Virus record (IMG/VR): IMGVR_UViG_3300042544_001590 | Coordinates: 1 to 64,000 of that record | Reading direction: 5' to 3' (one strand) | Length of the DNA: 64,000 nucleotides | Shown here: piece by piece, positions 1 through 64,000 of the stretch | Layout of the letters: each line of letters begins with the position of its first letter | Numbering within the stretch: position 1 is the stretch's first letter | Position numbers and translations under genes: made by a program | The notes under the pieces: generated by a model | Database searches by the model: none | Seen by the model: the letters and a program-made list of their open reading frames with translations, nothing else | What the model was told of the DNA's origin: nothing

Positions 1-241
1 TGCAATCAATACTGTAAAGATTCCCCAAAAATCACAGGAGAAAACGGTGGTATCCGATGCAATCAATACTGTAAAGATTCCCCAAAAATCACAGGAGAAA
101 ACGGTGGTATCCGATGCAATCAATACTGTAAAGATTCCCCAAAAATCACAGGAGAAAACGGTGGTATCCGATGCAATCAATACTGTAAAGATTCCCCAAA
201 AATCACAGGAGAAAACGGTGGTATCCGATGCAATCAATACT
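1..241 (+). repeat. 57-bp perfect tandem repeat (3 full units plus 2 partial), coding
   Basis: GTGGTATCCGATGCAATCAATACTGTAAAGATTCCCCAAAAATCACAGGAGAAAACG at 47, 104, 161; partial copies at 1 and 218. Confidence 0.95.
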
Positions 242-505
242 CCCAATAACTTACCAGTCGTTCAATCTGGAAATTCGCAGTCCTTGGAATTCCTCCGTAA
301 CATTGGTATGACGCAGATCAAGATTATGGGTGATATTAAGGGTATTGCAGCACAAATTCTGAAAAAAATGGATTCTAATATGGGGGGTGGAAATAGTAAT
401 ACCGTTGTTCCCGTTTCCCAATCCCCCTCTAATCAAAAATCAGCCCCAATATCAATGAATTCCAATCGTGGTGATTATGGTTCATCCGCTTACGCACTCG
501 CATAA
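1..505 (+). CDS. C-terminal part of a repeat-containing (probably tail/baseplate) protein, 5'-truncated by the window edge
   Basis: Frame carrying the 19-aa tandem repeat (VVSDAINTVKIPQKSQEKT) is open from the window edge to TAA at 503-505; adjacent to baseplate-like genes. Confidence 0.6.
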   Translation, partial: AINTVKIPQKSQEKTVVSDAINTVKIPQKSQEKTVVSDAINTVKIPQKSQEKTVVSDAINTVKIPQKSQEKTVVSDAINTPNNLPVVQSGNSQSLEFLRNIGMTQIKIMGDIKGIAAQILKKMDSNMGGGNSNTVVPVSQSPSNQKSAPISMNSNRGDYGSSAYALA

Positions 506-513
506 GTAATATC
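503..513 (+). promoter_or_regulatory. Late-type promoter candidate TAAGTA, 5 nt before ATG
   Basis: Same TAARTA-N5/6-start geometry at 4435(-), 15356(+), 21980(-), 62446(-); resembles the T4 gp55 TATAAATA box. Confidence 0.55.
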
Positions 514-1341
514 ATGGCTAAATCCTTTAATGTGGTTAGAGATTATGATTGGACAAGTATTCCACGGGGCAGTGTGTTGAGAAAAAACGCTCCAAGTGTT
601 ACGGTGAGATCATTTAAAATAAATTCCAGCGAATCTTTGAATCGCATTAAAAGTTATGTCAACGCAGCAGCGGCAGAAAACGCCGATGAATTTTATAATA
701 AATTATATGGGAATACTGATCCAGACGATACATTTATATTCCCCTTTTTGGGTGATGCCGTTCGGTCATTCAGCAATGAATATGGGGATACTTTCCAATC
801 AGCATTTTTAGGGGCGGTTGACTCCGCGTTGGGGGAAGCCACCAAGTTGTATGGGGAAGTGGGTACATATAAATTGGGGGAAAATGCTGGTAAATTCGCG
901 GACAATATAAAATCGGCAGATAATATAAAATCGGCAATAGCAAACGCTACCAAGGGGATGTCCACACACCCCGGATCATATGTTGAAACTCCTAAATTAT
1001 ACCAATATTCTCAAAATGATGCAGGATTGGAGGTATCGTTCGTATTGTCAAATACCATTGACGCGGATGGTGTGCAAAAAAATATCAATATGATCAATCG
1101 ACTTACAAGAATTAATCGACCATTTCGTAAAAATGGGATTATAATGGAACCACCAAGGATTTACGAAGTTAAAGTTCCGGGTATTAGATTTATAAGATGG
1201 GCTAGTTGTAGTAGTTTTTCAGTGCAGCTTCTAGGAGCTAGACAATTACATGATGGTGAAATCATACCAGAAGGATATCTTATCAGTATGACATTTACAT
1301 CTCTCACCACAGAAGTCTCTAACTTTATGGATAAAATATGA
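514..1341 (+). CDS. Baseplate/tail-tube cap protein (T4 gp48-like)
   Basis: Size, position upstream of a gp53-like gene, C-terminal PPRIYEVKVPG...MTFTSL pattern typical of tube-cap proteins. Confidence 0.5.
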   Translation: MAKSFNVVRDYDWTSIPRGSVLRKNAPSVTVRSFKINSSESLNRIKSYVNAAAAENADEFYNKLYGNTDPDDTFIFPFLGDAVRSFSNEYGDTFQSAFLGAVDSALGEATKLYGEVGTYKLGENAGKFADNIKSADNIKSAIANATKGMSTHPGSYVETPKLYQYSQNDAGLEVSFVLSNTIDADGVQKNINMINRLTRINRPFRKNGIIMEPPRIYEVKVPGIRFIRWASCSSFSVQLLGARQLHDGEIIPEGYLISMTFTSLTTEVSNFMDKI

Positions 1342-1739
1342 GCAACCAAATTGGTCAATACCAGAACCAGATTCCATCCTTATCAGCTTTGGATATTAAA
1401 AGCTATGAAAGGATATTCAAGGTCTATTATGATTCCATCAATGGAAAGGAATTCCCGTATTATAACATTCTCAAGAAGATTGAAATACCGGAATTGGATT
1501 CATCTGTGATCGAGTTCCACAATGTCCAAATCCGTCAACCCCTAACCACCATATCCCACAATGTTTATGGTGACATTCGCTCTTGGTGGATCATCTATCT
1601 TCTCAACAAGGATAAATTCACGGGAGTCCCTTTCTGGGTGGAAGGAGGAACGCAATTGAAGGTTCTCAAGACCGAATTGAGAACTCTTCTCTACTTGGAT
1701 ATCACCCAAAACACTATCTTTGGAGGACGACATTTCTGA
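1338..1739 (+). CDS. Baseplate wedge protein (T4 gp53-like, LysM-like)
   Basis: LTTISHNVYGDIRSWWIIYLLN matches the gp53 IS..vYG....WWiI..lN motif. Confidence 0.7.
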   Translation: MSNQIGQYQNQIPSLSALDIKSYERIFKVYYDSINGKEFPYYNILKKIEIPELDSSVIEFHNVQIRQPLTTISHNVYGDIRSWWIIYLLNKDKFTGVPFWVEGGTQLKVLKTELRTLLYLDITQNTIFGGRHF

Positions 1740-3052
1740 TGAGTGATATTTATAAAATTAATGATGTCAATTATGACTGCGAATTCAAGCTCAAGAATCC
1801 TGATGGGCAGGAAGTCAAATTCACCAAATCCGCTTTGCGGGGGTTGACGATCACGGATAATTTCTTCAATCCATTTTTGGTTGGATCGGTGTCGATTGCT
1901 AATCCCTATGATCTGGTGGAGGATAAGTATCTTCTCAGGGGAGATGGTAGGGATGTGTTTTCCATGGAAATATTTCCTGAAGACAAACCGGAAGATAAGT
2001 TAAAATATGATTTTATTTTATTTTCCGAAGAGAATTTCGGCAATCCTGAAGTCCGTTCCGAGAATATCAAGAAATTCTCTATGGTTCATAAGGACTCTCT
2101 TCCATTCATGGACACCATTCCCTATGGTAAATCATTTTCTGGTAAAGCAGGAGATATTCTAAAGGATATTTTCAAAGAATTGGTTGGGGAAGACATGGTT
2201 GATGAAGAGGAATGGCAAAGTGGTGATTTTACCCTAACATATCACCCTCCCCTGACATTCCGTTACATGGATTTGATGAATTATCTTTTAAAACATTATT
2301 ATGCCAAGGATGGGGATATGTATGTGAAGGGGTTCATCCATTTCAATGAAGAAAACGGTAAATATCAACTTCGTTTACTTTCCAAGATATTTGAGAAAAA
2401 TAAAGATAATGTGATGGAAGCATTCACCTTGTCTGATTTTGCCGATGTGGGGGATACATCCAATGATAACAACCCCCCGCCCGATGCAGAGGTTAGTGAG
2501 TATAACAGCGGTATCAAGAACATTGGTTATTCAACCCCCATGTATGATATCAACAACGATTTCTTCATCAACACTGTGGTATATGGATATGATCCAATTC
2601 TAGGCATCCACAAGACAAGGATCAAGAAGCTGGAAGACATTGAAAAGCAATGGGAGAAGAAATTCGTCAAATCTTTCAAGGCAATTGGGGGAGAACCCAA
2701 ACCATTCGTTGTAAAAAATAAAAATACAAAACAGAAATTCCGACATTTCCGTTCTCCCTATCCAGTGGAGGATTCGGAGAAGATGGTGGAAGCTGAAATG
2801 ATCAATACCCTAACATTTTATAATTTAAGGGCAATCTTCGCCAATCTTGGTTCTGCCAACAGAGAGGGTGGTAAGTTTATTGATATTGTCAAGGTGGGGG
2901 AAGGCAAGCAGAAAAGCGATGAAAAGCTGCTTGGAAGGTGGTTTGTCCATGAATTGAGACACATTTTTTTAGGAGACGGTTACACGAATGAATTTTCGTG
3001 CTGCAAAACATATGGTGGTCCAAATTTAAAAATTGATAAAGAAGCTGAATAA
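1739..3052 (+). CDS. Putative baseplate hub / tail protein
   Basis: 437 aa after gp53-like gene; ITDNFFNPFLVGSVSI start and GRWFVHELRHIF end as in hub-type proteins. Confidence 0.5.
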   Translation: MSDIYKINDVNYDCEFKLKNPDGQEVKFTKSALRGLTITDNFFNPFLVGSVSIANPYDLVEDKYLLRGDGRDVFSMEIFPEDKPEDKLKYDFILFSEENFGNPEVRSENIKKFSMVHKDSLPFMDTIPYGKSFSGKAGDILKDIFKELVGEDMVDEEEWQSGDFTLTYHPPLTFRYMDLMNYLLKHYYAKDGDMYVKGFIHFNEENGKYQLRLLSKIFEKNKDNVMEAFTLSDFADVGDTSNDNNPPPDAEVSEYNSGIKNIGYSTPMYDINNDFFINTVVYGYDPILGIHKTRIKKLEDIEKQWEKKFVKSFKAIGGEPKPFVVKNKNTKQKFRHFRSPYPVEDSEKMVEAEMINTLTFYNLRAIFANLGSANREGGKFIDIVKVGEGKQKSDEKLLGRWFVHELRHIFLGDGYTNEFSCCKTYGGPNLKIDKEAE

Positions 3053-3054
3053 TT

Positions 3055-3966
3055 ATGAGATCGAATATTGATGTTCTTAGAGCTTTGTGCTTTTCCAAGG
3101 AAGATTTGGAGCAAATCCAAAATCTGGGAGATCAATTCACTGAAAAAGAGATTGAATTCATGATTGAGTTCAAAAAGATTTATGAATTGGGGTTGAACCA
3201 ATTGGAGAAATTCATCAACAAGTTGGATGAAGAGGGGAAGGATTTGGAGACATGGGATATTGATTACTATGTGAGACATCTTCTCAATGGTCCCCTTGCA
3301 GCCCAAACACAGGAATTATCCAAAGATAAAAAATATTTCGTAACAATTCCTGATATTCTTGGGGTTCTCGGTAATAACCAATCCACCCGCCATAACACCA
3401 CACTTTACACTGATGATATCGTTGCCTTGGACGTTCCAGTGGACGTTTACAATAAAACGCCGGAATTTACCCAGAAAAATATTATAAATTCCAATGATCA
3501 GGTGGAGCGAATGTTCCGTTCATCCATGGGGATGGCTGTGATTCATGACAACACCCTCCCGATAGTTGATAAGAAGCCACAGGATCGCTACAGCGAGGAG
3601 AAGACCGGGAAGTGGGTAACTAAGTCAAACGGTAGTTATGCCGTCAAGGATTCGTTCTGGCGCGTCAAATTGGAGGATGTGCGCCAACAGGTGTTTGATA
3701 AGGTGAAAGAGATGATTGAGGAAGAACATTATCGTATATTCGAGGATCGCAAAACCTATACACCATTTGATTCCGATAAGAACGATTCGGTTGCCACCGC
3801 TTACGAAATTGAAAAGATCGTCATTGATGGTGATAAGGAAGAAACCTTCAAATTGGATGTCTATGGGGATGTTTACGACACCCGCGACACCATTCTCAAG
3901 GTTGAGAATCCTGAGAAGAACAAGGAATACCTATTGAACACCGTGGAAGGTCAATTCGGGATTTAA
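3055..3966 (+). CDS. Hypothetical protein
   Basis: 303-aa ORF starting 2 nt after the previous stop. Confidence 0.7.
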   Translation: MRSNIDVLRALCFSKEDLEQIQNLGDQFTEKEIEFMIEFKKIYELGLNQLEKFINKLDEEGKDLETWDIDYYVRHLLNGPLAAQTQELSKDKKYFVTIPDILGVLGNNQSTRHNTTLYTDDIVALDVPVDVYNKTPEFTQKNIINSNDQVERMFRSSMGMAVIHDNTLPIVDKKPQDRYSEEKTGKWVTKSNGSYAVKDSFWRVKLEDVRQQVFDKVKEMIEEEHYRIFEDRKTYTPFDSDKNDSVATAYEIEKIVIDGDKEETFKLDVYGDVYDTRDTILKVENPEKNKEYLLNTVEGQFGI

Positions 3967-4424
3967 ACGTCCACAACCGTTGGTTCTTCTTTCTTTTCCA
4001 AAAGTTTCAGAATATCATTTCTGGTGAACGTGAGCTTGGGAGTGTTTTCATCCTCTTCGTTCTTGGTGACTTTCGCATCAATGTTCATCTGGGTGATTTC
4101 CTTCTGAGCCTTGATTTTATCTTCCGCATTCTTGAATTTCAACACTGTTTCCAAGGCGGATGTTGTGGATTTGGTGTGCGCTGAATAAGCCTCAAGCATC
4201 TTGGGGTCAGCACTGGCAATCACATCGTCTTTCATTTTTTCCATCACATCCACGGAATGGGCAATCACCTTCGCGGCGTTTTGTAACAATACTTCCGCCA
4301 TGTTTTCCCTTGTCAATTCAGGAACTTCTGTTTCCTGTTTGGGAAAATTATTGGATTTGTTTCTGAGTTGTGAAATAATATCATTCACTTCATCATCCAA
4401 ATCTTCGTCATCGTCGTAATCCAT
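3963..4424 (-). CDS. Possible terminase small subunit (T4 gp16-like)
   Basis: Helical 153 aa with ASADPKMLEAYSAHTKS and TFTRNDILKLL, reminiscent of gp16; preceded by TAAATA-N5-ATG. Confidence 0.4.
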   Translation of the reverse strand: MDYDDDEDLDDEVNDIISQLRNKSNNFPKQETEVPELTRENMAEVLLQNAAKVIAHSVDVMEKMKDDVIASADPKMLEAYSAHTKSTTSALETVLKFKNAEDKIKAQKEITQMNIDAKVTKNEEDENTPKLTFTRNDILKLLEKKEEPTVVDV

Positions 4425-4438
4425 AGTGATATTTAGGG

Positions 4439-4466
4439 TTGACTTCCATTACTTCAAGGGTAAAGT
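4439..4466 (+). promoter_or_regulatory. sigma70-like promoter TTGACT-N16-TAAAGT
   Basis: Directly upstream of rmlB ATG 4477. Confidence 0.45.
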
Positions 4467-4476
4467 AAAGGAAATT

Positions 4477-5439
4477 ATGGTTAATTTAAACGGAAAGACG
4501 ATATTGGTTACGGGAGGTGCTGGATTTATTGGAAGTAATTTTATTGAATATATTTTATCTCATTATTCTTTTTTAACTCTTATTAATATTGACAAGATGG
4601 GGATCGGTTCAAGACACCTAGAATTTAAACCAAAGCTTGACGGTAACGATTTCTTCAATATTAAAGAAGATATTAGGGGGATTTATAAGTTATATTCAAC
4701 AAACCCAATCAAAATTGATTATGTCTTCCATTTCGCAGCGGAATCTCACGTTGATAGATCGATAGCTGGTGCTTATGATTTTGTTGATAATAATGTTTTG
4801 GGGATGACCCGATTGTTGGAATGGATTAAAGAATGTCAACCACAAGCCAGAGTCATCAATATATCCACGGATGAAGTGTTTGGTCATCTGGAAAAGCATG
4901 GAGCACCTTTCAACGAGAATTGCAAATTCGCCCCCCGTAGCCCATACGCGGCATCCAAGGCATCTGCCGATCTGATCGCCAATTCGTATGTCACCACTTA
5001 TGGATTGGATATCATCACCACCCATTGTTGCAACAATTTCGGTAAACATCAGGCGGATGAAAAATTCATCCCCACGGTGATTCGGAACATGGTTTGGGGT
5101 AACAAGATTCCGGTCTATGGAACGGGAGAGAATATCCGTGAATGGATTCATGTGGACGATCATAACAAATCCCTTTTGGAAATCGCAGAGGGGGGTAGGG
5201 CTGGTTATCGTTACAATATTGGATCAAAGGTGGAGAAGACAAATCTGGAAATGATAGTTGACATTGCTGAAATTCTTGGTAAGGTAGCTGATATTGAATA
5301 CGTGGAAGACAGAAAAGGACATGATTTCCGATATGCGATTGATAGTCTCAATTACCGTAGGCAATTTGAATTGCGGGATCATTCCGAATCTTTGAGAGAG
5401 ACTGTGAACCACTATAAAGAGCAATATTCTACTAAATAA
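4477..5439 (+). CDS. rmlB: dTDP-glucose 4,6-dehydratase (extended SDR)
   Basis: VTGGAGFIGSN, HFAAESHVDRSI, ISTDEV, SPYAASKAS, EKFIP, REWIHVDDH, DRKGHDFRYA. Confidence 0.93.
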   Translation: MVNLNGKTILVTGGAGFIGSNFIEYILSHYSFLTLINIDKMGIGSRHLEFKPKLDGNDFFNIKEDIRGIYKLYSTNPIKIDYVFHFAAESHVDRSIAGAYDFVDNNVLGMTRLLEWIKECQPQARVINISTDEVFGHLEKHGAPFNENCKFAPRSPYAASKASADLIANSYVTTYGLDIITTHCCNNFGKHQADEKFIPTVIRNMVWGNKIPVYGTGENIREWIHVDDHNKSLLEIAEGGRAGYRYNIGSKVEKTNLEMIVDIAEILGKVADIEYVEDRKGHDFRYAIDSLNYRRQFELRDHSESLRETVNHYKEQYSTK

Positions 5440-5458
5440 TATAGACTGAAATAACAAT

Positions 5459-6535
5459 ATGGACGTAAAAACAGAAGTAGTAAAAGCACGGGTTGAAAAG
5501 GGATGGAGTTATCCCATGATCTTTGACACGTATGGAGTTCCCAAAAGCACAGCCCAAGATTGGGTGAAAAAATATGCAGCAGAAAGTGATGAAGAAGAAT
5601 CCTCAACTCCTTACGAGGAATATAAACAAGGATATGTGAACGAAAATCTCCAGAGGGACAAGCCCAAGAAACCCAAGAAATCCGAAGAGGAGATTATGGA
5701 ATTCCTCTCGCAACTTGCTCCAATCCAAGTTCATAGTGGCTATACAGTAGCTCCTTCCAATCTGAATGATTATGCTGTTGTTGGGTCTGATTTCCATTTT
5801 GGGTGTCACGACGAAGCAGCTATTAATATTTTTCTCTATACCATTGAGGAATTGAAACCCAAAACAATCGTTCTCAATGGTGATACCATGGATATGCTCG
5901 CCATCTCCCGCTATCCCAAGGATATCAAAAAACAGTGGAGTCTTCAGGATGAAAGAATTGCATATCATGAATTTTTGGATAACCTCATTGCTGTTTCGGG
6001 CGGTGCTAAGATTTATGAAACGGTATCAAATCACAGCGGACAATCCATTGATGGTAGATGGAGACGCTATCTATCGGAGCGTCTTGGGGAACTCGCGTCA
6101 TTACCAGATATTACGGATAAGCTGAGTTATCAGAACGTGTTCATGGGTGATTATCAGGAGCATGTGGAGCATGTTGATTATGTTGATCTGAACGGGTTGA
6201 TTGTGACACATGGTACGACCGTGCGTGGGGCTGGGGGGGCTTCTGCTAAGGGAGAGATTGAAAAATGGACTACCAGTATCATGCATGGACATACCCACAG
6301 GATTGGAAGCTCATGCAAGAGAATACCAGCTTTTGGTAATCGCCCCGATAGTCAAATTTACGGTTTTGAGGGTGGATGTTTGGGGAGTCTTGATGCGGTT
6401 TATTCATCTACCGCAAATTGGCAACAGGGATTTAACATTGTAGCTCTCGGGGATGAATCTTTTGGTGTTGAGCAAATCATGATCAACAACGGAATTGCTA
6501 ACGTTTCCACACTTGGACAGACTATTAGGGGATAA
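5459..6535 (+). CDS. Calcineurin-like metallophosphoesterase with N-terminal HTH
   Basis: SDFH, NGD..D, SNH, THG, HGHTH motifs; YGVPKSTAQDWVKKY HTH. Confidence 0.8.
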   Translation: MDVKTEVVKARVEKGWSYPMIFDTYGVPKSTAQDWVKKYAAESDEEESSTPYEEYKQGYVNENLQRDKPKKPKKSEEEIMEFLSQLAPIQVHSGYTVAPSNLNDYAVVGSDFHFGCHDEAAINIFLYTIEELKPKTIVLNGDTMDMLAISRYPKDIKKQWSLQDERIAYHEFLDNLIAVSGGAKIYETVSNHSGQSIDGRWRRYLSERLGELASLPDITDKLSYQNVFMGDYQEHVEHVDYVDLNGLIVTHGTTVRGAGGASAKGEIEKWTTSIMHGHTHRIGSSCKRIPAFGNRPDSQIYGFEGGCLGSLDAVYSSTANWQQGFNIVALGDESFGVEQIMINNGIANVSTLGQTIRG

Positions 6536-7401
6536 TGGAGTCGTTTTCAACATTCTTTGAAAGGCGTGAGCGCAACCCTCTTCGTAAGAAAGAATTGGAG
6601 GGATCGTCCACTCATCACGATTGGGTGGAATATGATAAGAATAATCTGGAACCTGAAGATAATAAAAAAATCCGTAAGATGGAAAAGCTTGGGGTGGAAC
6701 CCGAACGCATCCAAACATGGAAAGATTATAAATTAAAGGAGAAAGAGAATCAGCTTAAACACGATTATTATAGGACTAAAATTGATGAACCAACCCTAAT
6801 ATTGGATATTTTTGGTATCAAGGTTTATACCGATCAATACACATCCTATAATTTTTCTAAAGATTCTGTAAATCTCGAAAAGGCTGAAAACACGGTCAGG
6901 GAAATTGTTCGAGATTATAAGGATATCATACCCAACCGAAAACCAAAATTTATCATCACCGATACCAGTAAAAACCCCTATACCAAGGGGGTGAATATTA
7001 CGGGAAGTGGGGATGATCCGGCTGGAGTGTATAGGGATCGTCTCATTTACATTGATCAAATGAGTTCTGATAAATATAAAATTTATATCCACGAATACGC
7101 TCATTTTCTAGAAAATCGTGTTTCCAAGCAGGTTGAAAAATTTCTCCAAGAAGAATATAAGAAAATGTTGGACGGATTCTTTCGATCCATCAAACAGAGA
7201 AAACGGGAAAATCTGGAAGGTGTTGAGAACGAAAAATACCGAAAAGCAATTGCCAAGAAGCTGGGATTACCCACGGATTATGCCGCTGCCAACCATTCCG
7301 AGTGGTTTGCCGAACTGATCGCACACTGGAAGAACATGCCGAACAACAAGGCGACATATCGTTTTAGACAAGTAATGAAAAAAATAATTAATAGACTGTG
7401 A
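6535..7401 (+). CDS. Putative zinc metallopeptidase (HExxH), possibly virion-internal
   Basis: IHEYAHFLE plus SEWFAE third ligand; MESFSTFFE N-terminus. Confidence 0.55.
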   Translation: MESFSTFFERRERNPLRKKELEGSSTHHDWVEYDKNNLEPEDNKKIRKMEKLGVEPERIQTWKDYKLKEKENQLKHDYYRTKIDEPTLILDIFGIKVYTDQYTSYNFSKDSVNLEKAENTVREIVRDYKDIIPNRKPKFIITDTSKNPYTKGVNITGSGDDPAGVYRDRLIYIDQMSSDKYKIYIHEYAHFLENRVSKQVEKFLQEEYKKMLDGFFRSIKQRKRENLEGVENEKYRKAIAKKLGLPTDYAAANHSEWFAELIAHWKNMPNNKATYRFRQVMKKIINRL

Positions 7402-7600
7402 TGAGTGAGAAATATGAAGCGGTAATCGGGGGTTATACCTTTCTGATGAAGGATGACGGGGTGATTGAGGTATGGGCAGGGTTGGATAGCGAATATCCAG
7501 AATCCTTCATATATGTGAAGGATGGGAGCGTTTTAGATCGGAAATCTTTTGAGATGGAGATCATGGATTTTTGCCTTAAAAACTAGAATATAATTGTGGC

Positions 7601-7781
7601 ATGAACGAACGAAGAACTGAAAGAAGAACTCCAGAAAATGAATGACGAAGACCTGTTTTATTTTTTAAGAGAGGTTTTAACTGATCGTGTCATGGAATGG
7701 GCTGAAACCACTACTTATTATAATGAGCCGACATCTAATGCTAAATTAGCGGTAATTAAGCACATTCTGTGTGCTTATTAA
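7601..7781 (+). pseudogene. Small module gene with a +1 frameshift just after the start
   Basis: ATG at the canonical module position gives only 14 aa; removing one base (ATGAACG to ATGACG) opens a ~59-aa ORF ending at the TAA of the next module. Confidence 0.5.
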
Positions 7782-7802
7782 AAACTAGGATACAATCGAC
7801 CC

Positions 7803-8525
7803 ATGACTAAAATTGAATTTTCCGACGAACACCTTCGGGTGATGATGACTGCCTTGGAAGTGTATTCCAGACTGAGGGCTGGACAGATCAGGATCGCCAT
7901 GGATGAGGCATTCCGTGATATGAGCTTGTCTTGGAAAGAATTGGAATCCATTGAAAAATTTGTAAGGGGTATCTTGTATCCAGAACCCGTGGAACTGAAA
8001 TACGATGGACATGGGGGGTATTATGATCAATATGGCCGAACTTACGGAGAAGATGGGGAAATGGATGACACCCAAATGTCTTGGGAGGATAAAGAGCGTT
8101 TGAAGCGTTCTGAATTACATGGTAATTATGGGGTGTGTCACAAAGAGATGATCAAGAGTGGGGGGACATTGGCATACGAAATCTATTCCACGCTGCGTCA
8201 ATATGTCTCTCTGAAAAATAATGATGGATACGAAGCGGTGGGGGTGAATTATCTTGATCCTTTGCAAATCACCGAAGTTCCCCTGCCAAGGATTGAAGGA
8301 TTCACCGCCGAAAAGCGATTCCCCATCAAAGATAAGAAGACTGTGGTGAAACTTGAAAACGCAATGGAATTACATAAGGATTTTTCCAAATGTTGGGAAA
8401 TTGTTGGGGAATATCTTAAAAATAAATACCCAGAATTGGATGACTATTCCCAAGCAAGGATTGAAAGAAAAGATAATCATTACGTGGTGATTGTTAAGGG
8501 AGCTAGAAAGAAAAAAGATGAATAA
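7803..8525 (+). CDS. Hypothetical protein
   Basis: 240 aa; ATG exactly at module +1. Confidence 0.8.
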   Translation: MTKIEFSDEHLRVMMTALEVYSRLRAGQIRIAMDEAFRDMSLSWKELESIEKFVRGILYPEPVELKYDGHGGYYDQYGRTYGEDGEMDDTQMSWEDKERLKRSELHGNYGVCHKEMIKSGGTLAYEIYSTLRQYVSLKNNDGYEAVGVNYLDPLQITEVPLPRIEGFTAEKRFPIKDKKTVVKLENAMELHKDFSKCWEIVGEYLKNKYPELDDYSQARIERKDNHYVVIVKGARKKKDE

Positions 8526-8925
8526 AAGAATTATAATTTTAAGAGGAACCCAAAATTCTGGTAAAAGCACAGTTGCGAAGCTGTTTGGAGAAAATTCAAT
8601 AATCTGCTGTGCTGATGATTACTTCACAGACAATTGGGGTAATTATAATTTTGATCCCAATCTTCTGGGAGTTGCACATAGAATCTGTCGGGAAAAATTC
8701 GTGGATGCTTTAGATGATCCTGATATTGATACCATCGTGGTAGCCAATACAAATGCGACACAGAAGGACTTTCAATTTTATATTGACTCTGCGGAACAAC
8801 ATGGTAATATGGTGTTCTCACTGGTGGTAGAACGCCGACACGATAACCACAACAATCATAACGTGCCACAAGAGGCGATTGATCGTTGTGAACAGAATAT
8901 CAGAAACACATTAAAATTAAAATAA
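8518..8925 (+). CDS. P-loop kinase (AAA_33 / polynucleotide-kinase-like)
   Basis: IIILRGTQNSGKST Walker A, CADDYF, VVANTN, HNVP. Confidence 0.8.
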   Translation: MNKRIIILRGTQNSGKSTVAKLFGENSIICCADDYFTDNWGNYNFDPNLLGVAHRICREKFVDALDDPDIDTIVVANTNATQKDFQFYIDSAEQHGNMVFSLVVERRHDNHNNHNVPQEAIDRCEQNIRNTLKLK

Positions 8926-8926
8926 T

Positions 8927-9598
8927 ATGACAGGAGAAGAATGGGACAAAGACTTTAAGCAATCCTCAAAATTCATACAAGACTTGTCAATGGATTTTTC
9001 TTGGGTTGAGTGGGGAGAAGGCTCAATGAGCATATCACACGTTCCCAAGGGATGGGAGAAGATCATTCGCAATCTCTTTGGAGCGATCAACCAGTATTCC
9101 AAAACGAAAATTTATTATCTGGAAGATACTCCAATGAAGCGTTTCAAATTCTGGTGGAATGGTAAGATTTGGGATGTGTCGAAATTCGTTAGCAAGGTTC
9201 TGAAACCAACCCAAAGACTTTATCCAAGTGATAAACCACAAATGATTTTTCCTGAGATGCAGAAAAAGATTGAAGCTACCTCTTGGTGGAAATGGGAAAA
9301 TCGACTTCGAAAGTTGCTTGGTAAAATGCGATTCGATTTCACGAAATATGAGAGAACCCGATACCCCAATCCAGTCACTATAGAACAGGTGAAATCAAAA
9401 TTTGCGAATTTACGCTGTTATGTTAGTGGTGGGGATGATATTATCAGAGGTATGATCCGTTTGGCAGAATATCAAGCATCCCAAACCTGTGAAGTGACGG
9501 GCAATGCTGGTGTGTTCTGTGTCAATGAGCGGGGGTGGTATCGAACTCTTTCCAAGGCAAAAGCCAAGGAATTGAGATTCCAGCCTGTTAAAAACTAG
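8927..9598 (+). CDS. Hypothetical phage protein
   Basis: QVKSKFANLRCY...TCEVTG..G...GWYRTL C-terminal domain common in phages. Confidence 0.7.
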   Translation: MTGEEWDKDFKQSSKFIQDLSMDFSWVEWGEGSMSISHVPKGWEKIIRNLFGAINQYSKTKIYYLEDTPMKRFKFWWNGKIWDVSKFVSKVLKPTQRLYPSDKPQMIFPEMQKKIEATSWWKWENRLRKLLGKMRFDFTKYERTRYPNPVTIEQVKSKFANLRCYVSGGDDIIRGMIRLAEYQASQTCEVTGNAGVFCVNERGWYRTLSKAKAKELRFQPVKN

Positions 9599-9841
9599 GA
9601 TACAATAAGGGCATGAAATTATATAAAGTTGAGATGACGTTTGAAACAGTGGTATTGGCTGAAAGTAGCCAAGCTGCTGAAAGAGAAGCCCGTTACAACA
9701 TTGGGGAAGAAGACCCGATTGAGTGTTATATATTCGGTATCAGAGCATTGGGTGATCTACCCGATCAATGGGATGGGGATTGCATACCGTGGGGTGGTGG
9801 ACATAATGTGAAACAACATACAATTAAACAAATTTTGGAAA

Positions 9842-10522
9842 ATGACGAATCTTAATTTACCCGTGCTATTGGTCGGGGATACACATGGAGATTGGGATGC
9901 ACTCTTCCGCAAGCTGGAATACCTACAAATAGAAGATTGCGTTCTCCTTCATGTGGGCGATATCGGTATTGGATTTAAATCTCCTGATAAACAACATCGG
10001 GAGATCGAGCTTCTAAACAACCGTTTCAAGAAGCGTAATATTCAATTCAAAGGGTGTAGGGGTAATCATGATGACCCCAAATACTTCCTTGGTAGTGTCA
10101 TCCATTCCAATTTTGAATTGATTCGTGATTACTCTTATCAGAAGTTCAATGGGGAGCGTTTCCTATTCGTCGGGGGTGCCGTGAGTATTGATCGTCGTAT
10201 GCGAGTCCCCAACATGTCATGGTGGGAGGATGAAGCGTTTGTATTGAAGCCAGAACTTGTGGATAAGGTAGATGTGTTGATAACACACTCAGCACCTCAA
10301 TGGATTGGGGATTTTCAAAAATCTGGGATCGCCGGATGGTGTGAGAAAGACCCTACGCTTTGGGAGGAATGTGTGAAGGAACGGGAAGATATTGCCAAGC
10401 TGATTGAACTTTGCGGGTGTAAGAAGCATCTCTGTGGGCATTTTCACCAGTCACATTTCGCTTCCCATAATGGGTGTGATAGTCGCATTTTGGATATTTT
10501 AGAAATAGTGGAACACCGATAA
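9842..10522 (+). CDS. Metallophosphoesterase
   Basis: GDTHG, HVGD, RGNHD, THSAP, GHFH. Confidence 0.88.
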   Translation: MTNLNLPVLLVGDTHGDWDALFRKLEYLQIEDCVLLHVGDIGIGFKSPDKQHREIELLNNRFKKRNIQFKGCRGNHDDPKYFLGSVIHSNFELIRDYSYQKFNGERFLFVGGAVSIDRRMRVPNMSWWEDEAFVLKPELVDKVDVLITHSAPQWIGDFQKSGIAGWCEKDPTLWEECVKEREDIAKLIELCGCKKHLCGHFHQSHFASHNGCDSRILDILEIVEHR

Positions 10523-11204
10523 AAACTAGAATACAATACGGACATGAAACACAAAATTGACGAAGAGATCGTCTTCAAAACCTACGATGATAATGCGCTG
10601 ATTCACTTTGAAGTCACGCTCTGTAAATTCCCATCCGAAAGAATCGGTTGTATGATCCATGGATTGCCTGATCACGGGGAGATCAAGGATTTGGAGACGC
10701 TAGAACGAATCATTGGATGTCTGCAAGCTGCTAAAAAGAAATGGAAAACATTATGACCAATCTTCAATACATCAAAAAGCCATCCAAAAGACGGCAAGCT
10801 GAAGACGCTATCCTAGCTGAGAATGCTTTTAAAGATAACAAATGTGGGGAATATGATCCGAAGATCAACCCCCACGAAGAAGGTATTCGTCACGATAGGT
10901 TTAAGCGATATTACGAAGGAATCCATCGCAAACACGTTGAATATGAGCCGATCTTTCGAGACTTGTGTGAGGTCTATGGATTTGATCCTGAAAAACATTA
11001 TGCATATTGAAAGTTATAAAAACAAACTCATCAAGCATATTGATGACGCAGGAGATTTCGTCGTCAGCGATGATGGATACATTTATTTCTTTCCCGAGAA
11101 ATCAAATGGATACTTATCGGCTCATCAATTGCGGTTTATTGCGGATGAGTTGGACAAGCGCAACAAGCCTTGGGATGATAGCATTACGGAATACTTTAAT
11201 GAAA

Positions 11205-11573
11205 ATGAAAACACTACTAATTCTACTATTGACAATTAACCTTGGACTCTCCCAAGAATACGGAATCGCATCCCATTACTCAGTCAGAACAAATGGGGGG
11301 ACGCACACGGCAAGCGGAATTCCCCTGAGAGATGACGCATACACATTTGCCCATAAAACGCTACCGTTTGGTACGATTGCCAAAATCACCAATCTATCCA
11401 ATGGTAAGAGTGTGATGGTTCGATGTATAAATCGCGGGCCATTTATCAGGGGGCGTATCGTTGACCTTTCCCAAGCTGCTGCCTCCAAGTTGGGATTCCT
11501 GAAAAACGGGATTGTCAAGGTGCGGGTTGATGTGGTCAAGAGGGGAGACGGGAAGACCTATTTTAAAAACTAG
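11205..11573 (+). CDS. RlpA-like double-psi beta-barrel protein (septal lytic transglycosylase family) with signal peptide
   Basis: GIASHY, TASG, AHKTLPFGT, NRGPFIRGRIVDLSQAAA; hydrophobic MKTLLILLL start (true start downstream of ORF-track start). Confidence 0.85.
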   Translation: MKTLLILLLTINLGLSQEYGIASHYSVRTNGGTHTASGIPLRDDAYTFAHKTLPFGTIAKITNLSNGKSVMVRCINRGPFIRGRIVDLSQAAASKLGFLKNGIVKVRVDVVKRGDGKTYFKN

Positions 11574-11587
11574 GTTACAATACGGAT

Positions 11588-14500
11588 ATGAAGCAACCTA
11601 GAAAATTAACGCCCCCAAAAAAGGACGAACGACAATCCATTTACGTGGAAACTAAAAGCACTTGTACCCACGATTATCATGATGGTAAACGATTTGGTGA
11701 TTGGGAAAAGACGTATTCCAATAAAGTTGAGAAAATTTCCAGAAATAAGGATTTGTTGAATAAATGGAATTTTGAAGAATATAAGGTGCCGGATGAAACT
11801 TATGCTGCGTCCACACTGTATTTGGTTGTGGTGACTTATAGCTCTGGTGATTCCTTCGGGAGAAGCGAGGGAAACACATCCGTTGCGTATATCACAGAGA
11901 ATTCTGGGGAAGCCTTGGAAATTAGGGATATGATTAATGTTGGAAAAAAACCTTCCAAGGACGATCAAAAATATCAACATGGGGGATATGCACCATGGGA
12001 CGGACATTTTGAGAGAGTTAGCGATGTTGATATTGTGTTCCTTCCAGTGATGGGTTAAAAACTAGAATACAATACGGATATGAATCAACCAATAGATAAA
12101 ACAGGTGTTCACCGAACCCATTGCTGCTCAAGACATGGGTGTAAGTATGGGGAAGATAATTGTCCAGTAGTTACGGGTGAAGTTATTCAGGAATACCCTT
12201 GCGAGTATTGTGAGGAAGACCCCGCTCCAATATATCAAGTCCACTATATTCAAACTTATTTGTATTACGATAATGATAATTATCTATGTAGTAGTGATGA
12301 TGGTTCATTGGAAGAATATCTTTGTGCTGATTCCATCGAGGAGCTTTATGAGAAGATGGCAAAATGTTTGGTGGATTGGAAGATCACTGGAGAAGAAAGA
12401 TGTAAAAATGACAGTTTTGGGCTTTACGCAAAGGATACTTTTGATGTGGAATTTTCCCCCATTTATATCTATGTTGATGAATACTCCTCAGAGAAATTAA
12501 AAGCCACTAAGACCTATCAGGAAATTGGAGTTGCGCGAGACATCGCCAAGAAAAAACGCGAGGAGAAAGAAAAAGCTGATGCTCTTCGTAGGGCTGAAAA
12601 TGCAAGAATCCTAAAAGAAAAGGAAGAGAAAGCAATTTACAATAGACTCAAAAAGAAATACGAAAAATCATGAACGAACCGATCAAATACGAAAATTTGG
12701 GTGCTGAAATCTTGGCATTGCTTCGATCCAAAGCTGATGCAAAATGGGAATACTATAATCCTCACTTCTTAGTAGCAATTGCCGAAACAATTCAAGATTA
12801 TTATCAATTGGAAGACGAGGTTGTATGGGATTGGATTCAGGATATGGCGGGAGCATAAAATTATGATTAAATTAACAAAAATAGATATTAATCCCAACAG
12901 TGAAGTGATTCAAGCTTCCAATGTTGAGGAATACCGCATTGACCAAGAGCGTGGCACATGGGGTCAATTCTTTGAAGGAAAATCTCCTCCCGTGGACTAT
13001 TGGATCGTGGGAGAGCTTATTGGAGAAATCCAAGTTGGGAAGGCTATTCTCATTGACCGTTGGAATCGCAATGGGGTGGTGATTCGGGGAACCATGCATA
13101 CATCTGAAGTGAAGAAGCTTGAGGAGAACGATGGAGTAACCTATATCACAACCGCAAACAGTCTGTATAAGATGGAGCAAGTGGATGATGAGGATATTTT
13201 GAATTATGAACGAGAAATGCTTCAACTGCAATCGTGATGCCGTATGGTCTTACATGCCGGGAGCGGAATATGCTTGTGATGAATGCGTTCCCCGTGGATG
13301 CTCATGTAATTTTGAGCCAAAGGATGGGGATTGGGAAAATGAAGACCCTACAAATTGGGAAGAACGTGTGGGGGAAGATGGGAGAAAATACCCATGCTGC
13401 GAATGGATGACTTTCGAAAAATGAAAAAGAAATTAATCAATAACGAACAGGAATATAGAGAATTTGTATTCCTACTTCTCAATCATCATGATATTGATAT
13501 TTGGGAAGGTTGTGATATGGATCGACTTAACAGGGCGTTTGACATGTTTGACTCGCAACCCACGGGAAAGATGAGCGAAGAGCAATCAGAATTGTTGAGA
13601 TATTATTTTGAGTGTAAGGACAATCCCAAGCTAAATGAATTAACAGAACTCAAGGAATCCCTTGAATATATTGAAACGTATTATCTTGAGCAGTGTTTCG
13701 GCGTTGTCATCAAACATGACTGTTGGGATACTGATGAAGATGGTAATGATGTTGATGAAGATGGGAATATTATACCCGATGACTCATCCACTCCAGAAGC
13801 TCTAGTATTTGAAGATTGGGTGGGGGGATTAACATATCCATTTCTGATTGTTTATTGGTTCGCCAGCGGTTTTGATAGACTTGGAAAAAATTCAATCTGC
13901 GTTTTAGATTTTGTCGAGTTGAAAGATTTTAAAAACTAGGTTACAATAACCCCATGCACAAATTTATCAAAACAGACGATTGGCAATACATTTTTGACAA
14001 TTATGAATCGGTATATCTCGATGGGTTGAAAGGGAGATTCCTGATCCGTAGTTGGAGAATCGATGAGAACAGTCTTCATGATGGTTTGAATGACATGGCA
14101 AGAGCCTACCAAACCGCTCAACGCCAAGACAGGGAATGGGATGAGAGGGTGTGGTTTCCGTTTCTGGATGAGATCAAGGCAAGGGCTGTTGATAACAAGG
14201 TGATTCTCCATGCCAAACCCACCCATGAATATGGGGGAAAACAAGATCAATGGTGGGAATATGAATATTCAAACACCAGCCCTCGTTATGGGTGGGGTTA
14301 CTCCTTCAATTGGGTTGGAGAACCCGAAGAAAAGATTAATCACGATTTGGGACAAAAGCTTTATGAATTGGATCGCTATCAAAGGAAATTCGGAAATCGT
14401 GTGTTCATGCTTCAAAAGCTGCTTGAGAATTATCTGTTGAAATATGTCTATCGTATCTATAATTACGAATGGCTTGACAAGAACCAATTCTCCGGTAAGA

Positions 14501-14622
14501 TTGTGAAAATCACCTTGCGGGGGGATGAATATTGGTATCGTATTACCACAAACAGAAAAGGTGTGCCTGTGTGGGATAACTTTATCTGGCAATCAAATCA
14601 AACGGAGGAAATTAATCTATGA
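11588..14622 (+). CDS. Run of hypothetical proteins (11588-12058, 12080-12673, 12670-12858, ~12863-13237, 13206-13424, ~13421-13939, 13954-14622)
   Basis: Tightly packed + strand ORFs, several starting at module +1 and ending in the next module. Confidence 0.7.
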
Positions 14623-15311
14623 ATTACAAAATATTAATGGATGAAGACGAATTGGATCGTTTTATTGAATGGTTGCCCGATTTGGAAGAACATGAGACAA
14701 TATACAATGCGTTGTTCACAAGGAAGAAGTATAGTGTCTTATCAACGCATCCTTGGATCAAGGCTGATAAAAACCATATTCGTAGATTTACTTCCAATAA
14801 GGAACGACTAAAGGATAAAATCAAGCAACTTGAATGTCCTTTGGGGTCATATGTGGTAAAAGGTAAAGGTGGTGAAGGGTTTGTAGTGCCTCAAGAAAGT
14901 TTGGTATTATACTGTAGCCCCAATGCCCGTGATCTATGGAAAGCCACCATCCAAGGCGCAATTGACCTTATGAAAGTGGTGCAATGCCAAGGCAAGAACA
15001 GCAATCCCCATCAGGAGATTCTATCCACCATCCAAAGGACTGCTTCCAAGAAAAGGATTGTCACGTTCGATGTGGATGAGAAGAATCAGAACGTTCTGGA
15101 TCGCTTCACCGATGTTTGCGGCAAAGCTGTGGACGTTGTGGAGACGCGAGGTGGTTATCACTTCCTAGTCCATCCCAAGGAGATGCCCAAGAACACCAAA
15201 TGGCACCAGACGCTATCGGAGGTAAGTGATGTCACAGGTGACGCTTTACTTCCAATTCCCGGAACTTTTCAGGGAAATTTTTGCCCTCGAATGATTATTA
15301 ATAACCATTAA
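14619..15311 (+). CDS. Hypothetical protein with primase-polymerase-like motifs
   Basis: FDVD ... VETRGGYHFL resemble AEP/PrimPol motifs I and II. Confidence 0.35.
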   Translation: MNYKILMDEDELDRFIEWLPDLEEHETIYNALFTRKKYSVLSTHPWIKADKNHIRRFTSNKERLKDKIKQLECPLGSYVVKGKGGEGFVVPQESLVLYCSPNARDLWKATIQGAIDLMKVVQCQGKNSNPHQEILSTIQRTASKKRIVTFDVDEKNQNVLDRFTDVCGKAVDVVETRGGYHFLVHPKEMPKNTKWHQTLSEVSDVTGDALLPIPGTFQGNFCPRMIINNH

Positions 15312-15367
15312 CCTATGTTCGGTTCTTTTTTAGGTGGATAACCCAGTTTCGAGATTAAATACTCTTA

Positions 15368-16186
15368 ATGAAGAGTATAAAATATCCCGAAAAAGCTGGA
15401 ATTTATAAATTAACCTGTAAAACGAGTGGAAAATTCTATATAGGGAAATCAATAAATATAAGAGATAGAATAAAACGACACGAAAAATCAGCCAAAGACC
15501 TTAAAAATAAATGTCGTATAGTAAAAGCTATAAGAAAATATGGGTGGGACGATTTTGAAGTTGAAATATTGGAAATTTTTGAAGATTTTAATAGAGAATT
15601 TGATGATGCAAAATTATTTTTAATAGAATCTGATTATATAACCAAGCTCAATGCAACTGATGAAAAAGTTGGGTATAATATCTTAACTTGTAATTCTGGT
15701 AAAAACGGGATGAAACATACTGATGAAACAAAGGAAAAACTTAGAAAAGCTAATTTGGGAAAAAAACACAGCGAAGAAACTAAAAAAATGATGTCTGAGA
15801 AATTTTCCGGTGAAAACCATCCGATGTGGGGTAAACATTACACTAAAGAAGCTTTGGTCAAAAAGTCTGGTGAAAATTCATGTTGGTATGGAGTAAAGGG
15901 GGAATCCCACCCTACTTATGGGCGCAAACACACACCAGAAGCTATAAAAATATTAAAAGAAAAAAGACAATTACAAGACACAACACCTTTCAAGAGAAAA
16001 ATAAAACAAATCAATTTAGAAAATGGTGAATGTGTTAAAATATGGGATAGTATTAAAGAGGCTGCTATGTTTTTTGGTGTGAATCCGACTTCCATATCTG
16101 AAGTGTGTAGTAAGAGGAAAAAAGGAAATAGTGTGACAAAAAGATGTAAGGGGTATGGTTGGGAATATTGCGATGTTAAAAACTAG
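15368..16186 (+). CDS. Free-standing GIY-YIG homing endonuclease with NUMOD3 repeats and C-terminal NUMOD1-like HTH
   Basis: AGIYKL...FYIGKS..R...H, GYN, repeated KHT/SEETKxK and GENHPMWGK; AT-rich; TAAATA 6 nt before ATG. Confidence 0.92.
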   Translation: MKSIKYPEKAGIYKLTCKTSGKFYIGKSINIRDRIKRHEKSAKDLKNKCRIVKAIRKYGWDDFEVEILEIFEDFNREFDDAKLFLIESDYITKLNATDEKVGYNILTCNSGKNGMKHTDETKEKLRKANLGKKHSEETKKMMSEKFSGENHPMWGKHYTKEALVKKSGENSCWYGVKGESHPTYGRKHTPEAIKILKEKRQLQDTTPFKRKIKQINLENGECVKIWDSIKEAAMFFGVNPTSISEVCSKRKKGNSVTKRCKGYGWEYCDVKN

Positions 16187-16457
16187 AATACGATAACAAC
16201 AAAATTATGGAGAAATTAGTGTTAAGATATTATTGGTATATCCCGTATGAAGCTGGTGGTGAAGTAAATCATCCATTTGAATACGAATCCAAGGAACAGG
16301 CATTTGTAGATTTTATGGAGCTACGAGAAGACGCTGAATGGGATTTTGAATTTTTGGGGCAAATATTTGATGTGAATGATACTGAAGACGTTCAATTCTT
16401 TACTTTGGAAGAATGGTTTGAAAGATACAAGCTTAAAAACTAGATTACACTGATTCC

Positions 16458-16895
16458 ATGAAAATTGAAATCACCACGGAGGAGAAACAGAAAATTCTCA
16501 AATTCTCCACAGACATCAGACTAAAATTTGATGATGGGGAAGTTGAACCCATTCATAATTCAAAGGAATCCAAAGATTTTGTTCGTGAATTTCTAAAGAG
16601 TCGTGGAATCGGAAAACCGAGGGTTTATGAACAGGGAATCTATGCTTTTGGTGATGTTGGGATGCACACTGACAATCTCTCCCCAAAATCTGCAATGACC
16701 ATGTGTTTATTGATTTCCGGTAGTGGTAAATTGTTCGCTTGGGATGGTAAAAAGGTAAATGAATGTCGTGTCAACAAAGGAGATGGTGTTATTTTCGATT
16801 TCAATCTCCCCCACTCATTTGAAGCTGATAAAACATGCCAAGCATTTCTAGTGGACATTCCAAAAAAATATAAGAAAAATTTACTGAATGAGTGA
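16458..16895 (+). CDS. Cupin / 2OG-Fe(II) oxygenase-like protein
   Basis: MHTD ... GDGVIFDFNLPHS (HxD...H). Confidence 0.5.
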   Translation: MKIEITTEEKQKILKFSTDIRLKFDDGEVEPIHNSKESKDFVREFLKSRGIGKPRVYEQGIYAFGDVGMHTDNLSPKSAMTMCLLISGSGKLFAWDGKKVNECRVNKGDGVIFDFNLPHSFEADKTCQAFLVDIPKKYKKNLLNE

Positions 16896-17991
16896 TATGA
16901 AACTCCCCGACACTGAACAATTTAATTTTAAAGATGTCACCATTGCTGGGGATGACTGTTGGCTGATTACACCATCCAATATGGCTACCAAATGGACTGA
17001 CGACAATGCACGATTTCGTTCATGTATTGTTCGTAAGTCGGATAACTTTGTAGTGTCGCAAGGATTTTCCAAATTTACCAACTTTGGGGAGAAGCCTGAT
17101 TTTCAACCATGGGATAATTCATGGAAGATTGAAGCAATACACAAATTAGACGGAAGTCTTTTGATCGTTTCAAAGTATAAAGGGGAACTTATCATAAGAA
17201 CCCGTGGAACTGTTGATGCTCGTCAAATGGCTAATGGTCATGAGATTGATCTTCTTATAAAGAAATATCCATTCTTTTTCAATTTCTTCACCAATCATAC
17301 TCCCCCAACAATGACTCAATCTATATTGTTTGAGTGGACTACCCCCAAAAACATAATTGTGATCAGAGAACATGAAACTCCCACATTGACATTAGTTGGT
17401 GTTGCATCACATGATGTATATGAAACATATTACGCTGGTCAAGAATGGTTGGATGATTTCGCCAAAGTATATGGTCTTACCCGTCCTGAAAAGTATGAAT
17501 ACAATTCCATTGAGGAGTGCATCCTTGATGTATCTGCTTGGAAAGGAAAGGAAGGAGTGGTTTTATACTCTCCCAATGGTCAAACATTAAAGAAAATCAA
17601 AGCAAGCCTCTATTGCGAACTTCATAAAATCGCAACGGGAATGCGAACCATTTCCAATGTGCTTGATGTGTTCATGGAGTCTCCCCGATTTGTGGAATAC
17701 CAAGATTTTTATAATTTCCTCTGTAACTCACTTGATTTTGAAATCGCGGAACGTGTCAAAGATGATATCGCCAAAATCACGGAAGCATACGGCAAATTCA
17801 TCCATTCCGTCAACACCATTGAACGTGCCATGGGATACATCTCCAAGCTGGACTCCCGTAAGAAGCAAGCAATGGCTATTCAGGAGCATTGGGACGGCTG
17901 GATGGTTCCGGTTAGCTTTTCATTGCTTGACAACAAGCCAATCGATGATAAGCTGGTGAAGAAATCAATGGAGAAGCTACTGAATCTATGA
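16888..17991 (+). CDS. RNA ligase 1 (T4 Rnl1-like)
   Basis: KFTNFGE, KLDGSLLI (motif I), FEW, KEGVVL (IV), KIK (V). Confidence 0.8.
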   Translation: MSDMKLPDTEQFNFKDVTIAGDDCWLITPSNMATKWTDDNARFRSCIVRKSDNFVVSQGFSKFTNFGEKPDFQPWDNSWKIEAIHKLDGSLLIVSKYKGELIIRTRGTVDARQMANGHEIDLLIKKYPFFFNFFTNHTPPTMTQSILFEWTTPKNIIVIREHETPTLTLVGVASHDVYETYYAGQEWLDDFAKVYGLTRPEKYEYNSIEECILDVSAWKGKEGVVLYSPNGQTLKKIKASLYCELHKIATGMRTISNVLDVFMESPRFVEYQDFYNFLCNSLDFEIAERVKDDIAKITEAYGKFIHSVNTIERAMGYISKLDSRKKQAMAIQEHWDGWMVPVSFSLLDNKPIDDKLVKKSMEKLLNL

Positions 17992-18276
17992 AATTGGAAC
18001 AATTACTAAAAACAACACCAGAGACGCTTGCAGTGGAACAACATGCTGCTCTCAAGGAACATGTCATCAAGGTGTTGGAATCAACCCTTCAAGCGGTGAA
18101 GGATGAGTATTATAGCGCAATCCAAGAATTAACCATTGATTCTCCTGCCGGAGATGGATATGGTTGTAACAACAATTTCATAAATTTTGGATATAATGAA
18201 AAAGACCCACTTGATATTTGCGATGTCATGGAACGGTTGATTGAATTGAAAAAGATTGCAAAGAAAAAATAATATT

Positions 18277-18513
18277 ATGAAAAAACAATACACATTAGCA
18301 ACATCATCCCAATGTGGCCCCTGTTACACCCTCAAATCCCGAATTGAAAAGGAGAAGCTTGAGGTTGAGATCAAGGACTACACCAATCCCGAAAACATCG
18401 AATGGTTTAAGAAACATGGTATCCGTGCCGTCCCCCGTCTGGTGATTGAGGATGGGGATAACGTGGAGATCATCCAAGGTATTGAGGAAATCATCGAAGC
18501 ATTAAAGAAATGA
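18277..18513 (+). CDS. Glutaredoxin/thioredoxin-like protein
   Basis: CGPC active site, GIRAVP. Confidence 0.8.
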   Translation: MKKQYTLATSSQCGPCYTLKSRIEKEKLEVEIKDYTNPENIEWFKKHGIRAVPRLVIEDGDNVEIIQGIEEIIEALKK

Positions 18514-18760
18514 AACAACAACCATCCTCAATAGAAGCTCAATGGGAAGTTGAACTGAATTGCAAATGCCCCGAATGTGGGGAATTTGTCAATCTTCTAG
18601 AAGCTCCCGATTTTTGGGATGGACGAGGATGGTTGGACATCCCACAGCATAATACGGAAGCAACCAATAATCTGGAAGTTGATTGTCCTGAATGTGAGCA
18701 CTTTTTTGAAGTGTGTTGTGTGTGGTAATCTTTAAAAACTAGAATACAATAATTTCCAAT

Positions 18761-18949
18761 GATCGCTTCGGCAGCATCACAACATTGCCAGAACCTCCCT
18801 CTACCATTCACTTGGCAAGGAGACTGGCGGGATCGAGAAATGGAGCCTTCGGGTGTGCGGAAAAAGTCAGTAATGACAGGCATAAATTCCATATATCCCC
18901 AAACTCGGATGCTGAAAAGGTGGGCGCACACCGTTCCGAAGCGATCACC
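18761..18949 (+). ncRNA. Unknown ~190-nt pseudoknotted RNA with terminal stem and 3' ACC
   Basis: TGATCGCTTCGG (18760) pairs with CCGAAGCGATCA (18936); CAGCATC/GATGCTG; GGTGTGCG/CGCACACC crossing it; TTGCCA/TGGCAA; GTCA-GTAA-TGAC; follows module at 18733. Confidence 0.7.
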
Positions 18950-19093
18950 TTTTTAATATGGACAAGAAAGTAAAAATTCATAAATTTTGGATACCTGCAA
19001 CATCTACTGTTGGGGTATCAAGAGATAGGCTTTTCGTTGCAAAGGCTGATTATGATAGAGTGATAAAGCGTATTAAAGAACTTGAAGAAAAAC

Positions 19094-19741
19094 ATGATTA
19101 AAATTAAGAAAAAACGCAAGGATTACGATAAAATCCTATTCATTTCAGACACGCACTTTGGACATGACAAGCCGTTCCTATGGGAGCCAAGGGGATTCCA
19201 ATCTGCCAAAGATCATGATGAATGGATTCAGGATCAGATTGATTCCATTTCTCCTGAGAGTCTGCTTATTCACGTTGGCGATGTGGGCTTGTCAGTTGGG
19301 GCAGAGCGCATCAAAGACTTTATGCTAACATTCCCCTGTGAAACTCTGATGGTGAGGGGCAACCACGATTCAGGAGTTCAACAACTCTATCAAGAGCATC
19401 TACCGGAAGGTTTTCAGAATTGTGAATTGTATCCAATTCGTATTACGCCAAACATTACGTTGTTGGGTTATGAATTCCTATTGGATATTGATCGTGATCA
19501 ATTCTATGTGAGGCACATGGCAGCGTTGGTTTACCCCTTCTGTAATAAAAATTATTCACATATCTGCGGTCACTCCCATGGCAATCTAAAGCAAGCCAAT
19601 CCTGATGGGAATGGTTTTGGTAAGATGCTTGATGTGGGGGTGGAGAATGCCAAGAGGTATAATGGAACCGCTTTCTTCAAGCTGGAGGAAATTGTGGATA
19701 TCATGGCTAGGAAAGAAACATCGAAATTTGATCATCACTGA
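19094..19741 (+). CDS. Metallophosphoesterase
   Basis: SDTHFGH, HVGD, RGNHD, CGHSHG, LDVGVE. Confidence 0.88.
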   Translation: MIKIKKKRKDYDKILFISDTHFGHDKPFLWEPRGFQSAKDHDEWIQDQIDSISPESLLIHVGDVGLSVGAERIKDFMLTFPCETLMVRGNHDSGVQQLYQEHLPEGFQNCELYPIRITPNITLLGYEFLLDIDRDQFYVRHMAALVYPFCNKNYSHICGHSHGNLKQANPDGNGFGKMLDVGVENAKRYNGTAFFKLEEIVDIMARKETSKFDHH

Positions 19742-20207
19742 TATGAAAGAATTAATTGAAAAGGTTGAAAAAACCAAAAAATGGATGAACTCCACGTTTC
19801 ACAAGTTGGATACTTTTGATGTTGATCTTGACATTGAGGAAACGGGTGTTAATCTTGAAAAGCTTGAGAAACGGATAGCCAATCTCCGAAAGGAATGGGA
19901 AATTGAATATTCATATCTTGAAAACGAAAAACAAAATAACACATATGACAAACAGTAAAAAAACAGATACACGAACAATGCGTAGAGACAAAAAATGGCT
20001 TCGCAGCCCGGATCAACGGAAACGGATGAAAATTTTCCAAGTGGAGATGATCCAACGCAAGGATGGTTCTTTCCATATTTTGGGAGGAGGAGCTTCAGCG
20101 GTGTTGAGAACAAATGCTAAACATTCAATCACCGTACCTGTTGATGTCCGTGATTTGGCAACGGAGATGCGGATGAATGGTGTGACATCGTTCTAATCCA
20201 TAATAAT

Positions 20208-20254
20208 GAAAATTCCGTCTCCTCTTTTTATGTTTTGAGGAGGCGGAATTTTTC
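20208..20254. terminator. Intrinsic terminator-like hairpin
   Basis: AAAATTCCGTCTCCTC-loop-GAGGAGGCGGAATTTTT with T tail. Confidence 0.7.
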
Positions 20255-20634
20255 TTTAAAAAATAGACTATAATAAGATCATGAATGGATACTTGGGAGA
20301 ATTTGAAGTGGATATGGAAGACACGCCATACAAGGATTATGATAAATCCGATTGGATGGTGGAATATATCCAAATGTATGGAGGTATTGATGGTAGCCAT
20401 CACAAGGATTGGGTGATGGATCAATGCATCCGTATTTGGAGTGGTTCAGAAGTGATTGTTAAGGAAGCTCGCTGGAAAGATGGAGAGCGAGAGTATTCGG
20501 AATTTAGAATCAATGTCGGAGAACCCACCAAAAAATATGAAAAATTGGTGGAGGATACCGAAGAAGAAGGATATGAATGGAATCAAGGAATAGCACCTTA
20601 AAAACTAGAATACGATTATGCCAACAGGATAAAA

Positions 20635-21969
20635 TTATCCAAAATCTGAGTAACCACTAACAAGTGATTTCTCAGATTTCAGACTAAAACAACTCCATCG
20701 ACTAAAATCATAGTCCTTGAAGAGAAACCTTAATTCGTTCAGTTTCTTATTATCTCTCAGATATTCATGAATGCCTTTGTAACCAATATTCTTAGGGTTA
20801 TAGTCCGATAGAATTGAATTCCATCTCTCTTTTATCAGACCCCTATTAATCTTTGGATATAAGACATCCACATCTGAAAATTCTTTACGCTTTTTGATAT
20901 AGCGATTTAAAAACACATGGCAACGGCGAGCAATTTCTAATGCTGCCGCAATGCTGTCGGTTTCCTCTGGATGATCAAGACATCCAACGGTGGAAGAATA
21001 CGCACATATAATCTCTTGGTTTTTGATACCAAGAATGTTAAGACGCTTAATGAGGTTTTGTGAAAATTTTAAACGATTCCAAGAGTTATTAAGGAGTCTA
21101 TTTAGCTTACGTCCTTTATTGTGGTCTTTAGAAGACATTGTAAGCTTCTCAAGACCCACACATTCCACTTTATAATATTTACAGAGATTTGATATGGATT
21201 TGGCAATTTCTACAACCTCGTGATCCTTTTTATTCTTACTATACGTCTCATTCAGCTTGGTAAGATCATAAACACTCTTATGGATGATAGTATCATCATT
21301 GAAATCCCTGATTGTAAATGCGATGTAATTGGGATTTAAATCCAATCCTGTGATTCTATTTTCAATAAATTGGTGTTCTTGTTCCATTAAGACAGATTCA
21401 TCAAAAGTAATATAAATATAATTATTATCTAATTTATAAGTGATCGGGGTGGAATTAAATTCAAAATACGATTGTAACTTTTCAAGCATCTTCCATCTGG
21501 AATTTGAAGTATTTAATTTCAAATTATAATGATCATTTTTAGTGCGTTTGAATATAATTTGTTTATTTATAATATCTAATTTTAATTTTCTATTACCGAG
21601 GGGTTCGTTCCGACCACCATTAAAAAAAGCTGGTCGGCTGTTTTTAATATTATTAAATTCTTCTTTAGTAATTATGCCTTTATTAAAACGTTTCCACTGA
21701 TTAAGTGATCCAAATGTTGTTTTGGTTTGTTTACACTCTTTAGCGGATTTAAAGAGAGCGGAAGCATCTCCAATTTGTGCTGCAAGGATGCTGGCATCAA
21801 CCAAATCATAATTAACATTGTAAGAACTCTTGATTTTTCTGGTGGCGTGGGTGATATCGTGTTTTTCCTTTTTGAAAATATTGAAAGCAATTCTTTTGAT
21901 CTTGTTGCATTCCTTGAGGAATGGTGCAAGATCGGAATCACATTCATATTTGACTTTGAGAGTAGTCAC
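20635..21969 (-). CDS. tnpB: TnpB/Cas12f-like RNA-guided RuvC nuclease, no TnpA
   Basis: RuvC I GLDLNPNYIA, II VGLEKL, III ETDSIAAALEIARR; AYSS motif; no zinc finger; probable GTG start 5 nt after TAAATA. Confidence 0.75.
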   Translation of the reverse strand: MTTLKVKYECDSDLAPFLKECNKIKRIAFNIFKKEKHDITHATRKIKSSYNVNYDLVDASILAAQIGDASALFKSAKECKQTKTTFGSLNQWKRFNKGIITKEEFNNIKNSRPAFFNGGRNEPLGNRKLKLDIINKQIIFKRTKNDHYNLKLNTSNSRWKMLEKLQSYFEFNSTPITYKLDNNYIYITFDESVLMEQEHQFIENRITGLDLNPNYIAFTIRDFNDDTIIHKSVYDLTKLNETYSKNKKDHEVVEIAKSISNLCKYYKVECVGLEKLTMSSKDHNKGRKLNRLLNNSWNRLKFSQNLIKRLNILGIKNQEIICAYSSTVGCLDHPEETDSIAAALEIARRCHVFLNRYIKKRKEFSDVDVLYPKINRGLIKERWNSILSDYNPKNIGYKGIHEYLRDNKKLNELRFLFKDYDFSRWSCFSLKSEKSLVSGYSDFG

Positions 21970-22010
21970 ATAAGTATTTAGTATATAACACGTTATTTTT
22001 TGAAATAGTG

Positions 22011-22038
22011 TTGACATCTTTAAAAACTAGATTACAAT
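22011..22038 (+). promoter_or_regulatory. Module copy with canonical -35: TTGACA-N16-TACAAT
   Basis: Same arrangement at 46175 (TTGACT-N16-TACACT). Confidence 0.75.
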
Positions 22039-22059
22039 GATAGCATAATAAATAAAAAA

Positions 22060-22689
22060 ATGACAGGATATACAGCAGCAGTTCAGGACGGAACAATCAC
22101 GGAATTCAGGGATTACGCACTTCAATGCGCCAGAGCTTTCGGGGCTTGTGTGATGCAACGGGATGACGACCCATCAGAACCTCCAAAAGAACAGGAAGAA
22201 TCGTCATATTATCAGGAAAGGGTTGATGAGACTCTGAAAGAAATCGAAGAACTGAAAAATCTTTCCGATGAAGAATTGGTGGAATCTGAAAAGAACACAA
22301 ATCTGAGAGAAATCGAGAAATGTAAACAACGTATTGAAGATAAAAAAATCGAAAGACTTCGATATGAAGATATGTTGGAGAAGGTGGAAGCTTGGAAATC
22401 CCCGTCTTTCGAACACAATAATTACAAGGAATTCATGATCAATCAATTGAAAGATTCCATTGCATTTGATTGTGGTGGTAGTTATTACGAAGACAATCTC
22501 CTGCAAGCTATTTCCAAATTGGAAAATATGCCAACAGCCAAAGAAATTAGGGAAGAGCGTTTTTCATCCTTGCAAAAGGATTTGAAATATTATCAGAAAA
22601 ATCTAGCAGAAGAGAAGGAACGAGTATCCGGTAGAAACCAATGGATTAGACAGCTTTATGAATCACTTGAAAATGGAAGCAAATCCTAA
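22060..22689 (+). CDS. Conserved phage hypothetical protein
   Basis: TGYTA...CARAFGA..M.RDD N-terminal family pattern, recognised from memory. Confidence 0.7.
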   Translation: MTGYTAAVQDGTITEFRDYALQCARAFGACVMQRDDDPSEPPKEQEESSYYQERVDETLKEIEELKNLSDEELVESEKNTNLREIEKCKQRIEDKKIERLRYEDMLEKVEAWKSPSFEHNNYKEFMINQLKDSIAFDCGGSYYEDNLLQAISKLENMPTAKEIREERFSSLQKDLKYYQKNLAEEKERVSGRNQWIRQLYESLENGSKS

Positions 22690-23758
22690 AGAATACTTCT
22701 ACGAAAAGTGGGTCGATGAACACCTGAGAGTTCAGGAACTTGAGAATTTCGTGCGTCTTGTCGCCAACGGCAAGCGATCAGATGGGACGTATAATTATTG
22801 CAGGGAAGCGTTGGAACAAAAAGCAAAGGAATTGTTGAAATGAAGAAATATCGAATAGTTAAAAAACATTACATCAATAACATTGAGTATTTCATTGTTC
22901 AAGAAAAAAATATTTTGGGTATATGGACAAAACCATCCAATGTTCTTCTATTACAATTGACAGGATATCATTTAAGATGTAGAGAATTTAGATCACTCCA
23001 AGATGCAAAAGAAGCTCTTGATATGGCGGTAAACCATAAGGCGGATGAAGTGGTTTACGAAACATCCACATAATAAAAAATGAAATACAAACTTAACATA
23101 TCTGATGGATGCACGGCAGGAGGACATCTGGAAGTCAACGGTGTTGCCTATTCATGCGAAGACCCGCGATACGAGCTTACCAAAGAACAGCGTGAAAAGT
23201 TCCATGAGGATTTGTTTGTGGAGATTCGGCGCATGTTCGATGATGGGGAAATCGGTGTGAATGATCTGGTGCAATTGCTCCATGTGGAGGATACCCATTA
23301 TTCCGAGAGATGCGATCAATGTTTTGATACGATGGTGACAACTTATTACGAATTTTAAATATGAAAGATTATCGCAACGCGATTTTTGACGAACGATTCG
23401 CTCTGCTACCAGAACATCAACAAAAGCTGATTCTTATGTTTTTCGGCTCAAGCTGCTATAGTGTGGCGGAAGCTGTGGTGATCTGGATGAACAGTATGGA
23501 TTGTTCTGGTGTGGCGAGAGATATGATCCTTGACTATAAGAACGAATATGATAAATTGATGAATGAATATGAAAAAGAAAACAAAGAAACAACTTGAAGG
23601 TTGGATGCTCGAAAACTTTAATGGTAAATATGTAAACATCAATAATCTAACAGAAGATGAAGCAAAGGCGCAGCTTTTAGAACACTGCCTAGCAATGGAT
23701 AAGATGATGGGCAACCTCCAAAAAAACTTTGATCTTTGGGAAAAATTGGGATACTAAT

Positions 23759-24262
23759 ATGAGACAACTTAAATTCAGGGTTTGGGACAATCTCAAAAAA
23801 GAATGGATGTCCAACAAGAACATTTGGAGGATGAAAACCGATCCCAATGGCATTGGGGAAATTGAACCGAATGCTTTCTATTGGAAACAACATCCTCAAG
23901 GGTTGACAATCCAACAATTCACTGGCAAATTTGATATTGAAGATCGTGAAATATGGGAAGGTGATATTGTCGAATTTGTATATGCCCTTCAAACAGATAA
24001 GAACGGTGCAAAAGACACGAGACTACCCAAGGAGTGTTTCGGTGTTTACGAGATATTTTATTCAGATTTTAACGCTTGCTTCAAAGTCAAATGTCATAAG
24101 AAAAATTGGCTGGATGGAAATCATACGACACAAAAAGAGGCCGATAGACAAACCATCGAACCCCTTTGTCCTGTTGGTGCAAAATTGGAATCCGATCTTC
24201 AACAATACGGTGTTTGCCGAGTGATTGGGAATATCTTTGAAAATCCAGAATTGATAAAATGA
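23759..24262 (+). CDS. YopX-family protein
   Basis: MRQLKFRVWD, QQFTGKFD..REIWEGDIV, VIGNIFENPEL. Confidence 0.85.
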   Translation: MRQLKFRVWDNLKKEWMSNKNIWRMKTDPNGIGEIEPNAFYWKQHPQGLTIQQFTGKFDIEDREIWEGDIVEFVYALQTDKNGAKDTRLPKECFGVYEIFYSDFNACFKVKCHKKNWLDGNHTTQKEADRQTIEPLCPVGAKLESDLQQYGVCRVIGNIFENPELIK

Positions 24263-24741
24263 AACAATACACAATTTGGATGACATGTATGGGCGGAACT
24301 GCCACCGCTGGAGACTACATCGCGGAAACCAAGCGCAAGGCTCTGGCAATGGCAAAGAAGGAGCATGGGGACGAATGGACTTATTATGTTCATCGAGAAC
24401 AGAAGATCGGCTTGGAAGGACGGCACTATTTCATTGCCCGATATTGGAACGATGTGGATAACCAGTTGGAATTTTTCCAAGCTTATTCTTGGGATGGTAG
24501 AACGAGGTATGGTGATGAAAAGGATGCTGAAAAGGATTTGAAACATACTTTGAAAAATTCGGATCATACAGATTGGCAGATTTTCTGGATTAATACTGAT
24601 AGAGATGATCGCAGAACACCTGAGAGCATTCGGGCTGATATTGAAGCCAAGGGTGAGGAAATGGAACGCTTGAAGGAGACTGATTATGCTGCTTGGGTGG
24701 ATTTGAAAAACGATTGTTAAAAACTAGAATACGATCAGAGC

Positions 24742-25230
24742 ATGAACCTTTTCAGCACTTCAGAATGTCCTGATCAATCCGCTCGCTGGTTGGTGGATCG
24801 TCACGTTTCAAAAATGGGATTGGAAGCGACCCAATGTTTATGCACTGCTTATCATGAGCAGGATATCGAAGCTCCCTATCGACCATCACACAAAAATCAC
24901 CCAACTTCCATCTGGATACGGGCAAGCTACGACAACTTCCAATGGGCAATTGCTCATGGACATGCCATCTTTGACGAATACACGGCACGATATGGTAAGA
25001 TTCACAAATCCCAAGCTGTTCTTGATTGGTGTGAGGAAAATGTATCCAAGCTGGGATTTGATTCGTTTGACCTGACACCTTTTGCCATTGCCATATCGGA
25101 TGACAGCATTTGTCGGACATTGCCGGAATTTGATGAGAGTGATCCTATTATGGCTTATCGTTATTATGTAAAATTTGATAAAGCGCATTTACATGCTTGG
25201 AAAAGAAACAAACCGGAATGGATCGAATGA
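24742..25230 (+). CDS. Pyrimidine-dimer DNA glycosylase (DenV-related) family protein
   Basis: MNLF...DRHVSKMGLEATQCL, HKNHPTSIW, EYTARYGKIHKS, AYRYY. Confidence 0.65.
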   Translation: MNLFSTSECPDQSARWLVDRHVSKMGLEATQCLCTAYHEQDIEAPYRPSHKNHPTSIWIRASYDNFQWAIAHGHAIFDEYTARYGKIHKSQAVLDWCEENVSKLGFDSFDLTPFAIAISDDSICRTLPEFDESDPIMAYRYYVKFDKAHLHAWKRNKPEWIE

Positions 25231-25997
25231 AATCACTGATCATAGGTAGTCACGCTATCCGCCATTGGTTTCCCGATTTTCCAAGGGAGCCAAAGGACAT
25301 GGATATCATGTGCGAACAAGGCACTAGCACTAAAGAGGTGGAATATCTCTGGATACCAGAATACCAATATTTTCTGGATAGTAATCAAGATGAACAATAT
25401 CTTGACAAAGATCACCTATATACGCTAAAATTGTCGCATTTGGGTTTTAATATCTTCTGGGAAAAGCATTGCTCCGATGTATGCTTTCTCAAATCAAAGG
25501 GATGTGTTGCCGATGAAAAATTATATAAGAAATTAGTGAAAGCATGGATTTTGAAACATGGCAAACAGTGGGCTTCCCTGAAAGGTAAGGACTCCCAAAC
25601 ATTCTTTGAGGATGCAGTGAAGCGAAAGTATGTCCATGATACTATCCATGACGCGGTAGCCATCTACGACAAACCTTTATACGAATCCTTGGTGTATGAA
25701 GGTGTATCATGTTCCAAAAAAGGATTTGACAAATTATCGTATGATGATAAATTGAATTTAGTCCGAGAGGAAGTCTATGTCACCGCTTTAGAGAGGTGGT
25801 TAATCCCCCATGACTTCAAATTCTCAAAGATTGAAGCGTATCAGAAAGCTTTGAAGAAATTGGCTACAACCATGAGTAGTGGGTGGTTCAAGTTCTTCAT
25901 CCTAACAAACATTGATGTCCTGAGAAACGATAGGGATTTCTCTTACATTGATAAATTCAAACAAGCAGAACAACAAAATAAATTAAGAACAGTATGA
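25227..25997 (+). CDS. Conserved phage protein with nucleotidyltransferase-like N-terminus
   Basis: IIGSHA...PKDMD, YTLKLSH, HDTIH, EE.YVTALER. Confidence 0.55.
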   Translation: MKSLIIGSHAIRHWFPDFPREPKDMDIMCEQGTSTKEVEYLWIPEYQYFLDSNQDEQYLDKDHLYTLKLSHLGFNIFWEKHCSDVCFLKSKGCVADEKLYKKLVKAWILKHGKQWASLKGKDSQTFFEDAVKRKYVHDTIHDAVAIYDKPLYESLVYEGVSCSKKGFDKLSYDDKLNLVREEVYVTALERWLIPHDFKFSKIEAYQKALKKLATTMSSGWFKFFILTNIDVLRNDRDFSYIDKFKQAEQQNKLRTV

Positions 25998-26485
25998 AAA
26001 CAAGCAAAGAAATAGAAGCGGAAATTGCTCGTATGCAGCAAGAATTGAAAAAAGTGAAGGAATTGGAAAGCGGAAAGCTGCCCAATATTCTGGAGAATTT
26101 TAATCCCAAGAAGATCAAAAAAGTTCTTGATTTTCTCGAAAATAAGGATAATTGTGTAAAATATCTCAAGAATCCAACGGAGCGGCAAGTTAAATGGGGT
26201 ATTGATACATATAGCTTCTATGATTATGAGGAACCCATTCAATTTGGTGATTGGGTTGTAACTTGCGTCGATCAACAAGGGGGTGGTGAAGGTTCGGGAG
26301 AACATTGGCATTGCGTCTTCAAGGTTGAGAAGAGTGGTAATCTTGTGGGACACTATTACATTCCCGGCTACTACCAGTCCTACAATGGAACGGAGATCGA
26401 ATGGGATGGTATCTACGAAGTTGAGCCATATGAGAAGATGGTGATCGACTGGAGAGCGGTTTAAAAACTAGCGTATGGTCGTTCC

Positions 26486-26923
26486 ATGCTGAAAGCGAAA
26501 GGAACCATCAAGGTAGAGTCCAGAAAATCCCGTATTGTCGTGGAGACAGGATCGGATATTTTGGACTACTATGGGTGGTTCCTTTCGCGGGAGTACTGGA
26601 TCAAGTTACAGAAGCCCTTACACGATGCTCACATAACAGTATGCTTCCATCGCTACCATAAAGATGTTGATTGGAAGAAAGCTGAATACTATGATGGAGA
26701 AGAAATTGAATTTGAATATGATCCTTATCTCATTCGGGGGGGATACACCAAAGGATTCATCATGTTTTATTTAAAGGTTTATTCAGAGCAGATTGACAAA
26801 ATGAAAAAGGAACTTAACATTGTGGATGGAGATTCATATCATGGACTTCACCTTACAGTGGCGAACGGAAAAAATGGTAATGTTCAACCATATTGGCCGG
26901 AAATGATCACCGTTAAAAACTAG
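26486..26923 (+). CDS. 2H phosphoesterase-like protein
   Basis: Two HxT motifs (AHITV, LHLTV) about 72 aa apart in 145 aa. Confidence 0.6.
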   Translation: MLKAKGTIKVESRKSRIVVETGSDILDYYGWFLSREYWIKLQKPLHDAHITVCFHRYHKDVDWKKAEYYDGEEIEFEYDPYLIRGGYTKGFIMFYLKVYSEQIDKMKKELNIVDGDSYHGLHLTVANGKNGNVQPYWPEMITVKN

Positions 26924-26939
26924 AATACAATACAAAAAT

Positions 26940-27347
26940 ATGGCAACAAGAAGCAGCATTAGCATTAAGACACCGGAAGGTAAATATCGTGGAATTTACT
27001 GCCACAACGATGGCTATCTATCATATAATGGTAGGGTTCTCAAGGAACACTATACCGATGTGGATAAGATCAACCGTCTGATTGATCTGGGAGACATTTC
27101 ATCTCTTGGGGAACGGGTGGAACCGATTGGGGAACATTCGTTTGACAAATCAGAAAGGGGAACTACCGTAGCTTATGGTAGGGATCGGAGAGAAAGGAAT
27201 GTAGTGTTCAAAGTGGTGGAAGAATTGAAATCCATTCCTGATAATTACGATTCCGAATATGATTATGTTTGGGATGACGGTTGGAAGATTCTGAAAAACG
27301 GAAAGCTTCGGGAATTTGAACCAAACGAAAAAGAGGTAGAAGATTGA
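26940..27347 (+). CDS. Conserved phage hypothetical protein
   Basis: MATRS.I...YCHNDGYLSYNG..L..HY...LIDLGDISSL. Confidence 0.7.
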   Translation: MATRSSISIKTPEGKYRGIYCHNDGYLSYNGRVLKEHYTDVDKINRLIDLGDISSLGERVEPIGEHSFDKSERGTTVAYGRDRRERNVVFKVVEELKSIPDNYDSEYDYVWDDGWKILKNGKLREFEPNEKEVED

Positions 27348-29272
27348 AAATTATGAATATGGAACACACACTAATTAGGTATATTAGAAACAAGAAGGGA
27401 CAACCCCGTGGGGTGGTCGTAGCTCTGCGGGATAAGAACGAGGTTTGCTATGGCTATTCCATCTGCAATCCGATTGATCGTTGGGATAGGCATGAAGGAT
27501 TGAACCGAGCCATTTCCCGTGCAAAGGAAAGGGAATATGATCTTCCCACCGCTCCAAACACAATCAAACAAATTGTGGAAGGATATGAAAATCTCTCCAA
27601 ACGTGCCGTGAAATATTTCAAGGATTTGCCAAGGGAGATGGTGGAATTTGATAGCATTGAAATCATTCAATAATGGTTGAAGAAAAAACATTACCTCTCC
27701 ACGAACTCAAATACTACCATGGTGAAAGCCTTGGTTTTATATTTTCTGGTGTGATACCATCTTCCAATGATGCCATCCAGCGATTGGCGAACAATCTGGT
27801 GAGGTGGGGGGTATCCAAAAAGCTACCGGAGTTCTATGTTCGGGTGACTCCAAATGAAGTGGCATTCATTTACGCTCCCGATTCAGAATTTAAGCAAGCG
27901 GCATTCTATCAAGCATGTGGGCAGTTCAACGTGATGGGAATATTTACCATTGACACATTGGCATCATGGCTTAAATTACATTAATATGAAAAAGAAATAC
28001 TTAGTGGAAGCTTTGGCAGCTTTTGAGGATGATGATCACATCATGATTGGGGATGATGCTTTATCATGGGTTCCAAAAATTACTAAAATATGCGGTGGTA
28101 GAATTCCATATATGGTATATTATTGTATTCGTAATAAGGGGCATACTGGTAGATGTTATTGCACCTGTAAGGATGTGGACTTCGATGCTGAAATATTTGA
28201 TTGATGGACTACCAATTGATTATGCTACCATTGGAAGCTGGGGGAACATGTATCCTTGATTATGATCCTGAAATCCATGAGAATATGGAAAAATCCATCA
28301 TGCTATGTGGTAGGGAGGATTTGGTGTTGTGTTCCGTTCCCGTGGTATATCAGGGTAAGTGTTCCTTACACTTGATAAGTGATAATGAGAATTTAGATGA
28401 CTTTTGGGAAACGTGTGTTAAGGTAAGCGACGATGAATAACGAAATAATATTACCGATTGAATTGTTTGATGGTCGCCTATCTCTCCTTGAGATAGGGAC
28501 AGTGGGCGTTATCATGTCTTATCCCCACCAAGCCAAGGATGTGCTTGACAAATGGGATGGAACTGCTATCTTCAACCAGACGATCAACCAGATGATGGAT
28601 CGGGGAATGATTACCGTGGAAGGTGATGAACTGGTATTGAAAATCGATGATGAACAACCAAAGTATAATAATATGAAAATTGAAACGGCATTAAACGAAT
28701 TGTATAACAATGGAATTTGCAATGAGGACAACGTGGAAGCGATCCGTGATGTCATGGAAGAGCTTTCCAACGAATTCTATCATTTGGGTTATGAGGATGG
28801 TAGGATTGATTTTAACGTGGATGGTGATACATTCACTGCATATGGTAAGAAAGAGGACTTCTCTTAAAAACTAGACTACACTGATACCATGAAAGCAAGT
28901 TATCGCAAAACAAAGACTGGATATTACCCTGTAATTATCTTCAATAACAAATCGCGCATGACGCATCGTGTCCAATGTTTCACAAAAGATTCGGCAATTA
29001 GGCTTGCGGAAAGTGTTATCAACGACATTATCAATGTCGGGATTATCTCAGAATATCAAGAAAATGAACATTCAAGCATACGTTAATATTGAGCCTATAA
29101 CAATCAAGAGAGAATTGACCAGAGGTGAGTGTCTGGAATTCATCACGGAAATTGATGCTGCATACAAGGATGTGGGTTTCACGTTGGAATTGATCAAAAT
29201 CCTGATGAAGTCTGTTAAGGGTGATCTGGAGGATTTTGAATGGAATGAATTATTGGAATCATTCACGAAATT

Positions 29273-29707
29273 ATGATCAAGATACCTGAAGAAATTATAA
29301 ACAGATTCAATTTACCAAATACGGCATTTTTATCTGGAAGTAGAGCCATGGGATTCCCAAGAGAAGGGAGTGATTGGGATGTTTGCTTTCCCAATCACTT
29401 AATAGCTGATATTAAAGACAAATGTGATAATATCAAGGAAAGTGAATACTTTGAGGGATTTGTAACACAATTTGGAGAATATAAAGTGAATTTTATCCCT
29501 CTCCATCCCTTAGATATGGTTTGTTGGATTTTAGCAACCAAAACAATTGCTGATTTGAACAACACCTTCGAACATACCAGAATTAAAGAACCGGATATGC
29601 GCCATGGGATATTTGAAACATTCAGGGGAGTGTTCAAAACGACCATTGTTTACGAGGGAGCAAAGGCACTTGATCCGATAATTGAAAAGCTGCTTGCCGA
29701 TTCTTAA
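29273..29707 (+). CDS. Minimal nucleotidyltransferase-fold protein
   Basis: LSGSRAMG...SDWD (GS..DxD). Confidence 0.6.
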   Translation: MIKIPEEIINRFNLPNTAFLSGSRAMGFPREGSDWDVCFPNHLIADIKDKCDNIKESEYFEGFVTQFGEYKVNFIPLHPLDMVCWILATKTIADLNNTFEHTRIKEPDMRHGIFETFRGVFKTTIVYEGAKALDPIIEKLLADS

Positions 29708-30516
29708 AAACTAGACTACACCGATACCATGGAAAGATTAATTGTTGCTGCTGCCATGCTAATGGATGATGGGGATGTTGTGGTCGGTATCCGACACTTT
29801 TCCCCTGAAATGCGTAAGATTATGTTTAAAGCTTATGGGGAAAAATATCATTTGAAAGTCAAGGAACAAGGATTTGTGGATCAAATGGGGGTATTTTTAA
29901 GTCGTGAGGATGCTTGGAAAATAGCTGAAAAAGAAGGTCAGATCAGACGAAAAGTATCTTCTGAGGGAACGCTCTACAGTGAGAACCTTTATTAAAAACT
30001 AGATCACACTCAGGACATGAAGCAAGAACTTTATATCGAACTTGATGGTAACACATCCAAAGAACTTTGGGATAATCTAATGGATTTGATGTGTGAAGCA
30101 TGTAAATGTAAAAACGATGAGGGGGTGGACGAATGGCCACTGTTGATGTCAAAGAGTTATAAGGGACTGATCAAAGTGGTTGATCTTGGCAAGGGGAATA
30201 CCAGCGGAAACCAATATCATAAAGATGTAGAGATCAAAAAATTGAAAGCCGAAATTACCAATTTGGAGAATAGAAAATCGGGACACAATATTTTGAATTA
30301 TGTGTGATTGTTATAAAATTGGTGGACCTTGGATTGCAGAAGACCCAAATTGTCCAGTTCATGGAACTGAGGCTAGGATTAAAACAAACAAGATTGAAGC
30401 TCTTAAAACAAGAGCCGATCAAGCTACAAATCTTGAAGAAGTGACGGCAATATTAAAAGACTTTATTGATCTACAATCGGAATGATTTCTTTTAAAAACT
30501 AGACTACACTGATACC

Positions 30517-31473
30517 ATGCAGATTAACACGCTAGAAACCAAATTCGCCAAATGCTCGTCAATTGAGATTCCCGATTCCTATTACAATAGGATGACTACG
30601 GGATGTCCTGAAATTGACCTGATGTTCGGCACGGAACATCTCATGGGATTTATGGCTGGAAGCGCGATTGCGATGACGGGAACTCCGGGGGCTGGAAAAT
30701 CCACCTTCACTTTGTTGGTATCTCAAATGCTTGCCACTCAAGGTAAACGTGCCGCCATTGCCTCTGGAGAGGAATCCCATCTTCAAATCGCCTATGCTTG
30801 CAAGCGTCTTGGTGTTACCGATGTGGACGTTGCCCATATCAAGAATGTGGAAGAAATTGCGGAAGCCATGCACCATTACGATTTCATGGTTGTGGATAGC
30901 TTTCAAGCCCTTCGTTCCAACAAGAACATGAAAAAGAGGGAATTCTATCAATACGCTCAGGATTTGCTTCTATCAACTGCCAAGGAGACGGGATGCGTTC
31001 TGGTGTTCGTTCTCCATATCACCACCCAAGGACTGCCCAAGGGCGGAACCGATATCATCCATGCCGTGGATGTGAACATGAAAGTCACGGTGGATAAGGA
31101 GGATGATTCCATGCGTCTCTTTCATGTATATAAGAATCGCTTTGGAGAAACCAAGATTCATATGGCAATGATGACTTCCAAGGGATTTGACTTCAAGGGT
31201 GCTTATGTTGCTCCTGTGGAAGCTGAAAAGCCTAAGAAGGATAAGACTCCCACTGCGGAGATTCGCAAGGAAGAAATTCTCAATATGGATGAACCTTCCC
31301 ACTTGACTATGGATCGGGTGTGTGATAGGCTTGGGGTAGCGGGACACACTGCTGGCATTCTCCTTCGGGAGCTTGTCGGAGAGGGCAAGATGCAGAAGTA
31401 TGGTAGGGGTGTGAATGCTGTTTGGAAGATCGCGCAGGAATGTCAGAAATTACACAAACATTTAACGAAATGA
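30517..31473 (+). CDS. RadA/Sms-like RecA-fold ATPase with C-terminal HTH
   Basis: GTPGAGKST, SGEES, VVDSFQ, HAVD, KNRFG; lacks zinc finger and Lon-like domain. Confidence 0.8.
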   Translation: MQINTLETKFAKCSSIEIPDSYYNRMTTGCPEIDLMFGTEHLMGFMAGSAIAMTGTPGAGKSTFTLLVSQMLATQGKRAAIASGEESHLQIAYACKRLGVTDVDVAHIKNVEEIAEAMHHYDFMVVDSFQALRSNKNMKKREFYQYAQDLLLSTAKETGCVLVFVLHITTQGLPKGGTDIIHAVDVNMKVTVDKEDDSMRLFHVYKNRFGETKIHMAMMTSKGFDFKGAYVAPVEAEKPKKDKTPTAEIRKEEILNMDEPSHLTMDRVCDRLGVAGHTAGILLRELVGEGKMQKYGRGVNAVWKIAQECQKLHKHLTK

Positions 31474-32454
31474 AAATGATCGCAAACATTCACAATATAG
31501 ATGAGTTTGGGATAAAATTTCAATTTGAAAAATTTAATCGTGGATATATTGTTAATTATGAATATGTAACTGTTAGCTGGGAGGAATTATCATGAAACTT
31601 AATAATATACTACAAGAAAAAATCGAAAAGATGTGTTGTGATGATCTTATACGTGATCCGTATAGGAAACAAGAATTCGACACATTTTACGGTGAAAGCT
31701 TTGAAAATAAGAATCAAATTCTGAGATTGGTTATGGAAAGCCATAATATTGGATTGGATTTGACTACCATTCAATGTTTCCAGATTTGGGATTGTCTTTC
31801 TGCTCAATGGGGTTGTTCTGGTTTTATGAATATACCAAATGATCCTGAAAAATTGGAGAAAATGTTTGGGGAAGCAATTGAAACATTTTTAAAATTATCA
31901 TGAAATTAAATCAACGAGAACAAACGATCCTGAAAGCCATGCAAGAGGGAGAGAGATGTATCTATATGCCATACCGTGGGCGTCTCAATCCCCACGCATA
32001 TTTCACCATTGGACATATTGGTAAATGCACCCGTGAAATCAATAAATTGATTAAATTGGGATTGGTTATCCATGAGAATGTTGGGTATAATAGAGATAAC
32101 GTAGTCCTAACACCAGAAGGAAAATCATTTCAATTGGATTTGGAAGAACCCTATGATGTGTGGGTAGTCAATAGCAATTGGTGTGTGAAAGTTGAGAAAT
32201 ATTCAGGATTCCTAAAAGAACACACTTTGTTGATGGCAAATGGTAGTTCCGTTAAGAAAGGCAAGGATCGGGAATTCTTTTTGGATAGAGCCAAAGCATT
32301 TGAATACGCCATTGGATTGCAAGAACGGCATGTTTACTCAGCGAAGGGAAAGGTTGAAATGGCTGAGAAAGCCTTGGAAGGCATTCAAAAGCACATGGAA
32401 AATCCAGAAGAGGATGCGGCTAGATATCTTTAAAAACTAGAATACAATCATCTC

Positions 32455-33063
32455 ATGAAAATTACAAACATTAAATTTCCTGAATTTACAGGACTTCGTT
32501 GCCTGATGATGCCTTATATCCAAGGAGAACCCGAATCGGTTCCCGTGGAATATAGAACCAAATATGACGATATCATCAAAAATATCTTTTTCAAGAAAGG
32601 CGATATCGGGTATCTAACCATTGACGAATCGGAAGCTATTGCTGGCAATCCCCATAGGGGCGCAAGGGCAAAGCATGGGAGGGCATTACACACTGAAGCG
32701 GGTCGTCATCCTGATACATCCTATCAATGGGGTGGTGGTAATAATTGGGGTGGATCAAATAGGGTTACATTGGATTCCGATGTGGAAATCCTCCTAGCCA
32801 ATAATCTGGATGATTCCTGTGCATTGTGGGATACCACTCATTACGATACGACATTGGATGGAGATATTGGACATCTGGCTGATCAATACCCATATGATAA
32901 AGCAGTCTTTATGAAGACGGGAGAAGTCCATAAGATCGGTATCCTGACTCCCCATGAAAGCATTCCAGTTAAGGAAAACACATTCCGACAATTCTTGAGA
33001 ATCGTTTCATCTGGTGTGCATGGAAGGGAATCTTACTTTACGGTCAATCCCCTGATGGCTTAA
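32455..33063 (+). CDS. Hypothetical protein (possible double-stranded beta-helix oxygenase)
   Basis: LHTE...PHESIP....RQFLR. Confidence 0.4.
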   Translation: MKITNIKFPEFTGLRCLMMPYIQGEPESVPVEYRTKYDDIIKNIFFKKGDIGYLTIDESEAIAGNPHRGARAKHGRALHTEAGRHPDTSYQWGGGNNWGGSNRVTLDSDVEILLANNLDDSCALWDTTHYDTTLDGDIGHLADQYPYDKAVFMKTGEVHKIGILTPHESIPVKENTFRQFLRIVSSGVHGRESYFTVNPLMA

Positions 33064-33536
33064 AAACTAGAATACACTATCACTATGAGTAGAAAATATA
33101 TTAAAATCAAGAATTCTTTTGATGATATTATAAAGGTATTGAAAAATAATGGTATTGATCATCAACGAGCCGTTGTTCTAAAAAATGATGTATTTGTAAT
33201 GTTTGATCATCTCAAAAAAGAAATCGAGAGAAGCCAACACCACCATAAAAAATCAATTAAAAAGGAAGATAGATTTGTTAAGATCGAAACCACCAACTCC
33301 GCTAACTCCAAGATCACATATAGACCTGATAATGGGGAATGTCTGATCAAATTGTCAAAGACTACTCCCGAATGGAAAATGGAAATTGCCCAAAAATTTG
33401 GAGAACATGTTATTGCAAATTTTCCCGATGATGTTAAATTGACATTGCGCGGAACTCTCAAATGGAGCGATACCAACAGAAATTTTCACACAACCTTATC
33501 AGATAATAACAAAAGCCAATTTAAAATTATATTCCA

Positions 33537-34553
33537 ATGAAACATTACTCATTCCCTAAAATCCGCCAATACCATCAAGTTTTGCGCGATCTGAAACTTC
33601 ATCACCAATACGTTGGCAAGGATGAAATTGGCAATCCCATTTTTGATTCCAGTATCAAGCTTCCCGTAGTGGATTTCGTTGGATATACGAAACTTCATGG
33701 GACGAATTCCTCCATCGTGTTCTCTTATGATGGGTCGTTCTATTGCCAATCAAGGGAGAACGTCATCGATGAGGTGAAAGACAATGCCGGATTTGCCCAT
33801 TGGGTGAATAAGGAAGGAAAGGGAATTTTTGATCTGATCAAGCACCATTTTGATGGGTGGGATGGTAAGGTTGTGTTGTATGGTGAATGGTGTGGAGGTT
33901 CAATTCAAAAGGGTGTTGCCCTGAATGAGCTTCCCAAGATGTTTGTGGTGTTCGGTGGTAAAAAAGTGTGTATTGTTGATGCGGAGACTTCAGAATGGTT
34001 TGATACTTCCCAAATTCAAGATCATTCCATTAATGTCTATAACATCACGGAAGCTCCGCAATATCGCATTTGGGTTGATCTTGAACGTCCTGATAAAGCG
34101 ATTGAGCAAATGACCGCATGGGTTGATGAAATCGATGTGGAATGCCCTTTCGCTAAAATGTTGGGTGTATCTGGACATGGGGAAGGTATCGTATTTCGAG
34201 AAGCTACTAAACATTCGTTTGATAACGCATTCAAGGTAAAGGGAGAATCCCACTCCAAATCCAAGATCAAAAAGCTTCCAACAGTAGATGTGGTCAAGAT
34301 GGATGGTATCCAAGAAGCAGTGGAAACCCATTGCCATGAAGATAGGATGCAACAAATCTACGATAAGATCGTCCTGACGGAAGCCGATAAGGTTCCCCAA
34401 AAGATTGGTGATTTCATCAGGCTATTGATTGAGGACGCATGGATTGAAGAAGGGGATAGCATCAGAGCATCCGATATCTCTCGTAAAGAATTTGGTGCTG
34501 CGGTATCCAAAAAAGCGGCAAGATGGTTTCAAGCTAAAATTTCTGAATTTTAA
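33537..34553 (+). CDS. RNA ligase 2 (Rnl2-family)
   Basis: KLHGTN (motif I), QSR, LYGEWCGGSIQKG, GEGIV, FKVK. Confidence 0.82.
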   Translation: MKHYSFPKIRQYHQVLRDLKLHHQYVGKDEIGNPIFDSSIKLPVVDFVGYTKLHGTNSSIVFSYDGSFYCQSRENVIDEVKDNAGFAHWVNKEGKGIFDLIKHHFDGWDGKVVLYGEWCGGSIQKGVALNELPKMFVVFGGKKVCIVDAETSEWFDTSQIQDHSINVYNITEAPQYRIWVDLERPDKAIEQMTAWVDEIDVECPFAKMLGVSGHGEGIVFREATKHSFDNAFKVKGESHSKSKIKKLPTVDVVKMDGIQEAVETHCHEDRMQQIYDKIVLTEADKVPQKIGDFIRLLIEDAWIEEGDSIRASDISRKEFGAAVSKKAARWFQAKISEF

Positions 34554-35073
34554 TATGATTGACATATTTGAAAAACATGGGCTACGCATTGCCCGAATGT
34601 TGGCATGGTCTAAGTCCAGATATCGGGAAGAGAATCCCGATCATGTCGTGGTATTCAATGCCAATGTCTTCACGGAATCATCCGGTAAGGTGTGGCATGG
34701 AGACTTGGACTTGACAAAGGATGGGGATGTGCTAAAGTCCATTTCAAAGGAGATTGGCGAATCGCTGTATGTCCTGTATGAGATGGATGGAAGGTTTGGC
34801 AATGAGAATCTGAAATTTGATTTGGTGGAAGAAAAAGCAATTGGAAAATTTTGATATGAATCACAAATTCTATTACTATGAATACTCCGATGATGGGGGA
34901 CTTACTTGGACTTTCGGGGACTATAGAAAGCATTTGATAACAATCATAGATGTTGCCAGAGATAATCCATATAAAATTCGAATTAAGAATGAAAATGATG
35001 AAGTAGTTGGCTATGATTTAATAGTGACAACTGAAAATGAACTTGATACTTTTATGAAAATAATGAATAAATT

Positions 35074-35640
35074 ATGAACTTATATTGTGTACGTCATGGC
35101 CAGTCGGAGGGTAATATTAATCCCGAAGCGTATTACCAAATGCCCGAATGGAAAATCCCTCTTACGGCAGAGGGTAAGAAACAGGCTGAAAACGTTGGTA
35201 AGAATTTGTCGGATATTGATAGTTTTTACATGATTTCCAGTCCATATGTGCGAGCTAGGGAAACAGCAACCATCATCAAAAAACAAATCAAGACAATATA
35301 TTCCTATTATCAAGAATCCCCACTAATCATCGAACGAGCATGGGGCAACCTACGGGATGAAGTGAATCAATTTAAAACAAGGGAAGAGCGCAATCACCTA
35401 TTTGATTTCTATCGTCGCCCAACGGGAGGGGAATCCTTTGCAGATGTTTATCAGAGGGCATTCGTCTTTCTGGAATATCTCAAGAATAATTTCAATGATC
35501 CCAAGGATATCATCATTGTATCCCACGGGGAATTCCTCAAGGTTCTGCTTATGATCATTGATGGGAACACTGTGGAGGAATTCAATGATCTGCCGAATCC
35601 CAAGAATTGTCAGATCATCACAAGAAGAATCAACGAATAA
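35074..35640 (+). CDS. Histidine phosphatase (phosphoglycerate mutase family)
   Basis: RHGQS, SSPYVRARET, GGES, VSHG, N-C-I. Confidence 0.9.
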   Translation: MNLYCVRHGQSEGNINPEAYYQMPEWKIPLTAEGKKQAENVGKNLSDIDSFYMISSPYVRARETATIIKKQIKTIYSYYQESPLIIERAWGNLRDEVNQFKTREERNHLFDFYRRPTGGESFADVYQRAFVFLEYLKNNFNDPKDIIIVSHGEFLKVLLMIIDGNTVEEFNDLPNPKNCQIITRRINE

Positions 35641-38300
35641 AAACTAGAATACACTGATCCCATGCCCGACATTGAAATTAACGGAACAAAATTGTGCGTA
35701 TCTTTGGAAACCATCATCAATGGAATGTCCAAGGAACAGAAGAGAGAAGTCCTATCATGGCTTGCCACCGATGGGGAAGTCATGGAATCCGTGGTGGATC
35801 ATATTCTGGGAAGGGATGAGCAAGGATGGTCAACGGGTGATCCAAACCGTTGCCAACAAATCCTTGGGGAAGTGGAGGATTTCCATCTTGCTGATGTCAG
35901 ATATAACTGGAAACCTTGGGATGAAATCAAGCAGAAATTGAAGAACATTCGTGCTGATGAGCGTCTGTATTGGGTTCTCTATCATCAAATTGACGCACAA
36001 ACGAGTAGTATGGTGTTCAATGAATTACGGAGACTTGGGGTGGAATCCAATTACACAACCAAAGAGGCTGATGAGGATATTGCCACGATCCATGAGATTA
36101 TCAAGGATACGTTCAAACAGATGGCTAAAGATAAGGTTAAAAACTAGAATACAATAGCAACATGTTTAAGCTACCACAAATAATCATTGGCTGTATCCTA
36201 TTCTTTATCGGCATGTCCATCCCTCTGGGATTCTTCAGCCTGTTTGGTATGTTATTGGCACTTGTTGGCACGTTCTTTATCTCCCGTCCTTTCGCATTGG
36301 ATAGCGGATTTGGGAATACTCCCATGTTCTTCCTGTTGGGCATGTTCGTGTTTATCCCCTCGTTCTTTTTAACACGAAAGACTTTCATTGAATTTGGTAT
36401 GGATGACTTAACAATCGGGGCAATCCGTCTCACACTTTGTATGGTGGGGGGTGTGCTTGCCTTTCTCTCAATCTCAAAATCAAAATAATATGCAAGAATT
36501 CATAGCTTATAGCAACATGGTAATCGGATCACTTTCAATCACTGGAGCATTAATATTGCAAACCAAAAATTGGCAAAGTTCATTCGTATTCAAGGTTATT
36601 CCAATGTTTAGTGGTTTGATACTTGTGATTAATGGACTGTATCTTATCGGTTTACGGTTTTAAAAACTAGACAATAATCACAACATGACACTGGAAGAAT
36701 TCCAACAAACCAAACAGAAAGAACTTGCAAATCTCATTCCATGTCGTAAGATCGCTTACGAAGAGGGAACGGATCACAAGGTTGTTCTAAGCAATGACAA
36801 GTTCTGGGACTTATTCGCATTCTTCAAGAATCAATGGCACTACATTACAACAATTAAGATATAACATGACAAAGTATCAAAAATTATGGTTTGAAGAAGG
36901 TTATTATGATAACCAACAAGGGGAACATCCCGAAGCATTTTGTCAGGAAAAGTGGATGAAGTCCATATATGACTGTGGTTGGGGTGGTGAACAATTTACA
37001 ATGATTGTGGAACACTTTCCATTCTACAAACAAGGAGCAACAAAAGCATATAACGAAAAAAACAAATAACATGGCTAATAAAAAAACAAGGGCAAGTCGG
37101 GCAAGAGGATGGTGCAGCACACTGGATGAGCAAACCAATGGCAACAAAATCTTCAAGGGAGAGATTTGTGATACTGCATGGAACGCGAAAGCATCCAACA
37201 AGCGAGCGCGAAAGGTCTATGGTAGGATATCACAACAAGGCAAGGACTGATGGGTAGCATGTTTGACAACCGCAAGATTCTCCATGGCCTTCCAAAGGAT
37301 GGTCAGAAGATCGAAGCCATTACTAACAAAACCAATTCGTGGTTTCTATCAGTGGTGGAAGATACTAAAAAGCTGAAGATTGGAAAGGAATATACTGTTC
37401 TCAAGACGGAACTCAATTCATCCAGTTCTTATGTGTGGCTTGAGGAATTTGGAAAAGATGTATTCTTTAATATACATAGCTTTGAATGGGAACTCCCGAA
37501 TCTTGATCCAAATGATCTGATTGGGTTTTTCGTTTCCGATATGAATACCATTCATCACAAATATGGGTGGGGTGTTCAAGTGGGGGAGAATATCAGACAT
37601 GAGGGAAATCCCATGATCGTGGTGAAGTGTGAGAATAAGGAACATGTCGATTACATCACAAGCGTAGAATTTAAAAACTAGAATACAATAAAGACATGAA
37701 ATACACAGTAATTTGGGAAGACCGCTGGCAATCAGGATCACATCATCATTGTATCACAAAGAAGACTTGGGTGGAAGCTAATTCCATTGAAGACCTTATG
37801 AAAGAATATGGTGATTATGCCCGATTCATTTTTGAGGGACATATCCTAACTTTGGGGGAAGAATTCAATCAGGAATTGGTTGATGTGATTGTTTAAAAAC
37901 TAGAATACAATATCAATATGAATAACGAACAACAAATAAACGAAGCCCTTCAATGGCTACAATCGACGGGTCAATCTTTGGTTGACTTCACTGGCGAACA
38001 ATCTCCTCTCTACTGTCAGGAAGTTCTCAATTGGACATTCTATGGTAATATGATAACGGTAATCATCGGCATCATTTGGATTATTGGTTCTCTGTTTCTA
38101 ATCAAACCGTGTATTAAAGCTTGGAATTTTGAATATGGTTATTGCAACAAAGGAGCAGCAATTTCTGTATCTACCTCTTTGGCGTTGGTGATTGCAGGTG
38201 CATTCATACCAATTACTATTCTCAGTGTTGTTGATATGGTTAAAATTAAGGTTGCACCACGAATGGTATTGGTTGAGCATTTTCAACAAAAATTAAAGTA

Positions 38301-38762
38301 ATGCACCCCCAATTCAATCCCCAAGCCCTGCTTAACAAACCTCTGGAAATCTCCTATTGGAAAGATTCCATTGGGGAGGACGCAAAAATCGTTGACATTG
38401 GGGAAGACCAATATAAGATCGTATTTGAGCAAGCACCGGAAGACGATGATCAGGAAGACCTTTTCATTTGGACAACCCAAGAACCGGAATCAATCGAAGG
38501 AGATAGAGCATTCTTCCGAAACATTGGAGCAACAAATTTCTATCTGAAAATCAAACAAAAACTAGAATACAATAACATTATGAAAACAACAGTAAAGGAA
38601 CTGAGTGAGAAGCTGGGAGTAGATACCGTGTATGTGAACGGATTTCTTCAAACCCTAATCAAGATGGGCAAGGCAAGCGTGGTAGGCAAGGTTGAAAAAC
38701 CTAGCGGAACCCGTGGCAAGCCTTCCAATATCTACGAAATCAACGAGGGTATCGTTGACTAA
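38301..38762 (+). CDS. In-frame fusion of two module genes; second part (ATG 38580) is a small HTH-like protein
   Basis: Module at 38556 begins CAAAAACTAG instead of TAAAAACTAG and is read as QKLEYNNI-M. Confidence 0.6.
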   Translation: MHPQFNPQALLNKPLEISYWKDSIGEDAKIVDIGEDQYKIVFEQAPEDDDQEDLFIWTTQEPESIEGDRAFFRNIGATNFYLKIKQKLEYNNIMKTTVKELSEKLGVDTVYVNGFLQTLIKMGKASVVGKVEKPSGTRGKPSNIYEINEGIVD

Positions 38763-38774
38763 CAATTTTCCAAT

Positions 38775-38973
38775 GGAGCAACGGTGTGGAAAATCTTAGA
38801 CACACAGCAGAGTCGCTTGAAGTATCTCTGGATTAGTTTATCAGGCAAGAAAGAAGGAAAGACGAAACCTTCCCCCTGACGCACGAGTAGCCAGTCGTGG
38901 TGAAAGCCAGATATGTTGAGTAGATCGTGGGCATGATCAGCCTAGAGTGGGGGTAAGACCCACTTGCTCCACC
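38775..38973 (+). ncRNA. Unknown ~200-nt RNA with tRNA-like acceptor, D-like and T-like arms
   Basis: GGAGCAA/TTGCTCC+ACC; GTGT/ACAC; GTGGG-7nt-CCCAC; internal TCAGG/CCTGA, GAAGG/CCTTC, CACGA/TCGTG; no convincing ORF. Confidence 0.7.
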
Positions 38974-39060
38974 TTTTTAATAAATAAAACACTAACCACC
39001 GCGAAAATGCGTGGCCTGACGGCAAATGGAAGCTCTACCAAGTGGGGGACTGGCATTCTG

Positions 39061-39183
39061 CATAACGCCGATGTGATGGCATCGCTGCCGAGAGCGAGCG
39101 TCGATCCTCCAACCAAACACTGATATGCCAAACGACTCCGACAACACAGCGGGCAGCGATTGTCCATCCACGCCTTGTTCGCT
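39061..39183 (-). mobile_element. Integron attC-like site 1
   Basis: AAC-GCCGATGT-GATGG-CATCGCTGCC ... GGCAGCGAT-TGT-CCATC-CACGCCTT-GTTCGCT: imperfect palindrome with unpaired spacer and extra bases on one arm. Confidence 0.7.
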
Positions 39184-39427
39184 TTTTCGAGCCACTTGGG
39201 AGGAGAGAGATGGTAAAATGGAACCTGTGAATACTCCTGATCTCTTCGTGTGGGCCTGCGTGAACACAAAAACCGGAGAGGTGGAGATGACGGAAATCCA
39301 GCCCTTCGACGACGATCTCAATGAGAACCTTGTGGAAGGGTGGGAGTGGAGACGCTTCCGACTCATTGAAGCGAACGTCCAAGGCCATGCGACGGCGCGC
39401 AGTGGCCCGAATCCACCACCGACTTGA
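39125..39427 (+). CDS. Cassette-borne hypothetical protein
   Basis: GC-rich; starts inside attC1 loop and ends inside attC2 loop. Confidence 0.6.
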   Translation: MPNDSDNTAGSDCPSTPCSLFRATWEERDGKMEPVNTPDLFVWACVNTKTGEVEMTEIQPFDDDLNENLVEGWEWRRFRLIEANVQGHATARSGPNPPPT

Positions 39428-39464
39428 ACGGCTAGTTCCCGTTGCCATGACTCCCTTGTTAGCC
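39370..39464 (-). mobile_element. Integron attC-like site 2
   Basis: AGCGAAC-GTCCAAGG-CCATGCGACGG ... CCGTTGCCATG-ACTCCCTT-GTTAGCC. Confidence 0.65.
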
Positions 39465-39475
39465 TTCTTAATTTT

Positions 39476-39691
39476 ATGACCTACATACCAGACCCAATCG
39501 AAAGAGGCGAGATGCGTGCCGAGGCCGCATACGATGAAATGATCCAACCTGACGGCAGGATGAAATGCCCGTGCGGAGAACTGTTCGACCCCGACAGCGA
39601 GGGCGGAACACTCAGCCCCGATCCGTATGCAATGCCCGTCTGCGGGAAATGCTGCGAGGAGTATTTTTCTCAGGCTAACAGTAACTTATGA
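39476..39691 (+). CDS. Cassette-borne small zinc-binding hypothetical protein
   Basis: CPCG...CGKC; GC-rich; bounded by GTTAGCCT (39458) and AGGCTAAC (39672). Confidence 0.65.
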   Translation: MTYIPDPIERGEMRAEAAYDEMIQPDGRMKCPCGELFDPDSEGGTLSPDPYAMPVCGKCCEEYFSQANSNL

Positions 39692-39778
39692 CCCCCAATA
39701 AGTGTCCATAACCATGCCGGAATCAATTACACGCTTTCCTTACTACATTCTTAAAAACTAGAATACAATACAAAAACA

Positions 39779-40339
39779 ATGAGCAAAACGCTAATTACAA
39801 CACTGTCGGTTCTTGGAGGTGTCATCCTCCTTGGAGTAATCCTTTTGGTTTCCGTTCTGGGAAGCTTCAACTCTTACACAAGGTTTGAGAATCTGGCGAA
39901 AGCGGCACAAACGGATAATAAGAACATCCTTGATAACACCCGAAAATCCATTCGGGAAGCTGCCAACGTATCGGATAAGGAAGTGGAAGCCCTTACCAAT
40001 ATCATCACGGGTTATGCTGATGCGAGAGGGGGCAACACTGCTGGAGACGGTCAACTTGTCACTGTAGGTATGGTGACGGAAGCAGTCCCAAGCATCCAAG
40101 GCATTGAAACGCTGAAGAACCTGCAAAACATCGTGGTTGCAGGACGAAAGGATTGGCAAATGGCACAAACACGATTGGTTGATATCAAACGACAAGCGGA
40201 TAATATGATTGGAACCGTACCATCTGGAACCATTCTGAAATGGTTTGGTAAAAAGGAAATTGAAATTATCATCGTAACTTCCAAGGAAACCGAAGGTAAT
40301 TTTGCCACTGGTGAGGATAATTCCAATTGGGTTGAGTGA
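39779..40339 (+). CDS. Membrane-anchored helical protein (LemA-like)
   Basis: N-terminal TM helix then a helical domain; paired with the next membrane gene. Confidence 0.45.
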   Translation: MSKTLITTLSVLGGVILLGVILLVSVLGSFNSYTRFENLAKAAQTDNKNILDNTRKSIREAANVSDKEVEALTNIITGYADARGGNTAGDGQLVTVGMVTEAVPSIQGIETLKNLQNIVVAGRKDWQMAQTRLVDIKRQADNMIGTVPSGTILKWFGKKEIEIIIVTSKETEGNFATGEDNSNWVE

Positions 40340-41409
40340 TGAGCGGATACTGGATATTCCTGTTGATGATAATCCCCGTGATCGCGGGGGTTGTCTCATG
40401 GCAAAAGTTCCACACAATTGAATTGTGGGAATCGGCAACAAGCGTGGGAGCGGCACTGGTTGTGATCATCTCTGTTTTTGGCATATCACAATGTAGCCTG
40501 AGTCATGATACTTATACCGAATCCGGTAGGATTATGTCGGTTGTCCACACTCCTAAATGGAAGGCTGAATGGACGGAGACGGAGACATACACCACAACCG
40601 ATTCCAAGGGTAAATCCCATACACATACAAGACTGGTTACAAGAAGAAAAACACATTCCCCCACATGGGTTGCAGATACGACAATCGGTAGTATGCAAAT
40701 CACGGAAGGATATTTTAATTACATTGGGAGACAACATGGAATTCGTAAAGAGTTGGGGTATCGTCCCGATTATGATTCAGGAGATAGATATGATTATCAT
40801 TCCACGGTATCTGATGATCCCGAATTTTGTGATTATCCGGTCAATGGAACTGCCATGTGGTTAAATCCAATCCTAACCCAAAAGGGATTGCGTGGATATG
40901 AAAAGCTATCAGACAAGGAAATCCAACAATACGGACTATTTGATTATCCGAAGCATGATAAATTCAAGTCATCCCGATTGTTGGGGGGTGTTCCCCTAAG
41001 CCATTGGGATTGGGATAAGATGAATACCTATCTATATGATCAAAGGGGGGTGAATGTTCTCATGGTCAAATTGGGTAGCATTGATACTGCCAAGAAATTC
41101 CAACAACATTGGAAGAACGGTAGGAAGAATGATCTGGTTCTATGCTATGGTGATGGTTGGTCTTATGTGTTTGGATGGACTGATAAGGAACTGGTTAAGA
41201 TGAATCTTCAGACGATCTTGTTGGATAATCCAATTGATATTAATATCATACCTTTGATAAAATCGGAAATTCTGAAAAATTACGAGCCTCATAATTGGGA
41301 GCAATATCAGGACGATGAATTTGTGGTAGAGACTTGGATGATCGTCACGGCATTTCTCCTGATGATCACAACCCAAGCAGGACTCTACTACAAGTTCCAT
41401 AAAAACTAG
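40336..41409 (+). CDS. Membrane protein with large soluble domain
   Basis: Two N-terminal and one C-terminal hydrophobic segments. Confidence 0.65.
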   Translation: MMSGYWIFLLMIIPVIAGVVSWQKFHTIELWESATSVGAALVVIISVFGISQCSLSHDTYTESGRIMSVVHTPKWKAEWTETETYTTTDSKGKSHTHTRLVTRRKTHSPTWVADTTIGSMQITEGYFNYIGRQHGIRKELGYRPDYDSGDRYDYHSTVSDDPEFCDYPVNGTAMWLNPILTQKGLRGYEKLSDKEIQQYGLFDYPKHDKFKSSRLLGGVPLSHWDWDKMNTYLYDQRGVNVLMVKLGSIDTAKKFQQHWKNGRKNDLVLCYGDGWSYVFGWTDKELVKMNLQTILLDNPIDINIIPLIKSEILKNYEPHNWEQYQDDEFVVETWMIVTAFLLMITTQAGLYYKFHKN

Positions 41410-41423
41410 CGTATAATCGAAGT

Positions 41424-44400
41424 ATGAAACCAACAATCAGTCTGATTAAGTCCATCATTTGGAAAATGTATTATCACCTATCTTTAGGCAAGGATTACCA
41501 ATCCAGTATGAAGAGTGCATCCAACATCTTCTCCAACGTGATCGACTCCACGAACGGTAGGGTGTCGCATTTCCATAACATCAAAGGTGATCGCATTCGG
41601 GGATGGCATAAGCGAATCAAGTTCAATGTCAATGTCACACAACATCCTTTAATCTCAAAATATTATTAATATGATGACTGATATTTACAAAATCGGAGAA
41701 TACACCATCTTAATTGAACGTGATGAAGATGATGATAATTTCTGGTATTATCATAATGTAATTCTACCAAACGGAGAACAACATATGTTAGATACTTGCA
41801 GAAATATCAATAATAAGGATATTGCGGCGTTTATATCATTCTATGAAGTCCATGGTAGATTTCCAACACGTAAGGATCATCCGACGAATAAGGTTGTAGG
41901 GTTGAATGCCAAGCGGATTTCGGAGATTAAATAACACCATGAGCCAATGTCGCTACTGTCAGTCCCAATCGTATGGTCTAGGTTGTCCCGCTTCCCCATG
42001 GGGGAGACATGAGCATTTCAACAATGAAAAGAAATGTGAATTTTGCGGCGGGACTGGATACGGTTCGGGATGCACACTTAGTCCTGTTAAAAAGCATAGG
42101 CATGGAAGCGGCAAGAACAAGTGTAGGTGGTGTGGAAATACTGCGATGGGTATGGGCTGTATCCATTCCCCAAGCGGATTCCATGAGAAGTGATGTTTAA
42201 AAACTAGATGATACTTAGGATATGACAAAAGCAGATTCTTTCAAGGAAAAATTACAAAATCTTTTGGATGATTTCAACGCATCCATCATATTCAATTTCA
42301 ATCCACCAGATATGAAGATGTTGGAATATTGTAATGGTTTTCAAGTCTGTTTTGAACTGGAGGTAGATAAGTTTCAATTCGTCCAATTGACTGGTGGGGA
42401 TAACTTTTCAATTGAAAAAGATACTATCCTTAAAAACTAGGCGATACTTGGTGTATGAAAATTATCCCGACTGATTACAAAATCGAACACGATTTGAACG
42501 AACACACTTATTATATTGTTCGTAGAATGAGCCTTAAATATAATAATAAATGGTTTGTTACCATGTATGACCGAAATGCTTTTTTAGTGGAGAGCGACAT
42601 GGGTTGGTCTTCTTGGACTTGTGATGAACATGGTTATAATACCCCCGAAGAAGCTTTGGAAGCTTGGGAAAGATACATAAAAACTAAGGGATACTAACCA
42701 CGACATGAAAACATTCACAATTGAACAAGTCCTCGAATATGTCGAAGGGTGGTTGGGTGCTGATGACGACAAGCAAACCCTAAACATGAACCAGATCAAG
42801 GCAATGCTGAACAATGCTCTGGTATGTGTGGACGATCCAAGCGATGGGATCGAAGAGTATGTGGAGCGTAAGGGTATTCCACTGTATAAGGTATTAGGAT
42901 TACCAAAAGATTCATTTAAAGATTTCATCGAAAACAACAAGGATTTGGTATAAAACAATTTAATAATATGAAAGATGTGGACTTTGATAATGATTTCAAG
43001 CTGGGTAAAGCCAAGCATAAAAATCTTGGGAATGTTGAAATAACTGAAGCATGTTTATTCATGCAAGATTGTAATCCCGATCCTTCGACTCTTTATGTTG
43101 AACATGATGGTGATATTAAAGAAGTATCTTACAATATGATGATTCCCGAATCTAAAAAATAAATATGAGAACTGAATACACAAACAGTTGGGGAAAACGC
43201 ATCATAATGACTGATTGTGTGGAGTATTGGGAAGACCCTTTCATCTGTGATGATGTTGGGGAGCCGAAGGGTCAATGTGGAAGCTGTGGTCATAAGTGGT
43301 ATGAACATGAATTGGATGCTCTGCCATTGATTGCCAGAACATCCGCATTGGAAATCCAAGATCGGGAATTTTCAATTTTAAGAAATAAATAATATGATTA
43401 ACGCAAACGAAGCACGGGAACTATCAGGCAAGACGATTCAGGAATTGGCCGAGGATTTTGATGAGCCTATCCGCAAAGCTGCCAAGGATGGCAAGCGGAG
43501 CATTTGTCATTACCACGGAACGCTGGAAAACGAAGCGTATTCCAGAACTGAAAAGTGGGATAAATTCGTGGCACACATGGATGATCTTGGGTTTACCGTT
43601 TCCCTTCATTACGAAGAGAGACAATTTGTGGATATGCGTATCAATGTCAAATGGGAGTGACTTTTAAAAACTAACACACAATAGCTTTGTTCTCTCAGGG
43701 GGTGATCTCCCCTTTCTCCGAGATTCCGTAGCATGGCAGTATAAATGGAGACGGAGAGGACTTTACTTTAAATATTATCATGGGCAGACCACAACAAATT
43801 GAAAAGGAACTTGATTGGGAATTTGCCACACATTGGGGTGAAAAACCTTGGGGAATCAAGAAGAAATCCCATAAGTGGGAGAAGGATCAACAACATCGTC
43901 GGGAGCGTAGGAGAGCGAATGACGATCCTGAATGTGGTGCGGAGTATCGCAAGTATGATGGGTTTATTTGGTGATAAAAACTAGAGGATACTTGAGCCAT
44001 GAACGACGACACTTACGCGCTTCGCATGATTGCGATAGCCAATGCTGAGATTGCGCGGGTCAACCTTCGCGTTGAATCCATGAAAGCTGAAAATACTCAA
44101 CGTATGGGAGATGGATTATCCCTAGCTTATACTGAAAAGGCTTTCATTGATGAGGAAGCGGGACTCAATTACGCAATTTCCCTATTACAATTTTAATATT
44201 ATGGAAGATTTCATAGATAAATTTGAAGAGTGGACAGACGAAGAACTCACCCAAAGGTGGAACTATCTGGAAACCAAACCGCTATCCCATTATGTGTCCC
44301 AAACGATGGATGACATTGAGGCAAGTCTTAGCTATCGGAGGGTGGTAGCTTGGGATGCGGATGGTAAGATCACCCACAGGGATTAAAAACTAGATTACAC

Positions 44401-47400
44401 TTGCACACACTGACTACAACATGAAGACATACAACAACGCGAAGGAACTCTGTTCAGACGATTACAACAACAATTTCTGGAGATTTGGTCGTTCCCTTTA
44501 CAAAATCACGGCATGTGGTCCGTGGAGTCGTTTGGTGCTGACCGAAGATCGCAACGTCTATTACGAATCCAAAGGTGCGAATGATCCAACCCTATTGGAC
44601 GATCCTGATATCATTGGCATTGAAATCGGCAGCATCGTGGAAGGCAGTGATGTGGAGATCGGGCCGGAATTTCTCAAGTTCCCATTCACCGATAAGGAAC
44701 TGTGGGACACGGTGGAGCAAATCAACGAGGAAGCATCCTTCTATTGGAAACGTGACAATGAGGATGATTTCTTAATTGAAATTGATGGCAATGAATACTA
44801 TGTGACTAGCGGATGGGGAATTGAATTTCCTGAAAACATTCCCGACACTGTGAAGACATTCTTTGAGAATTTCCAAGACGATATCATGGAGATTGAGGAT
44901 GGGGATAGCATTGAGATTCAGGATTACAAGGTGACGAAGCTGGACAAAAGTGATTTCATTTTTTAAAAACTAAAATACACTCCTACCATGACCTACACTG
45001 AACGCAAAAACGAATTGGAGCATCGCAACATTGAAAAGCTTTGCTTGAAATATCTCGGTTCTCCCTTGGTGATCGATCCTGATTACGAATTGGAAGCTGA
45101 ACCGCGAGCATACAAGACGGAAGATGATATGTTCTTCTTCGTCCCTCTGCTGGATTCTCCTGTGATGGCTAGGACTTTGTTGGGGGAACACCCGATTCCC
45201 GGACGCTACCACTACGCAATTGAAACCATTCAAGGGGATGGGGGATCGTATTGGGAACCACCTGACTATGATCAGGTGGAGATCGGGCGGGAGGATAGTC
45301 TGGAAAAAGCCATCGCGTTTGCCGCCCATTATCTTCTGGATATCAATCTGAATGGAGAAGGGGAAGGATCGTATTACAGCATGGAATCCACACTTGAAAA
45401 GGAATTCCCCTCGCATTGGAACGAATAAAAACTAGATCATAATAACACCATGGAAGAGAAAATCTACAAGCTAATTAAACATTACATCTTCAATCCTCAT
45501 GTCACCGCCGCAAGCGTTTCATTGGATTTGCTGAATCTGGTGGAATGCCAGAATGTTGAACTTATCCGTTCAATCATCCACGGGGTGGAAGGTTACGACA
45601 GTTACGACAAAGCGTTGAAGGAACTTGATCGTATGATTGAATGCTATAAAAAATAGGATACACTCACACCACATGGAAAATCAATACGAAAATAACTCAT
45701 CAGTAATATTAAAAGGCTTAACCCGTAAAGTGGATGATAATACCTATGAAGCGTTTGGTAAAAATGTCGCATCAATAACCACAAATCATGTTATGGTAAC
45801 TTTTAATTTACATAAAGTTCGACGGGAAAAGCTTTGTCATTTTAGGGGCAGTGCGATCTTAGATTCTTTTTAAAAACTAGAACACAATAACACCATGGCT
45901 AAACAATACTACATGTTCATTCCGCTGGATATCGACAAGAATAAGAAAACCCGATTCGTTGTTGAGACGGATGGAATTCCAACTGGTAATCTATTCTCTG
46001 GTAGGGTGGTTGCAAGGAACAAGAAAGCTTACTGGTATCTGGGAGACACTTCGGATCAATGGGCGAATCCCATTGCTGATATGAAGAACGGTAGCAAGCC
46101 ATCATTCCTTCCCATCAATTGGGATGAAGTGGATGAGAAATTTGACGAGCATTGCATTGAAGGGTAAAAACGAATTGACTTTTTTAAAAACTAGACTACA
46201 CTTTGGTCGTAACGAAAAACAACAACACACACTACTACAATGGCACACGAAATTGAAATTGGAACTGATCGGGTAATCACCTATGGCGCACGGGCATGGC
46301 ACTTGCTTGATGAAAATCACCAGACTCCTCTTACCAAAGAGATTCTGAATCCCCTGTTCATTCCCTATCTGGAAGGACAAGCTAACGTCAACATTGATGG
46401 TGTTGAAGTCCCGCTTGAAGGATGGAAAACCATTGTTGCGGATATCCGTAACATCGAGGACATTGAGGGGGATTTCCGTCCTGTTCATGTCGCATCCGAC
46501 AAGTATGAAATCCTTCAAAATGAATTGCTTTTTGATGCTCTTCAGGATGCTCTGGATAGTATCAATTACAAGATCGTATCGGCGGGAACTCTCTCTGGTC
46601 TGAAGAACTTCTTCGTATCCGTCGAATTTGATGGAGAGTCGAATATCAATCTTCCTGATGGAAGTGAGTGTAAGGCATTCTTCTCTCTCTTCACTTCCCA
46701 TGATGGCACGAAGAACGCGAACTATTATGATACAACGCATAGGACTGTGTGTGCAAACACGCTTCGCTCTTCCTTTGAAGCAAAGGGTAATCAGGGATTC
46801 CGTATCTCTCATACCAAGAACGCATCCATCCGTATCAGCAACATGGCGGAAATTGTTAATAACACTCTGCTTGGTCGTCGCCAATTTGAAGAGAAGATGG
46901 CGGAACTTTACAGCGTTGAATGTGATCTTTCCAAGGCGGAACGCTTCGTTGCGGGATACCTTGCTGACAAGACCAAAACCGAAGAGAAGCTTTCCACACG
47001 TTCTCTGAATCAGATGGCGGAAATCGTCTCTCTGGCATGGAACGGTAGCGGTAATCGTGGTGGGAACATGTTCTACCTTGCCCAAGGTGCAACGGAATTC
47101 TGGACTAGGGGTAATGGCACGGGCGGATCAAACAAAGACCTTGGACGTAAGGCATACTCCGCTGAATTCGGGCTGGGTATGGAGAACAAGAGAAACTTCG
47201 TATCCGCTCTTGTCAATCCTGTGGAGCGTGAGAAGCTTATCAAGCGGGGTGATCTGGTTCTTACTGCTGGATGATATCAAACAGCTTCCGATTAATCCCG
47301 CTCGGACGGGAAAAATGCTGAGACGGAAGGAACGGGAATAGCATTACGCCCGACCACTTTTAAAAACTAGATTAAGATTTGGATATGAAAAATATCTCTA

Positions 47401-50400
47401 AAAAGATACTAGCAGTGATTGAAATTGCGGAGCAAAATAATTATAGAGTATCTCATTGTCACGATTGTATTTTCATTACCAAAGGTAAGACGAATCGTTC
47501 AAGGGGAATTCAGGTTTGGGAGGATATGACAGCTACTAGATGTGATGTTGATCTATCATACACAAATAAACTGAAAACAAAAAAAGACATGTTGAAAGCT
47601 TTGGGTTTAGAGGAATAAAAACTAGATTAAGATTTGGACATGAAGACACAACAACAAATGTTCTACCAATCCCAAAGGAAAATCGCTGAACGATACCATG
47701 CCATTGATTGGATCGCAAAGCAGGACAACAAGCCAACACTGGAAGAGTTGGAAATCCTACGGAAAAAGAATCCAGCATGGAACTCGTATCCTGAAGCATT
47801 CGCCCTTAAAAACTAAACCATAATAACGCCATGACGACAATCACCACACAAATCTACTCCTACAAGGAACTCTCTCCCGAAGCGCAAGCAAGGGTGATTG
47901 CGAACAAGATCAAGCAAGCGGAGAACGATGAATGTCTTCTGGAATGGACTTCCCAAGAGATGCTGGATTCCCTGAAAGCAATCTGCGAAGCTTGTAACCT
48001 GCGATTGGTTGACTATTCCTTTGGAACTTATTGTCAGAATTGGAAGGTGAATGTCAATAACTGCGTGGTGAATGATCTGGAAGGCAATCTCGCGTTGGCA
48101 TGGTTTCTACGGGTTCTGATTGACAATGGCTATGCGCGTCCCAAACACTTCAAAGACATGCAATTTCCCGGTGTCTGTGGGTTCACGGGCGTATGCTTTG
48201 ATGATGATATTGTGGAATGCGTGTGGAAGGAACTGCTTGGAGGTAAGACTGTTCGCAAGGCATTTGATCAAGTTGCCAAGATGTTCTGTGATACTCTGGA
48301 GAACGAATACGCATATCTCACAAGCGCGGAAGCGATTCTGGATTATCTGGATCAATCGGAAGAGATTCACACCGAAGACGGGGAGGAATTTTAATATATG
48401 ATAACTGGAATTATTTTCGTTACAATGGTTTGGCTGATGATATCAGGGAATTTTCTATGGGGACTTGCTTTGCTGATAGCATATCTGTGGATACCGAATC
48501 TTGATTAAAAACTAGAGGATACTTACGACATGGCAAATACAATGGTAAATAAATTGAATCGGCTTTTAATCAAGGCTGAGACTGAGCTAAAGGAAGCTAA
48601 TGATATGATTCCTGAAGGCTATCAAATGGCAGCAAACACCTTACCAAAAAGAATCAAGTTGATGGTGGAAGGACTTCATACGTTCGCAGAAGATAGAAGA
48701 GAACTCCAAGAGGAAGTCTGGAGACTTGAAAGGGAGCTTGCTGATAAAAACTAGAACACACTCACGACATGAACAAAGAAATTGCAGAGATGCTTATTGA
48801 TTACGGGAACGACCTATCCCTTCACGAAAATTACAGCGGACGGGGAATGTATGGGAAAACCACAACCGCCATCACTGGTGATAGCATGAACGATCTTATG
48901 GCAGCAATCGGAGAACTTTTCTTTGAAATGGTTCTGGATGCCAAGGATATGGGAGAGGATTATGATACGACTGGCGCAAAGGATTTGAAAGACGTTCTTT
49001 TAAATCTCCAACAAGACAGCCTTGGAAGAGGATACATTTTTTACTGATAAAAACTAGACTACACTACACACATGAACAACACTACAAACATTCAGTCATT
49101 GACTGCTAACGAAATCCTTTCCAACTTTTTCAAAGGAAAGGGTCAATTCATGCGAGCGGCATGGAAGAGTAACCCAAAACCAGCGGCAGTACACAAGGAT
49201 GTTGTTCTGGAAAAGCGGACAACCACGATTGTTCGATCCGGTCTGGAATTCCAAAACCTTTCCAGTGTCAAGGTTGGGATTGAAGAGGGAACGCGGGGGG
49301 AAGTGCAAGAGCTTCCTTGGGGTTCGTGGGTTTTTTATCCATACCTTATCAAGCACAATGAGTCATACTATTGCAGATTGTATCCAACCGATTCGATTCC
49401 AACCGTGCGATATTTTGTCAATGGTGACGAGACTCCAAAAGATGTCTTCGCCACATATCTCACCCCATCGGAAGCTAAGAAATTGACAGGAGAAAAGGAA
49501 AAGCCTGAATGCTTCACGATCAAGATGGAAAACGTTCTTTCCACGGAAGAAGTGGTTAGTGGCGGAATTGAAGAAGGACAAAATGTTTCAATGTTTGCCA
49601 GTGGTGAAAATGTTGGCAAGAGCTTGATCTTTGATAAAAACTAATATAGACTCTCAATAACAACAAAAACAAAAAACAAACATGACAAACAAACTAAATT
49701 GTTGCGCCCATAACATCACTCGCCCAAATAAGCCCCGTGGTTGGGATTACAAGGGTGTAACAGCTACTTTAGATGCAAATCGCAAGGGCATTGCGCTTCT
49801 TCGCAAGCGTCAATTCTCTTGGACGCAAATCCACCAGTGCCTTCAACGGGTTGGTATTGATGTGGATTACAACAACCTGTATCAATGGCAACTGCGTAGG
49901 TTCCGTTGATTGACGCATTAAGCATAGCGGAAGCTCCCGCCCGATCCTGATAAACGGTAATCAGGAAACTTTAATAATATGAAAGATTACGAATTATATA
50001 CAGTGGAATGGGAATACGAAGATTCGCTTCCCAAATACTTATCTGATCTGGACTATGATCTGATGTGGCGCAGGAGTGAAATTCGGGACGGCGTTCGCAT
50101 GTTCCCCTATATCACGATCTATTCCAATGAGGATGGATCAAGCAAAAGGATTTACCTTTGCGCTTAAAAACTAGCCGATACTCCTACCATGACCGATACC
50201 AAACAACGAATCCACAAGACAATCCAACACTTCGCGGAAGTTGCCCGAATCAAGGGTTACGAATTCCCCAAATGTGTGATTGATTACTCTCTCAAGGGTG
50301 CTACCGCTGGACAGGCTTTCCGTAGAAGTCACAAGATGCGATTCAATCTCGCTCTTGCTGAAAGGCACATGGACGAATTCTTGTCCAGCACGGTTCCCCA

Positions 50401-53400
50401 TGAAATGGCACACATCCTTCAGTTCAAGCATTATCCCCATTCCAAGCCACATGGGAGGGAATGGGATCACTTTTGCCGTGTGCTTACGGGAGAAACCATG
50501 CCACGATGCCATAGCTACGATGTTACAGGCATTGAGAGGACACGCAAGGTCAAGAAATATCTTTTCGCTTGTGGATGCCGTCAACATACTGTATCCAAAA
50601 CGATTGTGAATCGGATCATGGAGGGAAAAACATACACTTGCACATGCTGTAAAGGTAAGATCAAAGCAGTATAAAAACTAGAACATACTCACAACATGAA
50701 GATCGTCAAACACACTCTGGAACATCTGCACAAGGGAACGGACATGCTTGACCTTCCCGAATATTTTCGGGGAACGGAAAAGCAATGCAAGGGAATGATG
50801 TTGCGCTTTGAATGGTGTAAGGATCAAAGCCTGTTCGGGGGATACTGGCGGGATGAGGATGGGGAATGCTACTATCTATTACCATGAAATTTAGAAAAGA
50901 ATCAACCAAAACAATCTCTTTGGAATCGTATGTCACTTTACGTGCTGAATGGTTGCCAATGCTACGGGATACCATTTGGATGGAATATAACGCAAGGGGA
51001 CATCGTGTGGTTGATGGTCACATGGAGTGGCAATACTTCCATGATGAGATCGAAGCAAAGAAGTGGAGTGAAGCAATTCATTCTTAAAAACTAAACCATA
51101 ATAAAGACATGCAAATCAAGAAATTTGGTTGGGATGTGAAAGTTGTTCGTTTGGAAACAAAGGATGAGGAAACCGTGAAATACAGCGCAAGCCATAATTT
51201 TCCGGTGACTGCTGAACACGTTAGGAAATCCCCATCTGTAAAAAGATTCATTGGGGATGATCTTCTGGTATCAATCACACCTTCCGACGATAAAAACTAA
51301 ACCATAATACGCACATATGGACACGGAAAATATCAAGCCCTATGAGGACATGACCGACGATGATCGTTGGCAAGCCATTGGTTCCGCCCGATACATTCTG
51401 GAGGATGTGAGTATGGAAAAGATGGCGGAAGTCTCAGGATTGCCCTTGGGGGTGATTTCGGCGGCATACAAGAACATCTTTCGCCATGTCAATGATAGGG
51501 AAGAACCGCGCCCAAAGAATCCAACAAGACCAAGACGCATTAAAAACTAGAACACAATTACGACATGCACATTACAATGTGGGAGAATTCATTTACCATG
51601 AATGACATTATTAAAAAACTTCATAAAGAAGGTGTTTCGGGTAGAATGGACTTCCGAAAAATTAAATTTATTATTTGTGATGGAATGGGGGAACCCTTTT
51701 TGAGAGTTGAATATCCCCAAGAAATTGGATTTGATGATGATTATTAAAAACTAGATTAGGATTTGGGTATGAAACAAAAGATCAATCACTGGTTTGCCAC
51801 CTATCGGGAAGATTACAGTATCGATGATATGGTTCAAGCAACCGAAAATTGTGCGATAGAACTTGGACATGATGAATGGTTGGATGATCCTGATCATATG
51901 GTATGGGAAATAGCTTGTGAATGGTTTGAATAATATGGAAAAGGAAATTATATATATCAAATACGATTACTTTGATCGAGATAGCATTCAGGATTTTCTA
52001 TATGAAATAGAAAATATGTTTTCCAAGTATCCTTGGGGTGGTGGATTCCGAGTTGAAAATTTTCGATGTGATCAATCATATTTCTATTGTGATGCCGTGT
52101 CTGAAATTTACACCCATGATGATTTTGGGACTGCAAGACAAACATTTTCCTATATGCAAGGCATGATCTCTGGATACTTACTAGCCAAGGGAATTGAAAT
52201 ACTTTAAAAACTAGAACACAATCACACCATGACAAAGAACCAAGAAACAATCGCCAAGGCATTCCGTCACAATACAGGCAAGTCTTTCCTAGACTCTGGA
52301 GACTTCTACGGAAGGCATTATGACAAGCCGCCAATCTCCGATGAGCAACCGCTTATCAAGGTGCATGTTTATGGCAACGAGCCAAGCGCAACCATTGAAA
52401 CCGCTCTTTTCCTTGCCGAAACTTGTGAAGTGGATTTTAACATTCAAGATCAATTTGAGGCATGGGCGGCTCTGGAAGAGAACTCTGAACTCTCATGGTT
52501 TGAAGCGGGGGAAACATTTGCAACCGAAGTGCTGGGTCTGACTCAGCTTGCAAGGGATAATACATATAACAATGAGAATGACTTATCTCAGGACTATGTG
52601 TGGGAAGTATATGCAGAAGAGGATTGTGGGGATTGGTTTTATCAAGATGATGCTCTGATGGTATGCTATGCCCATACGGGATGTGATGTGCGGGGAGGAT
52701 ATGCTTATCCTCTGTTCATGCGATGCCAAGGTGATTATGTAATCCCTATGGATATTGTGGTGGAATGGCGTATCTCCGAAGGGACAAGGGATGGGGAGGA
52801 ACTTAGCCAAGAGGAATGCCAAGAGCTTGATGAGCAATGGTCAATTGGTTATACTTCCAATCCTACCTATCAATTCTCCAAGGATATTGAGAAAGTCATT
52901 GAGGATTCGACAACCGTTGACAGTGTGGAAGTTAAGTTGAAAAGCGGAGAGATTGTCAAGGTCTGGGCGAGCGCAAGGACTGACTGGTAATTTAAAAACT
53001 AAACGATAATACGACCATGGGATGCGACACTAGAGGATATGTAGTTACCGACAACATTGATGTTCGGGAAATTGGTAAGCGAGTGCTTGCCGTAGTAAGA
53101 ACGATTCAGGGGGAAGCTACAAGCACATTCGTAAAGAATGATAATGTATTTGTAAAACCTGAATATGATCCTGATTGGAACTTCTATATATTCCGTTTCA
53201 AGGATGGGGTTGACCAACGGCTAATGTTTGTCCATGTTGATACCGAAGATTTTGAGGAATGCCACGGGGAACTTGGCAAGCGGGGAATCATTTTCTCTCT
53301 GGGAATGTGGGGGAATAGCGTGGAACTGATTCAGAAATTTCTGGATGCTTTTCAGGACATGGGAGCTTGCTACATCCAAGAAAACGATTGTGGGGATGCT

Positions 53401-56400
53401 CCAGCGGTATATAAAAACTAGCACATACTCCTACCATGAACAAGATACCAAGGGAAGAGATTGAAAAGCTTGCCAATCGCGCAAAGGTGAATGAAACCGC
53501 TGTGTGGAACTTTCTGGGAACCGCGCACTTTTGCGGAAGCATTCCCAATGCCCTGATGAATCTGGACATGGATGCCCGATTGTATGGGTGGAACAAGGAA
53601 ACCACACAAGCGATTCGGGATGGGTTGCTGATAAAAACTAAACCATAATTAAGCCATGAAAAACGATATCATCATTAAAAAATTTGGAAAATACACCGTC
53701 ACCTTAGAATTATTTGAGGAAGATGGTGAGCAACGATCATATTGCGACATTGAGAGCAATGCGGGGGGAGCATCTTCCCTTGGTTTTGCATTGGATATGG
53801 GATTTCTTAAGAAAGATAACGAGGAAGAGGAGAATATTTCCGAAAATATTCTTTCTCAGATTGAAAATTGGGCATTGAAGAACGGATACTAACCATTTAA
53901 AAACTAAACCACCATCATACCATGACAATTGAAACCGTGGGAATTGAAGAGATTGACGGGGAGAAATACCACATTGGAACTCCCGTGGAACATCTGACAA
54001 TCAAGGAAGCCAAAGCATGGATCAAGGAACATATGTTTGACCGTGATTATTGGGACTACAAGGCGGAACGCAAGGGATTCTTTCGGGAAGTCCAGTTCAT
54101 CCATATCCTGAAAAACGGGGAAGTCCATACGGAATACGAAACCAATTTTGTTTAAAAACTAGACCACAATACGGACATGAAAGCAACAATCGATCCCAAG
54201 GAAGTGACAGTGAGACATAGCATCATGGAGGATGTGGGGAGGGAATTCCTAACCGTGGATTGTCCCGAAGGGTGGGATGATGTGAAGAAGCTTGTGAAAA
54301 AGGTTCTCACGTTTGATGGGCGGAAATTCGCTTACACGGGATGGAATAGCGATAGGAATGAAGCTTTCTTCGCTCGCCCTCTGAATGGGGTGGAGATGGT
54401 GGCGAGGATTTCATAAAAACTAAAACATAATCACACTATGAACGAAATTCAAAAACGATTGGAATATCTTCGCGGGGAGATTGAAGCGGAATGTATCAGT
54501 TACGAAGAAATAGTGGAACTGGAAAGCCTGAAAGAGTATATCAGTCCCGATGATGTTGTGCTTCTGGAATGGGCTGGAGTTGCCGAATAAAAACTAAATT
54601 AATATTAACGCATATGGGAGCCGGATGTTATTACACACACAAATGCAATCGCCAAAAAGCTTGCTGGATTGACTTTAACCATTCCGATAATGAGGGATAC
54701 GAGGAAGATGATTACGATCTTATGCTGATGTGGGAAGAGGATATCATCGACAATATTGAATATCTGCTTTCCAAAATTGGTTATCGCAATATGCAAAACG
54801 GTCTTTGCAAGGTTGAGCTTGTGCCGAAATATTATGGGGATGGTTTGATCATTGACATATCTCCTGCAATGGAGGAATGGGAACCGTCTTACAATCTCTT
54901 TCTGGCCAATTTTGACCGTATGGAGAAAAACATCCTGCGATGCTTGCACAAGGCGGGATTTGAGCTAAGGATTGCCACAAGTGGATACACCGCTTGCCAA
55001 TACATTCCCAAGGGATGTGATAAAAACTAAAGAATACTTCAAATATGAAACACAAAGCTGGTCTGTATCGGTTTGAGAGAAGCCCTGACTTGTTCGCCGC
55101 TATCAAGGGATGCCAAGGGGATACTCTGGAAATCCGTTTGACGGAAAAGGAAGCCAACACCCTATTACAGAATCAGCTATTCAAAGGCTGGGATTTGTGG
55201 GATGGACATATTTGGGAGAATAAAAACTAGGATAAGCTTTGATCATGCAACAATACGAAAACATTAAGAATGGTTTGGAAAAGATGATTCAAGACATTGC
55301 CAAAAAAGAAAAAGGTAATCTCACGCTTGAATCCAAGTTGCATCTTAAAAAGGTGAAAAAGGAACTTGTGGAAATGCGTAGGCAACTGATTCTTTTACAT
55401 TTTGATATGGAGGATATTTATGCGATTCCATGCTGAATATTACCGTGATGGGTGGAAATGTGGGGATGGATGTTGCTCCGATAGCTGGGTGAACTGTGAC
55501 ATATCCAAGGATGGGAAGTTATGGCTATCCAAAGATGAATTGAGACATATCCATGGTGAAGAGGATGCCAAGAAAGATGTGGAAGAAATCATCGAAACGT
55601 GGTTTGATTTGAAAAGGGGGGAATATGAATTGGAACTGGATTGTAACATTTAAAAACTAAACGATAATCAAACCATGTCATACTACAAAGACAAACTCGA
55701 CAAACTTACGGAGGACGAGCGGGATGCCCTGCTGGAATTCCTTGAGAACATCACGGAGGGCGATATCCTGATCATTGCCAACGAAATGCAGATGGATCAT
55801 GCCGACAAGCGAAAGCTTTGCCGTGCATTGGAGAACTTCCAAGACGCATAAAAACTAAACCATAATTACACCATGAACAAATACCGGATCACTTACAAGG
55901 ACTGTGGCGAAATCATCACGGAATATCGCAAGGGGGATGATGTATTTGAAGTGCGGGATTGGTTCTGGGACAGCATTGAATCATGGCAAGGCGACACTTA
56001 CGGAATTGAACTGATCCAAATCACACGGGTTAAAAACTAGCATACACTGATACCATGACAATGAACGAAAAAGCGAAGGTTGCCAAAGGAATTCTGAAAG
56101 TTCTGGAGCAAAGGGGGAGGGATTGGGATGAGGAAAGATGGAATTCCTTCATGTTGGGAAGTCTGGAAGTCCTTTTTGAACACGTTTTCACCTTGCTGCC
56201 GGATGATGAGGTGGAATATTGGCAAGGGAAATACGATCTTAAAAACTAAACGATAATAAACATATGAAAGCAACAAGAAAAGAAGCTGTGGTGGAAGTGG
56301 TGGAACCCACCAAGATTGTTCTGGAACTAACGGAATTGGAAGCGAACACGCTGGGAGCAATCCTTGGAAATATCAATCGGGATATGGTTAAGGAATTCGT

Positions 56401-57598
56401 GAAAATTCATGATAAGCTGATTTTCCGAGTGGGGGTGGAAGAGGTTCATAGTCGATTCCAATTTGATCTTTACGATGCCCTGTGCCGAGCTTGCAACCCT
56501 TAAAAACTAGACCATAATTACGCCATGACCTACCAAGAGAAAGACAATATCCGGGAAGCAATCGAGTGGGATGGTTTCCAATGCATCATGCTGGGAACCG
56601 TATCCAAAGCGGGTATCCAAAGGCGCATGGATGGGAGCTTGGTGAGCGTATCAAATCCAAGGCAACCGGATACCAAGAGACTGGAAACCTTTGCCATCAC
56701 CGGACAATGGTTGTTTAAAAACTAAAACATAATAAGACCATGACGAAACACAAGCTGCCAACGATCAAGGAAATTGCAAAGCTTCTCATGCATTGCAAAA
56801 AATATATCCATGTTGATTCCCGTGCCTTTGACGACGACGATACGCCTTCCATGCAAATCACAATTGGAATCAACACGGAAAGCGGGGAATGGGGATATCA
56901 AACGGGGGACAATAGCTTCACGGGGGGAGCATATCTTTATCCAACGTGGGGAGTGGGATATCTCTTTCGGAATTCCAATTGTCGGGAAGTTGCCAAGGAA
57001 ATTCTGGCGGATGCCGAAAGCTGCCTGTATTAAAAACTAAACCATAATAAAGCCATGCCTTACTTACTACTGATTGAATGGGGAAATTGTGATAAGACTT
57101 ACGAATCTTTCCAATTCTTAAAAGATGCTAAACACGCCTTTGAATCCCATAAACATGAGGAGAATGTGGAATTTATGGAATTGGTGATCATTGGGGAGAA
57201 TGTGGAAAGCTGGTCAAATCCCGATTGTTCCCCTGAATCAGACTTTTAAAAACTAAACCATAATAAAGCCATGACAAACGAACAAATCGAATTTTCCCGA
57301 AGGAACGGAATTTGAATGTTTCTGATAAAAACTAGATTAAGATTTAACCATGACCTACAAAGCAATCTCAAATCCCCTGTGGAAGCTCAAGGATGAATTT
57401 GCCCATCTACTGCTTCCCAAGCACGTTTCCTTTCATGGTGCAATGCCTTCCCCTGCGGAAGCTTATGAAGTGATTCACAAGCCATCCATGGAAATCAATG
57501 ATCGGGGAAGAATCACCTATTCCAATTACTTCTACGGGAAGATTCTGGAAACGATGGAGGAAGCCCAAGCGGTGGCGGAAAAGCTGAATAACCGATAA
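41424..57598 (+). CDS. Array of roughly 60 small hypothetical genes, most with their own module (named members listed separately)
   Basis: ATG 24 nt after module T (e.g. 44988, 47831, 49072, 52229, 53017, 56740, 57350); stops usually in the next module. Confidence 0.75.
41939..42193 (+). CDS. Small Cys/His-rich repeat protein
   Basis: Three repeats of CxxC...G.GC..SP...H.(H). Confidence 0.7.
   Translation: MSQCRYCQSQSYGLGCPASPWGRHEHFNNEKKCEFCGGTGYGSGCTLSPVKKHRHGSGKNKCRWCGNTAMGMGCIHSPSGFHEK
43689..43761 (+). ncRNA. Structured RNA or 5' leader starting at module +1
   Basis: GTTCTCTC/GAGAGGAC closing AGGGG/CCCCT and TCTCC/GGAGA helices. Confidence 0.5.
46240..47274 (+). CDS. DUF932-family protein
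   Basis: MAHEIE..AWH, YEILQN, SAGTL, TSHDG, RTVCANTL, HTKN. Confidence 0.85.
   Translation: MAHEIEIGTDRVITYGARAWHLLDENHQTPLTKEILNPLFIPYLEGQANVNIDGVEVPLEGWKTIVADIRNIEDIEGDFRPVHVASDKYEILQNELLFDALQDALDSINYKIVSAGTLSGLKNFFVSVEFDGESNINLPDGSECKAFFSLFTSHDGTKNANYYDTTHRTVCANTLRSSFEAKGNQGFRISHTKNASIRISNMAEIVNNTLLGRRQFEEKMAELYSVECDLSKAERFVAGYLADKTKTEEKLSTRSLNQMAEIVSLAWNGSGNRGGNMFYLAQGATEFWTRGNGTGGSNKDLGRKAYSAEFGLGMENKRNFVSALVNPVEREKLIKRGDLVLTAG
47285..47356 (+). ncRNA. Compact pseudoknotted element ending in ACCA
   Basis: CTTCCG/CGGAAG, TCCCG/CGGGA, AATGCT/AGCATT, CGGG/CCCG, then ACCA and a T run. Confidence 0.45.
50189..50674 (+). CDS. SprT-like zinc metalloprotease
   Basis: TAGQA, TVPHEMAH, PHGREW, C-terminal CGC...CTCC. 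Confidence 0.85.
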   Translation: MTDTKQRIHKTIQHFAEVARIKGYEFPKCVIDYSLKGATAGQAFRRSHKMRFNLALAERHMDEFLSSTVPHEMAHILQFKHYPHSKPHGREWDHFCRVLTGETMPRCHSYDVTGIERTRKVKKYLFACGCRQHTVSKTIVNRIMEGKTYTCTCCKGKIKAV

Positions 57599-57619
57599 AA
57601 ACTAGCGCACAATCATAGC

Positions 57620-57688
57620 ATGAACGAAACAATGACCGAAGCGGATATCCAAGACATGATTGACTATCACAACGGGATCGTTAAATGA
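57620..57688 (+). CDS. 22-aa peptide MNETMTEADIQDMIDYHNGIVK
   Basis: ATG at module +1; paralog at 58993 differs synonymously. Confidence 0.55.
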   Translation: MNETMTEADIQDMIDYHNGIVK

Positions 57689-57694
57689 TACTTT

Positions 57695-57769
57695 GGTGCG
57701 GTAGTCCAGCGGCAGGAGACAAATGACTTAAAATCATTACAGGGTCGGTTCGAATCCGACTCGCCACTC
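57695..57769 (+). tRNA. tRNA-Leu(UAA), short variable loop, defective acceptor (possible pseudo-tRNA)
   Basis: AATGA-CTTAAAA-TCATT, GTCGG-TTCGAAT-CCGAC; acceptor needs a bulge; no CCA. Confidence 0.65.
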
Positions 57770-57790
57770 TTTATAAAACTAAATGAAAAT

Positions 57791-57868
57791 TGTCCGGTAG
57801 CTCAAAGCGGTGAGAGCACTTGCCTTATAAGTGAGAGGTTGCGGGATCGACACCCGCCCGGACTACCA
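57791..57868 (+). tRNA. tRNA-Ile(UAU)
   Basis: Cloverleaf, loop CTTATAA, encoded CCA, T-loop ATCGACA, U1-U72 mismatch. Confidence 0.85.
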
Positions 57869-57900
57869 TTTTTTAAAAACTAAAATAAGATAACACCACG

Positions 57901-58557
57901 ATGACAACAATTGAATTTTGCAGCAAATACTCTCTTAGTGAAATGTGTGAGGAAGGACGGAATTTCGCTTTGAGTCTTGAAACAATGTCTCAAGTTTGGG
58001 AAAATTGTAGAAATCCGAGTTGGCTTTTCTGGATTCTCGACAAATGCAAGCCGCTGGATAAGGAACAATCCGTGAGATTGTCCATTGCATTTGCGGAAAC
58101 TTGTCTTATTAATGTTCCCGATGGAGAAACTCGCCCCAAACTTGCGATTGAAGCCTCAAAAGCATGGCTTGATAATCCATGCGAAGAAACAGAGTTAGCA
58201 GCAACATCAGCAGCAGAGTCAGCATCAGTAGCAGCATCAGCAGCATGGTCAGCACGGTCAGCAGCAGAGTCAGCAGCACGGTCAGCAGCATGGTCAGCAT
58301 GGTCAGCACGGTCAGCAGCACGGTCAGCAGCAGAGTCAGCAGCATGGTCAGCAGCAGAGTCAGCAGCATGGTCAGCAGAGTCAGCAGCAGAGTCAGCAGC
58401 ACGGTCAGCAGCACGGTCAGCAGCATGGTCAGCACGGTCAGCACGGTCAGCAGCAGAGTCAGCAGCATGGTCAGCAGCAGAGTCAGCAGCACGGTCAGCA
58501 GCACGGTCATCGCAATGCAATACGATACGGGAAATGATTTCAAACCCCTTCGGTTAA
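57901..58557 (+). CDS. Protein with low-complexity SA(A)W/R/E repeat tract
   Basis: GTCAGCA(GCA) 9/12-bp units ~58195-58510; N-terminal RP..AIEA..AWL domain. Confidence 0.75.
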   Translation: MTTIEFCSKYSLSEMCEEGRNFALSLETMSQVWENCRNPSWLFWILDKCKPLDKEQSVRLSIAFAETCLINVPDGETRPKLAIEASKAWLDNPCEETELAATSAAESASVAASAAWSARSAAESAARSAAWSAWSARSAARSAAESAAWSAAESAAWSAESAAESAARSAARSAAWSARSARSAAESAAWSAAESAARSAARSSQCNTIREMISNPFG

Positions 58558-58992
58558 AAACTAGAATAAGATAACACCATGACATTAAACGAGATCAAAA
58601 CAGCGGTTCGGGACGGTAAAAAAGTGTGCTGGGCAACCCCGATCTACGAAGTGATCAATCCGATCAAATCACCAACTTTGGATGCCAACGAAGAGCAATG
58701 GCTGATTCGGTGCAAGGCAAACGGTTCTTGCATTGGTTTGACACACCAAGACAATATCACGATGAACGGCGAGGAGAGCGAATTCTTCATCGCATAAAAA
58801 CTAGCCTATAATCACACCATGCAAGAAACAATGTCAATGAGAGTCCGGTCTGATAGGTGGGAATGGATTATGAAATGGTGTGAGGAAAACGGAAAGGATT
58901 GGAGGATTGAGGGAGATTGCCAAGAAGCAAGGATGGCATGGATCAAGTTCATCCAAGAAACCAAACCATAAAAACTAGCCTATAATCATCCC

Positions 58993-59061
58993 ATGCCTGA
59001 CAATATGTGCGAATACGATATCCAAGACATGATTGACTATCACAACGGGATTGTTAAGTAG
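58993..59061 (+). CDS. 22-aa peptide MPDNMCEYDIQDMIDYHNGIVK
   Basis: ATG at module +1; paralog of 57620. Confidence 0.55.
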   Translation: MPDNMCEYDIQDMIDYHNGIVK

Positions 59062-59070
59062 AATTTAAAT

Positions 59071-59147
59071 GGTTGCGTAGCCCAACCGCTAGAGGCCACA
59101 GACTTAAAATCTGTTCAGTATGGGTTGGAATCCCATCGCAACTACCA
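59071..59147 (+). tRNA. tRNA-Leu(UAA), short variable loop, C19-G56 swap
   Basis: GGTTGCG/CGCAACT-A-CCA; ACAGA-CTTAAAA-TCTGT; T-loop TTGGAAT. Confidence 0.85.
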
Positions 59148-59173
59148 TTTTTTAAAAACTAAAACACAATAAC

Positions 59174-59464
59174 GCTGAAGTGCTGGCACCCGCTGTCGAA
59201 AAAACTACAACGAAGCCCCAAATGTCTGATACCGAAAAACTTGCGGAAGCCACTGATAGCGGGTTGCTCCAGCCACGCCTTGTTCGGCTTCTTCCGTGTC
59301 CGTTCTGCGGTTCCGAAGCTCGCATTGGACAAGGCGACGGATGGCCGGGGGAAACCGTGGTCGAGTGCAGCAATGACGAAAACTGCCGCGCTCAAATGTC
59401 CTGCATCTGGGGCGAGAAGAATGAAACCGAACTCTGGAACGCCCGCGCAAATCCTCAGCCGAAC
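59174..59464 (-). mobile_element. Single integron-type cassette (attC 59171-59288) inserted in a module spacer
   Basis: AAC-GCTGAAGT-GCTGG-CACCCGCTGTC ... GATAGCGGGTTG-CT-CCAGC-CACGCCTT-GTTCGGC; far end GCCGAAC; excision restores CACAAT-AACAAC-ATG. Confidence 0.8.
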
Positions 59465-59626
59465 AACATGAAACAACTTGCAACTCTCGCCTTCTATGCG
59501 AAATACGCCGGATGGCAATCCTATCACAAGTCCATGCTTCCCCAAGTCAAAGCCCTAACACGCAAGGGATTTCTGGAAATGAATGAGCATGGGCAAGCGC
59601 GGTTCACGGGAAAGTGTCAAGATTAA
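59222..59626 (+). CDS. Lar-family restriction-alleviation-like protein fused in frame to the resident gene (ATG 59468)
   Basis: LLPCPFCGSEA...VEC....C...WNAR. Confidence 0.65.
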   Translation: MSDTEKLAEATDSGLLQPRLVRLLPCPFCGSEARIGQGDGWPGETVVECSNDENCRAQMSCIWGEKNETELWNARANPQPNNMKQLATLAFYAKYAGWQSYHKSMLPQVKALTRKGFLEMNEHGQARFTGKCQD

Positions 59627-59642
59627 AAAACTAGCCTAGAAT

Positions 59643-59717
59643 GCGCTTGTAGCTCAGTGGTTAGAGCGAGCCTCTCATAAAGGCTGGGTCGATGGTTCAA
59701 TCCCATCCGAGCGCACC
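59643..59717 (+). tRNA. tRNA with CAU anticodon (elongator Met or Ile2)
   Basis: GCGCTTG/CGAGCGC, AGCCT-CTCATAA-AGGCT, ends ACC. Confidence 0.88.
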
Positions 59718-59737
59718 TTTAAAAACTAGCATAGAAT

Positions 59738-59814
59738 GGATGCGTAGCTCAACTGGATAGAGCAATTCCCTTCTAAGGAATAGGTTGTGGGTTCAAATCC
59801 CGCCGCGTCCACCA
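59738..59814 (+). tRNA. tRNA-Arg(UCU)
   Basis: GGATGCG/CGCGTCC-A-CCA, ATTCC-CTTCTAA-GGAAT. Confidence 0.92.
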
Positions 59815-59838
59815 TAAAAACTAAACCATAATCACACC

Positions 59839-62800
59839 ATGACCCACAAGGAACACCTGCTCAAAACACAATTCGGATTCATTGCCACCAAGGAAGATGA
59901 GGAAAAGCTTATCGCAGAGGATCGCTTCACACCCGTTCTGGTGCGCTGTGGCAATGGAAGGTTCCGTTGCGCGGTGCAGGATTTGGCACACTTCGTCAAG
60001 GTGATCAATGCCAGCAAAGAGGACTATGTGAGGGACGCATCCGTGACCCTATAAAAACTAAACCATAATAACACCATGTTCGACAAACCAATTGCAACCC
60101 GCCCTTACTCATCCCATCCTGATGATTCCTATCTCCAAGTGGTTCTCCACAAGAACTTCAAGGGGGAATATGTCACCCATATCCAGAATCTCCATACAGG
60201 CGGATTCGTGCATGGCCATTACTTTGGCAAGGACACGGATGCGCTGGAAAAGGCAACCCAAGACTTCAAGAACCGATAAAAACTAAACCATAATCACACC
60301 ATGACCAAGAAATACCTGATAATCAAGCTGGAAGCCAAGGAAAGCCAAATTCCCGATGGTTACAATATGACAACCCGGACGGAATATTTCGGGGTTACAA
60401 CCGGATATCCCTTTCCCCATGACACTCTGGAAGAGGCGGAAGAGGAATTGGCACGGAATATTTACAAGTTTGAGCAATACACGATCATTCCGGTCTATAC
60501 CTACGAATAAAAACTAGATTAAGATAACACCATGACCGAAACACAAGCAAGGCAAGCTCTGGATGCGTGGACAATCAAGACCTATCTGGATTGGGTCAAT
60601 AATTACCTGACCATTGAAAAGATGGCAAGCGATTACAATCTCTCCCCAAAAGGAATGAAAGCAATCCTTGAAAAAGGCAAGGAACTTTATGAAGGATAAA
60701 AAACTAGAATAAGATAAATCCATGCATTACACAATCAATATCTCCCTCAATGGGTATCACTTATTTGCAACAGCGGATCATAGCTTGTGCGATACCCAAG
60801 AATACATCAGATGCTTCGCCATCTTGAAAGCGAAATTTCCTGAAAGCGAAGGATATAAAGTGGATGGAACCCTATGGAAGACAATCGGTAACTCGGTGAA
60901 TGATTCCGGTGATAAAAACTAGAATAAGATAAAGCCATGCAATACAACCTACTGATTGATTGGGGAAACGGAGAGAAAAGCTTTCAGGAATTTGACAACC
61001 TGATCCTAGCTCAAAAAGCAATGGAAAACTCCAAGGACAATCCCGAAATCGAATTTATCATTCTGGTAAAGAGCGAAATGCTGGGATTCTGGTCAAACCC
61101 ATGCAGCGGAGAAGAGGACTGATAAAAACTAGCGTAAGATCAGGACATGAAACAATTCAACCTATTCTGGAAGTTCTCAGGTATTAAGAACTACGACCCC
61201 CACCAAACCATCACCGCAAGGAATCTCCCGGAAGCCTTGGAAATAGCTGCAAACGACCATGGTTTCCTGATTAGGGGAGAAACCCTAAAACGCAACGGCA
61301 ACCGTAGAATTGAATTTTGGGGATATGCCGGGGAAGGAACGATGAAAGTCCCCGCACCGATTATCCAAGGGGTGATTGCCAATGCTTAAAAACTAGCGTA
61401 AGATCAGGACATGACAATCAACGGAATCCAAATTAAGACAACCCTTTCCAACACCAAAAAACCGGATTGGAGCAGGGGCAATCATAACCATTACAAGGTG
61501 CGGATTTCCAAGGGAAGGAATAGCGTATCCTTTGATTACTTTGACAGCATCCACAATACGCAAAATAATGAGGAAGCGGACATGAAAGATATCCTTTTCT
61601 GCTTTGCATCCGATGTGAGCAACGGGCGGGAGGAATTCGATGATTCCATGATGACTCCCAAGCAATACCGAGAATGCAAGCGTGTGGCCAATGCTGCGGA
61701 AAGGATGGGCATTTCCAACGAAACACTGGCGGAATGGTGGCAGCTTTAAAACAAAGGACGCGGGAATCAGTGTGACAAAATGACGCACCTCCACCTAAGT
61801 CTCTGATAGTGTGACAAAATGACGCACTCAAGGTGCGACAAAATGACGCACTGTGACAAAATGACGCACTTTAGGAATAGAAGGATACGAAAGGATAGGG
61901 GAAATAACTTTTAAAAACTAGCGTAAGATTTCAGCATGACGAAATTACTCGACAAAGAACACGTGAAAGCAATGGTAAAAGCTCTGGAAAGCGCGGGCTT
62001 GCCTTTGGAAAAGGATTGGCAAAGCGGGACTGTTCGGGCATACATCAACGGCAAGGAAATCTTCGCCGCTCTGGAGAAGGGCAAGAACCAGCCTTGGATT
62101 GTGCGCCATGTTGATGATCTGTTCGCATAATGTTCCTAATCAGAATGTTCCTTGATATGACATAATCGACAAAGCCAAGTTATATCAAGAGGTTTGGAAT
62201 AATCTTTATGATGCATTTCCTCGCCTATCTCACCACATATACAATTTTCGCGCAATATCTTACCACGTTTTAAATATACATTTGCTGTTGATCGTGCATT
62301 AGCTTTCAATCGCTGAATATCACTAAGTTCTGAATGTTTGGTTCTATTGATTCGCATCCATTCAGCACGGCATGATTTACACCAACGTTGATTATTAACC
62401 CGCTCATTCACTTTACATTTATTACAATATGTCATAATAATACTTAGAATATTGTTCCACATTTGTATAGTGGAACAAGTGATGTTTAAAAACTAGCCTA
62501 GACTGATCACATGAAGGAACTGCCACCGTGCCACAAAGATTCCCCCCTCCATGATAAATGGCTTGTCATTGTCGCTCAAATGGAGGATGAGGGATGCGAT
62601 ACATCCGATGCCCAATCCATAGCCGATATTGAGGTGTTTAAAAACTAGATTAAGATTTAGCTACCAATACAACGCCGGAGCCGCTGCGGAGCGGAGTCCC
62701 CCGCAAAGGGACATATAAAAAAGCTTTTGTCGTTCGATTCCCGGATGCATACGGGATAGAGCAAGAGGACTAGCTATCCTTGGACAAGACGAAAGCGGAG

Positions 62801-64000
62801 GGTTCGAAACCTTCCTCGGGCTTCCTTTTCTTAAAAACTAAACCAGAATAACACCATGACGAGACAATATACAAACCGACTGCTGGAAATGATCGAAGAT
62901 GGTCTGCTTGACAAGGACAACGTGATCATGGCTTGTGTCAAATACATGTCGGAGGACGATGTGGAGGACATGATGAAATGCAACGAATTTCTGGAGGACG
63001 AAGAAGAGGAGGATGAGGACGAATAAAAACTAGCGTAAGATAGCCTCACCATGAAACGATACGCCATAAGATCAAAACAAAAGGAAATAGGATATATCAA
63101 ATTTACAGTTCCCACCATTGAAGTATTACATTTCAATTCTCCTTTCTTTCTTGGATCGTGGTGTGCTGACAATGGAACACTGTGGACATGTTTGGATGAT
63201 GGGAAAAACATTTTTGAGAATGAGAATGAAGCCAAGGAAAGATTGGCCGAAATCATCAAGGAATTGTTCGCTTAAAAACTAGACCAGAATAACACCATGA
63301 TAATCACATACACCGCAAGATACGCAGATGGTGAAAAAGTCACGTTCACGGGAAAATTCGATGACCTGAAAGACTTTGGGAATTTCGCTCACCGTGAGAG
63401 CAAAAGGCCGAATTACAATGGTGATATGTTCATCATCATTAGCATCGTTTAAAAACTAGCCTAAGATTATCGCACCATGAAACAACTCATCCTTGACACC
63501 CTCGCCGCGTTCTTCCTGTTCGCGTTCACTCCCATCGTCCTGTTCATCCTGATCGGATAACCTTTATAAAAACTAGCGTAAGCTCGTAGCACCATGAAAC
63601 TGAAAATAACAAGCACCGCACCAGTCGCAGTCGAAACCTATGTTGAGGGTAATATTGTCCTCGGGCATTTCGAGTACAACGAGGGTGATTCCGCCCTTGG
63701 GGTCAATCCCCACTTTGTCCTTGTCGATGAAGTGTCGGATGACTTCCCAATCCTTTGGGAAGGGCAGGAAGTGACCATTCACAACGGGTGGTTCATCTTC
63801 GATGACGTTCACTTCGGAGAAGTGAAATTCAAGTTCGCCGGATATTAAACCAACCCCGAAAGGGGTTCAATCCCCCTTATAAAAACTAGCCTAGACTGAT
63901 CTCGTAACCAACACCAACCAACACCATGACCAACAAACAAATCATCGCAAAATTCGTGCAAGGCGCAACCAAGGGCAAGAACAGCCTGAAAAGCATGTTC
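59839..64000 (+). CDS. Array of very small module-headed hypothetical genes (59839, 60076, 60301, 60532, 60722, 60937, 61147, 61411, 61936, 62511, 62856, 63051, 63297, 63477, 63594, 63926 partial)
   Basis: Each start follows a module, mostly at the fixed distance. Confidence 0.7.
61771..61869 (+). repeat. Four 18-bp direct repeats TG(T/C)GACAAAATGACGCAC in a non-coding gap
   Basis: Copies at 61771, 61810, 61834, 61852. Confidence 0.92.
62136..62435 (-). CDS. Small HNH endonuclease-like protein
   Basis: CNKC..CKSC, then CICG...HHKDYSKPLDITWLCRLCHIKEH; TAAGTA 5 nt before ATG. Confidence 0.8.
   Translation of the reverse strand: MTYCNKCKVNERVNNQRWCKSCRAEWMRINRTKHSELSDIQRLKANARSTANVYLKRGKILRENCICGEIGEEMHHKDYSKPLDITWLCRLCHIKEHSD
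62674..62825 (+). ncRNA. Unknown ~150-nt RNA with tRNA-like T arm and acceptor-like closure
   Basis: GCCGGAG/CTCGGGC, GAGGG-TTCGAAA-CCTTC, GCTTTTGTC/GACGAAAGC, GTCCC/GGGAC, TCCCG/CGGGA; follows module at 62639. Confidence 0.6.

What the first reader, a model, noticed from the sequence alone, without database searches (positions are those of the whole stretch)
38764..38982. ~200-nt tRNA-scaffold RNA with a large multibranch domain replacing the anticodon arm
Seen: 7-bp acceptor GGAGCAA/TTGCTCC + A + CC, D-like and 5-bp/7-nt T-like arms, about 140 nt of structured insert. Lacks the G3-U70 of tmRNA. Lies immediately upstream of the attC array. Established analogues of tRNA-like non-tRNAs: T4 stable RNA species C/D and bacterial Y RNAs. 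Function unknown.
Basis: partly seen in the sequence, partly recalled or inferred. Interest (0 to 1): 0.68.

Follow-up and report, generated by a model that had tools for sequence, protein, structure and literature searches.

The report
Phage tRNA-shaped RNA carrying a payload
This is a real gene for a roughly 200-base RNA built on a tRNA-like frame, with a large folded insert where the anticodon arm should be; it belongs to a widespread family found almost only in phages, absent from Rfam, whose function is unknown.

Summary
Window 38775-38973 (+) encodes an RNA with a 7-bp acceptor stem (GGAGCAA/TTGCTCC), A73, CC, a D-like arm, a 5-bp/7-nt T-like arm and a 141-nt branched insert.

ARAGORN and Rfam 15 find nothing there. 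A covariance model built only from 23 similar units in unrelated viral contigs hits the window once, exactly here (38.4 bits, E 7e-7), and misses the five true tRNAs.

About 75 hits were collected (many from overlapping or duplicate loci), including cultured Pseudomonas and Ochrobactrum phages. They share a conserved frame, 5' ..CAG-CG-GCGUG-GAAAGCAGA-CACGC and GCCGG-AGUAGCGC-CCGGC-CUG.. 3', around a 48-179 nt insert that varies in sequence and length. All three frame helices covary. A D-loop/T-loop contact covaries too, which suggests a tRNA-like elbow.

The window's insert type recurs in three other phage lineages, with 24 of 43 predicted pairs showing compensatory changes. The flanks (AAU|G ... 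ACC-UUUUU) match those of the phage's own tRNAs. Family members often sit inside phage tRNA clusters, as T4's RNAC and RNAD do.

It is not a tRNA with an intron, not a tmRNA and not a Y RNA. The "attC array" is a gene-start motif. The most likely reading is a non-decoding, tRNA-derived carrier matured by the tRNA machinery; what the insert does is unknown.

The parts
38775..38973 (+). Predicted RNA gene: 199 nt from G+1 to the encoded A73-C-C. The terminal A is not encoded.
   Evidence: sequence; model R1 hit 38775-38970, 38.4 bits, E 7e-7, full model; consensus structure with homologues L062, L129, L130.
38772..38774 (+). AAT leader directly before G+1. The window's true tRNAs have the same -3..-1.
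   Evidence: tRNA leaders read GAAT|G, AAAT|G, AAAT|T; this RNA reads CCAAT|G.
38775..38781 (+). Acceptor-like stem, 5' strand GGAGCAA. It pairs with 38964-38970 (TTGCTCC).
   Evidence: All 7 family pairs carry changes on both sides.
38784..38805 (+). D-like arm: stem GTGTG/CACAC (38784-38788 with 38801-38805) and loop GAAAATCTTAGA.
   Evidence: Loop segment UCUUA is complementary to T-loop UAAGA.
38806..38946 (+). Payload domain replacing the anticodon arm (141 nt).
- Long stem P3: 38815-38820 with 38916-38921.
- Long stem P4: 38826-38831 with 38907-38912.
- Hairpin P5: 38841-38845 with 38875-38879.
- Hairpin P6: 38890-38893 with 38898-38901.
- Hairpin P7, in the variable-arm position: 38928-38932 with 38940-38944, with the palindromic loop AUGAUCA at 38933-38939.
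   Evidence: 43 predicted pairs, 24 with compensatory changes, across window, L003, L062, L129 and L130; two 1-nt indels against L003 argue against coding.
38947..38963 (+). T-like arm: stem GTGGG/CCCAC, 7-nt loop GGTAAGA. The loop is not the canonical TTCRANY.
38964..38970 (+). Acceptor-like stem, 3' strand TTGCTCC.
38971..38978 (+). Discriminator A, CC, then TTTTT. The window's tRNA genes have the same 3' context.
38301..38762 (+). Upstream conserved 153-aa gene, with an internal gene-start motif at 38557 followed by an in-frame ATG at 38580. The RNA follows its stop codon by 12 nt. The RNA has no motif of its own, so it is probably co-transcribed with this gene.
38979..39081 (+). Spacer that travels with the RNA in the closest relatives. 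The block spanning 38763-39081 aligns at 97.5% identity, and similarity breaks off after it.
39082..39749 (+). Strain-specific, GC-richer cargo. It holds ORFs 39125-39427 and 39476-39691 with no family match. L003-type relatives carry about 1.3 kb of other DNA here, and L011-type relatives carry nothing.
39750..39788 (+).

Best explanation
Window 38775-38973 is the gene for a non-decoding, tRNA-derived RNA. It belongs to a widespread family found almost only in phages.

The family shares a conserved frame:
- a 7-bp acceptor-like stem;
- the dinucleotide CG;
- a 5-bp D-like arm;
- a 5-bp T-like arm that abuts the 3' acceptor strand;
- base pairs between the D-loop and the T-loop, which would give a tRNA-like elbow.

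In place of the anticodon arm the frame carries a structured payload that differs between lineages. In this phage the payload is a long stem capped by two hairpins, plus a hairpin in the variable-arm position.

Inferred mechanism:
1. The RNA is transcribed with the upstream gene, or from that gene's internal gene-start motif.
2. RNase P cuts after the AAU leader.
3. The 3' end is trimmed at the U-run.
4. The CCA-adding enzyme completes ACC to ACCA, as for the phage's own tRNAs.

On this reading the frame supplies maturation, stability and an L shape, while the payload does the lineage-specific work. My preferred guess for that work is binding or titrating a host or phage factor in the phage-host conflict over tRNAs, acting as a decoy, sponge or aptamer.

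Shown here: the gene, its structure, its family membership, the tRNA-type flanks and the association with tRNA clusters. Inferred only: expression, processing, CCA addition and the payload's role.
For: Membership:
- Model R1, built from 23 units in unrelated contigs, hits the window once, at 38775-38970 (38.4 bits, E 7e-7, full length), and hits none of the five true tRNAs.

Frame structure:
- 98.2% of cells are paired, and 14 of 16 pairs changed on both sides. The covariation score is 0.53 against 0.15 in shuffles. Slid controls are 25-49% paired.
- An alignment made by MAFFT alone, not fitted to any structure, gives the same helices.

Elbow:
- D-loop G[C/U] covaries with T-loop [G/A]C: 25 GC/GC, 4 GU/AC, none off the diagonal (Fisher 4e-5, not corrected for phylogeny).
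- The window subtype has UCUUA in the D-loop and UAAGA in the T-loop.
- A subtype with the canonical GG and TTCGAAT loops links the family to tRNAs.

Payload:
- The same architecture occurs in L062, L129 and L130, with 24 of 43 pairs compensated.
- L062 sits at a different genomic position in a distant relative of this phage.

tRNA-type context:
- Leader AAU|G and tail ACC-UUUUU match the window's true tRNAs.
- Family members lie co-oriented inside or beside tRNA clusters: L064, L078, L085, L086, L096, L101, L115, L128 (POI1126, between tRNA-Met and tRNA-Gln), L137, L138.

Phage-specific:
- One 24-nt degenerate version of the 5' motif found only 5 MAG contigs among 185,579 genomes. There were no E. 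coli matches and one Brucella replicon of 59 kb.

Variable slot:
- At this same slot, relatives carry other tRNA-like RNAs or none.

Background on conflict:
- Phage tRNAs and tRNA loci act against tRNA-cleaving defences (PMC10264068; abstract of PMC13096335).
Against: - No expression or end-mapping data exist for any member.
- The window copy is 19 kb from the nearest tRNA and has no gene-start motif of its own.
- Most family members outside this lineage lack an encoded CC. A few have leader-trailer pairing of 8-12 bp, which would hinder RNase P.
- The D and T loops lack G18G19 and T54-Psi55-C56, so recognition by tRNA enzymes is not assured.
- No conserved protein partner was found beside the units, so the payload's target is a guess.
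- The single-sequence folding energy is unremarkable (z = -1.79).
- The alignment used for the pair counts was fitted to the model.
- Payload covariation rests on only four lineages.
Confidence: 0.55

Rival explanations
1. It is a true tRNA gene interrupted by an intron (group I or other) in the anticodon loop, and splicing yields a decoding tRNA.
For: It has cloverleaf-like ends, tRNA-type flanks and phage RNA ligases nearby (16888-17991 and 33537-34553). At the same slot, relative L011 carries a 96-nt RNA that scores 42 bits on Rfam tRNA with 42 nt in place of the 17-nt anticodon arm.
Against: ARAGORN finds nothing at the site. Rfam reports no tRNA and no group I intron match there, even at E <= 10. 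No 5-bp stem with a 7-nt loop flanks the insert. The covarying helices P3 and P4 continue straight from the junction. Across the family the insert is hypervariable in sequence and length (48-179 nt), with no conserved exon-like anticodon stem. An insert of about 140 nt is, as far as I recall, shorter than known group I introns.
Confidence: 0.05
2. It is a miniature tmRNA-like molecule that is charged and acts in trans-translation.
For: The topology is the same as tmRNA: an acceptor and T arm enclose a large insert. It has an A73-CC end.
Against: Position 3:70 is A-U, not G-U. ARAGORN's tmRNA search and Rfam are both negative. Two separate 1-nt indels inside the insert between the window and L003, which are 97.5% identical, would break any reading frame. 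Acceptor positions 1-3 take all four pair types across the family, so there is no conserved charging identity.
Confidence: 0.02
3. It is a cis-acting element of the upstream mRNA (a terminator or 3'-UTR stabiliser) or a DNA-level recombination site, not a free RNA.
For: It starts 12 nt after a stop codon, has no gene-start motif of its own and ends in a T-run flagged as terminator-like. The slot is a hotspot of gene gain and loss. L044 holds a truncated copy fused to other sequence. In Persinger and L059 units lie beside integrase genes.
Against: The same RNA occurs in different genomic contexts (L062, L129, L130), in tandem arrays 9 nt apart and inside tRNA arrays. That pattern fits independent gene units. 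The frame is much more elaborate and conserved than a terminator needs. G-U pairs occur in the helices. Wherever tRNAs are adjacent the units are co-oriented with them, which points to an RNA on this strand.
Confidence: 0.12
4. The frame is real, but the RNA is aminoacylated and donates an amino acid outside the ribosome, or primes or marks something through its CCA end. On this reading the payload is secondary.
For: In the window lineage G1-C72, A73 and the encoded CC are conserved. Several synthetases do not need the anticodon (textbook knowledge of AlaRS, SerRS and LeuRS).
Against: Acceptor sequences are hypervariable across the family, and most members encode no CCA. The window has no G3:U70 and no G73.
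Confidence: 0.08

Closest known systems
Bacteriophage T4 stable RNAs, species 1 (RNAC/rnaC, 139 nt) and species 2 (RNAD/rnaD, 119 nt)
   Same: Both are phage-encoded small RNAs with tRNA-like ends and an enlarged middle. rnaC folds with a canonical T arm directly before its 3' closing strand. Both T4 RNAs lie at the end of the T4 tRNA cluster, as many members of the present family do. Their roles are unknown (PMC3014915, PMC9697503).
   Different: No detectable sequence or profile similarity: R1 does not hit the T4 region (L058 was among the sources). T4 rnaC keeps the canonical TTCGAAT loop, whereas this family mostly has AGUAGCGC, or GGUAAGA in the window. The present family has a sharply conserved 5' motif and a hypervariable insert.
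Canonical tRNA (Rfam RF00005), including class II tRNAs with long variable arms
   Same: Shared features are a 7-bp acceptor, 2 nt, then a D arm; a T arm abutting the acceptor; a D-loop/T-loop contact; and a hairpin (P7) where class II tRNAs have their variable arm. Flanks are identical to those of the phage's tRNAs. One family subtype retains GG and TTCGAAT loops.
   Different: There is no anticodon stem-loop. The D stem has 5 bp, positions 8-9 read C8 G9 rather than U8, and the loops are non-canonical. Neither ARAGORN nor the Rfam tRNA model detects it.
tmRNA tRNA-like domain
   Same: An acceptor and T arm enclose a large insert.
   Different: No G3:U70, no tag reading frame, a stem-bearing D arm, and about half the usual size.
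Bacterial Y RNA, YrlA (PMC4201824)
   Same: A non-coding RNA that mimics tRNA, sometimes phage-encoded.
   Different: By my recollection of that work (the paper was listed but not read here), in YrlA the 5' and 3' ends close the Ro-binding stem, which corresponds to the anticodon stem, and the acceptor is a closed hairpin. Here the ends form the acceptor, and the order is D arm, insert, T arm. No Ro60 gene was looked for.
Engineered 'tRNA scaffold' for expressing recombinant RNAs, and MHV68 tRNA-miRNA (TMER) transcripts (both from general knowledge)
   Same: The working principle I infer is the same: a tRNA body gives processing and stability to an unrelated RNA placed in or next to it.
   Different: Those are synthetic or eukaryotic-virus cases. 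No natural bacterial or phage family of this kind is in Rfam 15 or in the papers searched.

Membership tests
Phage tRNA-like scaffold family defined here (model R1) | Significant full-length match to a covariance model built without the window lineage | tested here: met
   38775-38970 (+), 38.4 bits, E 7e-7, model positions 1-135 of 135. It is the only hit in 64 kb at E <= 10.
Phage tRNA-like scaffold family defined here (model R1) | 5' motif ..CA(R)-CG-G(Y)GUG-GA..AGA-CAC(R)C, with a 7-bp closing stem and a 5-bp D stem | tested here: met
   GGAGCAA CG GTGTG GAAAATCTTAGA CACAC.
Phage tRNA-like scaffold family defined here (model R1) | 5-bp T-like stem abutting the 3' closing strand, preceded by an A | tested here: met
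   A-GTGGG-GGTAAGA-CCCAC-TTGCTCC.
Phage tRNA-like scaffold family defined here (model R1) | Complementary D-loop and T-loop dinucleotides (GC/GC or GU/AC) | tested here: met
   the window subtype has UU.. with ..AG, within a 5-nt complement UCUUA/UAAGA. This is invariant within the subtype, so it is supported only by comparison between subtypes.
Phage tRNA-like scaffold family defined here (model R1) | Location in or beside a tRNA cluster (frequent in the family, but not universal) | tested here: not met
   the nearest tRNAs are at 57.7-59.8 kb. However, relatives carry other tRNA-like RNAs at this same slot.
tRNA (RF00005) | Anticodon stem-loop (5 bp with a 7-nt loop) | tested here: not met
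tRNA (RF00005) | Conserved G18G19 and T54-Psi55-C56 loops, and U8 | tested here: not met
   the D-loop is GAAAAUCUUAGA, the T-loop is GGUAAGA, and positions 8-9 are CG.
tRNA (RF00005) | 7-bp acceptor with the T arm stacked on it, and a discriminator followed by CCA | tested here: met
   ACC is encoded; the final A is not.
tmRNA | G3:U70 alanine identity pair | tested here: not met
   A3-U70.
tmRNA | Conserved tag reading frame | tested here: not met
   two 1-nt indels inside the insert between copies that are 97.5% identical.
tmRNA | Detection by ARAGORN or the Rfam tmRNA models | tested here: not met
T4 species 1/2 RNAs (rnaC, rnaD) | Sequence or profile homology | tested here: not met
   included L058 (the T4 tRNA region); there was no R1 hit at E <= 0.01.
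T4 species 1/2 RNAs (rnaC, rnaD) | Stable RNA matured by RNase P, with CCA added | not testable with these tools
   Needs RNA from infected cells.
Group I intron within a tRNA | Match to the group I intron core | tested here: not met
   no such match at E <= 10.
Bacterial Y RNA (YrlA) | Ends closing a Ro-binding stem, with the tRNA-like module permuted (T arm, acceptor hairpin, D arm) | tested here: not met
   the ends form the acceptor, and the order is D arm, insert, T arm. The YrlA topology itself is from my recollection, not checked in the paper.
Bacterial Y RNA (YrlA) | Ro60/Rsr gene nearby | not tested
   The window's proteins were only partly scanned.
   the repeats are direct copies of AAAAACTAG.. 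placed about 18 nt before ATGs. There are 96 in the window, and they also precede tRNAs.

The most novel reading that the evidence does not exclude
Phages of many lineages use one conserved, tRNA-derived frame as a plug-in carrier for fast-evolving RNA payloads. The host's tRNA-maturation machinery would cut out and stabilise the RNA. The payloads would be RNA effectors (aptamers, decoys or sponges) aimed at host defence or tRNA-targeting systems. That would make this a natural counterpart of the synthetic tRNA scaffold and an RNA analogue of anti-defence gene islands. It could also give a lead on the 50-year-old question of what T4's RNAC and RNAD do.
Probability: 0.3. Interest if true: 0.88.

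Novelty: new variant of a known kind. Interest (0 to 1): 0.72.

Why it matters
Phage tRNA-like RNAs without a decoding function have been known since T4's species 1 and 2 RNAs, and their roles are still unknown. This finding leads to a much larger family, found almost only in phages, with three useful properties.

- **A sharply conserved frame.** The evidence includes covariation at a tertiary contact, so the tRNA-like fold is a specific, testable prediction.
- **An insert that varies between lineages but is itself conserved and structured within them.** That is the pattern expected of a modular carrier with a payload.
- **Members in cultured phages of Pseudomonas and Ochrobactrum.** Expression, processing, binding partners and phenotypes can therefore be tested directly.

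The family is absent from Rfam 15 and unannotated in the phage records inspected. At the least, it fills an annotation gap in phage tRNA clusters.

Tried and rejected
**Detectors at the site**
- ARAGORN and Rfam (gathering thresholds, then E <= 10) found nothing.

**Similarity searches with the window region**
- blastn of the region and of 18 kb around it against cultured phages found no match.
- Exact patterns for the window's T arm and 3' payload returned only the same phage lineage.

**Scans I wrote myself**
- A first loose cloverleaf scan was far too unspecific and was dropped. A stricter one was useful.

**Search for a protein partner**
- All-against-all blastp of ORFs within 2.5 kb of 30 units, plus Pfam on 20 nearest neighbours, gave no recurring family. 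Neighbours included integrase, ThyX, RNR, a methyltransferase and structural genes.

**Metagenome scan**
- The scan with the neighbouring protein returned only 14 loci.

**Literature**
- No paper in the library holds the motif.
- No paper found describes anticodon-less tRNA-like RNAs in phage tRNA clusters.
- The supplements of the viral structured-RNA survey PMC10690425 are not held, so I could not check whether the family is among its 10,006 candidates.

**Hypotheses considered and rejected**
- An RNase P RNA remnant: the GGAAAGAC stretch recalls GGAAAGUC of RNase P, but there is no Rfam match and the stretch is not conserved in L062, L129 or L130.
- A coding tag peptide: indels break the frame.
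- A retron msr/msd: no reverse transcriptase gene turned up among the window ORFs scanned or among the 20 unit neighbours scanned. Those scans were partial.
- attC sites.

**Not done**

Full report
**What is there.**
The window is the first 64 kb of a 207-kb uncultured phage contig from freshwater metagenomes, IMGVR_UViG_3300042544_001590. It has about 40% GC and tightly packed plus-strand genes. It carries T4-type RNA ligase 1- and 2-like genes, a histidine phosphatase, a GIY-YIG endonuclease and five tRNAs at 57.7-59.8 kb.

A 362-nt gap lies between the stop codon of a conserved 153-aa gene (38301-38762) and the next plausible ORF (39125). Inside it, at 38775-38973 (+), the sequence reads as follows:
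- GGAGCAA, then CG;
- GTGTG, a 12-nt loop, CACAC;
- 141 nt of insert;
- GTGGG, GGTAAGA, CCCAC;
- TTGCTCC, A, CC, TTTTT.

Position 3:70 is A-U.

**Known-family detectors are blank.**
ARAGORN finds only the five true tRNAs. Rfam 15 reports nothing at the site, either at gathering thresholds or at E <= 10. The single-sequence fold is only marginally better than shuffles (z = -1.79). Thermodynamics alone therefore would not carry the claim.

**The slot is a hotspot for tRNA-like genes.**
The closest relatives (L001-L007, L035) keep the RNA at 97.5% identity, with two 1-nt indels inside the insert, and carry different cargo downstream. Other relatives carry something else directly after the same gene:
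- a roughly 70-nt cloverleaf with a GNRA hairpin in place of the anticodon arm (L008, L017, L036, L037);
- a 96-nt RNA that scores 42 bits on Rfam tRNA, with 42 nt in place of the 17-nt anticodon arm (L009-L011);
- nothing (L012-L016).

More distant relatives (about 55% protein identity; L043-L046) have tandem arrays of three to six such RNAs, as little as 9 nt apart, mixed with a tRNA-Val and a tRNA-Trp.

**A widespread family.**
The window RNA shares a 5' motif with several array members. I scanned IMG/VR for that motif and required a matching 3' strand and T arm. This gave about 33 distinct units in about 30 otherwise unrelated viral contigs. Their frame is almost invariant:
- 5' NNN(G)CAG-CG-GCGUG-GAAAGCAGA-CACGC;
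- an insert;
- A-GCCGG-AGUAGCGC-CCGGC-CUG(C)NNN 3'.

The insert is hypervariable, 48-179 nt long.

I built a MAFFT alignment of 23 of these units with the window lineage left out. RNAalifold predicted the acceptor, D and T helices from it. The covariance model built on that alignment (R1) hits the window once, at 38775-38970, over its full length (38.4 bits, E 7e-7). It hits none of the true tRNAs.

Across all sequence fetched, R1 gave 52 + 8 + 2 + 13 hits, several of them from overlapping or duplicate loci. They include:
- arrays of two or three units (L075, L059, L077, L137);
- units inside arrays of 23 and 35 tRNAs (L115, L085);
- full units in cultured phages: Pseudomonas phages Persinger and Orimi01 and Ochrobactrum phage POI1126. 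None is annotated in the records.

Using one 24-nt degenerate version of the 5' motif, only five MAG contigs among 185,579 species genomes matched. There was no E. coli match, and one Brucella replicon of 59 kb matched. On that limited test the family looks essentially phage-specific.

**Structure evidence.**
On 46 distinct members the 16 frame pairs are 98.2% paired, and 14 pairs show changes on both sides. The covariation score is 0.53, against 0.15 for shuffles. Sliding the partners by 1-3 columns drops pairing to 25-49%. That alignment was fitted to the model, but the MAFFT-only alignment shows the same pattern: acceptor positions 1-3 changed on both sides in 14-16 of 23 sequences, with 0-2 broken.

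A tertiary contact is also indicated. D-loop G[C/U] covaries with T-loop [G/A]C: 25 GC/GC, 4 GU/AC, none off the diagonal (Fisher 4e-5, uncorrected for phylogeny). The window subtype has UCUUA facing UAAGA. Another subtype keeps the canonical GG and TTCGAAT loops. The frame therefore looks like a diverged tRNA body with an elbow.

**The window's payload.**
Two further scans and R1 found the same payload type in L062, L129 and L130. Together with the window and L003, RNAalifold predicts 43 pairs, 24 of them with compensatory changes. The helices are:
- a long stem, P3 and P4;
- two hairpins on top of it, P5 and P6;
- a separate hairpin, P7, in the variable-arm position. Its loop (N-Y-GAUCA; UGAUCA in three of the four lineages) is palindromic.

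L062 belongs to a distant relative of this phage, but the RNA sits at another genomic position there. In that genome the syntenic slot holds a different family member. The RNA thus behaves as a movable gene unit.

**How it probably works.**
The leader (AAU|G) and the tail (ACC followed by a U-run) are the same as those of the phage's true tRNAs. Where tRNAs are adjacent, family members are co-oriented with them. From established knowledge of tRNA maturation, I infer cleavage by RNase P, 3' trimming and completion of the CCA end.

There is no anticodon arm. Acceptor sequences vary freely, and indels break any reading frame. Decoding, a conserved charging identity and a tmRNA-like tag are therefore all unlikely.

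No protein family recurs next to the units. The conserved frame most plausibly engages conserved host machinery, while the payload carries the lineage-specific function. I favour a role in phage-host conflict (decoy, sponge or aptamer), for three reasons: the inserts are hypervariable, they sit in accessory or hotspot regions, and phage tRNA loci have documented counter-defence roles (PMC10264068; abstract of PMC13096335). This last step is inference only.

**Comparison with the known.**
The nearest precedent is T4 RNAC and RNAD. These small RNAs come from the T4 tRNA cluster, and their roles remain unknown (PMC3014915, PMC9697503). rnaC has a canonical T arm beside its 3' closing strand. R1 does not detect the T4 RNAs, and Rfam has no model for them or for this family.

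The RNA fails the defining tests for tRNA, tmRNA, a tRNA containing a group I intron, and Y RNA. The claimed attC array is a gene-start motif present 96 times in the window.

**Verdict.**
This is a real, structured RNA gene. The RNA is a member of a large, apparently undescribed phage family of tRNA-derived carrier RNAs. Function is unproven, but it is now testable in cultured phages.

Noticed in passing
window 18764-18950 (+): A second candidate non-coding RNA of about 187 nt. It has an 11-bp closing helix (GATCGCTTCGG/CCGAAGCGATC), the same CCAAT|G leader and ACC-TTTTT tail as the finding, and a gene-start motif 12 nt upstream. It is 86% identical at nucleotide level in the distant relative L111. 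It has no Rfam match and is not hit by R1.
   Followed up: partly
window, 96 sites (for example 37670, 37892, 38554, 39750): The motif TTAAAAACTAG(A)ATACAAT sits about 6-9 nt before almost every ATG and directly before the tRNAs. No Shine-Dalgarno sequence is evident. It is probably a phage-specific promoter or gene-start signal.
   Followed up: partly
window 38554-38592, inside gene 38301-38762: A copy of the gene-start motif lies inside the 153-aa ORF, where it encodes the conserved KLEYNNIM, and is followed by an in-frame ATG at 38580. This suggests an internal start producing a 60-aa C-terminal product. It could also drive transcription of the RNA.
   Followed up: no
L008, L017, L036, L037 (e.g. 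L017:4484-4556) and L009-L011 (e.g. L011:4459-4554): At the same slot, relatives carry unrelated tRNA-like RNAs. One is a roughly 70-nt cloverleaf with a GNRA hairpin in place of the anticodon arm. Another is a 96-nt RNA with canonical D and T loops and a 42-nt replacement of the anticodon arm (Rfam tRNA, 42 bits).
   Followed up: partly
L028:12618-12721 (contig 3300042319, a close relative): A 104-nt tRNA-like RNA with canonical D and T loops, a 50-nt middle and an ACC-TTTT tail. ARAGORN does not call it, and it is absent from the window.
   Followed up: partly
L044:2591-2687 and L045:3638-3735: A tRNA-Val (GAC or AAC) sits inside a longer structure. A 4-nt 5' extension (GAAG) pairs with sequence beyond a 3' hairpin (..AACTTC), forming an extra outer helix around the tRNA.
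   Followed up: no
L093:7014-7179 (-): A family unit whose payload is itself a tRNA-like cloverleaf; ARAGORN reports 'tRNA-???' at 7036-7132. It is a nested, Russian-doll arrangement.
   Followed up: no
L044:3243-3362: The 3' part of an L043-type long unit is fused to unrelated sequence. This truncated copy suggests recombination within these RNA genes.
   Followed up: no
L086:3261-3342: A DUF3800-VII RNA (RF02967, 37.7 bits) lies directly upstream of a family unit (3347-3468). A tRNA-Met lies 360 nt further upstream.
   Followed up: no
L126 (Pseudomonas phage Persinger) 2495-2595; L059 7990-8237: Family units lie right next to integrase genes: 12 nt after the stop codon in Persinger and 45 nt from the gene in L059. 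A possible link to attP was not examined.
   Followed up: no
window 20635-22017 (-): The only long minus-strand ORF (460 aa), in a low-GC patch (35%). It has no Pfam match and may be a foreign insertion.
   Followed up: no
window 33537-35640: An Rnl2-like RNA ligase (33537-34553) and a histidine phosphatase (35074-35640) lie 3-5 kb upstream of the RNA. An Rnl1-like ligase is at 16888-17991. Together they are a possible RNA-repair set.
   Followed up: partly

What the first reader, a model, noticed from the sequence alone, without database searches (positions are those of the whole stretch)
38990..39715. Integrase-less array of inverted attC cassettes (CALIN-like) in a phage
Seen: two tandem GC-rich cassettes with matched ends, GTTCGCT (39177)/AGCGAAC (39370) and GTTAGCCT (39458)/AGGCTAAC (39672), separated by attC-like palindromes. 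attC1 shares CACGCCTTGTTCG with the 59 kb attC. Upstream is a headless gene tail (...WPDGKWKLYQVGDWHSA*) ending in GCATAAC, probably a truncated third cassette. At the other end (39680-39712) is a short TTATGAC...GTCCATAA half-palindrome that could be an attI-like or deleted attC entry site. All genes are antisense to the attC polarity and overlap the attC loops, unlike most bacterial cassettes. Inference: a phage-adapted cassette class that accumulates by repeated integration.
Basis: partly seen in the sequence, partly recalled or inferred. Interest (0 to 1): 0.82.

Follow-up and report, generated by a model that had tools for sequence, protein, structure and literature searches.

The report
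Integron-type gene cassettes in a lake phage
A 207-kb lake-water phage carries small foreign genes packaged as integron-style cassettes, each behind a folded attC recombination site. Near-identical phages carry different cassettes at the same spot, so the site looks like an active gene-swapping locus, of a kind already reported in phages.

Summary
Window 39060-39715 holds two cassette units. Unit B (39066-39375) contains ORF1; unit A (39376-39678) contains ORF2. A third, single unit (59173-59463) carries a Lar anti-restriction domain.

Each unit starts with an imperfect hairpin and ends in nnnnAAC, which complements the GTTnnnn after its own hairpin.

- A 99%-identical sister phage has four different units between the same two junctions.
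- An 85% relative lacks the island.
- The hairpins share the canonical attC layout: AAC, 5 nt, L box with a bulge after 3 bp, a second bulge near 9 bp, 6 nt, GTT.
- Six of seven L-box pairs covary.
- A covariance model built only from the phage sites finds genuine class 1 integron attC sites at their exact coordinates. It matches on the strand opposite to the phage ORFs.

The cassette genes are therefore inverted relative to their attC. ORF1 and the Lar ORF start inside the attC loop; ORF2 starts just after its site.

No integrase lies in the 64-kb window, and the other 143 kb was not seen. W1 (39370-39464) is degenerate. attC clusters without an integrase are already published for phages (Qi 2023), so this is a new variant, backed by unusually clear evidence of cassette turnover.

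The parts
38990..39065 (+). Left flank shared by both alleles. A start-less reading frame ends in TAA inside GCATAAC. It may be the right-hand remnant of an older, truncated cassette.
   Evidence: The frame is shown. The stretch is identical in the sister allele L001 up to about 39081. No homologue of the tail was found in the held loci.
39060..39183 (-). attC-type site W0. On the minus (top) strand it reads AGCGAAC-AAGGC-GTGGATGG...CCATCAC-ATCGGC-GTTATGC. It has a 20-bp imperfect stem and a roughly 60-nt loop that contains the ORF1 start codon.
   Evidence: The architecture detector calls it on the minus strand only, with 5/6-nt spacers and bulges after 3, 7, 9 and 17 bp on one arm. It is homologous to L166a with compensatory arm changes.
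39066..39375 (.). Cassette unit B (310 bp): W0 hairpin plus ORF1, bounded by GCATAA|C and AGCGAA|C. Its own ends are matched, GTTCGCT with AGCGAAC.
   Evidence: In L166, homology covers the hairpin (score z about 6) and the ORF (87%) and stops at the AAC; the next 110 nt give z about 0.8.
39125..39427 (+). ORF1, 100 aa, of unknown function and a member of a widespread small phage protein family. Its N-terminus (..DCPSTPCSLF..) is encoded by the attC loop, 3' arm and R box.
   Evidence: Twenty homologues at 73-98% identity. It is a plain operon gene in L165 and a cassette in L166. No Pfam, PHROG or NCBIfam match.
39370..39464 (-). W1, a degenerate and probably hybrid attC. It keeps both R boxes (AGCGAAC and GTTAGCC), but its arms pair poorly. 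Its 3' arm resembles that of L166b.
   Evidence: Folding is no better than shuffles. It is the best non-training match of model R2 in the window, end to end at these coordinates, but only 13.6 bits, E=0.11. Its 3' arm is 87% identical over 31 nt to L166 917-947.
39376..39678 (.). Cassette unit A (303 bp): W1 plus ORF2, ending in GGCTAA|C. Its own ends are matched, GTTAGCC with GGCTAAC.
   Evidence: Four different contexts diverge directly after GGCTAAC or the equivalent AAC: window, L001, L014 and L012.
39476..39691 (+). ORF2, 71 aa, a four-cysteine zinc-ribbon-like small phage protein. The R box GGCTAAC lies in its last codons (..SQAN..).
   Evidence: Family alignment A3 has invariant C31, C33, C56 and C59. 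It is 94.5% identical at the DNA level in an unrelated 51% GC phage.
39679..39715 (-). Fixed right-hand end of the array, an attI-like or truncated attC half-site. On the minus strand it reads TTATGGAC-loop-GTCATAA-GTTACT-G|TT, with no partner R box carrying AAC.
   Evidence: It is identical in both alleles, and the alleles diverge exactly at the G|TT. Its hairpin folds no better than chance. A related copy lies on the other side of ORF2 in L014.
59155..59172 (+). Phage promoter-like motif AAAACTAAAACACAAT+AA, cut off from its gene by the 59-kb cassette.
   Evidence: The motif occurs 45 times in the window and ATG follows at +6 in 36 of them. Removing 59173-59463 restores motif+AACAAC+ATG.
59167..59288 (-). 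attC-type site W59. On the minus strand it reads GCCGAAC-AAGGC-GTGGCTGG...CCAGCAC-TTCAGC-GTTATTG. Its loop holds the start codon of the Lar ORF.
   Evidence: Called by the detector with a 19-bp stem. It shares CACGCCTTGTTCG with W0.
59173..59463 (.). Single cassette unit (291 bp) inserted at an AAC/GTT between the -10 box and the ATG of a leaderless phage gene. Its own ends are matched, GTTCGGC with GCCGAAC.
   Evidence: Homologues of the Lar protein stop before the fused C-terminal 52 aa.
59222..59626 (+). Lar-family (restriction alleviation) ORF read in frame into the resident 52-aa phage gene (59468-59626).
   Evidence: Pfam PF14354 E=6e-7 and TIGR03655 E=2e-6 on residues 23-76. The N-terminal leader MSDTEKLAEA.DSGLLQPRLV, encoded by the attC, is shared by proteins with different bodies.

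Best explanation
These are integron-type gene cassettes sitting in a phage genome.

**Anatomy.** Each mobile unit is an attC recombination site followed by a small gene. The attC polarity is on the minus strand, so the plus strand, which carries the genes, corresponds to the recombinogenic 'bottom' strand. ORF1 and the Lar ORF start inside the attC loop, and ORF2 starts just after its site. All three are co-directional with phage transcription.

**Mechanism.** Units are exchanged by single-strand, structure-specific recombination at the conserved triplet, G|TT on the minus strand and AA|C on the plus strand. This explains three things:
- The 4 variable R-box bases after a unit's hairpin complement the 4 bases at that unit's far end.
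- Two 99%-identical phages differ by whole units between fixed junctions at 39065|39066 and 39678|39679.
- A lone unit at 59 kb sits precisely between a promoter and its leaderless gene, as in insertion at a secondary GTT ('attG'-type) site.

**Shown:** site architecture, covariation, junctions, allele replacement, and sharing of cassettes with unrelated phages.

**Inferred:**
- The enzyme is an IntI-type integron integrase, supplied by the host or by the unseen 143 kb of the phage.
- Single-stranded phage replication intermediates provide the folded substrate.
- The cargo (one Lar anti-restriction domain, small zinc-ribbon and unknown proteins) serves host takeover or counter-defence.
For: **Allele replacement**
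- L001-L005 (99% identical) carry 1315 bp in place of window 39081-39677. L007/L008 (85%) lack the island altogether.

**Matched ends**
- Own-end R boxes match perfectly in 8 of 9 units: GTTCGCT/AGCGAAC, GTTAGCC/GGCTAAC, GTTCGGC/GCCGAAC, GTTCGTC/GACGAAC, GTTCGCC/GGCGAAC, GTTCGCA/TGCGAAC (L013 and L033) and the homologous GTTCGCT/AGCGAAC unit in L166.
- The ninth, GTTCTCG/GGAGAAC, matches at 6 of 7 bases.
- Within one hairpin, the outer 4 R-box positions pair in only 10 of 32 cells.

**attC architecture**
- One detector (AAC, 5 nt, stem of at least 11 bp, 5/6 nt, GTT) finds the known attCs of five class 1 arrays on the gene-sense strand.
- In the window it finds only W0 and W59 plus one weak hit, on the antisense strand. 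Block shuffles give 0-1 hits.
- Canonical bulges lie after 3 and 9 bp. Phage bulges lie after 3-4 and 8-9 bp, the second being A as in the aadA1-type sites.

**Covariation**
- Six of 7 L-box pairs change on both sides and 94.5% of cells pair, against about 40% when the partners are slid.

**Reciprocal model test**
- Model R2, trained only on 8 phage sites, finds 12 class 1 attCs at their exact coordinates with E from 9e-6 to 0.01, on the top strand. No false hit scores better.
- It also finds held-out phage sites L1d, L166x and two in L041.

**Unit boundaries**
- ORF1 unit against L166: the upstream hairpin is homologous, the ORF is 87% identical, and nothing aligns after the AAC.
- Removing the 59-kb unit restores the promoter+6 nt+ATG format seen in 36 of 45 motif copies. 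Lar homologues lack the fused tail.

**DNA-level conservation**
- GCCTTGTTCG is translated in two different frames, PCSLF and PRLVR.

**Foreign composition**
- The island is 52-57% GC against 41% for the window.
Against: - No integrase was found: Pfam on 68 window ORFs and tblastn with IntI1 were both negative. The catalyst is therefore unknown.
- A narrow model built from 12 class 1 attCs did not recover the phage sites.
- W1 and the right-hand half-site are weak.
- No empty site, excised circle or read-level junction was recovered.
- Whole-site folding z-scores are modest, -1.6 to -3.6 for the good sites.
- In some phages the same genes occur without any attC.
- In L014, ORF2 is flanked by the small hairpin motif rather than by a full attC.
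- All cassettes of this family seen so far are inverted, which is unusual for integron cargo.
Confidence: 0.8

Rival explanations
1. The hairpins are phage RNA or regulatory elements, such as terminators, processing sites or translational control of the start codon buried in the loop. Genes would then be swapped by short-homology recombination at the conserved ends, like the promoter/stem-loop 'PeSL' modules described for T4-type phages. No integrase would be involved.
For: - The sites are transcribed in sense with the genes and hold start codons in their loops.
- The conserved ends (GCATAACGCC.ATGTG, CACGCCTTGTTCG) could serve as microhomology. Window-L001 identity runs about 15 nt past the AAC.
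- No integrase lies in the window.
- W1 looks like a product of recombination inside two hairpins.
Against: - This does not explain why each unit's far end complements the 4 variable bases after its own hairpin.
- It does not explain the exact canonical attC spacing and bulge positions.
- It does not explain why a model of these sites retrieves true integron attCs.
- It does not explain the base-precise insertion at 59 kb.
- The phage's own promoter motif is absent from the internal unit boundaries.
Confidence: 0.1
2. The array has canonical polarity. Each gene would belong with the hairpin downstream of it, the plus strand would be the top strand, and boundaries would lie at G|TT on the plus strand.
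For: - The matched-end rule is symmetric and fits either polarity.
- ORF ends overlap the next site's R box, as in many bacterial cassettes.
- L166b is called on both strands by the detector.
Against: - The detector and model R2 match the minus strand for W0, W59, L1a, L1b, L1d, L013, L166a, L166c and L166x.
- Alleles diverge at AA|C, not at plus-strand G|TT.
- The ORF1 cassette shares its upstream hairpin, not its downstream one, with L166.
- There is no hairpin after GCCGAAC at 59464.
Confidence: 0.05
3. The matched ends are chance inverted repeats in a GC-rich stretch of ordinary phage mosaic DNA. The region would be only a hypervariable 'moron' island reshuffled by illegitimate recombination.
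For: - Short inverted repeats are numerous here.
- W1 and the right-end hairpin fold no better than shuffles.
- A shared 13-mer within 64 kb is not in itself remarkable.
Against: - The L box covaries.
- R2 reaches E-values down to 9e-6 on independent true attCs.
- Junctions recur at AAC across five loci.
- Shuffled windows give 0-1 detector hits, all of them weak.
Confidence: 0.03
4. The units are non-autonomous single-strand transposons of the IS200/IS605 (PATE) kind. They would be moved by a Y1 transposase that recognises subterminal hairpins and a short target (T/G)AAC.
For: - The hairpins are imperfect with bulged bases, insertion is next to a fixed short motif, and there is no target duplication.
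Against: - Each unit has only one hairpin, not one at each end.
- The far end pairs with the hairpin flank, so a circle rebuilds an R box. That is the integron rule, not the IS608 rule.
- The sites match attC models.
- No TnpA-like hit was reported among the window ORFs.
Confidence: 0.02

Closest known systems
Clusters of attC sites lacking an integron-integrase (CALINs) in virulent and temperate phages (Qi, Rajabal, Ghaly, Tetu, Gillings 2023, PMC9892861)
   Same: - attC sites and cassettes inside phage genomes with no integrase nearby.
- Some arrays there have unusual orientation.
- Cargo there includes anti-restriction functions (orphan methyltransferases); here it includes a Lar domain.
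- That paper showed phage attCs are recombined by IntI1.
   Different: - All genes here lie on the attC bottom strand, and ORF1 and the Lar ORF start in the attC loop.
- Two co-occurring alleles of one phage differ by whole cassettes.
- The same cassettes recur in unrelated phages.
- One cassette splits a promoter from its gene.
- No recombination assay has been done on these sites.
Bacterial integron cassette arrays (class 1 mobile integrons; sedentary chromosomal integrons)
   Same: - R''/L''/L'/R' architecture with 5- and 6-nt spacers.
- Bulges after 3 and 9 bp.
- Invariant AAC and GTT triplets.
- Chimeric R boxes within the array and matched ones within a cassette.
- Site lengths of 95-131 nt, within the range I recall for attC sites (57-141 nt, own knowledge).
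   Different: - No intI, attI or Pc platform is in view.
- The genes are inverted relative to the attC.
- The cargo consists of phage genes.
- The first bulged base is G, A or C on the top strand rather than the C of aadA-type sites. Other class 1 sites also have G there.
attG insertion: integrase-mediated cassette insertion at genomic 5'-GWT-3' sites outside att sites (Loot et al., bioRxiv 10.1101/2022.09.11.507474)
   Same: The 59-kb unit sits alone at a GTT (plus-strand AAC) that is part of an ordinary promoter region, with no resident attC or attI.
   Different: That work was in E. coli with IntI1-3. Here the event is inferred from sequence only, and in a phage.
PeSL 'promoter-early stem-loop' mobile regulatory cassettes of T4-type phages
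   Same: Small genes in a hyperplastic phage region are flanked by stem-loops and differ between close relatives.
   Different: - PeSLs are promoter plus terminator-like repeats thought to act through homology.
- The sites here lack the phage promoter motif, obey the integron matched-end rule, and match attC models.

Membership tests
integron attC recombination site | Inverted R''/R' boxes with the conserved triplets AAC and GTT | tested here: met
   AAC and GTT are invariant in 8 of 8 aligned phage sites. W1, L1d and L166x have the same triplets.
integron attC recombination site | L''/L' boxes separated from the R boxes by unpaired spacers, with extrahelical bases all on one arm marking the recombinogenic strand | tested here: met
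   Spacers are 5 and 6 nt and bulges lie after 3-4 and 8-9 bp on the same arm. These are the same values as in aadA1, aadA2, cmlA, VIM-4, dfrA1 and estX attCs taken from plasmid records. About 25 bulged positions lie on the top-strand 5' arm against 5 on the other arm.
integron attC recombination site | Structure conserved while sequence varies (covariation) | tested here: met
   Six of 7 L-box pairs change on both sides and 94.5% of cells pair. None of 500 shuffles reaches the observed score, and slid controls pair 38-42%.
integron attC recombination site | Recognition by an attC covariance model | tested here: inconclusive
   The reciprocal test is positive: model R2, built from phage sites, finds 12 true class 1 attCs at E<=0.01 with no better-scoring false hit. 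The forward test with my narrow 12-sequence class 1 model R1 is negative. IntegronFinder's own model was not available.
integron attC recombination site | Cassette boundaries at G|TT of R', so that a cassette's first bases complement its own R'' | tested here: met
   Allele and context breakpoints lie at AA|C on the plus strand. Own ends match perfectly in 8 of 9 units. The promoter is restored precisely at 59 kb.
integron attC recombination site | Recombined by an integron integrase as a folded single strand | not testable with these tools
   This needs an attC x attI assay or read-level circles. Only assembled contigs were available.
complete integron | intI gene with attI and promoter next to the array | tested here: not met
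   There is no Phage_integrase or IntI hit in 68 window ORFs, and no tblastn hit with IntI1 in the window. The contig's other 143 kb was not seen. Neighbours are a tRNA-like RNA and a virion structural gene.
CALIN (two or more attC sites, no integrase nearby) | At least two attC sites close together without intI | tested here: inconclusive
   The window allele has one strong site (W0), one marginal site (W1, E=0.11) and a half-site. The sister allele L001 has three strong sites, and L166 has at least four. The criterion is met for the locus as a population but is borderline for this allele.
IS200/IS605-type single-strand transposon (PATE) | Subterminal hairpins at both ends and a Y1 transposase | tested here: not met
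   There is one hairpin per unit, and no transposase family appears among the window hits.
PeSL-like mobile regulatory cassette | Phage early promoter plus stem-loop repeated at each module boundary | tested here: not met
   The phage motif AAAACTAR...AAT occurs 45 times in the window but not at 39066, 39376 or 39679.

The most novel reading that the evidence does not exclude
Lake phages may share their own pool of 'attC-first' cassettes. In these, the gene is written on the attC bottom strand and often starts inside the attC loop, so a cassette is expressed by read-through phage transcription wherever it lands. An integron integrase met during infection (host-borne, or phage-borne as the IntI fragment next to an ORF2 piece in L012 hints) would shuffle these cassettes between unrelated, even virulent, phages. 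That would give phages an integron-like counter-defence toolbox that mirrors the defence cassettes of bacterial integrons.
Probability: 0.35. Interest if true: 0.8.

Novelty: new variant of a known kind. Interest (0 to 1): 0.62.

Why it matters
Integrons are seen as a bacterial device, and phage attC clusters were reported only in 2023, as static features of isolated genomes. This locus adds four things.

- **Turnover in nature.** Two co-occurring alleles of one phage differ by whole cassettes at base-precise junctions.
- **A lone insertion.** One cassette has landed at a secondary GTT inside a promoter.
- **Sharing between phages.** The same cassettes occur in unrelated phages of 47-62% GC.
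- **A consistent inverted design.** ORF1 and the Lar ORF begin inside the attC loop, so the site also encodes the protein's N-terminus, and in two different reading frames.

One cargo is a Lar anti-restriction domain. This makes the idea that phages use integron recombination to exchange counter-defence genes directly testable. It also offers a defined set of sites for asking which integrase acts on phage DNA during infection.

Tried and rejected
- **Whole-site folding and a generic minimum-free-energy scan for AAC...GTT hairpins.** Both were too noisy. W0 was missed and the top hits were unrelated.
- **Rfam.** It returned no attC match and nothing else relevant in the region.
- **GenBank phages.** No DNA relative, only remote protein hits for the flanking structural gene, and none for the upstream gene.
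- **Empty-site and relative searches.** The 59-kb downstream gene, the tRNA-Leu 3' end and the predicted empty 39-kb junction returned only the source contig or nothing. The single metagenome scan returned one L001-type fragment. Exact-protein look-ups of two small neighbours were not on record. All contigs carrying the 71-aa neighbour also carry the Lar cassette.
- **Reads.** Only Logan contigs were available. They show no joints, but contigs of run X4 break at 39066 and 39078, as expected where two alleles branch.
- **Integrase hunt.** The L012 IntI-like fragment found nothing in viral contigs or plasmids.
- **Host inference.** The ORF2 family hit one genome contig, binned as Saccharibacteria at 62% GC. 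It is identical to phage contig L013 and probably mis-binned.
- **Canonical-to-phage model R1.** It failed because it was too narrow and too short.
- **MAFFT alignment A5.** It misaligned the 3' ends and was discarded for A6.
- **Protein atlas.** It gave only 'viral hypothetical' neighbours.
- **L041 4306.** I first dismissed it as coincidence inside a coding region. R2 later scored 4226-4317 at E=1.3e-3, so it stays open.
Full report
**1. What is there**

The window equals positions 1-64000 of a 207,489-bp viral contig from lake-water metagenomes. The genome is 41% GC, and almost all genes lie on the plus strand.

Most genes are preceded by the motif AAAACTAR..A.AAT. ATG follows exactly 6 nt later in 36 of 45 copies, which suggests leaderless transcripts.

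Between two conserved genes lies a 1-kb island of 52-57% GC. The flanking genes are 38301-38762 and the virion structural gene 39779-40339 (phrog_1383).

**2. Comparative anatomy**

Ten related viral loci were fetched.

- Five of them (L001-L005) are 99% identical on both sides. They carry 1315 bp in place of window 39081-39677.
- Sequence identity resumes exactly after GGCTAAC (window) or GGAGAAC (L001) on the right. On the left it stops shortly after GCATAAC.
- Two relatives at 85% identity (L007/L008) lack the whole island and hold a different tRNA-like sequence there. More distant relatives have unrelated genes at the locus.
- An exact-protein look-up of the flanking gene across large collections shows the same two alleles repeatedly.
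- Contigs of one lake sample break at 39066 and 39078, as expected if both alleles co-occur.

**3. The units**

On the plus strand each unit reads: C, 5-6 nt, imperfect hairpin (16-20 bp stem, 60-95-nt loop), about 5 nt, GTTnnnn, gene, n'n'n'n'AA.

- *Window:* unit B is 39066-39375 (hairpin W0, ORF1). Unit A is 39376-39678 (hairpin W1, ORF2).
- *L001:* four units at 4572-4923, 4924-5276, 5277-5527 (attC truncated) and 5528-5901.
- *A third locus at 59 kb:* one unit at 59173-59463 (hairpin W59) carrying a Lar restriction-alleviation domain.

The four variable bases after a unit's hairpin complement the four bases at that unit's far end in 8 of 9 units. The eight include homologous cassettes in other phages with a different box, GTTCGCA/TGCGAAC in L013 and L033, and the GTTCGCT/AGCGAAC unit in L166. 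The ninth unit matches at 6 of 7 bases.

The two R boxes of a single hairpin pair only at AAC/GTT: 10 of 32 outer cells pair. This pattern is what integron recombination predicts.

**4. Are the hairpins attC sites?**

I verified a remembered aadA1 attC against plasmid records; it matches at 100% in 1962 records. I then extracted 12 attCs from five class 1 arrays.

*Architecture detector.* The detector requires AAC, 5 nt, a stem of at least 11 bp, 5/6 nt and GTT.
- It finds the known attCs on the gene-sense strand.
- In the window it finds only W0 and W59, plus one weak hit at 20908-20966. W0 and W59 are called on the strand antisense to the genes.
- Shuffled windows give 0-1 hits.

*Bulges.* Canonical sites bulge after 3 and 9 bp on the top-strand 5' arm. 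Phage sites bulge after 3-4 and 8-9 bp on the same arm, and the second bulge is A, as in aadA1.

*Covariation.* Six of seven L-box pairs covary, with 94.5% of cells paired against about 40% for slid controls.

*Covariance models.*
- A model made from the 12 class 1 sites did not find the phage sites. It is narrow and dominated by 60-nt sites.
- The reverse test was clear. Model R2, built only from eight phage sites on their minus strand, found twelve genuine attCs end to end at their exact coordinates. E-values ran from 9e-6 to 0.01, all on the top strand, and no false hit ranked above them.
- R2 also found held-out phage sites: L1d at 1.6e-5, L166x at 5.4e-6, and two in L041.
- W1 is the best non-training hit in the window but only marginal, at E=0.11.

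**5. Polarity and unit boundaries**

Four lines of evidence agree that the plus strand is the attC bottom strand and that the crossover is AA|C on it.

- The strand on which the detector and R2 match.
- The position of the allele breakpoints.
- The ORF1 cassette in L166. It shares the upstream hairpin (alignment score 91 against 43±8 for shuffles, with compensatory arm changes) and the gene (87% identity). Nothing aligns after the AAC (score 37 against 31±7).
- The 59-kb unit. Removing it joins ...CACAATAA to CAACATG and restores the motif+6 nt+ATG format of a 52-aa gene. Homologues of the Lar protein end before the fused tail.

The genes are therefore inverted relative to canonical cassettes.

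Start codons of ORF1, the Lar ORF and L001 units 1 and 2 lie in the attC loop. The conserved DNA motif GCCTTGTTCG is translated as PCSLF in some cassettes and PRLVR in others. Its conservation therefore acts at the DNA level.

**6. W1 and the ends of the array**

- *W1.* Its 3' arm resembles that of L166b, while its 5' side continues the ORF1 tail. It looks like a fusion of two attCs, which would explain its poor pairing.
- *Right flank (39679-39715).* On the minus strand it is an L''-loop-L'-spacer-G|TT half-site with no partner R box. It is the fixed end in both alleles. A related copy lies on the other side of ORF2 in L014.
- *Left flank (38990-39065).* This start-less frame ends in GCATAAC. 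It could be the remnant of an older unit, but I found no homologue.

**7. Cargo and spread**

- *ORF2* belongs to a conserved four-cysteine family. It is 94.5% identical at the DNA level in an unrelated 51% GC phage that encodes a family A DNA polymerase. It occurs as an attC cassette in L013/L154 and L033, and as a plain operon gene in other phages.
- *ORF1* behaves the same way.
- No member was found in a cultured bacterial genome.
- One 905-bp contig joins an integron-integrase N-terminal fragment (TIGR02249, E=6e-5) to the 3' part of ORF2 ending in GGCTAAC. It could be a chimeric assembly, so it is only a lead.

**8. The enzyme**

No tyrosine recombinase lies in the window, and the other 143 kb could not be read. 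The involvement of an IntI-type integrase is therefore inferred from the substrate, not shown.

**9. Relation to what is known**

- attC clusters lacking an integrase have been reported in virulent phages, and their attCs were shown to recombine with attI1 under IntI1 (PMC9892861).
- Insertion of cassettes at genomic GWT sites is also described (bioRxiv 10.1101/2022.09.11.507474).

This case is therefore not a new category. It is a new variant for four reasons:

- a uniformly inverted design, with several genes starting inside the attC loop;
- natural allele replacement;
- cassette sharing among unrelated phages;
- an attG-like insertion that splits a promoter from its gene.

**10. Verdict**

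My confidence that these are attC-type cassettes exchanged at AA|C is about 0.8. Confidence that an integron integrase is the catalyst is lower, at about 0.6.

Noticed in passing
window, whole length (e.g. 37674, 38558, 39754, 58797, 59817): A promoter-like motif AAAACTA[AG]..A[CT]AAT occurs 45 times on the plus strand. ATG follows exactly 6 nt later in 36 cases, which suggests a phage-specific promoter driving leaderless mRNAs. The same motif also precedes tRNA genes at 59627 and 59722.
   Followed up: partly
window 38774-38978 (+): A roughly 200-nt non-coding stretch just left of the array folds with a 7-bp closing stem GGAGCAA/TTGCTCC followed by ACC and a T-run. It also has a D-arm-like and a T-arm-like hairpin. 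This looks like a tRNA-like or small tmRNA-like RNA, but ARAGORN and Rfam do not call it, and the fold z-score is only -1.5.
   Followed up: partly
L008 5865-5970: In the 85% relative, the same intergenic position holds a different tRNA-like sequence. It has acceptor, D and T arms but a long insert in the anticodon region. ARAGORN does not call it.
   Followed up: partly
window 57901-58557 (+): A 218-aa ORF has a second half made of about 60% GC tandem repeats encoding SAA[ERW]SAA-type units.
   Followed up: no
L012 559-894: A 905-bp metagenome contig encodes the N-terminal 77 aa of an integron integrase (TIGR02249, E=6e-5) fused in frame to the C-terminal half of ORF2, ending in GGCTAAC. It is either a decayed integron next to this cassette family or a chimeric assembly.
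   Followed up: partly
window 41400-44300 versus L023 5890-8500: The gene content a few kb downstream of the array also differs between the two 99%-identical alleles, with different small ORFs. No attC-like site was detected there, so a second variable region may use another mechanism.
   Followed up: no
window 62043-62116 (-): Model R2 gives a marginal hit (13.1 bits, E=0.14) with perfectly complementary R boxes, CATCAAC and GTTGATG, inside a coding region. It is probably chance.
   Followed up: no
L041 2510-2600 and 4226-4317 (-): A 9.7-kb viral contig that uses the same promoter motif has two further attC-like sites (R2 E=3.6e-6 and 1.3e-3). The phenomenon may therefore be wider in this phage group.
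   Followed up: no
L166 243-1464: A 4.6-kb contig in an NCBI metagenome assembly (GCA_043528095.1) carries at least five attC-like sites in a row next to a phage portal gene. This is a larger array of the same family.
   Followed up: partly
window (ORF not located; among the 68 scanned): One window ORF carries GIY-YIG and NUMOD3 domains, typical of a homing endonuclease. That is another possible source of local mosaicism.
   Followed up: no

Follow-up and report, generated by a model that had tools for sequence, protein, structure and literature searches.

How does a GC-rich stretch of foreign DNA come to lie between the promoter-like signal and the start codon of a small gene in a large lake-water phage? 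We addressed this question for a 64,000-nt window, the first 64 kb of the 207,489-bp IMG/VR contig IMGVR_UViG_3300042544_001590, which was recovered from lake water and has no relative in INPHARED, where only tRNA matches were obtained. The initial annotation proposed that an integron-type cassette carrying a Lar-like gene had been integrated precisely into a phage promoter module by an integron integrase. The sequence observations behind this proposal are all confirmed and the interpretation is supported, although catalysis by an integron integrase (IntI) is inferred and the terms lytic and anti-restriction, also used there, remain assumptions.

An insert within a promoter-like module

The window contains 93 plus-strand copies of TAAAAACTA, whereas 0.65 would be expected by chance. 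Each copy is followed by 3 nt and a hexamer of the TAYAAT/CATAAT/TAAGAT type, and in 72 of the 93 cases an ATG stands exactly 6 nt after the hexamer. The TAA of the module is usually the stop codon of the preceding gene, and two tRNA genes begin at the first base after such a hexamer. We therefore infer that the module is a phage-specific promoter with transcripts starting right after the hexamer. The module at 59153 is one of the exceptions. Its upstream half (59153-59170) consists of TAAAAACTA (59153-59161), AAA and the hexamer CACAAT (59165-59170), followed by AAC and then by foreign DNA. The insert occupies 59173-59463 (equivalently 59174-59464) and comprises 291 nt at 57% GC, whereas the window as a whole has 41% and the flanks 44-45%. 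Removal of 59174-59464 restores TAAAAACTA AAA CACAAT AACAAC ATG with the exact 6-nt spacing, so that the empty site would read CACAATAA-CAACATG. The rest of the module spacer (AAC) and the resident 52-codon gene (ATG at 59468, stop at 59624-59626) follow at 59465-59626. The frame is open from 59180 to 59626, and the insert is thus fused in frame to the resident gene, the predicted product being 148 aa from the GTG at 59180 or 134 aa from the native ATG at 59222. As an in-frame fusion has a one-in-three chance expectation, we draw nothing from it.

The junctions are not an assembly artefact. A 512-nt contig from an independent lake-water run spans 59017-59528 with no differences, two further runs cover one or both junctions, and the 148-aa product is on record from four contigs, including an NCBI assembly. 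The resident 52-aa protein has stand-alone homologs of 90, 88, 84 and 67% identity. In three phage lineages these are located directly behind intact modules, as in the contigs L170-172, which read TAAAAACTAAAACATAATCAAACC-ATG, while in the fourth lineage the gene is preceded by a Shine-Dalgarno sequence. It could be argued that the fusion is ancestral and that relatives lost the N-terminal domain, or that the junction is an assembly chimera. The only point in favor of this is that the exact isogenic empty allele gave no hits in IMG/VR. No joint skipping the insert was found in four read sets, in which the module-to-module joints are de Bruijn artefacts of the repeated module. The 16-point GC jump, the nucleotide-level relatives of the insert in unrelated GC-rich contigs, the four lineages with the stand-alone gene and the independent runs make both alternatives extremely unlikely.

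The gene carried by the insert (59222-59463) encodes a Lar-like zinc-ribbon protein and has no stop codon of its own. Its start at ATG 59222 is assigned by homology, since two related proteins begin with the same 20 residues (MSDTEKLAEA...). The 81-aa product scores 30.0 bits against PF14354 (Lar_restr_allev; cut-off 28.6), although only 28.0 bits when embedded in the 148-aa fusion, and it matches PHROG 599 with an E-value of 7.8e-8. The function of the gene is inferred. The same cassette was not found elsewhere: genomes gave no protein relative, metagenomes gave one partial hit, and the exact 20-mer of the 3' end of the cassette occurs only in the window's own contig.

A structured attC-type element family

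Nucleotide similarity of the insert to three GC-rich contigs, L180, L181 and L182, begins at 59172 and covers the 48 nt before the ATG and about 70 nt after it (blastn identity of 86.5% over 126 nt to L181 and 89% to L180). A 22-nt core of this region retrieved 13 more viral contigs and a Luteolibacter MAG. The copies share a discrete element, which on the plus strand reads NNNNAAC, 6-7 unpaired nt, GTGCTGG-CAC, an inner stem that differs between copies but stays complementary, a loop holding the stop of the upstream ORF and the ATG of the downstream ORF, the return arm G-T-TG-CT-CCAG-C-CAC with three bulges, 5 unpaired nt (GMCTT) and GTTNNNN. Conservation stops at the two boxes. The same nucleotides are read in two different frames in different copies (LLQPRLV against VAPATPC), so selection acts on the nucleic acid. 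In an alignment of 13 copies the main helix is 96% paired, four pairs show compensatory change, and the covariation score is 0.239 against 0.084 for shuffles, with 0 of 500 shuffles as high. GTT is invariant in 13 of 13 copies, and 12 of the 13 read AAC when the copies with a 7-nt spacer are re-registered by eye; in the alignment itself AAC is seen in 8-11 of 13 per column because those copies are shifted by one base.

In the window the site begins with the AAC triplet (59171-59173) of a hybrid R' box, in which ACAATAA derives from the phage and C from the cassette. The site (59174-59288) then comprises the spacer GCTGAA (59174-59179), L' GTGCTGG (59180-59186), the inner stem (59187-59197), a variable loop (59198-59254), the 3' arm (59255-59276) with bulged T59264, C59267/T59268 and C59273, the spacer GCCTT (59277-59281) and R'' GTTCGGC (59282-59288). 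A covariance model built from the 13 copies scores it 122 bits, but this copy is a member of the training set. The hairpin proposed in the initial annotation does not fold better than shuffled sequence, as DNA folds of 59165-59295 on both strands gave z of +1.15 and +0.30. Folding energy is misleading here because the 57-nt loop dominates it, and the reality of the structure rests on the comparative evidence. Rfam has nothing for this region or for the second cassette region described below.

The layout corresponds to the published description of the recombining bottom strand of attC sites such as attC_aadA7 and VCR (Nivina et al., 2016, PMC5027507), with AAC in R', where cleavage occurs, GTT in R'', unpaired spacers (5-6 nt as published, 5-7 nt here), bulged bases beside L'' with a 6-bp interval (4+2 bp), the last one a T, and a variable terminal structure. 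The element is 96-143 nt long (118 nt at the 59-kb site; model matches span 94-143 nt including short flanks), against a published range of 57-141 bp. It differs in that the bulged base in L'' is C instead of the usual G, the middle bulge has two bases, and the lower stem is strongly conserved in sequence.

The right end of the insert, GCCGAAC (59458-59464; GCCGAA from the cassette and C59464 from the target), is the exact complement of its own R'' box at 59282-59288, and the two form the core of a perfect 10-nt inverted repeat. In the circular form of the cassette the 3' end GCCGAA would join C-GCTGAAGTG. In 36 of 45 copies the exact reverse complement of the copy's own GTTNNNN box is found within 700 nt downstream, mostly coinciding with the start of the next copy, while controls give 12% with the boxes of other copies and 2.5 of 45 (5%) with random NNNNAAC. 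This is the classical signature of integron cassettes, whose two ends rebuild a fully paired R box on circularisation. GTTCGGC is, however, the commonest right box in the family (14 of 45), and the match in the window is therefore family-typical rather than unique. Arrays alone cannot tell which box is the crossover, but the single cassettes in the window and in the related phage contig L072 carry the attC at the 5' end and only the box at the 3' end. This places the crossover at AA|C, beside the arm without bulges, as in attC. In the window the inferred crossover lies between 59172 and 59173, which is G|TT on the minus strand. The insert does not have the structure of a transposon, IS or MITE: the only inverted repeat pairs the right end with an internal box 170 nt away and not with the left end, no transposase is present, and the shared AAC is the crossover triplet.

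Illegitimate, microhomology-mediated capture of a random fragment from a co-infecting GC-rich phage, namely the 3' end of a DnaC/IstB-like gene plus a Lar-like gene, is suggested by the AAC at both junctions and by L180, where the homologous stretch overlaps the end of an IstB-like gene. Nevertheless, this is very unlikely. Both ends coincide with cassette boundaries defined independently in 36 of 45 other units, the same unit structure recurs at five or more other sites in this phage group, and the end of the supposed upstream gene is itself part of the discrete element, read in different frames in different copies.

Arrays, an integron integrase and recurrence in related phages

The covariance model finds same-strand arrays in other viral contigs, with seven copies in L199, seven in L194, five in L190 and four each in L196 and L180. 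These arrays lie in contigs with DnaB, portal, capsid and methylase genes. In the Luteolibacter MAG contig L184, an array of at least four copies is located 640 nt from a 326-aa ORF, just past its 3' end. This ORF is an integron integrase according to NCBIfam (TIGR02249, 412.7 bits against a cut-off of 265) and is also named so by NCBI. The attC top strand runs in the same direction as intI in this contig, and the cassette ORFs run towards intI. In two close relatives of this integrase no copies of the attC family were seen in the little flanking DNA available.

In 22 of 24 array cassettes a plus-strand ORF starts at an ATG in the loop of its own attC and ends inside the next attC, often overlapping the next ATG. 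The genes are thus on the recombining strand, the reverse of canonical cassettes, which have the gene on the top strand with the attC at its 3' end; that organization is usual but not a requirement for recombination. It could be asked whether the hairpin is only an mRNA structure, a translational-coupling or processing signal around the stop/start junction, with genes exchanged by ordinary homologous recombination between conserved arms. The position of the stop and the ATG in the loop in 22 of 24 cassettes and the G.U-type pairs on the coding strand (T59176.G59286 in the window, and in the copy in L195) speak for such a role. However, it does not explain the conserved AAC and GTT boxes set off by unpaired spacers, the unit-specific complementarity of the two boxes flanking each gene, the single units inserted at GWT sites with empty alleles, or the neighboring IntI. 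We regard this as very unlikely to be the sole explanation, but the two roles are not exclusive.

The window holds a second site, with two cassettes at 39066-39678. Cassette A (39066-39375, 310 nt) has AAC at 39064-39066, an attC-type site extending to R'' GTTCGCT at 39177-39183, an ORF at 39125-39427 and the end box AGCGAAC at 39370-39376. The model match (39057-39188) scores 62.6 bits with an E-value of 2.5e-16, and this copy was not used in training. Cassette B (39376-39678, 303 nt) has a weak attC-type site (39367-39469, E-value of 0.14) with R'' GTTAGCC at 39458-39464, an ORF at 39476-39691 and the end box GGCTAAC at 39673-39679. The minus-strand target reads ACTG|TTATGC at this site and GTTG|TTATTG at the 59-kb site. 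Phages with 98.8% and 96.4% identical flanks (L034 and four others) carry a different array, 1332 nt against 613 nt, between the same outer junctions. In L072, a 248-nt cassette is located right after a module hexamer (target G|AT), and the contig L167 holds the orthologous empty module. There the cassette ORF ends in a TGA overlapping the resident ATG rather than fusing. Three further contigs, L030, L080 and L126, carry three different cassettes at one junction. All eight sites are co-oriented with the modules.

Origin of the cassette and relation to known systems

The best explanation, which we hold with fairly high confidence, is that 59173-59463 is a single integron-type gene cassette, one attC site plus one small gene with no integrase nearby, a SALIN in the terminology of Loot et al. 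(bioRxiv 10.1101/2022.09.11.507474). We infer that an integron integrase, most likely supplied by an infected host, recombined the folded plus strand of the attC site with a secondary 5'-G|TT-3' target on the phage minus strand, 3 nt after the hexamer of the module and 3 nt before the ATG of the 52-codon gene. As the gene is written on the recombining strand, it points the same way as phage transcription, and having no next attC in which to end, it reads on into the resident gene. That the fusion is made and that it alleviates restriction are likewise inferences.

No integron integrase was found within the 64-kb window (tblastn best E-value of 0.7; Pfam searches of 20 large ORFs), which leaves out the other 143 kb of the contig. 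A search of viral contigs with one IntI protein gave only a distant hit, and a search with an alignment gave 562 relatives, with neither the window contig nor the array-bearing contigs among the best 80. A tyrosine recombinase fragment was found in a contig that is not a relative, having two modules, about the chance level. It is possible, although unlikely, that the enzyme is not a host integron integrase but a recombinase encoded by these phages, in the remainder of the contig or in co-infecting temperate phages that carry the arrays. In favor of this, the array-bearing viral contigs examined show no IntI near the arrays, the arrays are located inside phage replication and methylase regions, and IntI homologs do occur in many IMG/VR stretches. 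On the other hand, the site layout matches IntI substrates feature by feature, a true IntI lies beside an array in L184, and no alternative recombinase was seen next to any array.

Insertion by IntI at genomic 5'-GWT-3' sites, with expression where a resident promoter is near, has been shown experimentally in bacteria (Loot et al., bioRxiv 10.1101/2022.09.11.507474). Similarly, the cassette described here is a single attC plus gene far from any intI or attI, with the crossover at a GWT target and expression expected only because a resident promoter lies just upstream. Here, however, the event is natural, the recipient is a phage genome, the target is the few bases between a promoter-like hexamer and a start codon, and the predicted product is an in-frame fusion. 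Clusters of attC sites without integrase (CALINs) have been reported with the general attC model in 21 isolated phages, both temperate and virulent (Qi et al., 2023, PMC9892861). The two-cassette array at 39 kb is a CALIN by that definition, and methylase and anti-restriction-type cargo is present in both cases. In contrast, we describe one sequence-conserved attC family in uncultured lake phages, with empty alleles, cassette turnover between near-identical strains and insertion into promoter modules. These phages thus appear to borrow genes repeatedly from the integron cassette pool, the gene sampled here being Lar-like and possibly involved in counter-defence. The reversed gene polarity of the family challenges the usual picture in which strand choice exists to place genes sense to Pc, and the association of the family with a Verrucomicrobial integron hints at host range.

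Tentatively, there may be a distinct class of integron cassettes built for phage genomes, in which the genes begin and end inside attC loops on the recombining strand, an array is one continuous chain of overlapping, translationally coupled small ORFs, and a single cassette dropped at a GWT site behind a phage promoter is expressed at once. Transcription of such a gene would expose the recombining strand as the non-template strand, so expression and mobility could be coupled. Under this still doubtful reading, large lake phages with 24-nt promoter/start modules, together with GC-rich temperate-type phages carrying arrays of seven or more, would use host integrases to trade counter-defence genes.

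The promoter-like module and its surroundings

The genome-wide module, found at 93 sites between window positions 7577 and 63888, reads TAAAAACTA-N3-hexamer-N6-ATG, and its TAA doubles as the stop codon of the previous gene. In addition, tRNA-Met and tRNA-Arg, at 59643 and 59738, begin at the first base after the hexamer. This suggests an 18-nt phage-specific promoter with transcripts starting right after it and with 6-nt leaders, and no paper describing such a module was found.

The window also has a duplicated unit (57620-57769 and 58993-59147), in which a 22-codon ORF, 78% identical between the copies, is followed by tRNA-Leu(taa). Window positions 57901-58557 hold a 218-aa ORF with a long low-complexity run of SAAESAAWSA-type repeats, where the GC content is locally 60%. 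One relative, L160 (2420-2930), has an insert of about 450 nt with a reverse-strand ORF inside a tRNA gene of the tRNA cluster, while the other relative, L163 (3440-3470), has the intact tRNA.

Integron cassettes at other sites

A second integron-cassette site, at window positions 39066-39678, holds two cassettes. Between the same outer junctions the near-identical phages L034, L039, L049, L077 and L119 carry a different array of 1332 nt. Just upstream of the 39-kb cassette array lies a 303-nt non-coding stretch (38763-39065), which is conserved in close relatives but has no Rfam match. More distant relatives (L128 and L061) have about 114 nt of tRNA-like sequence there instead.

Another cassette of the same family, 248 nt in length, was inserted right after a module hexamer in the related phage contig L072 (2918-3165), and L167 holds the orthologous empty module (2960-2986). 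The ORF of this cassette ends in a TGA that overlaps the resident ATG. Furthermore, three related phages carry three different attC copies (L030, 2507-2605; L080, 3297-3393; L126, 8634-8730) at one identical left junction, AATACACAA|C, which is located nine codons into a module-started gene, and the ORF reads through the attC.

Arrays and a partial copy of the attC family

GC-rich viral contigs carry arrays of 5-7 or more cassettes of this family inside replication and methylase regions (L199, 11241-13712; L194, 143-3778; L190, 1437-2839). In these arrays the small ORFs tile head to tail, from attC loop to attC loop. In L183 (766-1200), a 41% GC contig, only the right half of the element is present. 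It is 92% identical over 62 nt and sits in the middle of a 144-aa ORF with no left arm, and it may represent a decayed or recombined cassette.

Homing endonuclease and RNA ligase genes

Elsewhere in the window, a GIY-YIG plus NUMOD3 homing-endonuclease gene is found at 15368-16186, and two RNA ligase genes lie at 16888-17991 and 33537-34553.

Follow-up and report, generated by a model that had tools for sequence, protein, structure and literature searches.

Does a short locus in an uncultured lake phage related to T4, which lies behind its own repeat module, encode a tRNA with a giant variable region, or a mimic of one? The earlier note raised these two possibilities from the sequence alone, and we examined them within the window, the 64,000-nt stretch of viral DNA that was analyzed, and in the complete 207,489-bp genome to which it belongs. 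Transfer RNA shape is among the most constrained in biology and gene finders depend on that constraint. At its native length the locus is missed by standard tools, as ARAGORN in default, intron and tmRNA modes found nothing, and neither did a search with all 4227 Rfam models at gathering threshold or at E <= 10.

To determine if the proposed structure is real, we folded the locus and compared each structural statement of the earlier note with the result. Every one was confirmed, including the acceptor-like closure with a single G.G mismatch, the two hairpins in D- and anticodon-like positions, the 9-bp helix enclosing two further hairpins, and the T-arm, and no + strand ORF of 30 aa or more was found between 62649 and 62855. 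The minimum free energy is -61.5 kcal/mol, with z = -2.8 against dinucleotide shuffles (4 of 200 fold as well), and the acceptor pair probabilities are 0.85-0.96. Energy alone is only modest evidence, and the decisive evidence is comparative. The coordinates of the parts are collected below.

Table. Features of the RNA locus and of the other loci mentioned in the text. Positions are those of the window unless stated otherwise.
Feature	Position	Strand	Description
Repeat module	62638-62656	+	(T/A)T-AAAAACTA(G/A)-NN-TAnAAT, here TT AAAAACTAG AT TAAGAT; TAAAAACTAG..TAAGAT at 62639-62656; presumed promoter part of a PeSL-like cassette boundary
5' leader	62657-62673	+	17 nt between the module and base 1 of the acceptor stem; ends in AUACAAC
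Acceptor stem, 5' strand	62674-62680	+	GCCGGAG; pairs with 62815-62821 in 6 of 7 positions; G.G mismatch at 62677/62818
D-arm-position hairpin	62681-62694	+	5 bp in the window, loop GCGG (form N-C-G-G); directly abuts the acceptor stem
Anticodon-type arm	62696-62712	+	5-bp stem, 7-nt loop CCGCAAA; GCA at 62703-62705, followed by A37 and A38
Linker	62713-62722	+	AUAUAAAAAA; A-rich, single-stranded; start of the 84-nt variable-region insert
Inserted domain	62723-62796	+	9-bp closing helix (62723-62731 with 62788-62796) enclosing hairpin 62732-62762 (loop GAUGCAUA) and hairpin 62765-62781 (loop CUAGCUA)
T-arm	62798-62814	+	Stem GAGGG/CCUUC, loop UUCGAAA, G53-C61 type closing pair
Acceptor stem, 3' strand, plus discriminator	62815-62822	+	CUCGGGC plus U (62822); no CCA encoded
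3' trailer	62823-62830	+	UCCUUUUC; pyrimidine/U-rich; a weak terminator-like match covers 62800-62823 plus the tail; next module at 62831-62849, then the ATG of the next gene at 62856
Alternative tRNA-Ala(agc)	62739-62822		Drawn by relaxed ARAGORN; rejected
Rnl1-type RNA ligase	16888-17991		Phage-encoded
CCA-adding-type enzyme	genome 76607-78133		CCA-adding-family protein of the phage
T4 species 1 RNA (rnaC)	AF158101 70908-71046		139 nt

We then asked whether the structure is conserved elsewhere. The RNA is absent from 32 related viral records searched with covariance models, indicating that it is dispensable for the group, but it was found in two further phage lineages from metagenomes, designated L090/L093 and L152/L153, with scores of 99 bits for L090, 101 bits for L093 and 121 bits (E = 1.7e-28) for L152/L153. 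Both lineages differ from the window copy by about a third of their bases, with pairwise identities of 65-68%, and both fold independently into the same architecture. No further copy was found by blastn of phage GenBank records, by four pattern scans of viral contigs, or in five further large contigs of the Kyano_Gp96 neighbourhood, and 48 pattern hits in GTDB were mostly chance matches in coding sequence. A hit in contig L096 was spurious, being a terminator hairpin followed by an ordinary tRNA-Gln. The earlier note had counted this as a third RNA of its sort, however covariance models of this RNA find a single copy in the complete genome, and the claim of two earlier such RNAs in the window is not supported as paralogy.

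Across the three lineages 95.9% of pair cells stay paired and 18 of 43 pairs show compensatory double changes, a level that 0 of 500 shuffles reached and for which slid controls give 0-3. It is important to note that only three lineages are known, that two of the four aligned sequences are near-identical, that the alignment used for the pair counts was fitted to the model, and that part of the closing helix can be aligned in two registers, which could inflate its count by up to 3 pairs. The mismatched acceptor position is C-G in both other lineages, giving 7/7 pairs there. In the D-position hairpin four pairs never vary, the fifth is kept only in the window, and the GG of the loop is conserved in all copies. 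The four helices of the inserted domain show 5, 1, 4 and 3 pairs with changes on both sides, and the T-stem shows 2 pairs with double changes and 1 with a one-sided change while its loop is invariant. The linker is A-rich in all lineages and unpaired in all folds, and the loop cores AUGCAU and UAGCU of the insert are likewise invariant.

These results bear on the possibility that the locus is a decaying tRNA pseudogene, a fusion of tRNA fragments, a tmRNA-like gene, or merely the stem-loop or terminator part of the cassette boundary. In favor of such readings, ARAGORN at 60-90% thresholds can draw an alternative tRNA-Ala(agc), T-arm-like hairpins do occur as bare stem-loops before other modules, and by direct reading a GCU-started frame runs from 62723 to a UAG whose last base is 62773. 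However, pseudogenes do not accumulate 18 compensatory pairs, and the acceptor pairs of the alternative fold have zero probability while its 5' strand belongs to the covarying hairpin 62739-62756, which has 4 compensatory pairs. The two halves of the RNA are not significantly similar, as their alignment score lies inside the shuffle distribution, and thus an origin by tandem duplication of two tRNA-like halves is not supported. A weak similarity of 62721-62742 to tRNA-Leu of relatives is at chance level (E about 2). No reading frame is conserved, since 2-nt length differences in the other lineages lie inside the closing helix, pair 3:70 is C-G and not the G.U of tmRNA, and ARAGORN's tmRNA mode and the Rfam tmRNA families were negative. 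We regard this group of explanations as very unlikely.

To identify which tRNA the core resembles, we compared it with the cysteine identity rules, in which U73 and G34-C35-A36 are the major elements (PMC9976931). U is at the discriminator position in all copies, C3-G70 is present, and GCA with A37 and A38 is kept in all lineages. In lineage L152, which was found without any pattern constraint on the anticodon-type arm, the stem differs by 3 compensatory pairs while the loop reads CUGCAAA, so GCAAA is kept and U33 is present. When the insert was replaced in silico by 4-5 nt of its own linker, ARAGORN at default called tRNA-Cys(gca) in L090, L093 and L152, and in the window copy at a 95% threshold (-ps95). 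Several features depart from bacterial and phage tRNA-Cys, as the window and L090/L093 lineages have C33 in place of the universal U33, the covariation-supported fold leaves no nucleotides 8-9 between the acceptor stem and the D-type hairpin, and pair 2:71 is C-G rather than the G2-C71 listed for bacterial cysteine identity.

The large insert sits exactly in the variable-loop position, where class I tRNAs have 4-5 nt. A review gives 4-5 nt or more than 10 nt for natural tRNAs (PMC7609411). Class II and noncanonical tRNAs (tRNA-Ser/Leu/Tyr/Sec, selC* tRNA-Cys and allo-tRNAs) also have an extra arm emerging between the anticodon arm and the T-arm, and selC* tRNAs show that CysRS-type charging can coexist with a long variable arm (PMC7609411). 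Known variable arms are single hairpins, probably of the order of 10-25 nt, whereas here a 10-nt linker precedes a 74-nt three-way domain, and the acceptor/T geometry is the ordinary 7/5 and not 8/5, 8/4 or 9/3. This shape has not been described for any known tRNA.

Because shortening the insert yields a sequence that ARAGORN accepts, and because the phage encodes an Rnl1-type RNA ligase, we considered whether the 84 nt are an intervening sequence that is cut out, with the halves rejoined to give an ordinary tRNA-Cys of about 70 nt. No group I, group II or small self-cleaving ribozyme model matched at E <= 10, ARAGORN's intron mode was negative, and no bulge-helix-bulge motif was seen at the insert boundaries on reading the fold. 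The insert is in the variable loop, and variable-loop introns appear not to be known in bacteria or phages. The insert's own helices and loops are under strong structural selection, which fits a retained domain, although an intron could also be structured. We consider this explanation unlikely.

We also tested whether the RNA is a diverged member of the T4 rnaC (species 1 RNA) family, the nearest known analogue, which has no Rfam family. Both are small tRNA-like RNA genes of T4-type phages in tRNA-rich early regions next to a homing endonuclease gene, and both share a 7-position acceptor-like closure, an A-rich linker, a long extra arm directly before a UUCGAAU-type T-arm, and then U. The single-sequence model R1 scored T4 rnaC at 19.2 bits, above the true T4 tRNAs. 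However, a covariance model built from five Tevenvirinae rnaC genes scored T4 rnaC at 160 bits and L090 at only 9.7 bits (E = 0.31), and found nothing significant in the window locus or the genome, while the three-sequence model R2 did not report rnaC at E <= 1. Further, rnaC has one long hairpin where this RNA has D-type and anticodon-type arms, has two U.U mismatches in its closure, and in T4 is part of a long tRNA precursor transcript, whereas here each copy has its own module. The model test rejects rnaC homology, and we hold membership in this family to be improbable.

We conclude that the locus is a real, selectively maintained RNA gene of about 148 nt, and the reading we favor, with some confidence, is a tRNA-Cys(GCA)-type cloverleaf with a conserved 84-nt insert in the variable loop, carried as an independent cassette between two repeat modules of an uncultured freshwater T4-like myovirus. 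There is no expression evidence, as all 24 sequencing runs that contain the sequence are DNA, and we infer that the RNA is transcribed from the module in front of it. Leaders of 11-17 nt ending in AUAC(C)AA(N) occur in all three lineages and similar trailers occur in L093 and L152, and we infer that both ends are trimmed like those of a tRNA precursor, the leader by RNase P-type processing by analogy. We further infer that the RNA receives CCA, possibly from the phage's own CCA-adding-type enzyme, and that its anticodon and discriminator are read by the host cysteinyl-tRNA synthetase. There is no phage-encoded CysRS. We consider charging with cysteine likely and ribosomal decoding uncertain, given C33 in two of the three lineages and an insert several-fold larger than any known variable arm. 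The insert, with its two invariant palindromic loops, most likely adds a second function to a tRNA body, either a binding platform or protection.

It remains possible, though we think it doubtful, that this is a tRNA-shaped RNA that is never aminoacylated or used in decoding, where the tRNA body serves only as a stable, RNase P/Z-processed scaffold or as a decoy, for instance titrating a host tRNA-binding protein or a tRNA-cleaving defense nuclease. The C33, the unusual D-arm junction and the size of the insert would suggest this, and the invariant palindromic loops suggest a specific partner. Host defenses that cut tRNA variable loops, and phage tRNAs that counter them, are documented (PMC13096335), and T4 rnaC shows that tRNA-like stable RNAs without a known decoding role exist in T4-type phages. 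Against this, the GCAAA loop and U73 are kept while neighboring stems change, which is what recognition by CysRS would demand and is not required of a mere scaffold, and no partner protein or conserved neighboring gene exists, since the neighbors differ in all three lineages. If the RNA is a mimic, it joins rnaC, whose function has been unknown for about 50 years, as a second and more interpretable example, and unlike rnaC it offers a concrete handle in CysRS.

More tentatively, the RNA could be a chargeable, possibly decoding, phage tRNA-Cys whose variable loop has been expanded into an autonomous 74-nt RNA domain, which would make it a natural tRNA-scaffolded RNA and define a third structural class of tRNA beyond class I and class II. 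The added domain would then give the phage something a plain tRNA cannot, such as immunity to, or titration of, host nucleases that cut tRNA variable or anticodon loops, or a docking site for a phage or host factor through the AUGCAU and UAGCU loops. The RNA keeps the cysteine identity set and the acceptor/T minihelix but tolerates, and conserves, an insert larger than the rest of the molecule, and if it is charged or decodes, it stretches what synthetases, EF-Tu and the ribosome are known to accept, which is relevant to engineered tRNAs and tRNA scaffolds.

The 10-mer of the module occurs 93 times in the window against 0.28 expected, all on the + strand, and 114 times in the genome, and all three lineages carry the RNA between two modules. 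As in the PeSL cassettes (promoter-early stem-loop motifs) of T4-like myoviruses (PMC2839356, PMC4122927), a short repeated intergenic motif bounds nearly every small early gene, relatives differ in gene content and gene order at these motifs, and the RNA is present or absent as a unit, although promoter activity is inferred and not shown. The motif sequence is unrelated to published PeSLs as far as we can tell, it lacks a -35 box, it supplies stop codons for the preceding ORF, it abuts mature tRNA 5′ ends directly, and here the cargo is an RNA gene. Annotation of tRNAs in phage metagenomes misses such genes, and three further uncalled long tRNA-like genes were seen in relatives.

The complete 207,489-bp virus genome, of which the window forms the first 64 kb, has direct terminal repeats and belongs to a T4-like myovirus with a family-B DNA polymerase, tail sheath and portal. 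The polymerase is only about 30% identical to cultured pelagiphage and cyanophage enzymes, and the phage recurs in lake-water metagenomes. The left arm of the genome is an array of small genes, each of which is preceded by a module of the form (T/A)T-AAAAACTA(G/A)-NN-TAnAAT. We found 93 copies in the window against 0.28 expected, all on the + strand, and 114 copies in the genome. The module supplies the stop codon of many preceding ORFs (the TAA or TAG within TAAAAACTAG), and the next ATG lies about 6 nt after TAnAAT with no Shine-Dalgarno sequence and no -35 box, and therefore the genes are leaderless or nearly so. The modules resemble the PeSL cassettes that mediate modular shuffling in T4-like phages (PMC2839356, PMC4122927), and that they act as promoters is inferred. 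In this regard, tRNA-Met and tRNA-Arg begin at the first base after the TAnAAT hexamer of a module. If the hexamer were a sigma-70 -10 box, transcription would start inside the tRNA. Either the start site is right after the hexamer (phage-type promoter geometry), or these tRNAs are read from upstream. The coordinates of the features discussed here are collected in the table.

Coordinates of the RNA gene, its surroundings and related features.
Feature	Sequence	Coordinates	Strand
Module array (93 sites)	window	7577-63889	+
Module in front of the RNA	window	62638-62656	+
GC-rich RNA stretch	window	62674-62822	
Partial tRNA-Ala drawn by ARAGORN at a 60% threshold	window	62739-62822	
HNH-type endonuclease gene, 108 aa (PHROG 2340)	window	62136-62462	-
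Sites where tRNA-Met and tRNA-Arg follow a module	window; record G008	59626-59643 and 59720-59738; about 37487-37504	
T-arm-like and minihelix hairpins before modules	window; homologous sites in records G004 and G009; record G010	63848-63880; plus-strand 9144-9166 and 9632-9654 (41798 and 9662 in oriented coordinates); about 14116-14155	
Rnl1-type RNA ligase (PHROG 562) and metallophosphoesterase	window	16888-17991 and 5459-6535	
G-run after a module	genome, outside the window; also record G003	67565-67600	
Second tRNA cluster	genome	72695-75472	
Uncalled 78-nt cloverleaf between tRNA-Lys and tRNA-Glu	genome, outside the window	74969-75046	
CCA-adding-enzyme-family protein, 508 aa	genome, outside the window	76607-78133	
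Long tRNA-like gene	record G003	19083-19195	-
Long tRNA-like gene	record G007	12963-13066	+
Long tRNA-like gene	contig L152	3774-3865	+
rnaC	T4 (L097)	4909-5047	

One module is followed by no open reading frame. Instead, a 17-nt leader is followed by the GC-rich stretch, an 8-nt U-rich trailer, and the next module. This stretch folds exactly as an earlier note had described from the sequence. The fold has an acceptor-like closure carrying one G.G mismatch, a 5-bp hairpin with a 4-nt loop, a 5-bp hairpin with loop CCGCAAA, a 9-bp helix enclosing two hairpins, and a T-arm with loop UUCGAAA; an A-rich linker precedes the 9-bp helix. The fold energy is -61.5 kcal/mol with z = -2.8, and acceptor pair probabilities reach 0.96, although energy alone is modest evidence. 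ARAGORN in default, intron and tmRNA modes and all 4227 Rfam models report nothing, even at E <= 10. Only at a 60% threshold does ARAGORN draw a different, partial tRNA-Ala, and that fold has zero pair probability in the full transcript.

To determine if related phages carry the RNA, viral contigs were scanned for the module, which gave ten related records, and a flanking protein gave 18 more. These records share the modules and syntenic tRNA clusters, but none holds the RNA, whether tested by blastn, nhmmer or a covariance model. Among metagenome contigs, near-identical strains carry the RNA, one strain lacks the adjacent HNH gene but keeps the RNA, and a more distant relative has a different gene order without the RNA. 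So the RNA behaves as a dispensable cassette. The HNH gene lies on the opposite strand about 200 nt upstream of the RNA cassette, and because a strain variant joins 62136 directly to 62470 with only 'AC' between, the gene is a free-standing indel, which parallels SegB beside rnaC in T4.

A single metagenome pattern scan then found a diverged copy on contig L090, and exact-protein look-ups found its strain variants L093 and L092. The pattern had fixed the CCGCAAA hairpin and the T-loop, and we therefore looked for an unbiased copy. Homologs of the Kyano_Gp96-family protein next to L090 led to contigs L152 and L153, where a three-sequence covariance model of the RNA (R2) finds a third lineage at 121 bits, E = 1.7e-28. 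The three lineages are 65-68% identical, and each fold computed on its own gives the same architecture.

We next asked if the structure is supported by covariation. On a four-sequence alignment, 95.9% of pair cells are standard pairs and 18 of 43 pairs show changes on both sides. None of 500 shuffles (0 of 500) reach the observed values, and sliding the 3′ partner by 1-3 columns gives 0-3 such pairs and 39-55% pairing. Every helix except the acceptor stem and the first hairpin carries compensatory changes, and the acceptor mismatch of the window copy is a C-G pair in both other lineages. It is important to note that the alignment was fitted to the model, that two rows are near-identical, and that the closing helix of the insert can be aligned in two registers, which may inflate its count by up to three pairs. 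Even when discounted, the structure is clearly under selection, and a pseudogene or chance fold is excluded.

In the unbiased lineage the second hairpin reads CCCGC-CUGCAAA-GCGGG, where three stem pairs have changed compensatorily while the loop keeps G34-C35-A36-A37-A38 and has the canonical U33, whereas the window copy and L090 have C33. The base after the acceptor stem is U in every copy. U73 and the GCA anticodon are the major cysteine identity determinants, and C3-G70, also present, is a minor one, although pair 2:71 is C-G instead of the listed G-C (PMC9976931). We replaced the 84-nt insert by the first 4-5 nt of its own linker and added CCA. Default ARAGORN then calls tRNA-Cys(gca) in L090, L093 and L152, and the window copy passes at a 95% threshold. 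The insert therefore sits precisely in the variable loop of an otherwise acceptable tRNA-Cys. None of the related phage records or the window genome has an ordinary tRNA-Cys. The insert itself consists of a 10-nt A-rich linker, a closing helix and two hairpins, of which the loop cores AUGCAU and UAGCU are invariant and each self-complementary. No reading frame is conserved in the insert, and no ribozyme or intron model matches.

In all three lineages the RNA has a module in front, an 11-17-nt leader ending in AUAC(C)AA(N), no encoded CCA, a pyrimidine-rich trailer and a module behind, while the neighboring genes are unrelated between lineages. The genome encodes a protein whose best matches are CCA tRNA nucleotidyltransferases, below the curated cut-offs, directly after the second tRNA cluster. 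It also encodes the Rnl1-type RNA ligase, which with the metallophosphoesterase is a possible tRNA repair pair, as in T4. The genome has no CysRS.

The nearest described RNA is T4 species 1 RNA (rnaC, 139 nt), which lies beside tRNA-Arg and the SegB homing endonuclease gene and has no known function. We aligned five Tevenvirinae rnaC genes and found a consensus structure with a 7-position acceptor-like closure, a long hairpin, an A-rich linker, a 10-bp extra arm, a T-arm and a following U, with 19 covarying pairs, which is the same ground plan. However, a model built from that alignment does not match the present RNA, and model R2 does not report rnaC, indicating that the two are analogous and not members of one family. 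T4 rnaC has no Rfam family, its best match is a sub-threshold tRNA-Sec hit at 17.5 bits, and at least one GenBank record annotates it as tRNA-Lys; its consensus fold could seed a family. Reviews of non-canonical tRNAs list nothing with a variable region of this size or complexity (PMC7609411), and tmRNA is excluded.

We conclude that the RNA is a conserved tRNA-Cys-type fold with a conserved add-on domain. Without RNA data and with only three lineages known, we infer that it is transcribed from its module, undergoes tRNA-type end processing, receives CCA and is recognized by CysRS, a reading that we consider more likely than not. Within this reading, decoding on the ribosome is uncertain because of C33 and the bulk of the insert. 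We also cannot exclude the main rival, which we regard as possible but unlikely, that the RNA is a non-charged mimic or scaffold whose insert is the active part. Recent work shows that host defenses cut tRNA variable loops and that phage tRNAs with distinctive loops counter them (PMC13096335), which makes a protective or decoy role for an altered variable region a reasonable, though hypothetical, lead.

Other elements were observed in this phage group. Bare T-arm-like hairpins (GGGG-TTCAATC-CCCC) and longer acceptor-plus-T "minihelix" hairpins sit just before some modules, and the minihelix stems show compensatory differences between relatives. These are possible 3′-end structures that mimic tRNA. 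At the end of the module array, a module is followed by a conserved G-run (GGGTGGGGGTGGGATGGGGGGTGG), a G-quadruplex-like motif. In the second tRNA cluster, the 78-nt stretch that ARAGORN does not call folds as a cloverleaf with a T-arm (CTTCG-TTCGATC-CGAAG), at a place where relatives have tRNA-Asn. Finally, three other long tRNA-like genes (about 90-113 nt) have a perfect acceptor stem and T-arm but extra sequence in the anticodon/variable region, and default ARAGORN calls none of them. Long irregular tRNA-like genes seem recurrent in this phage group.
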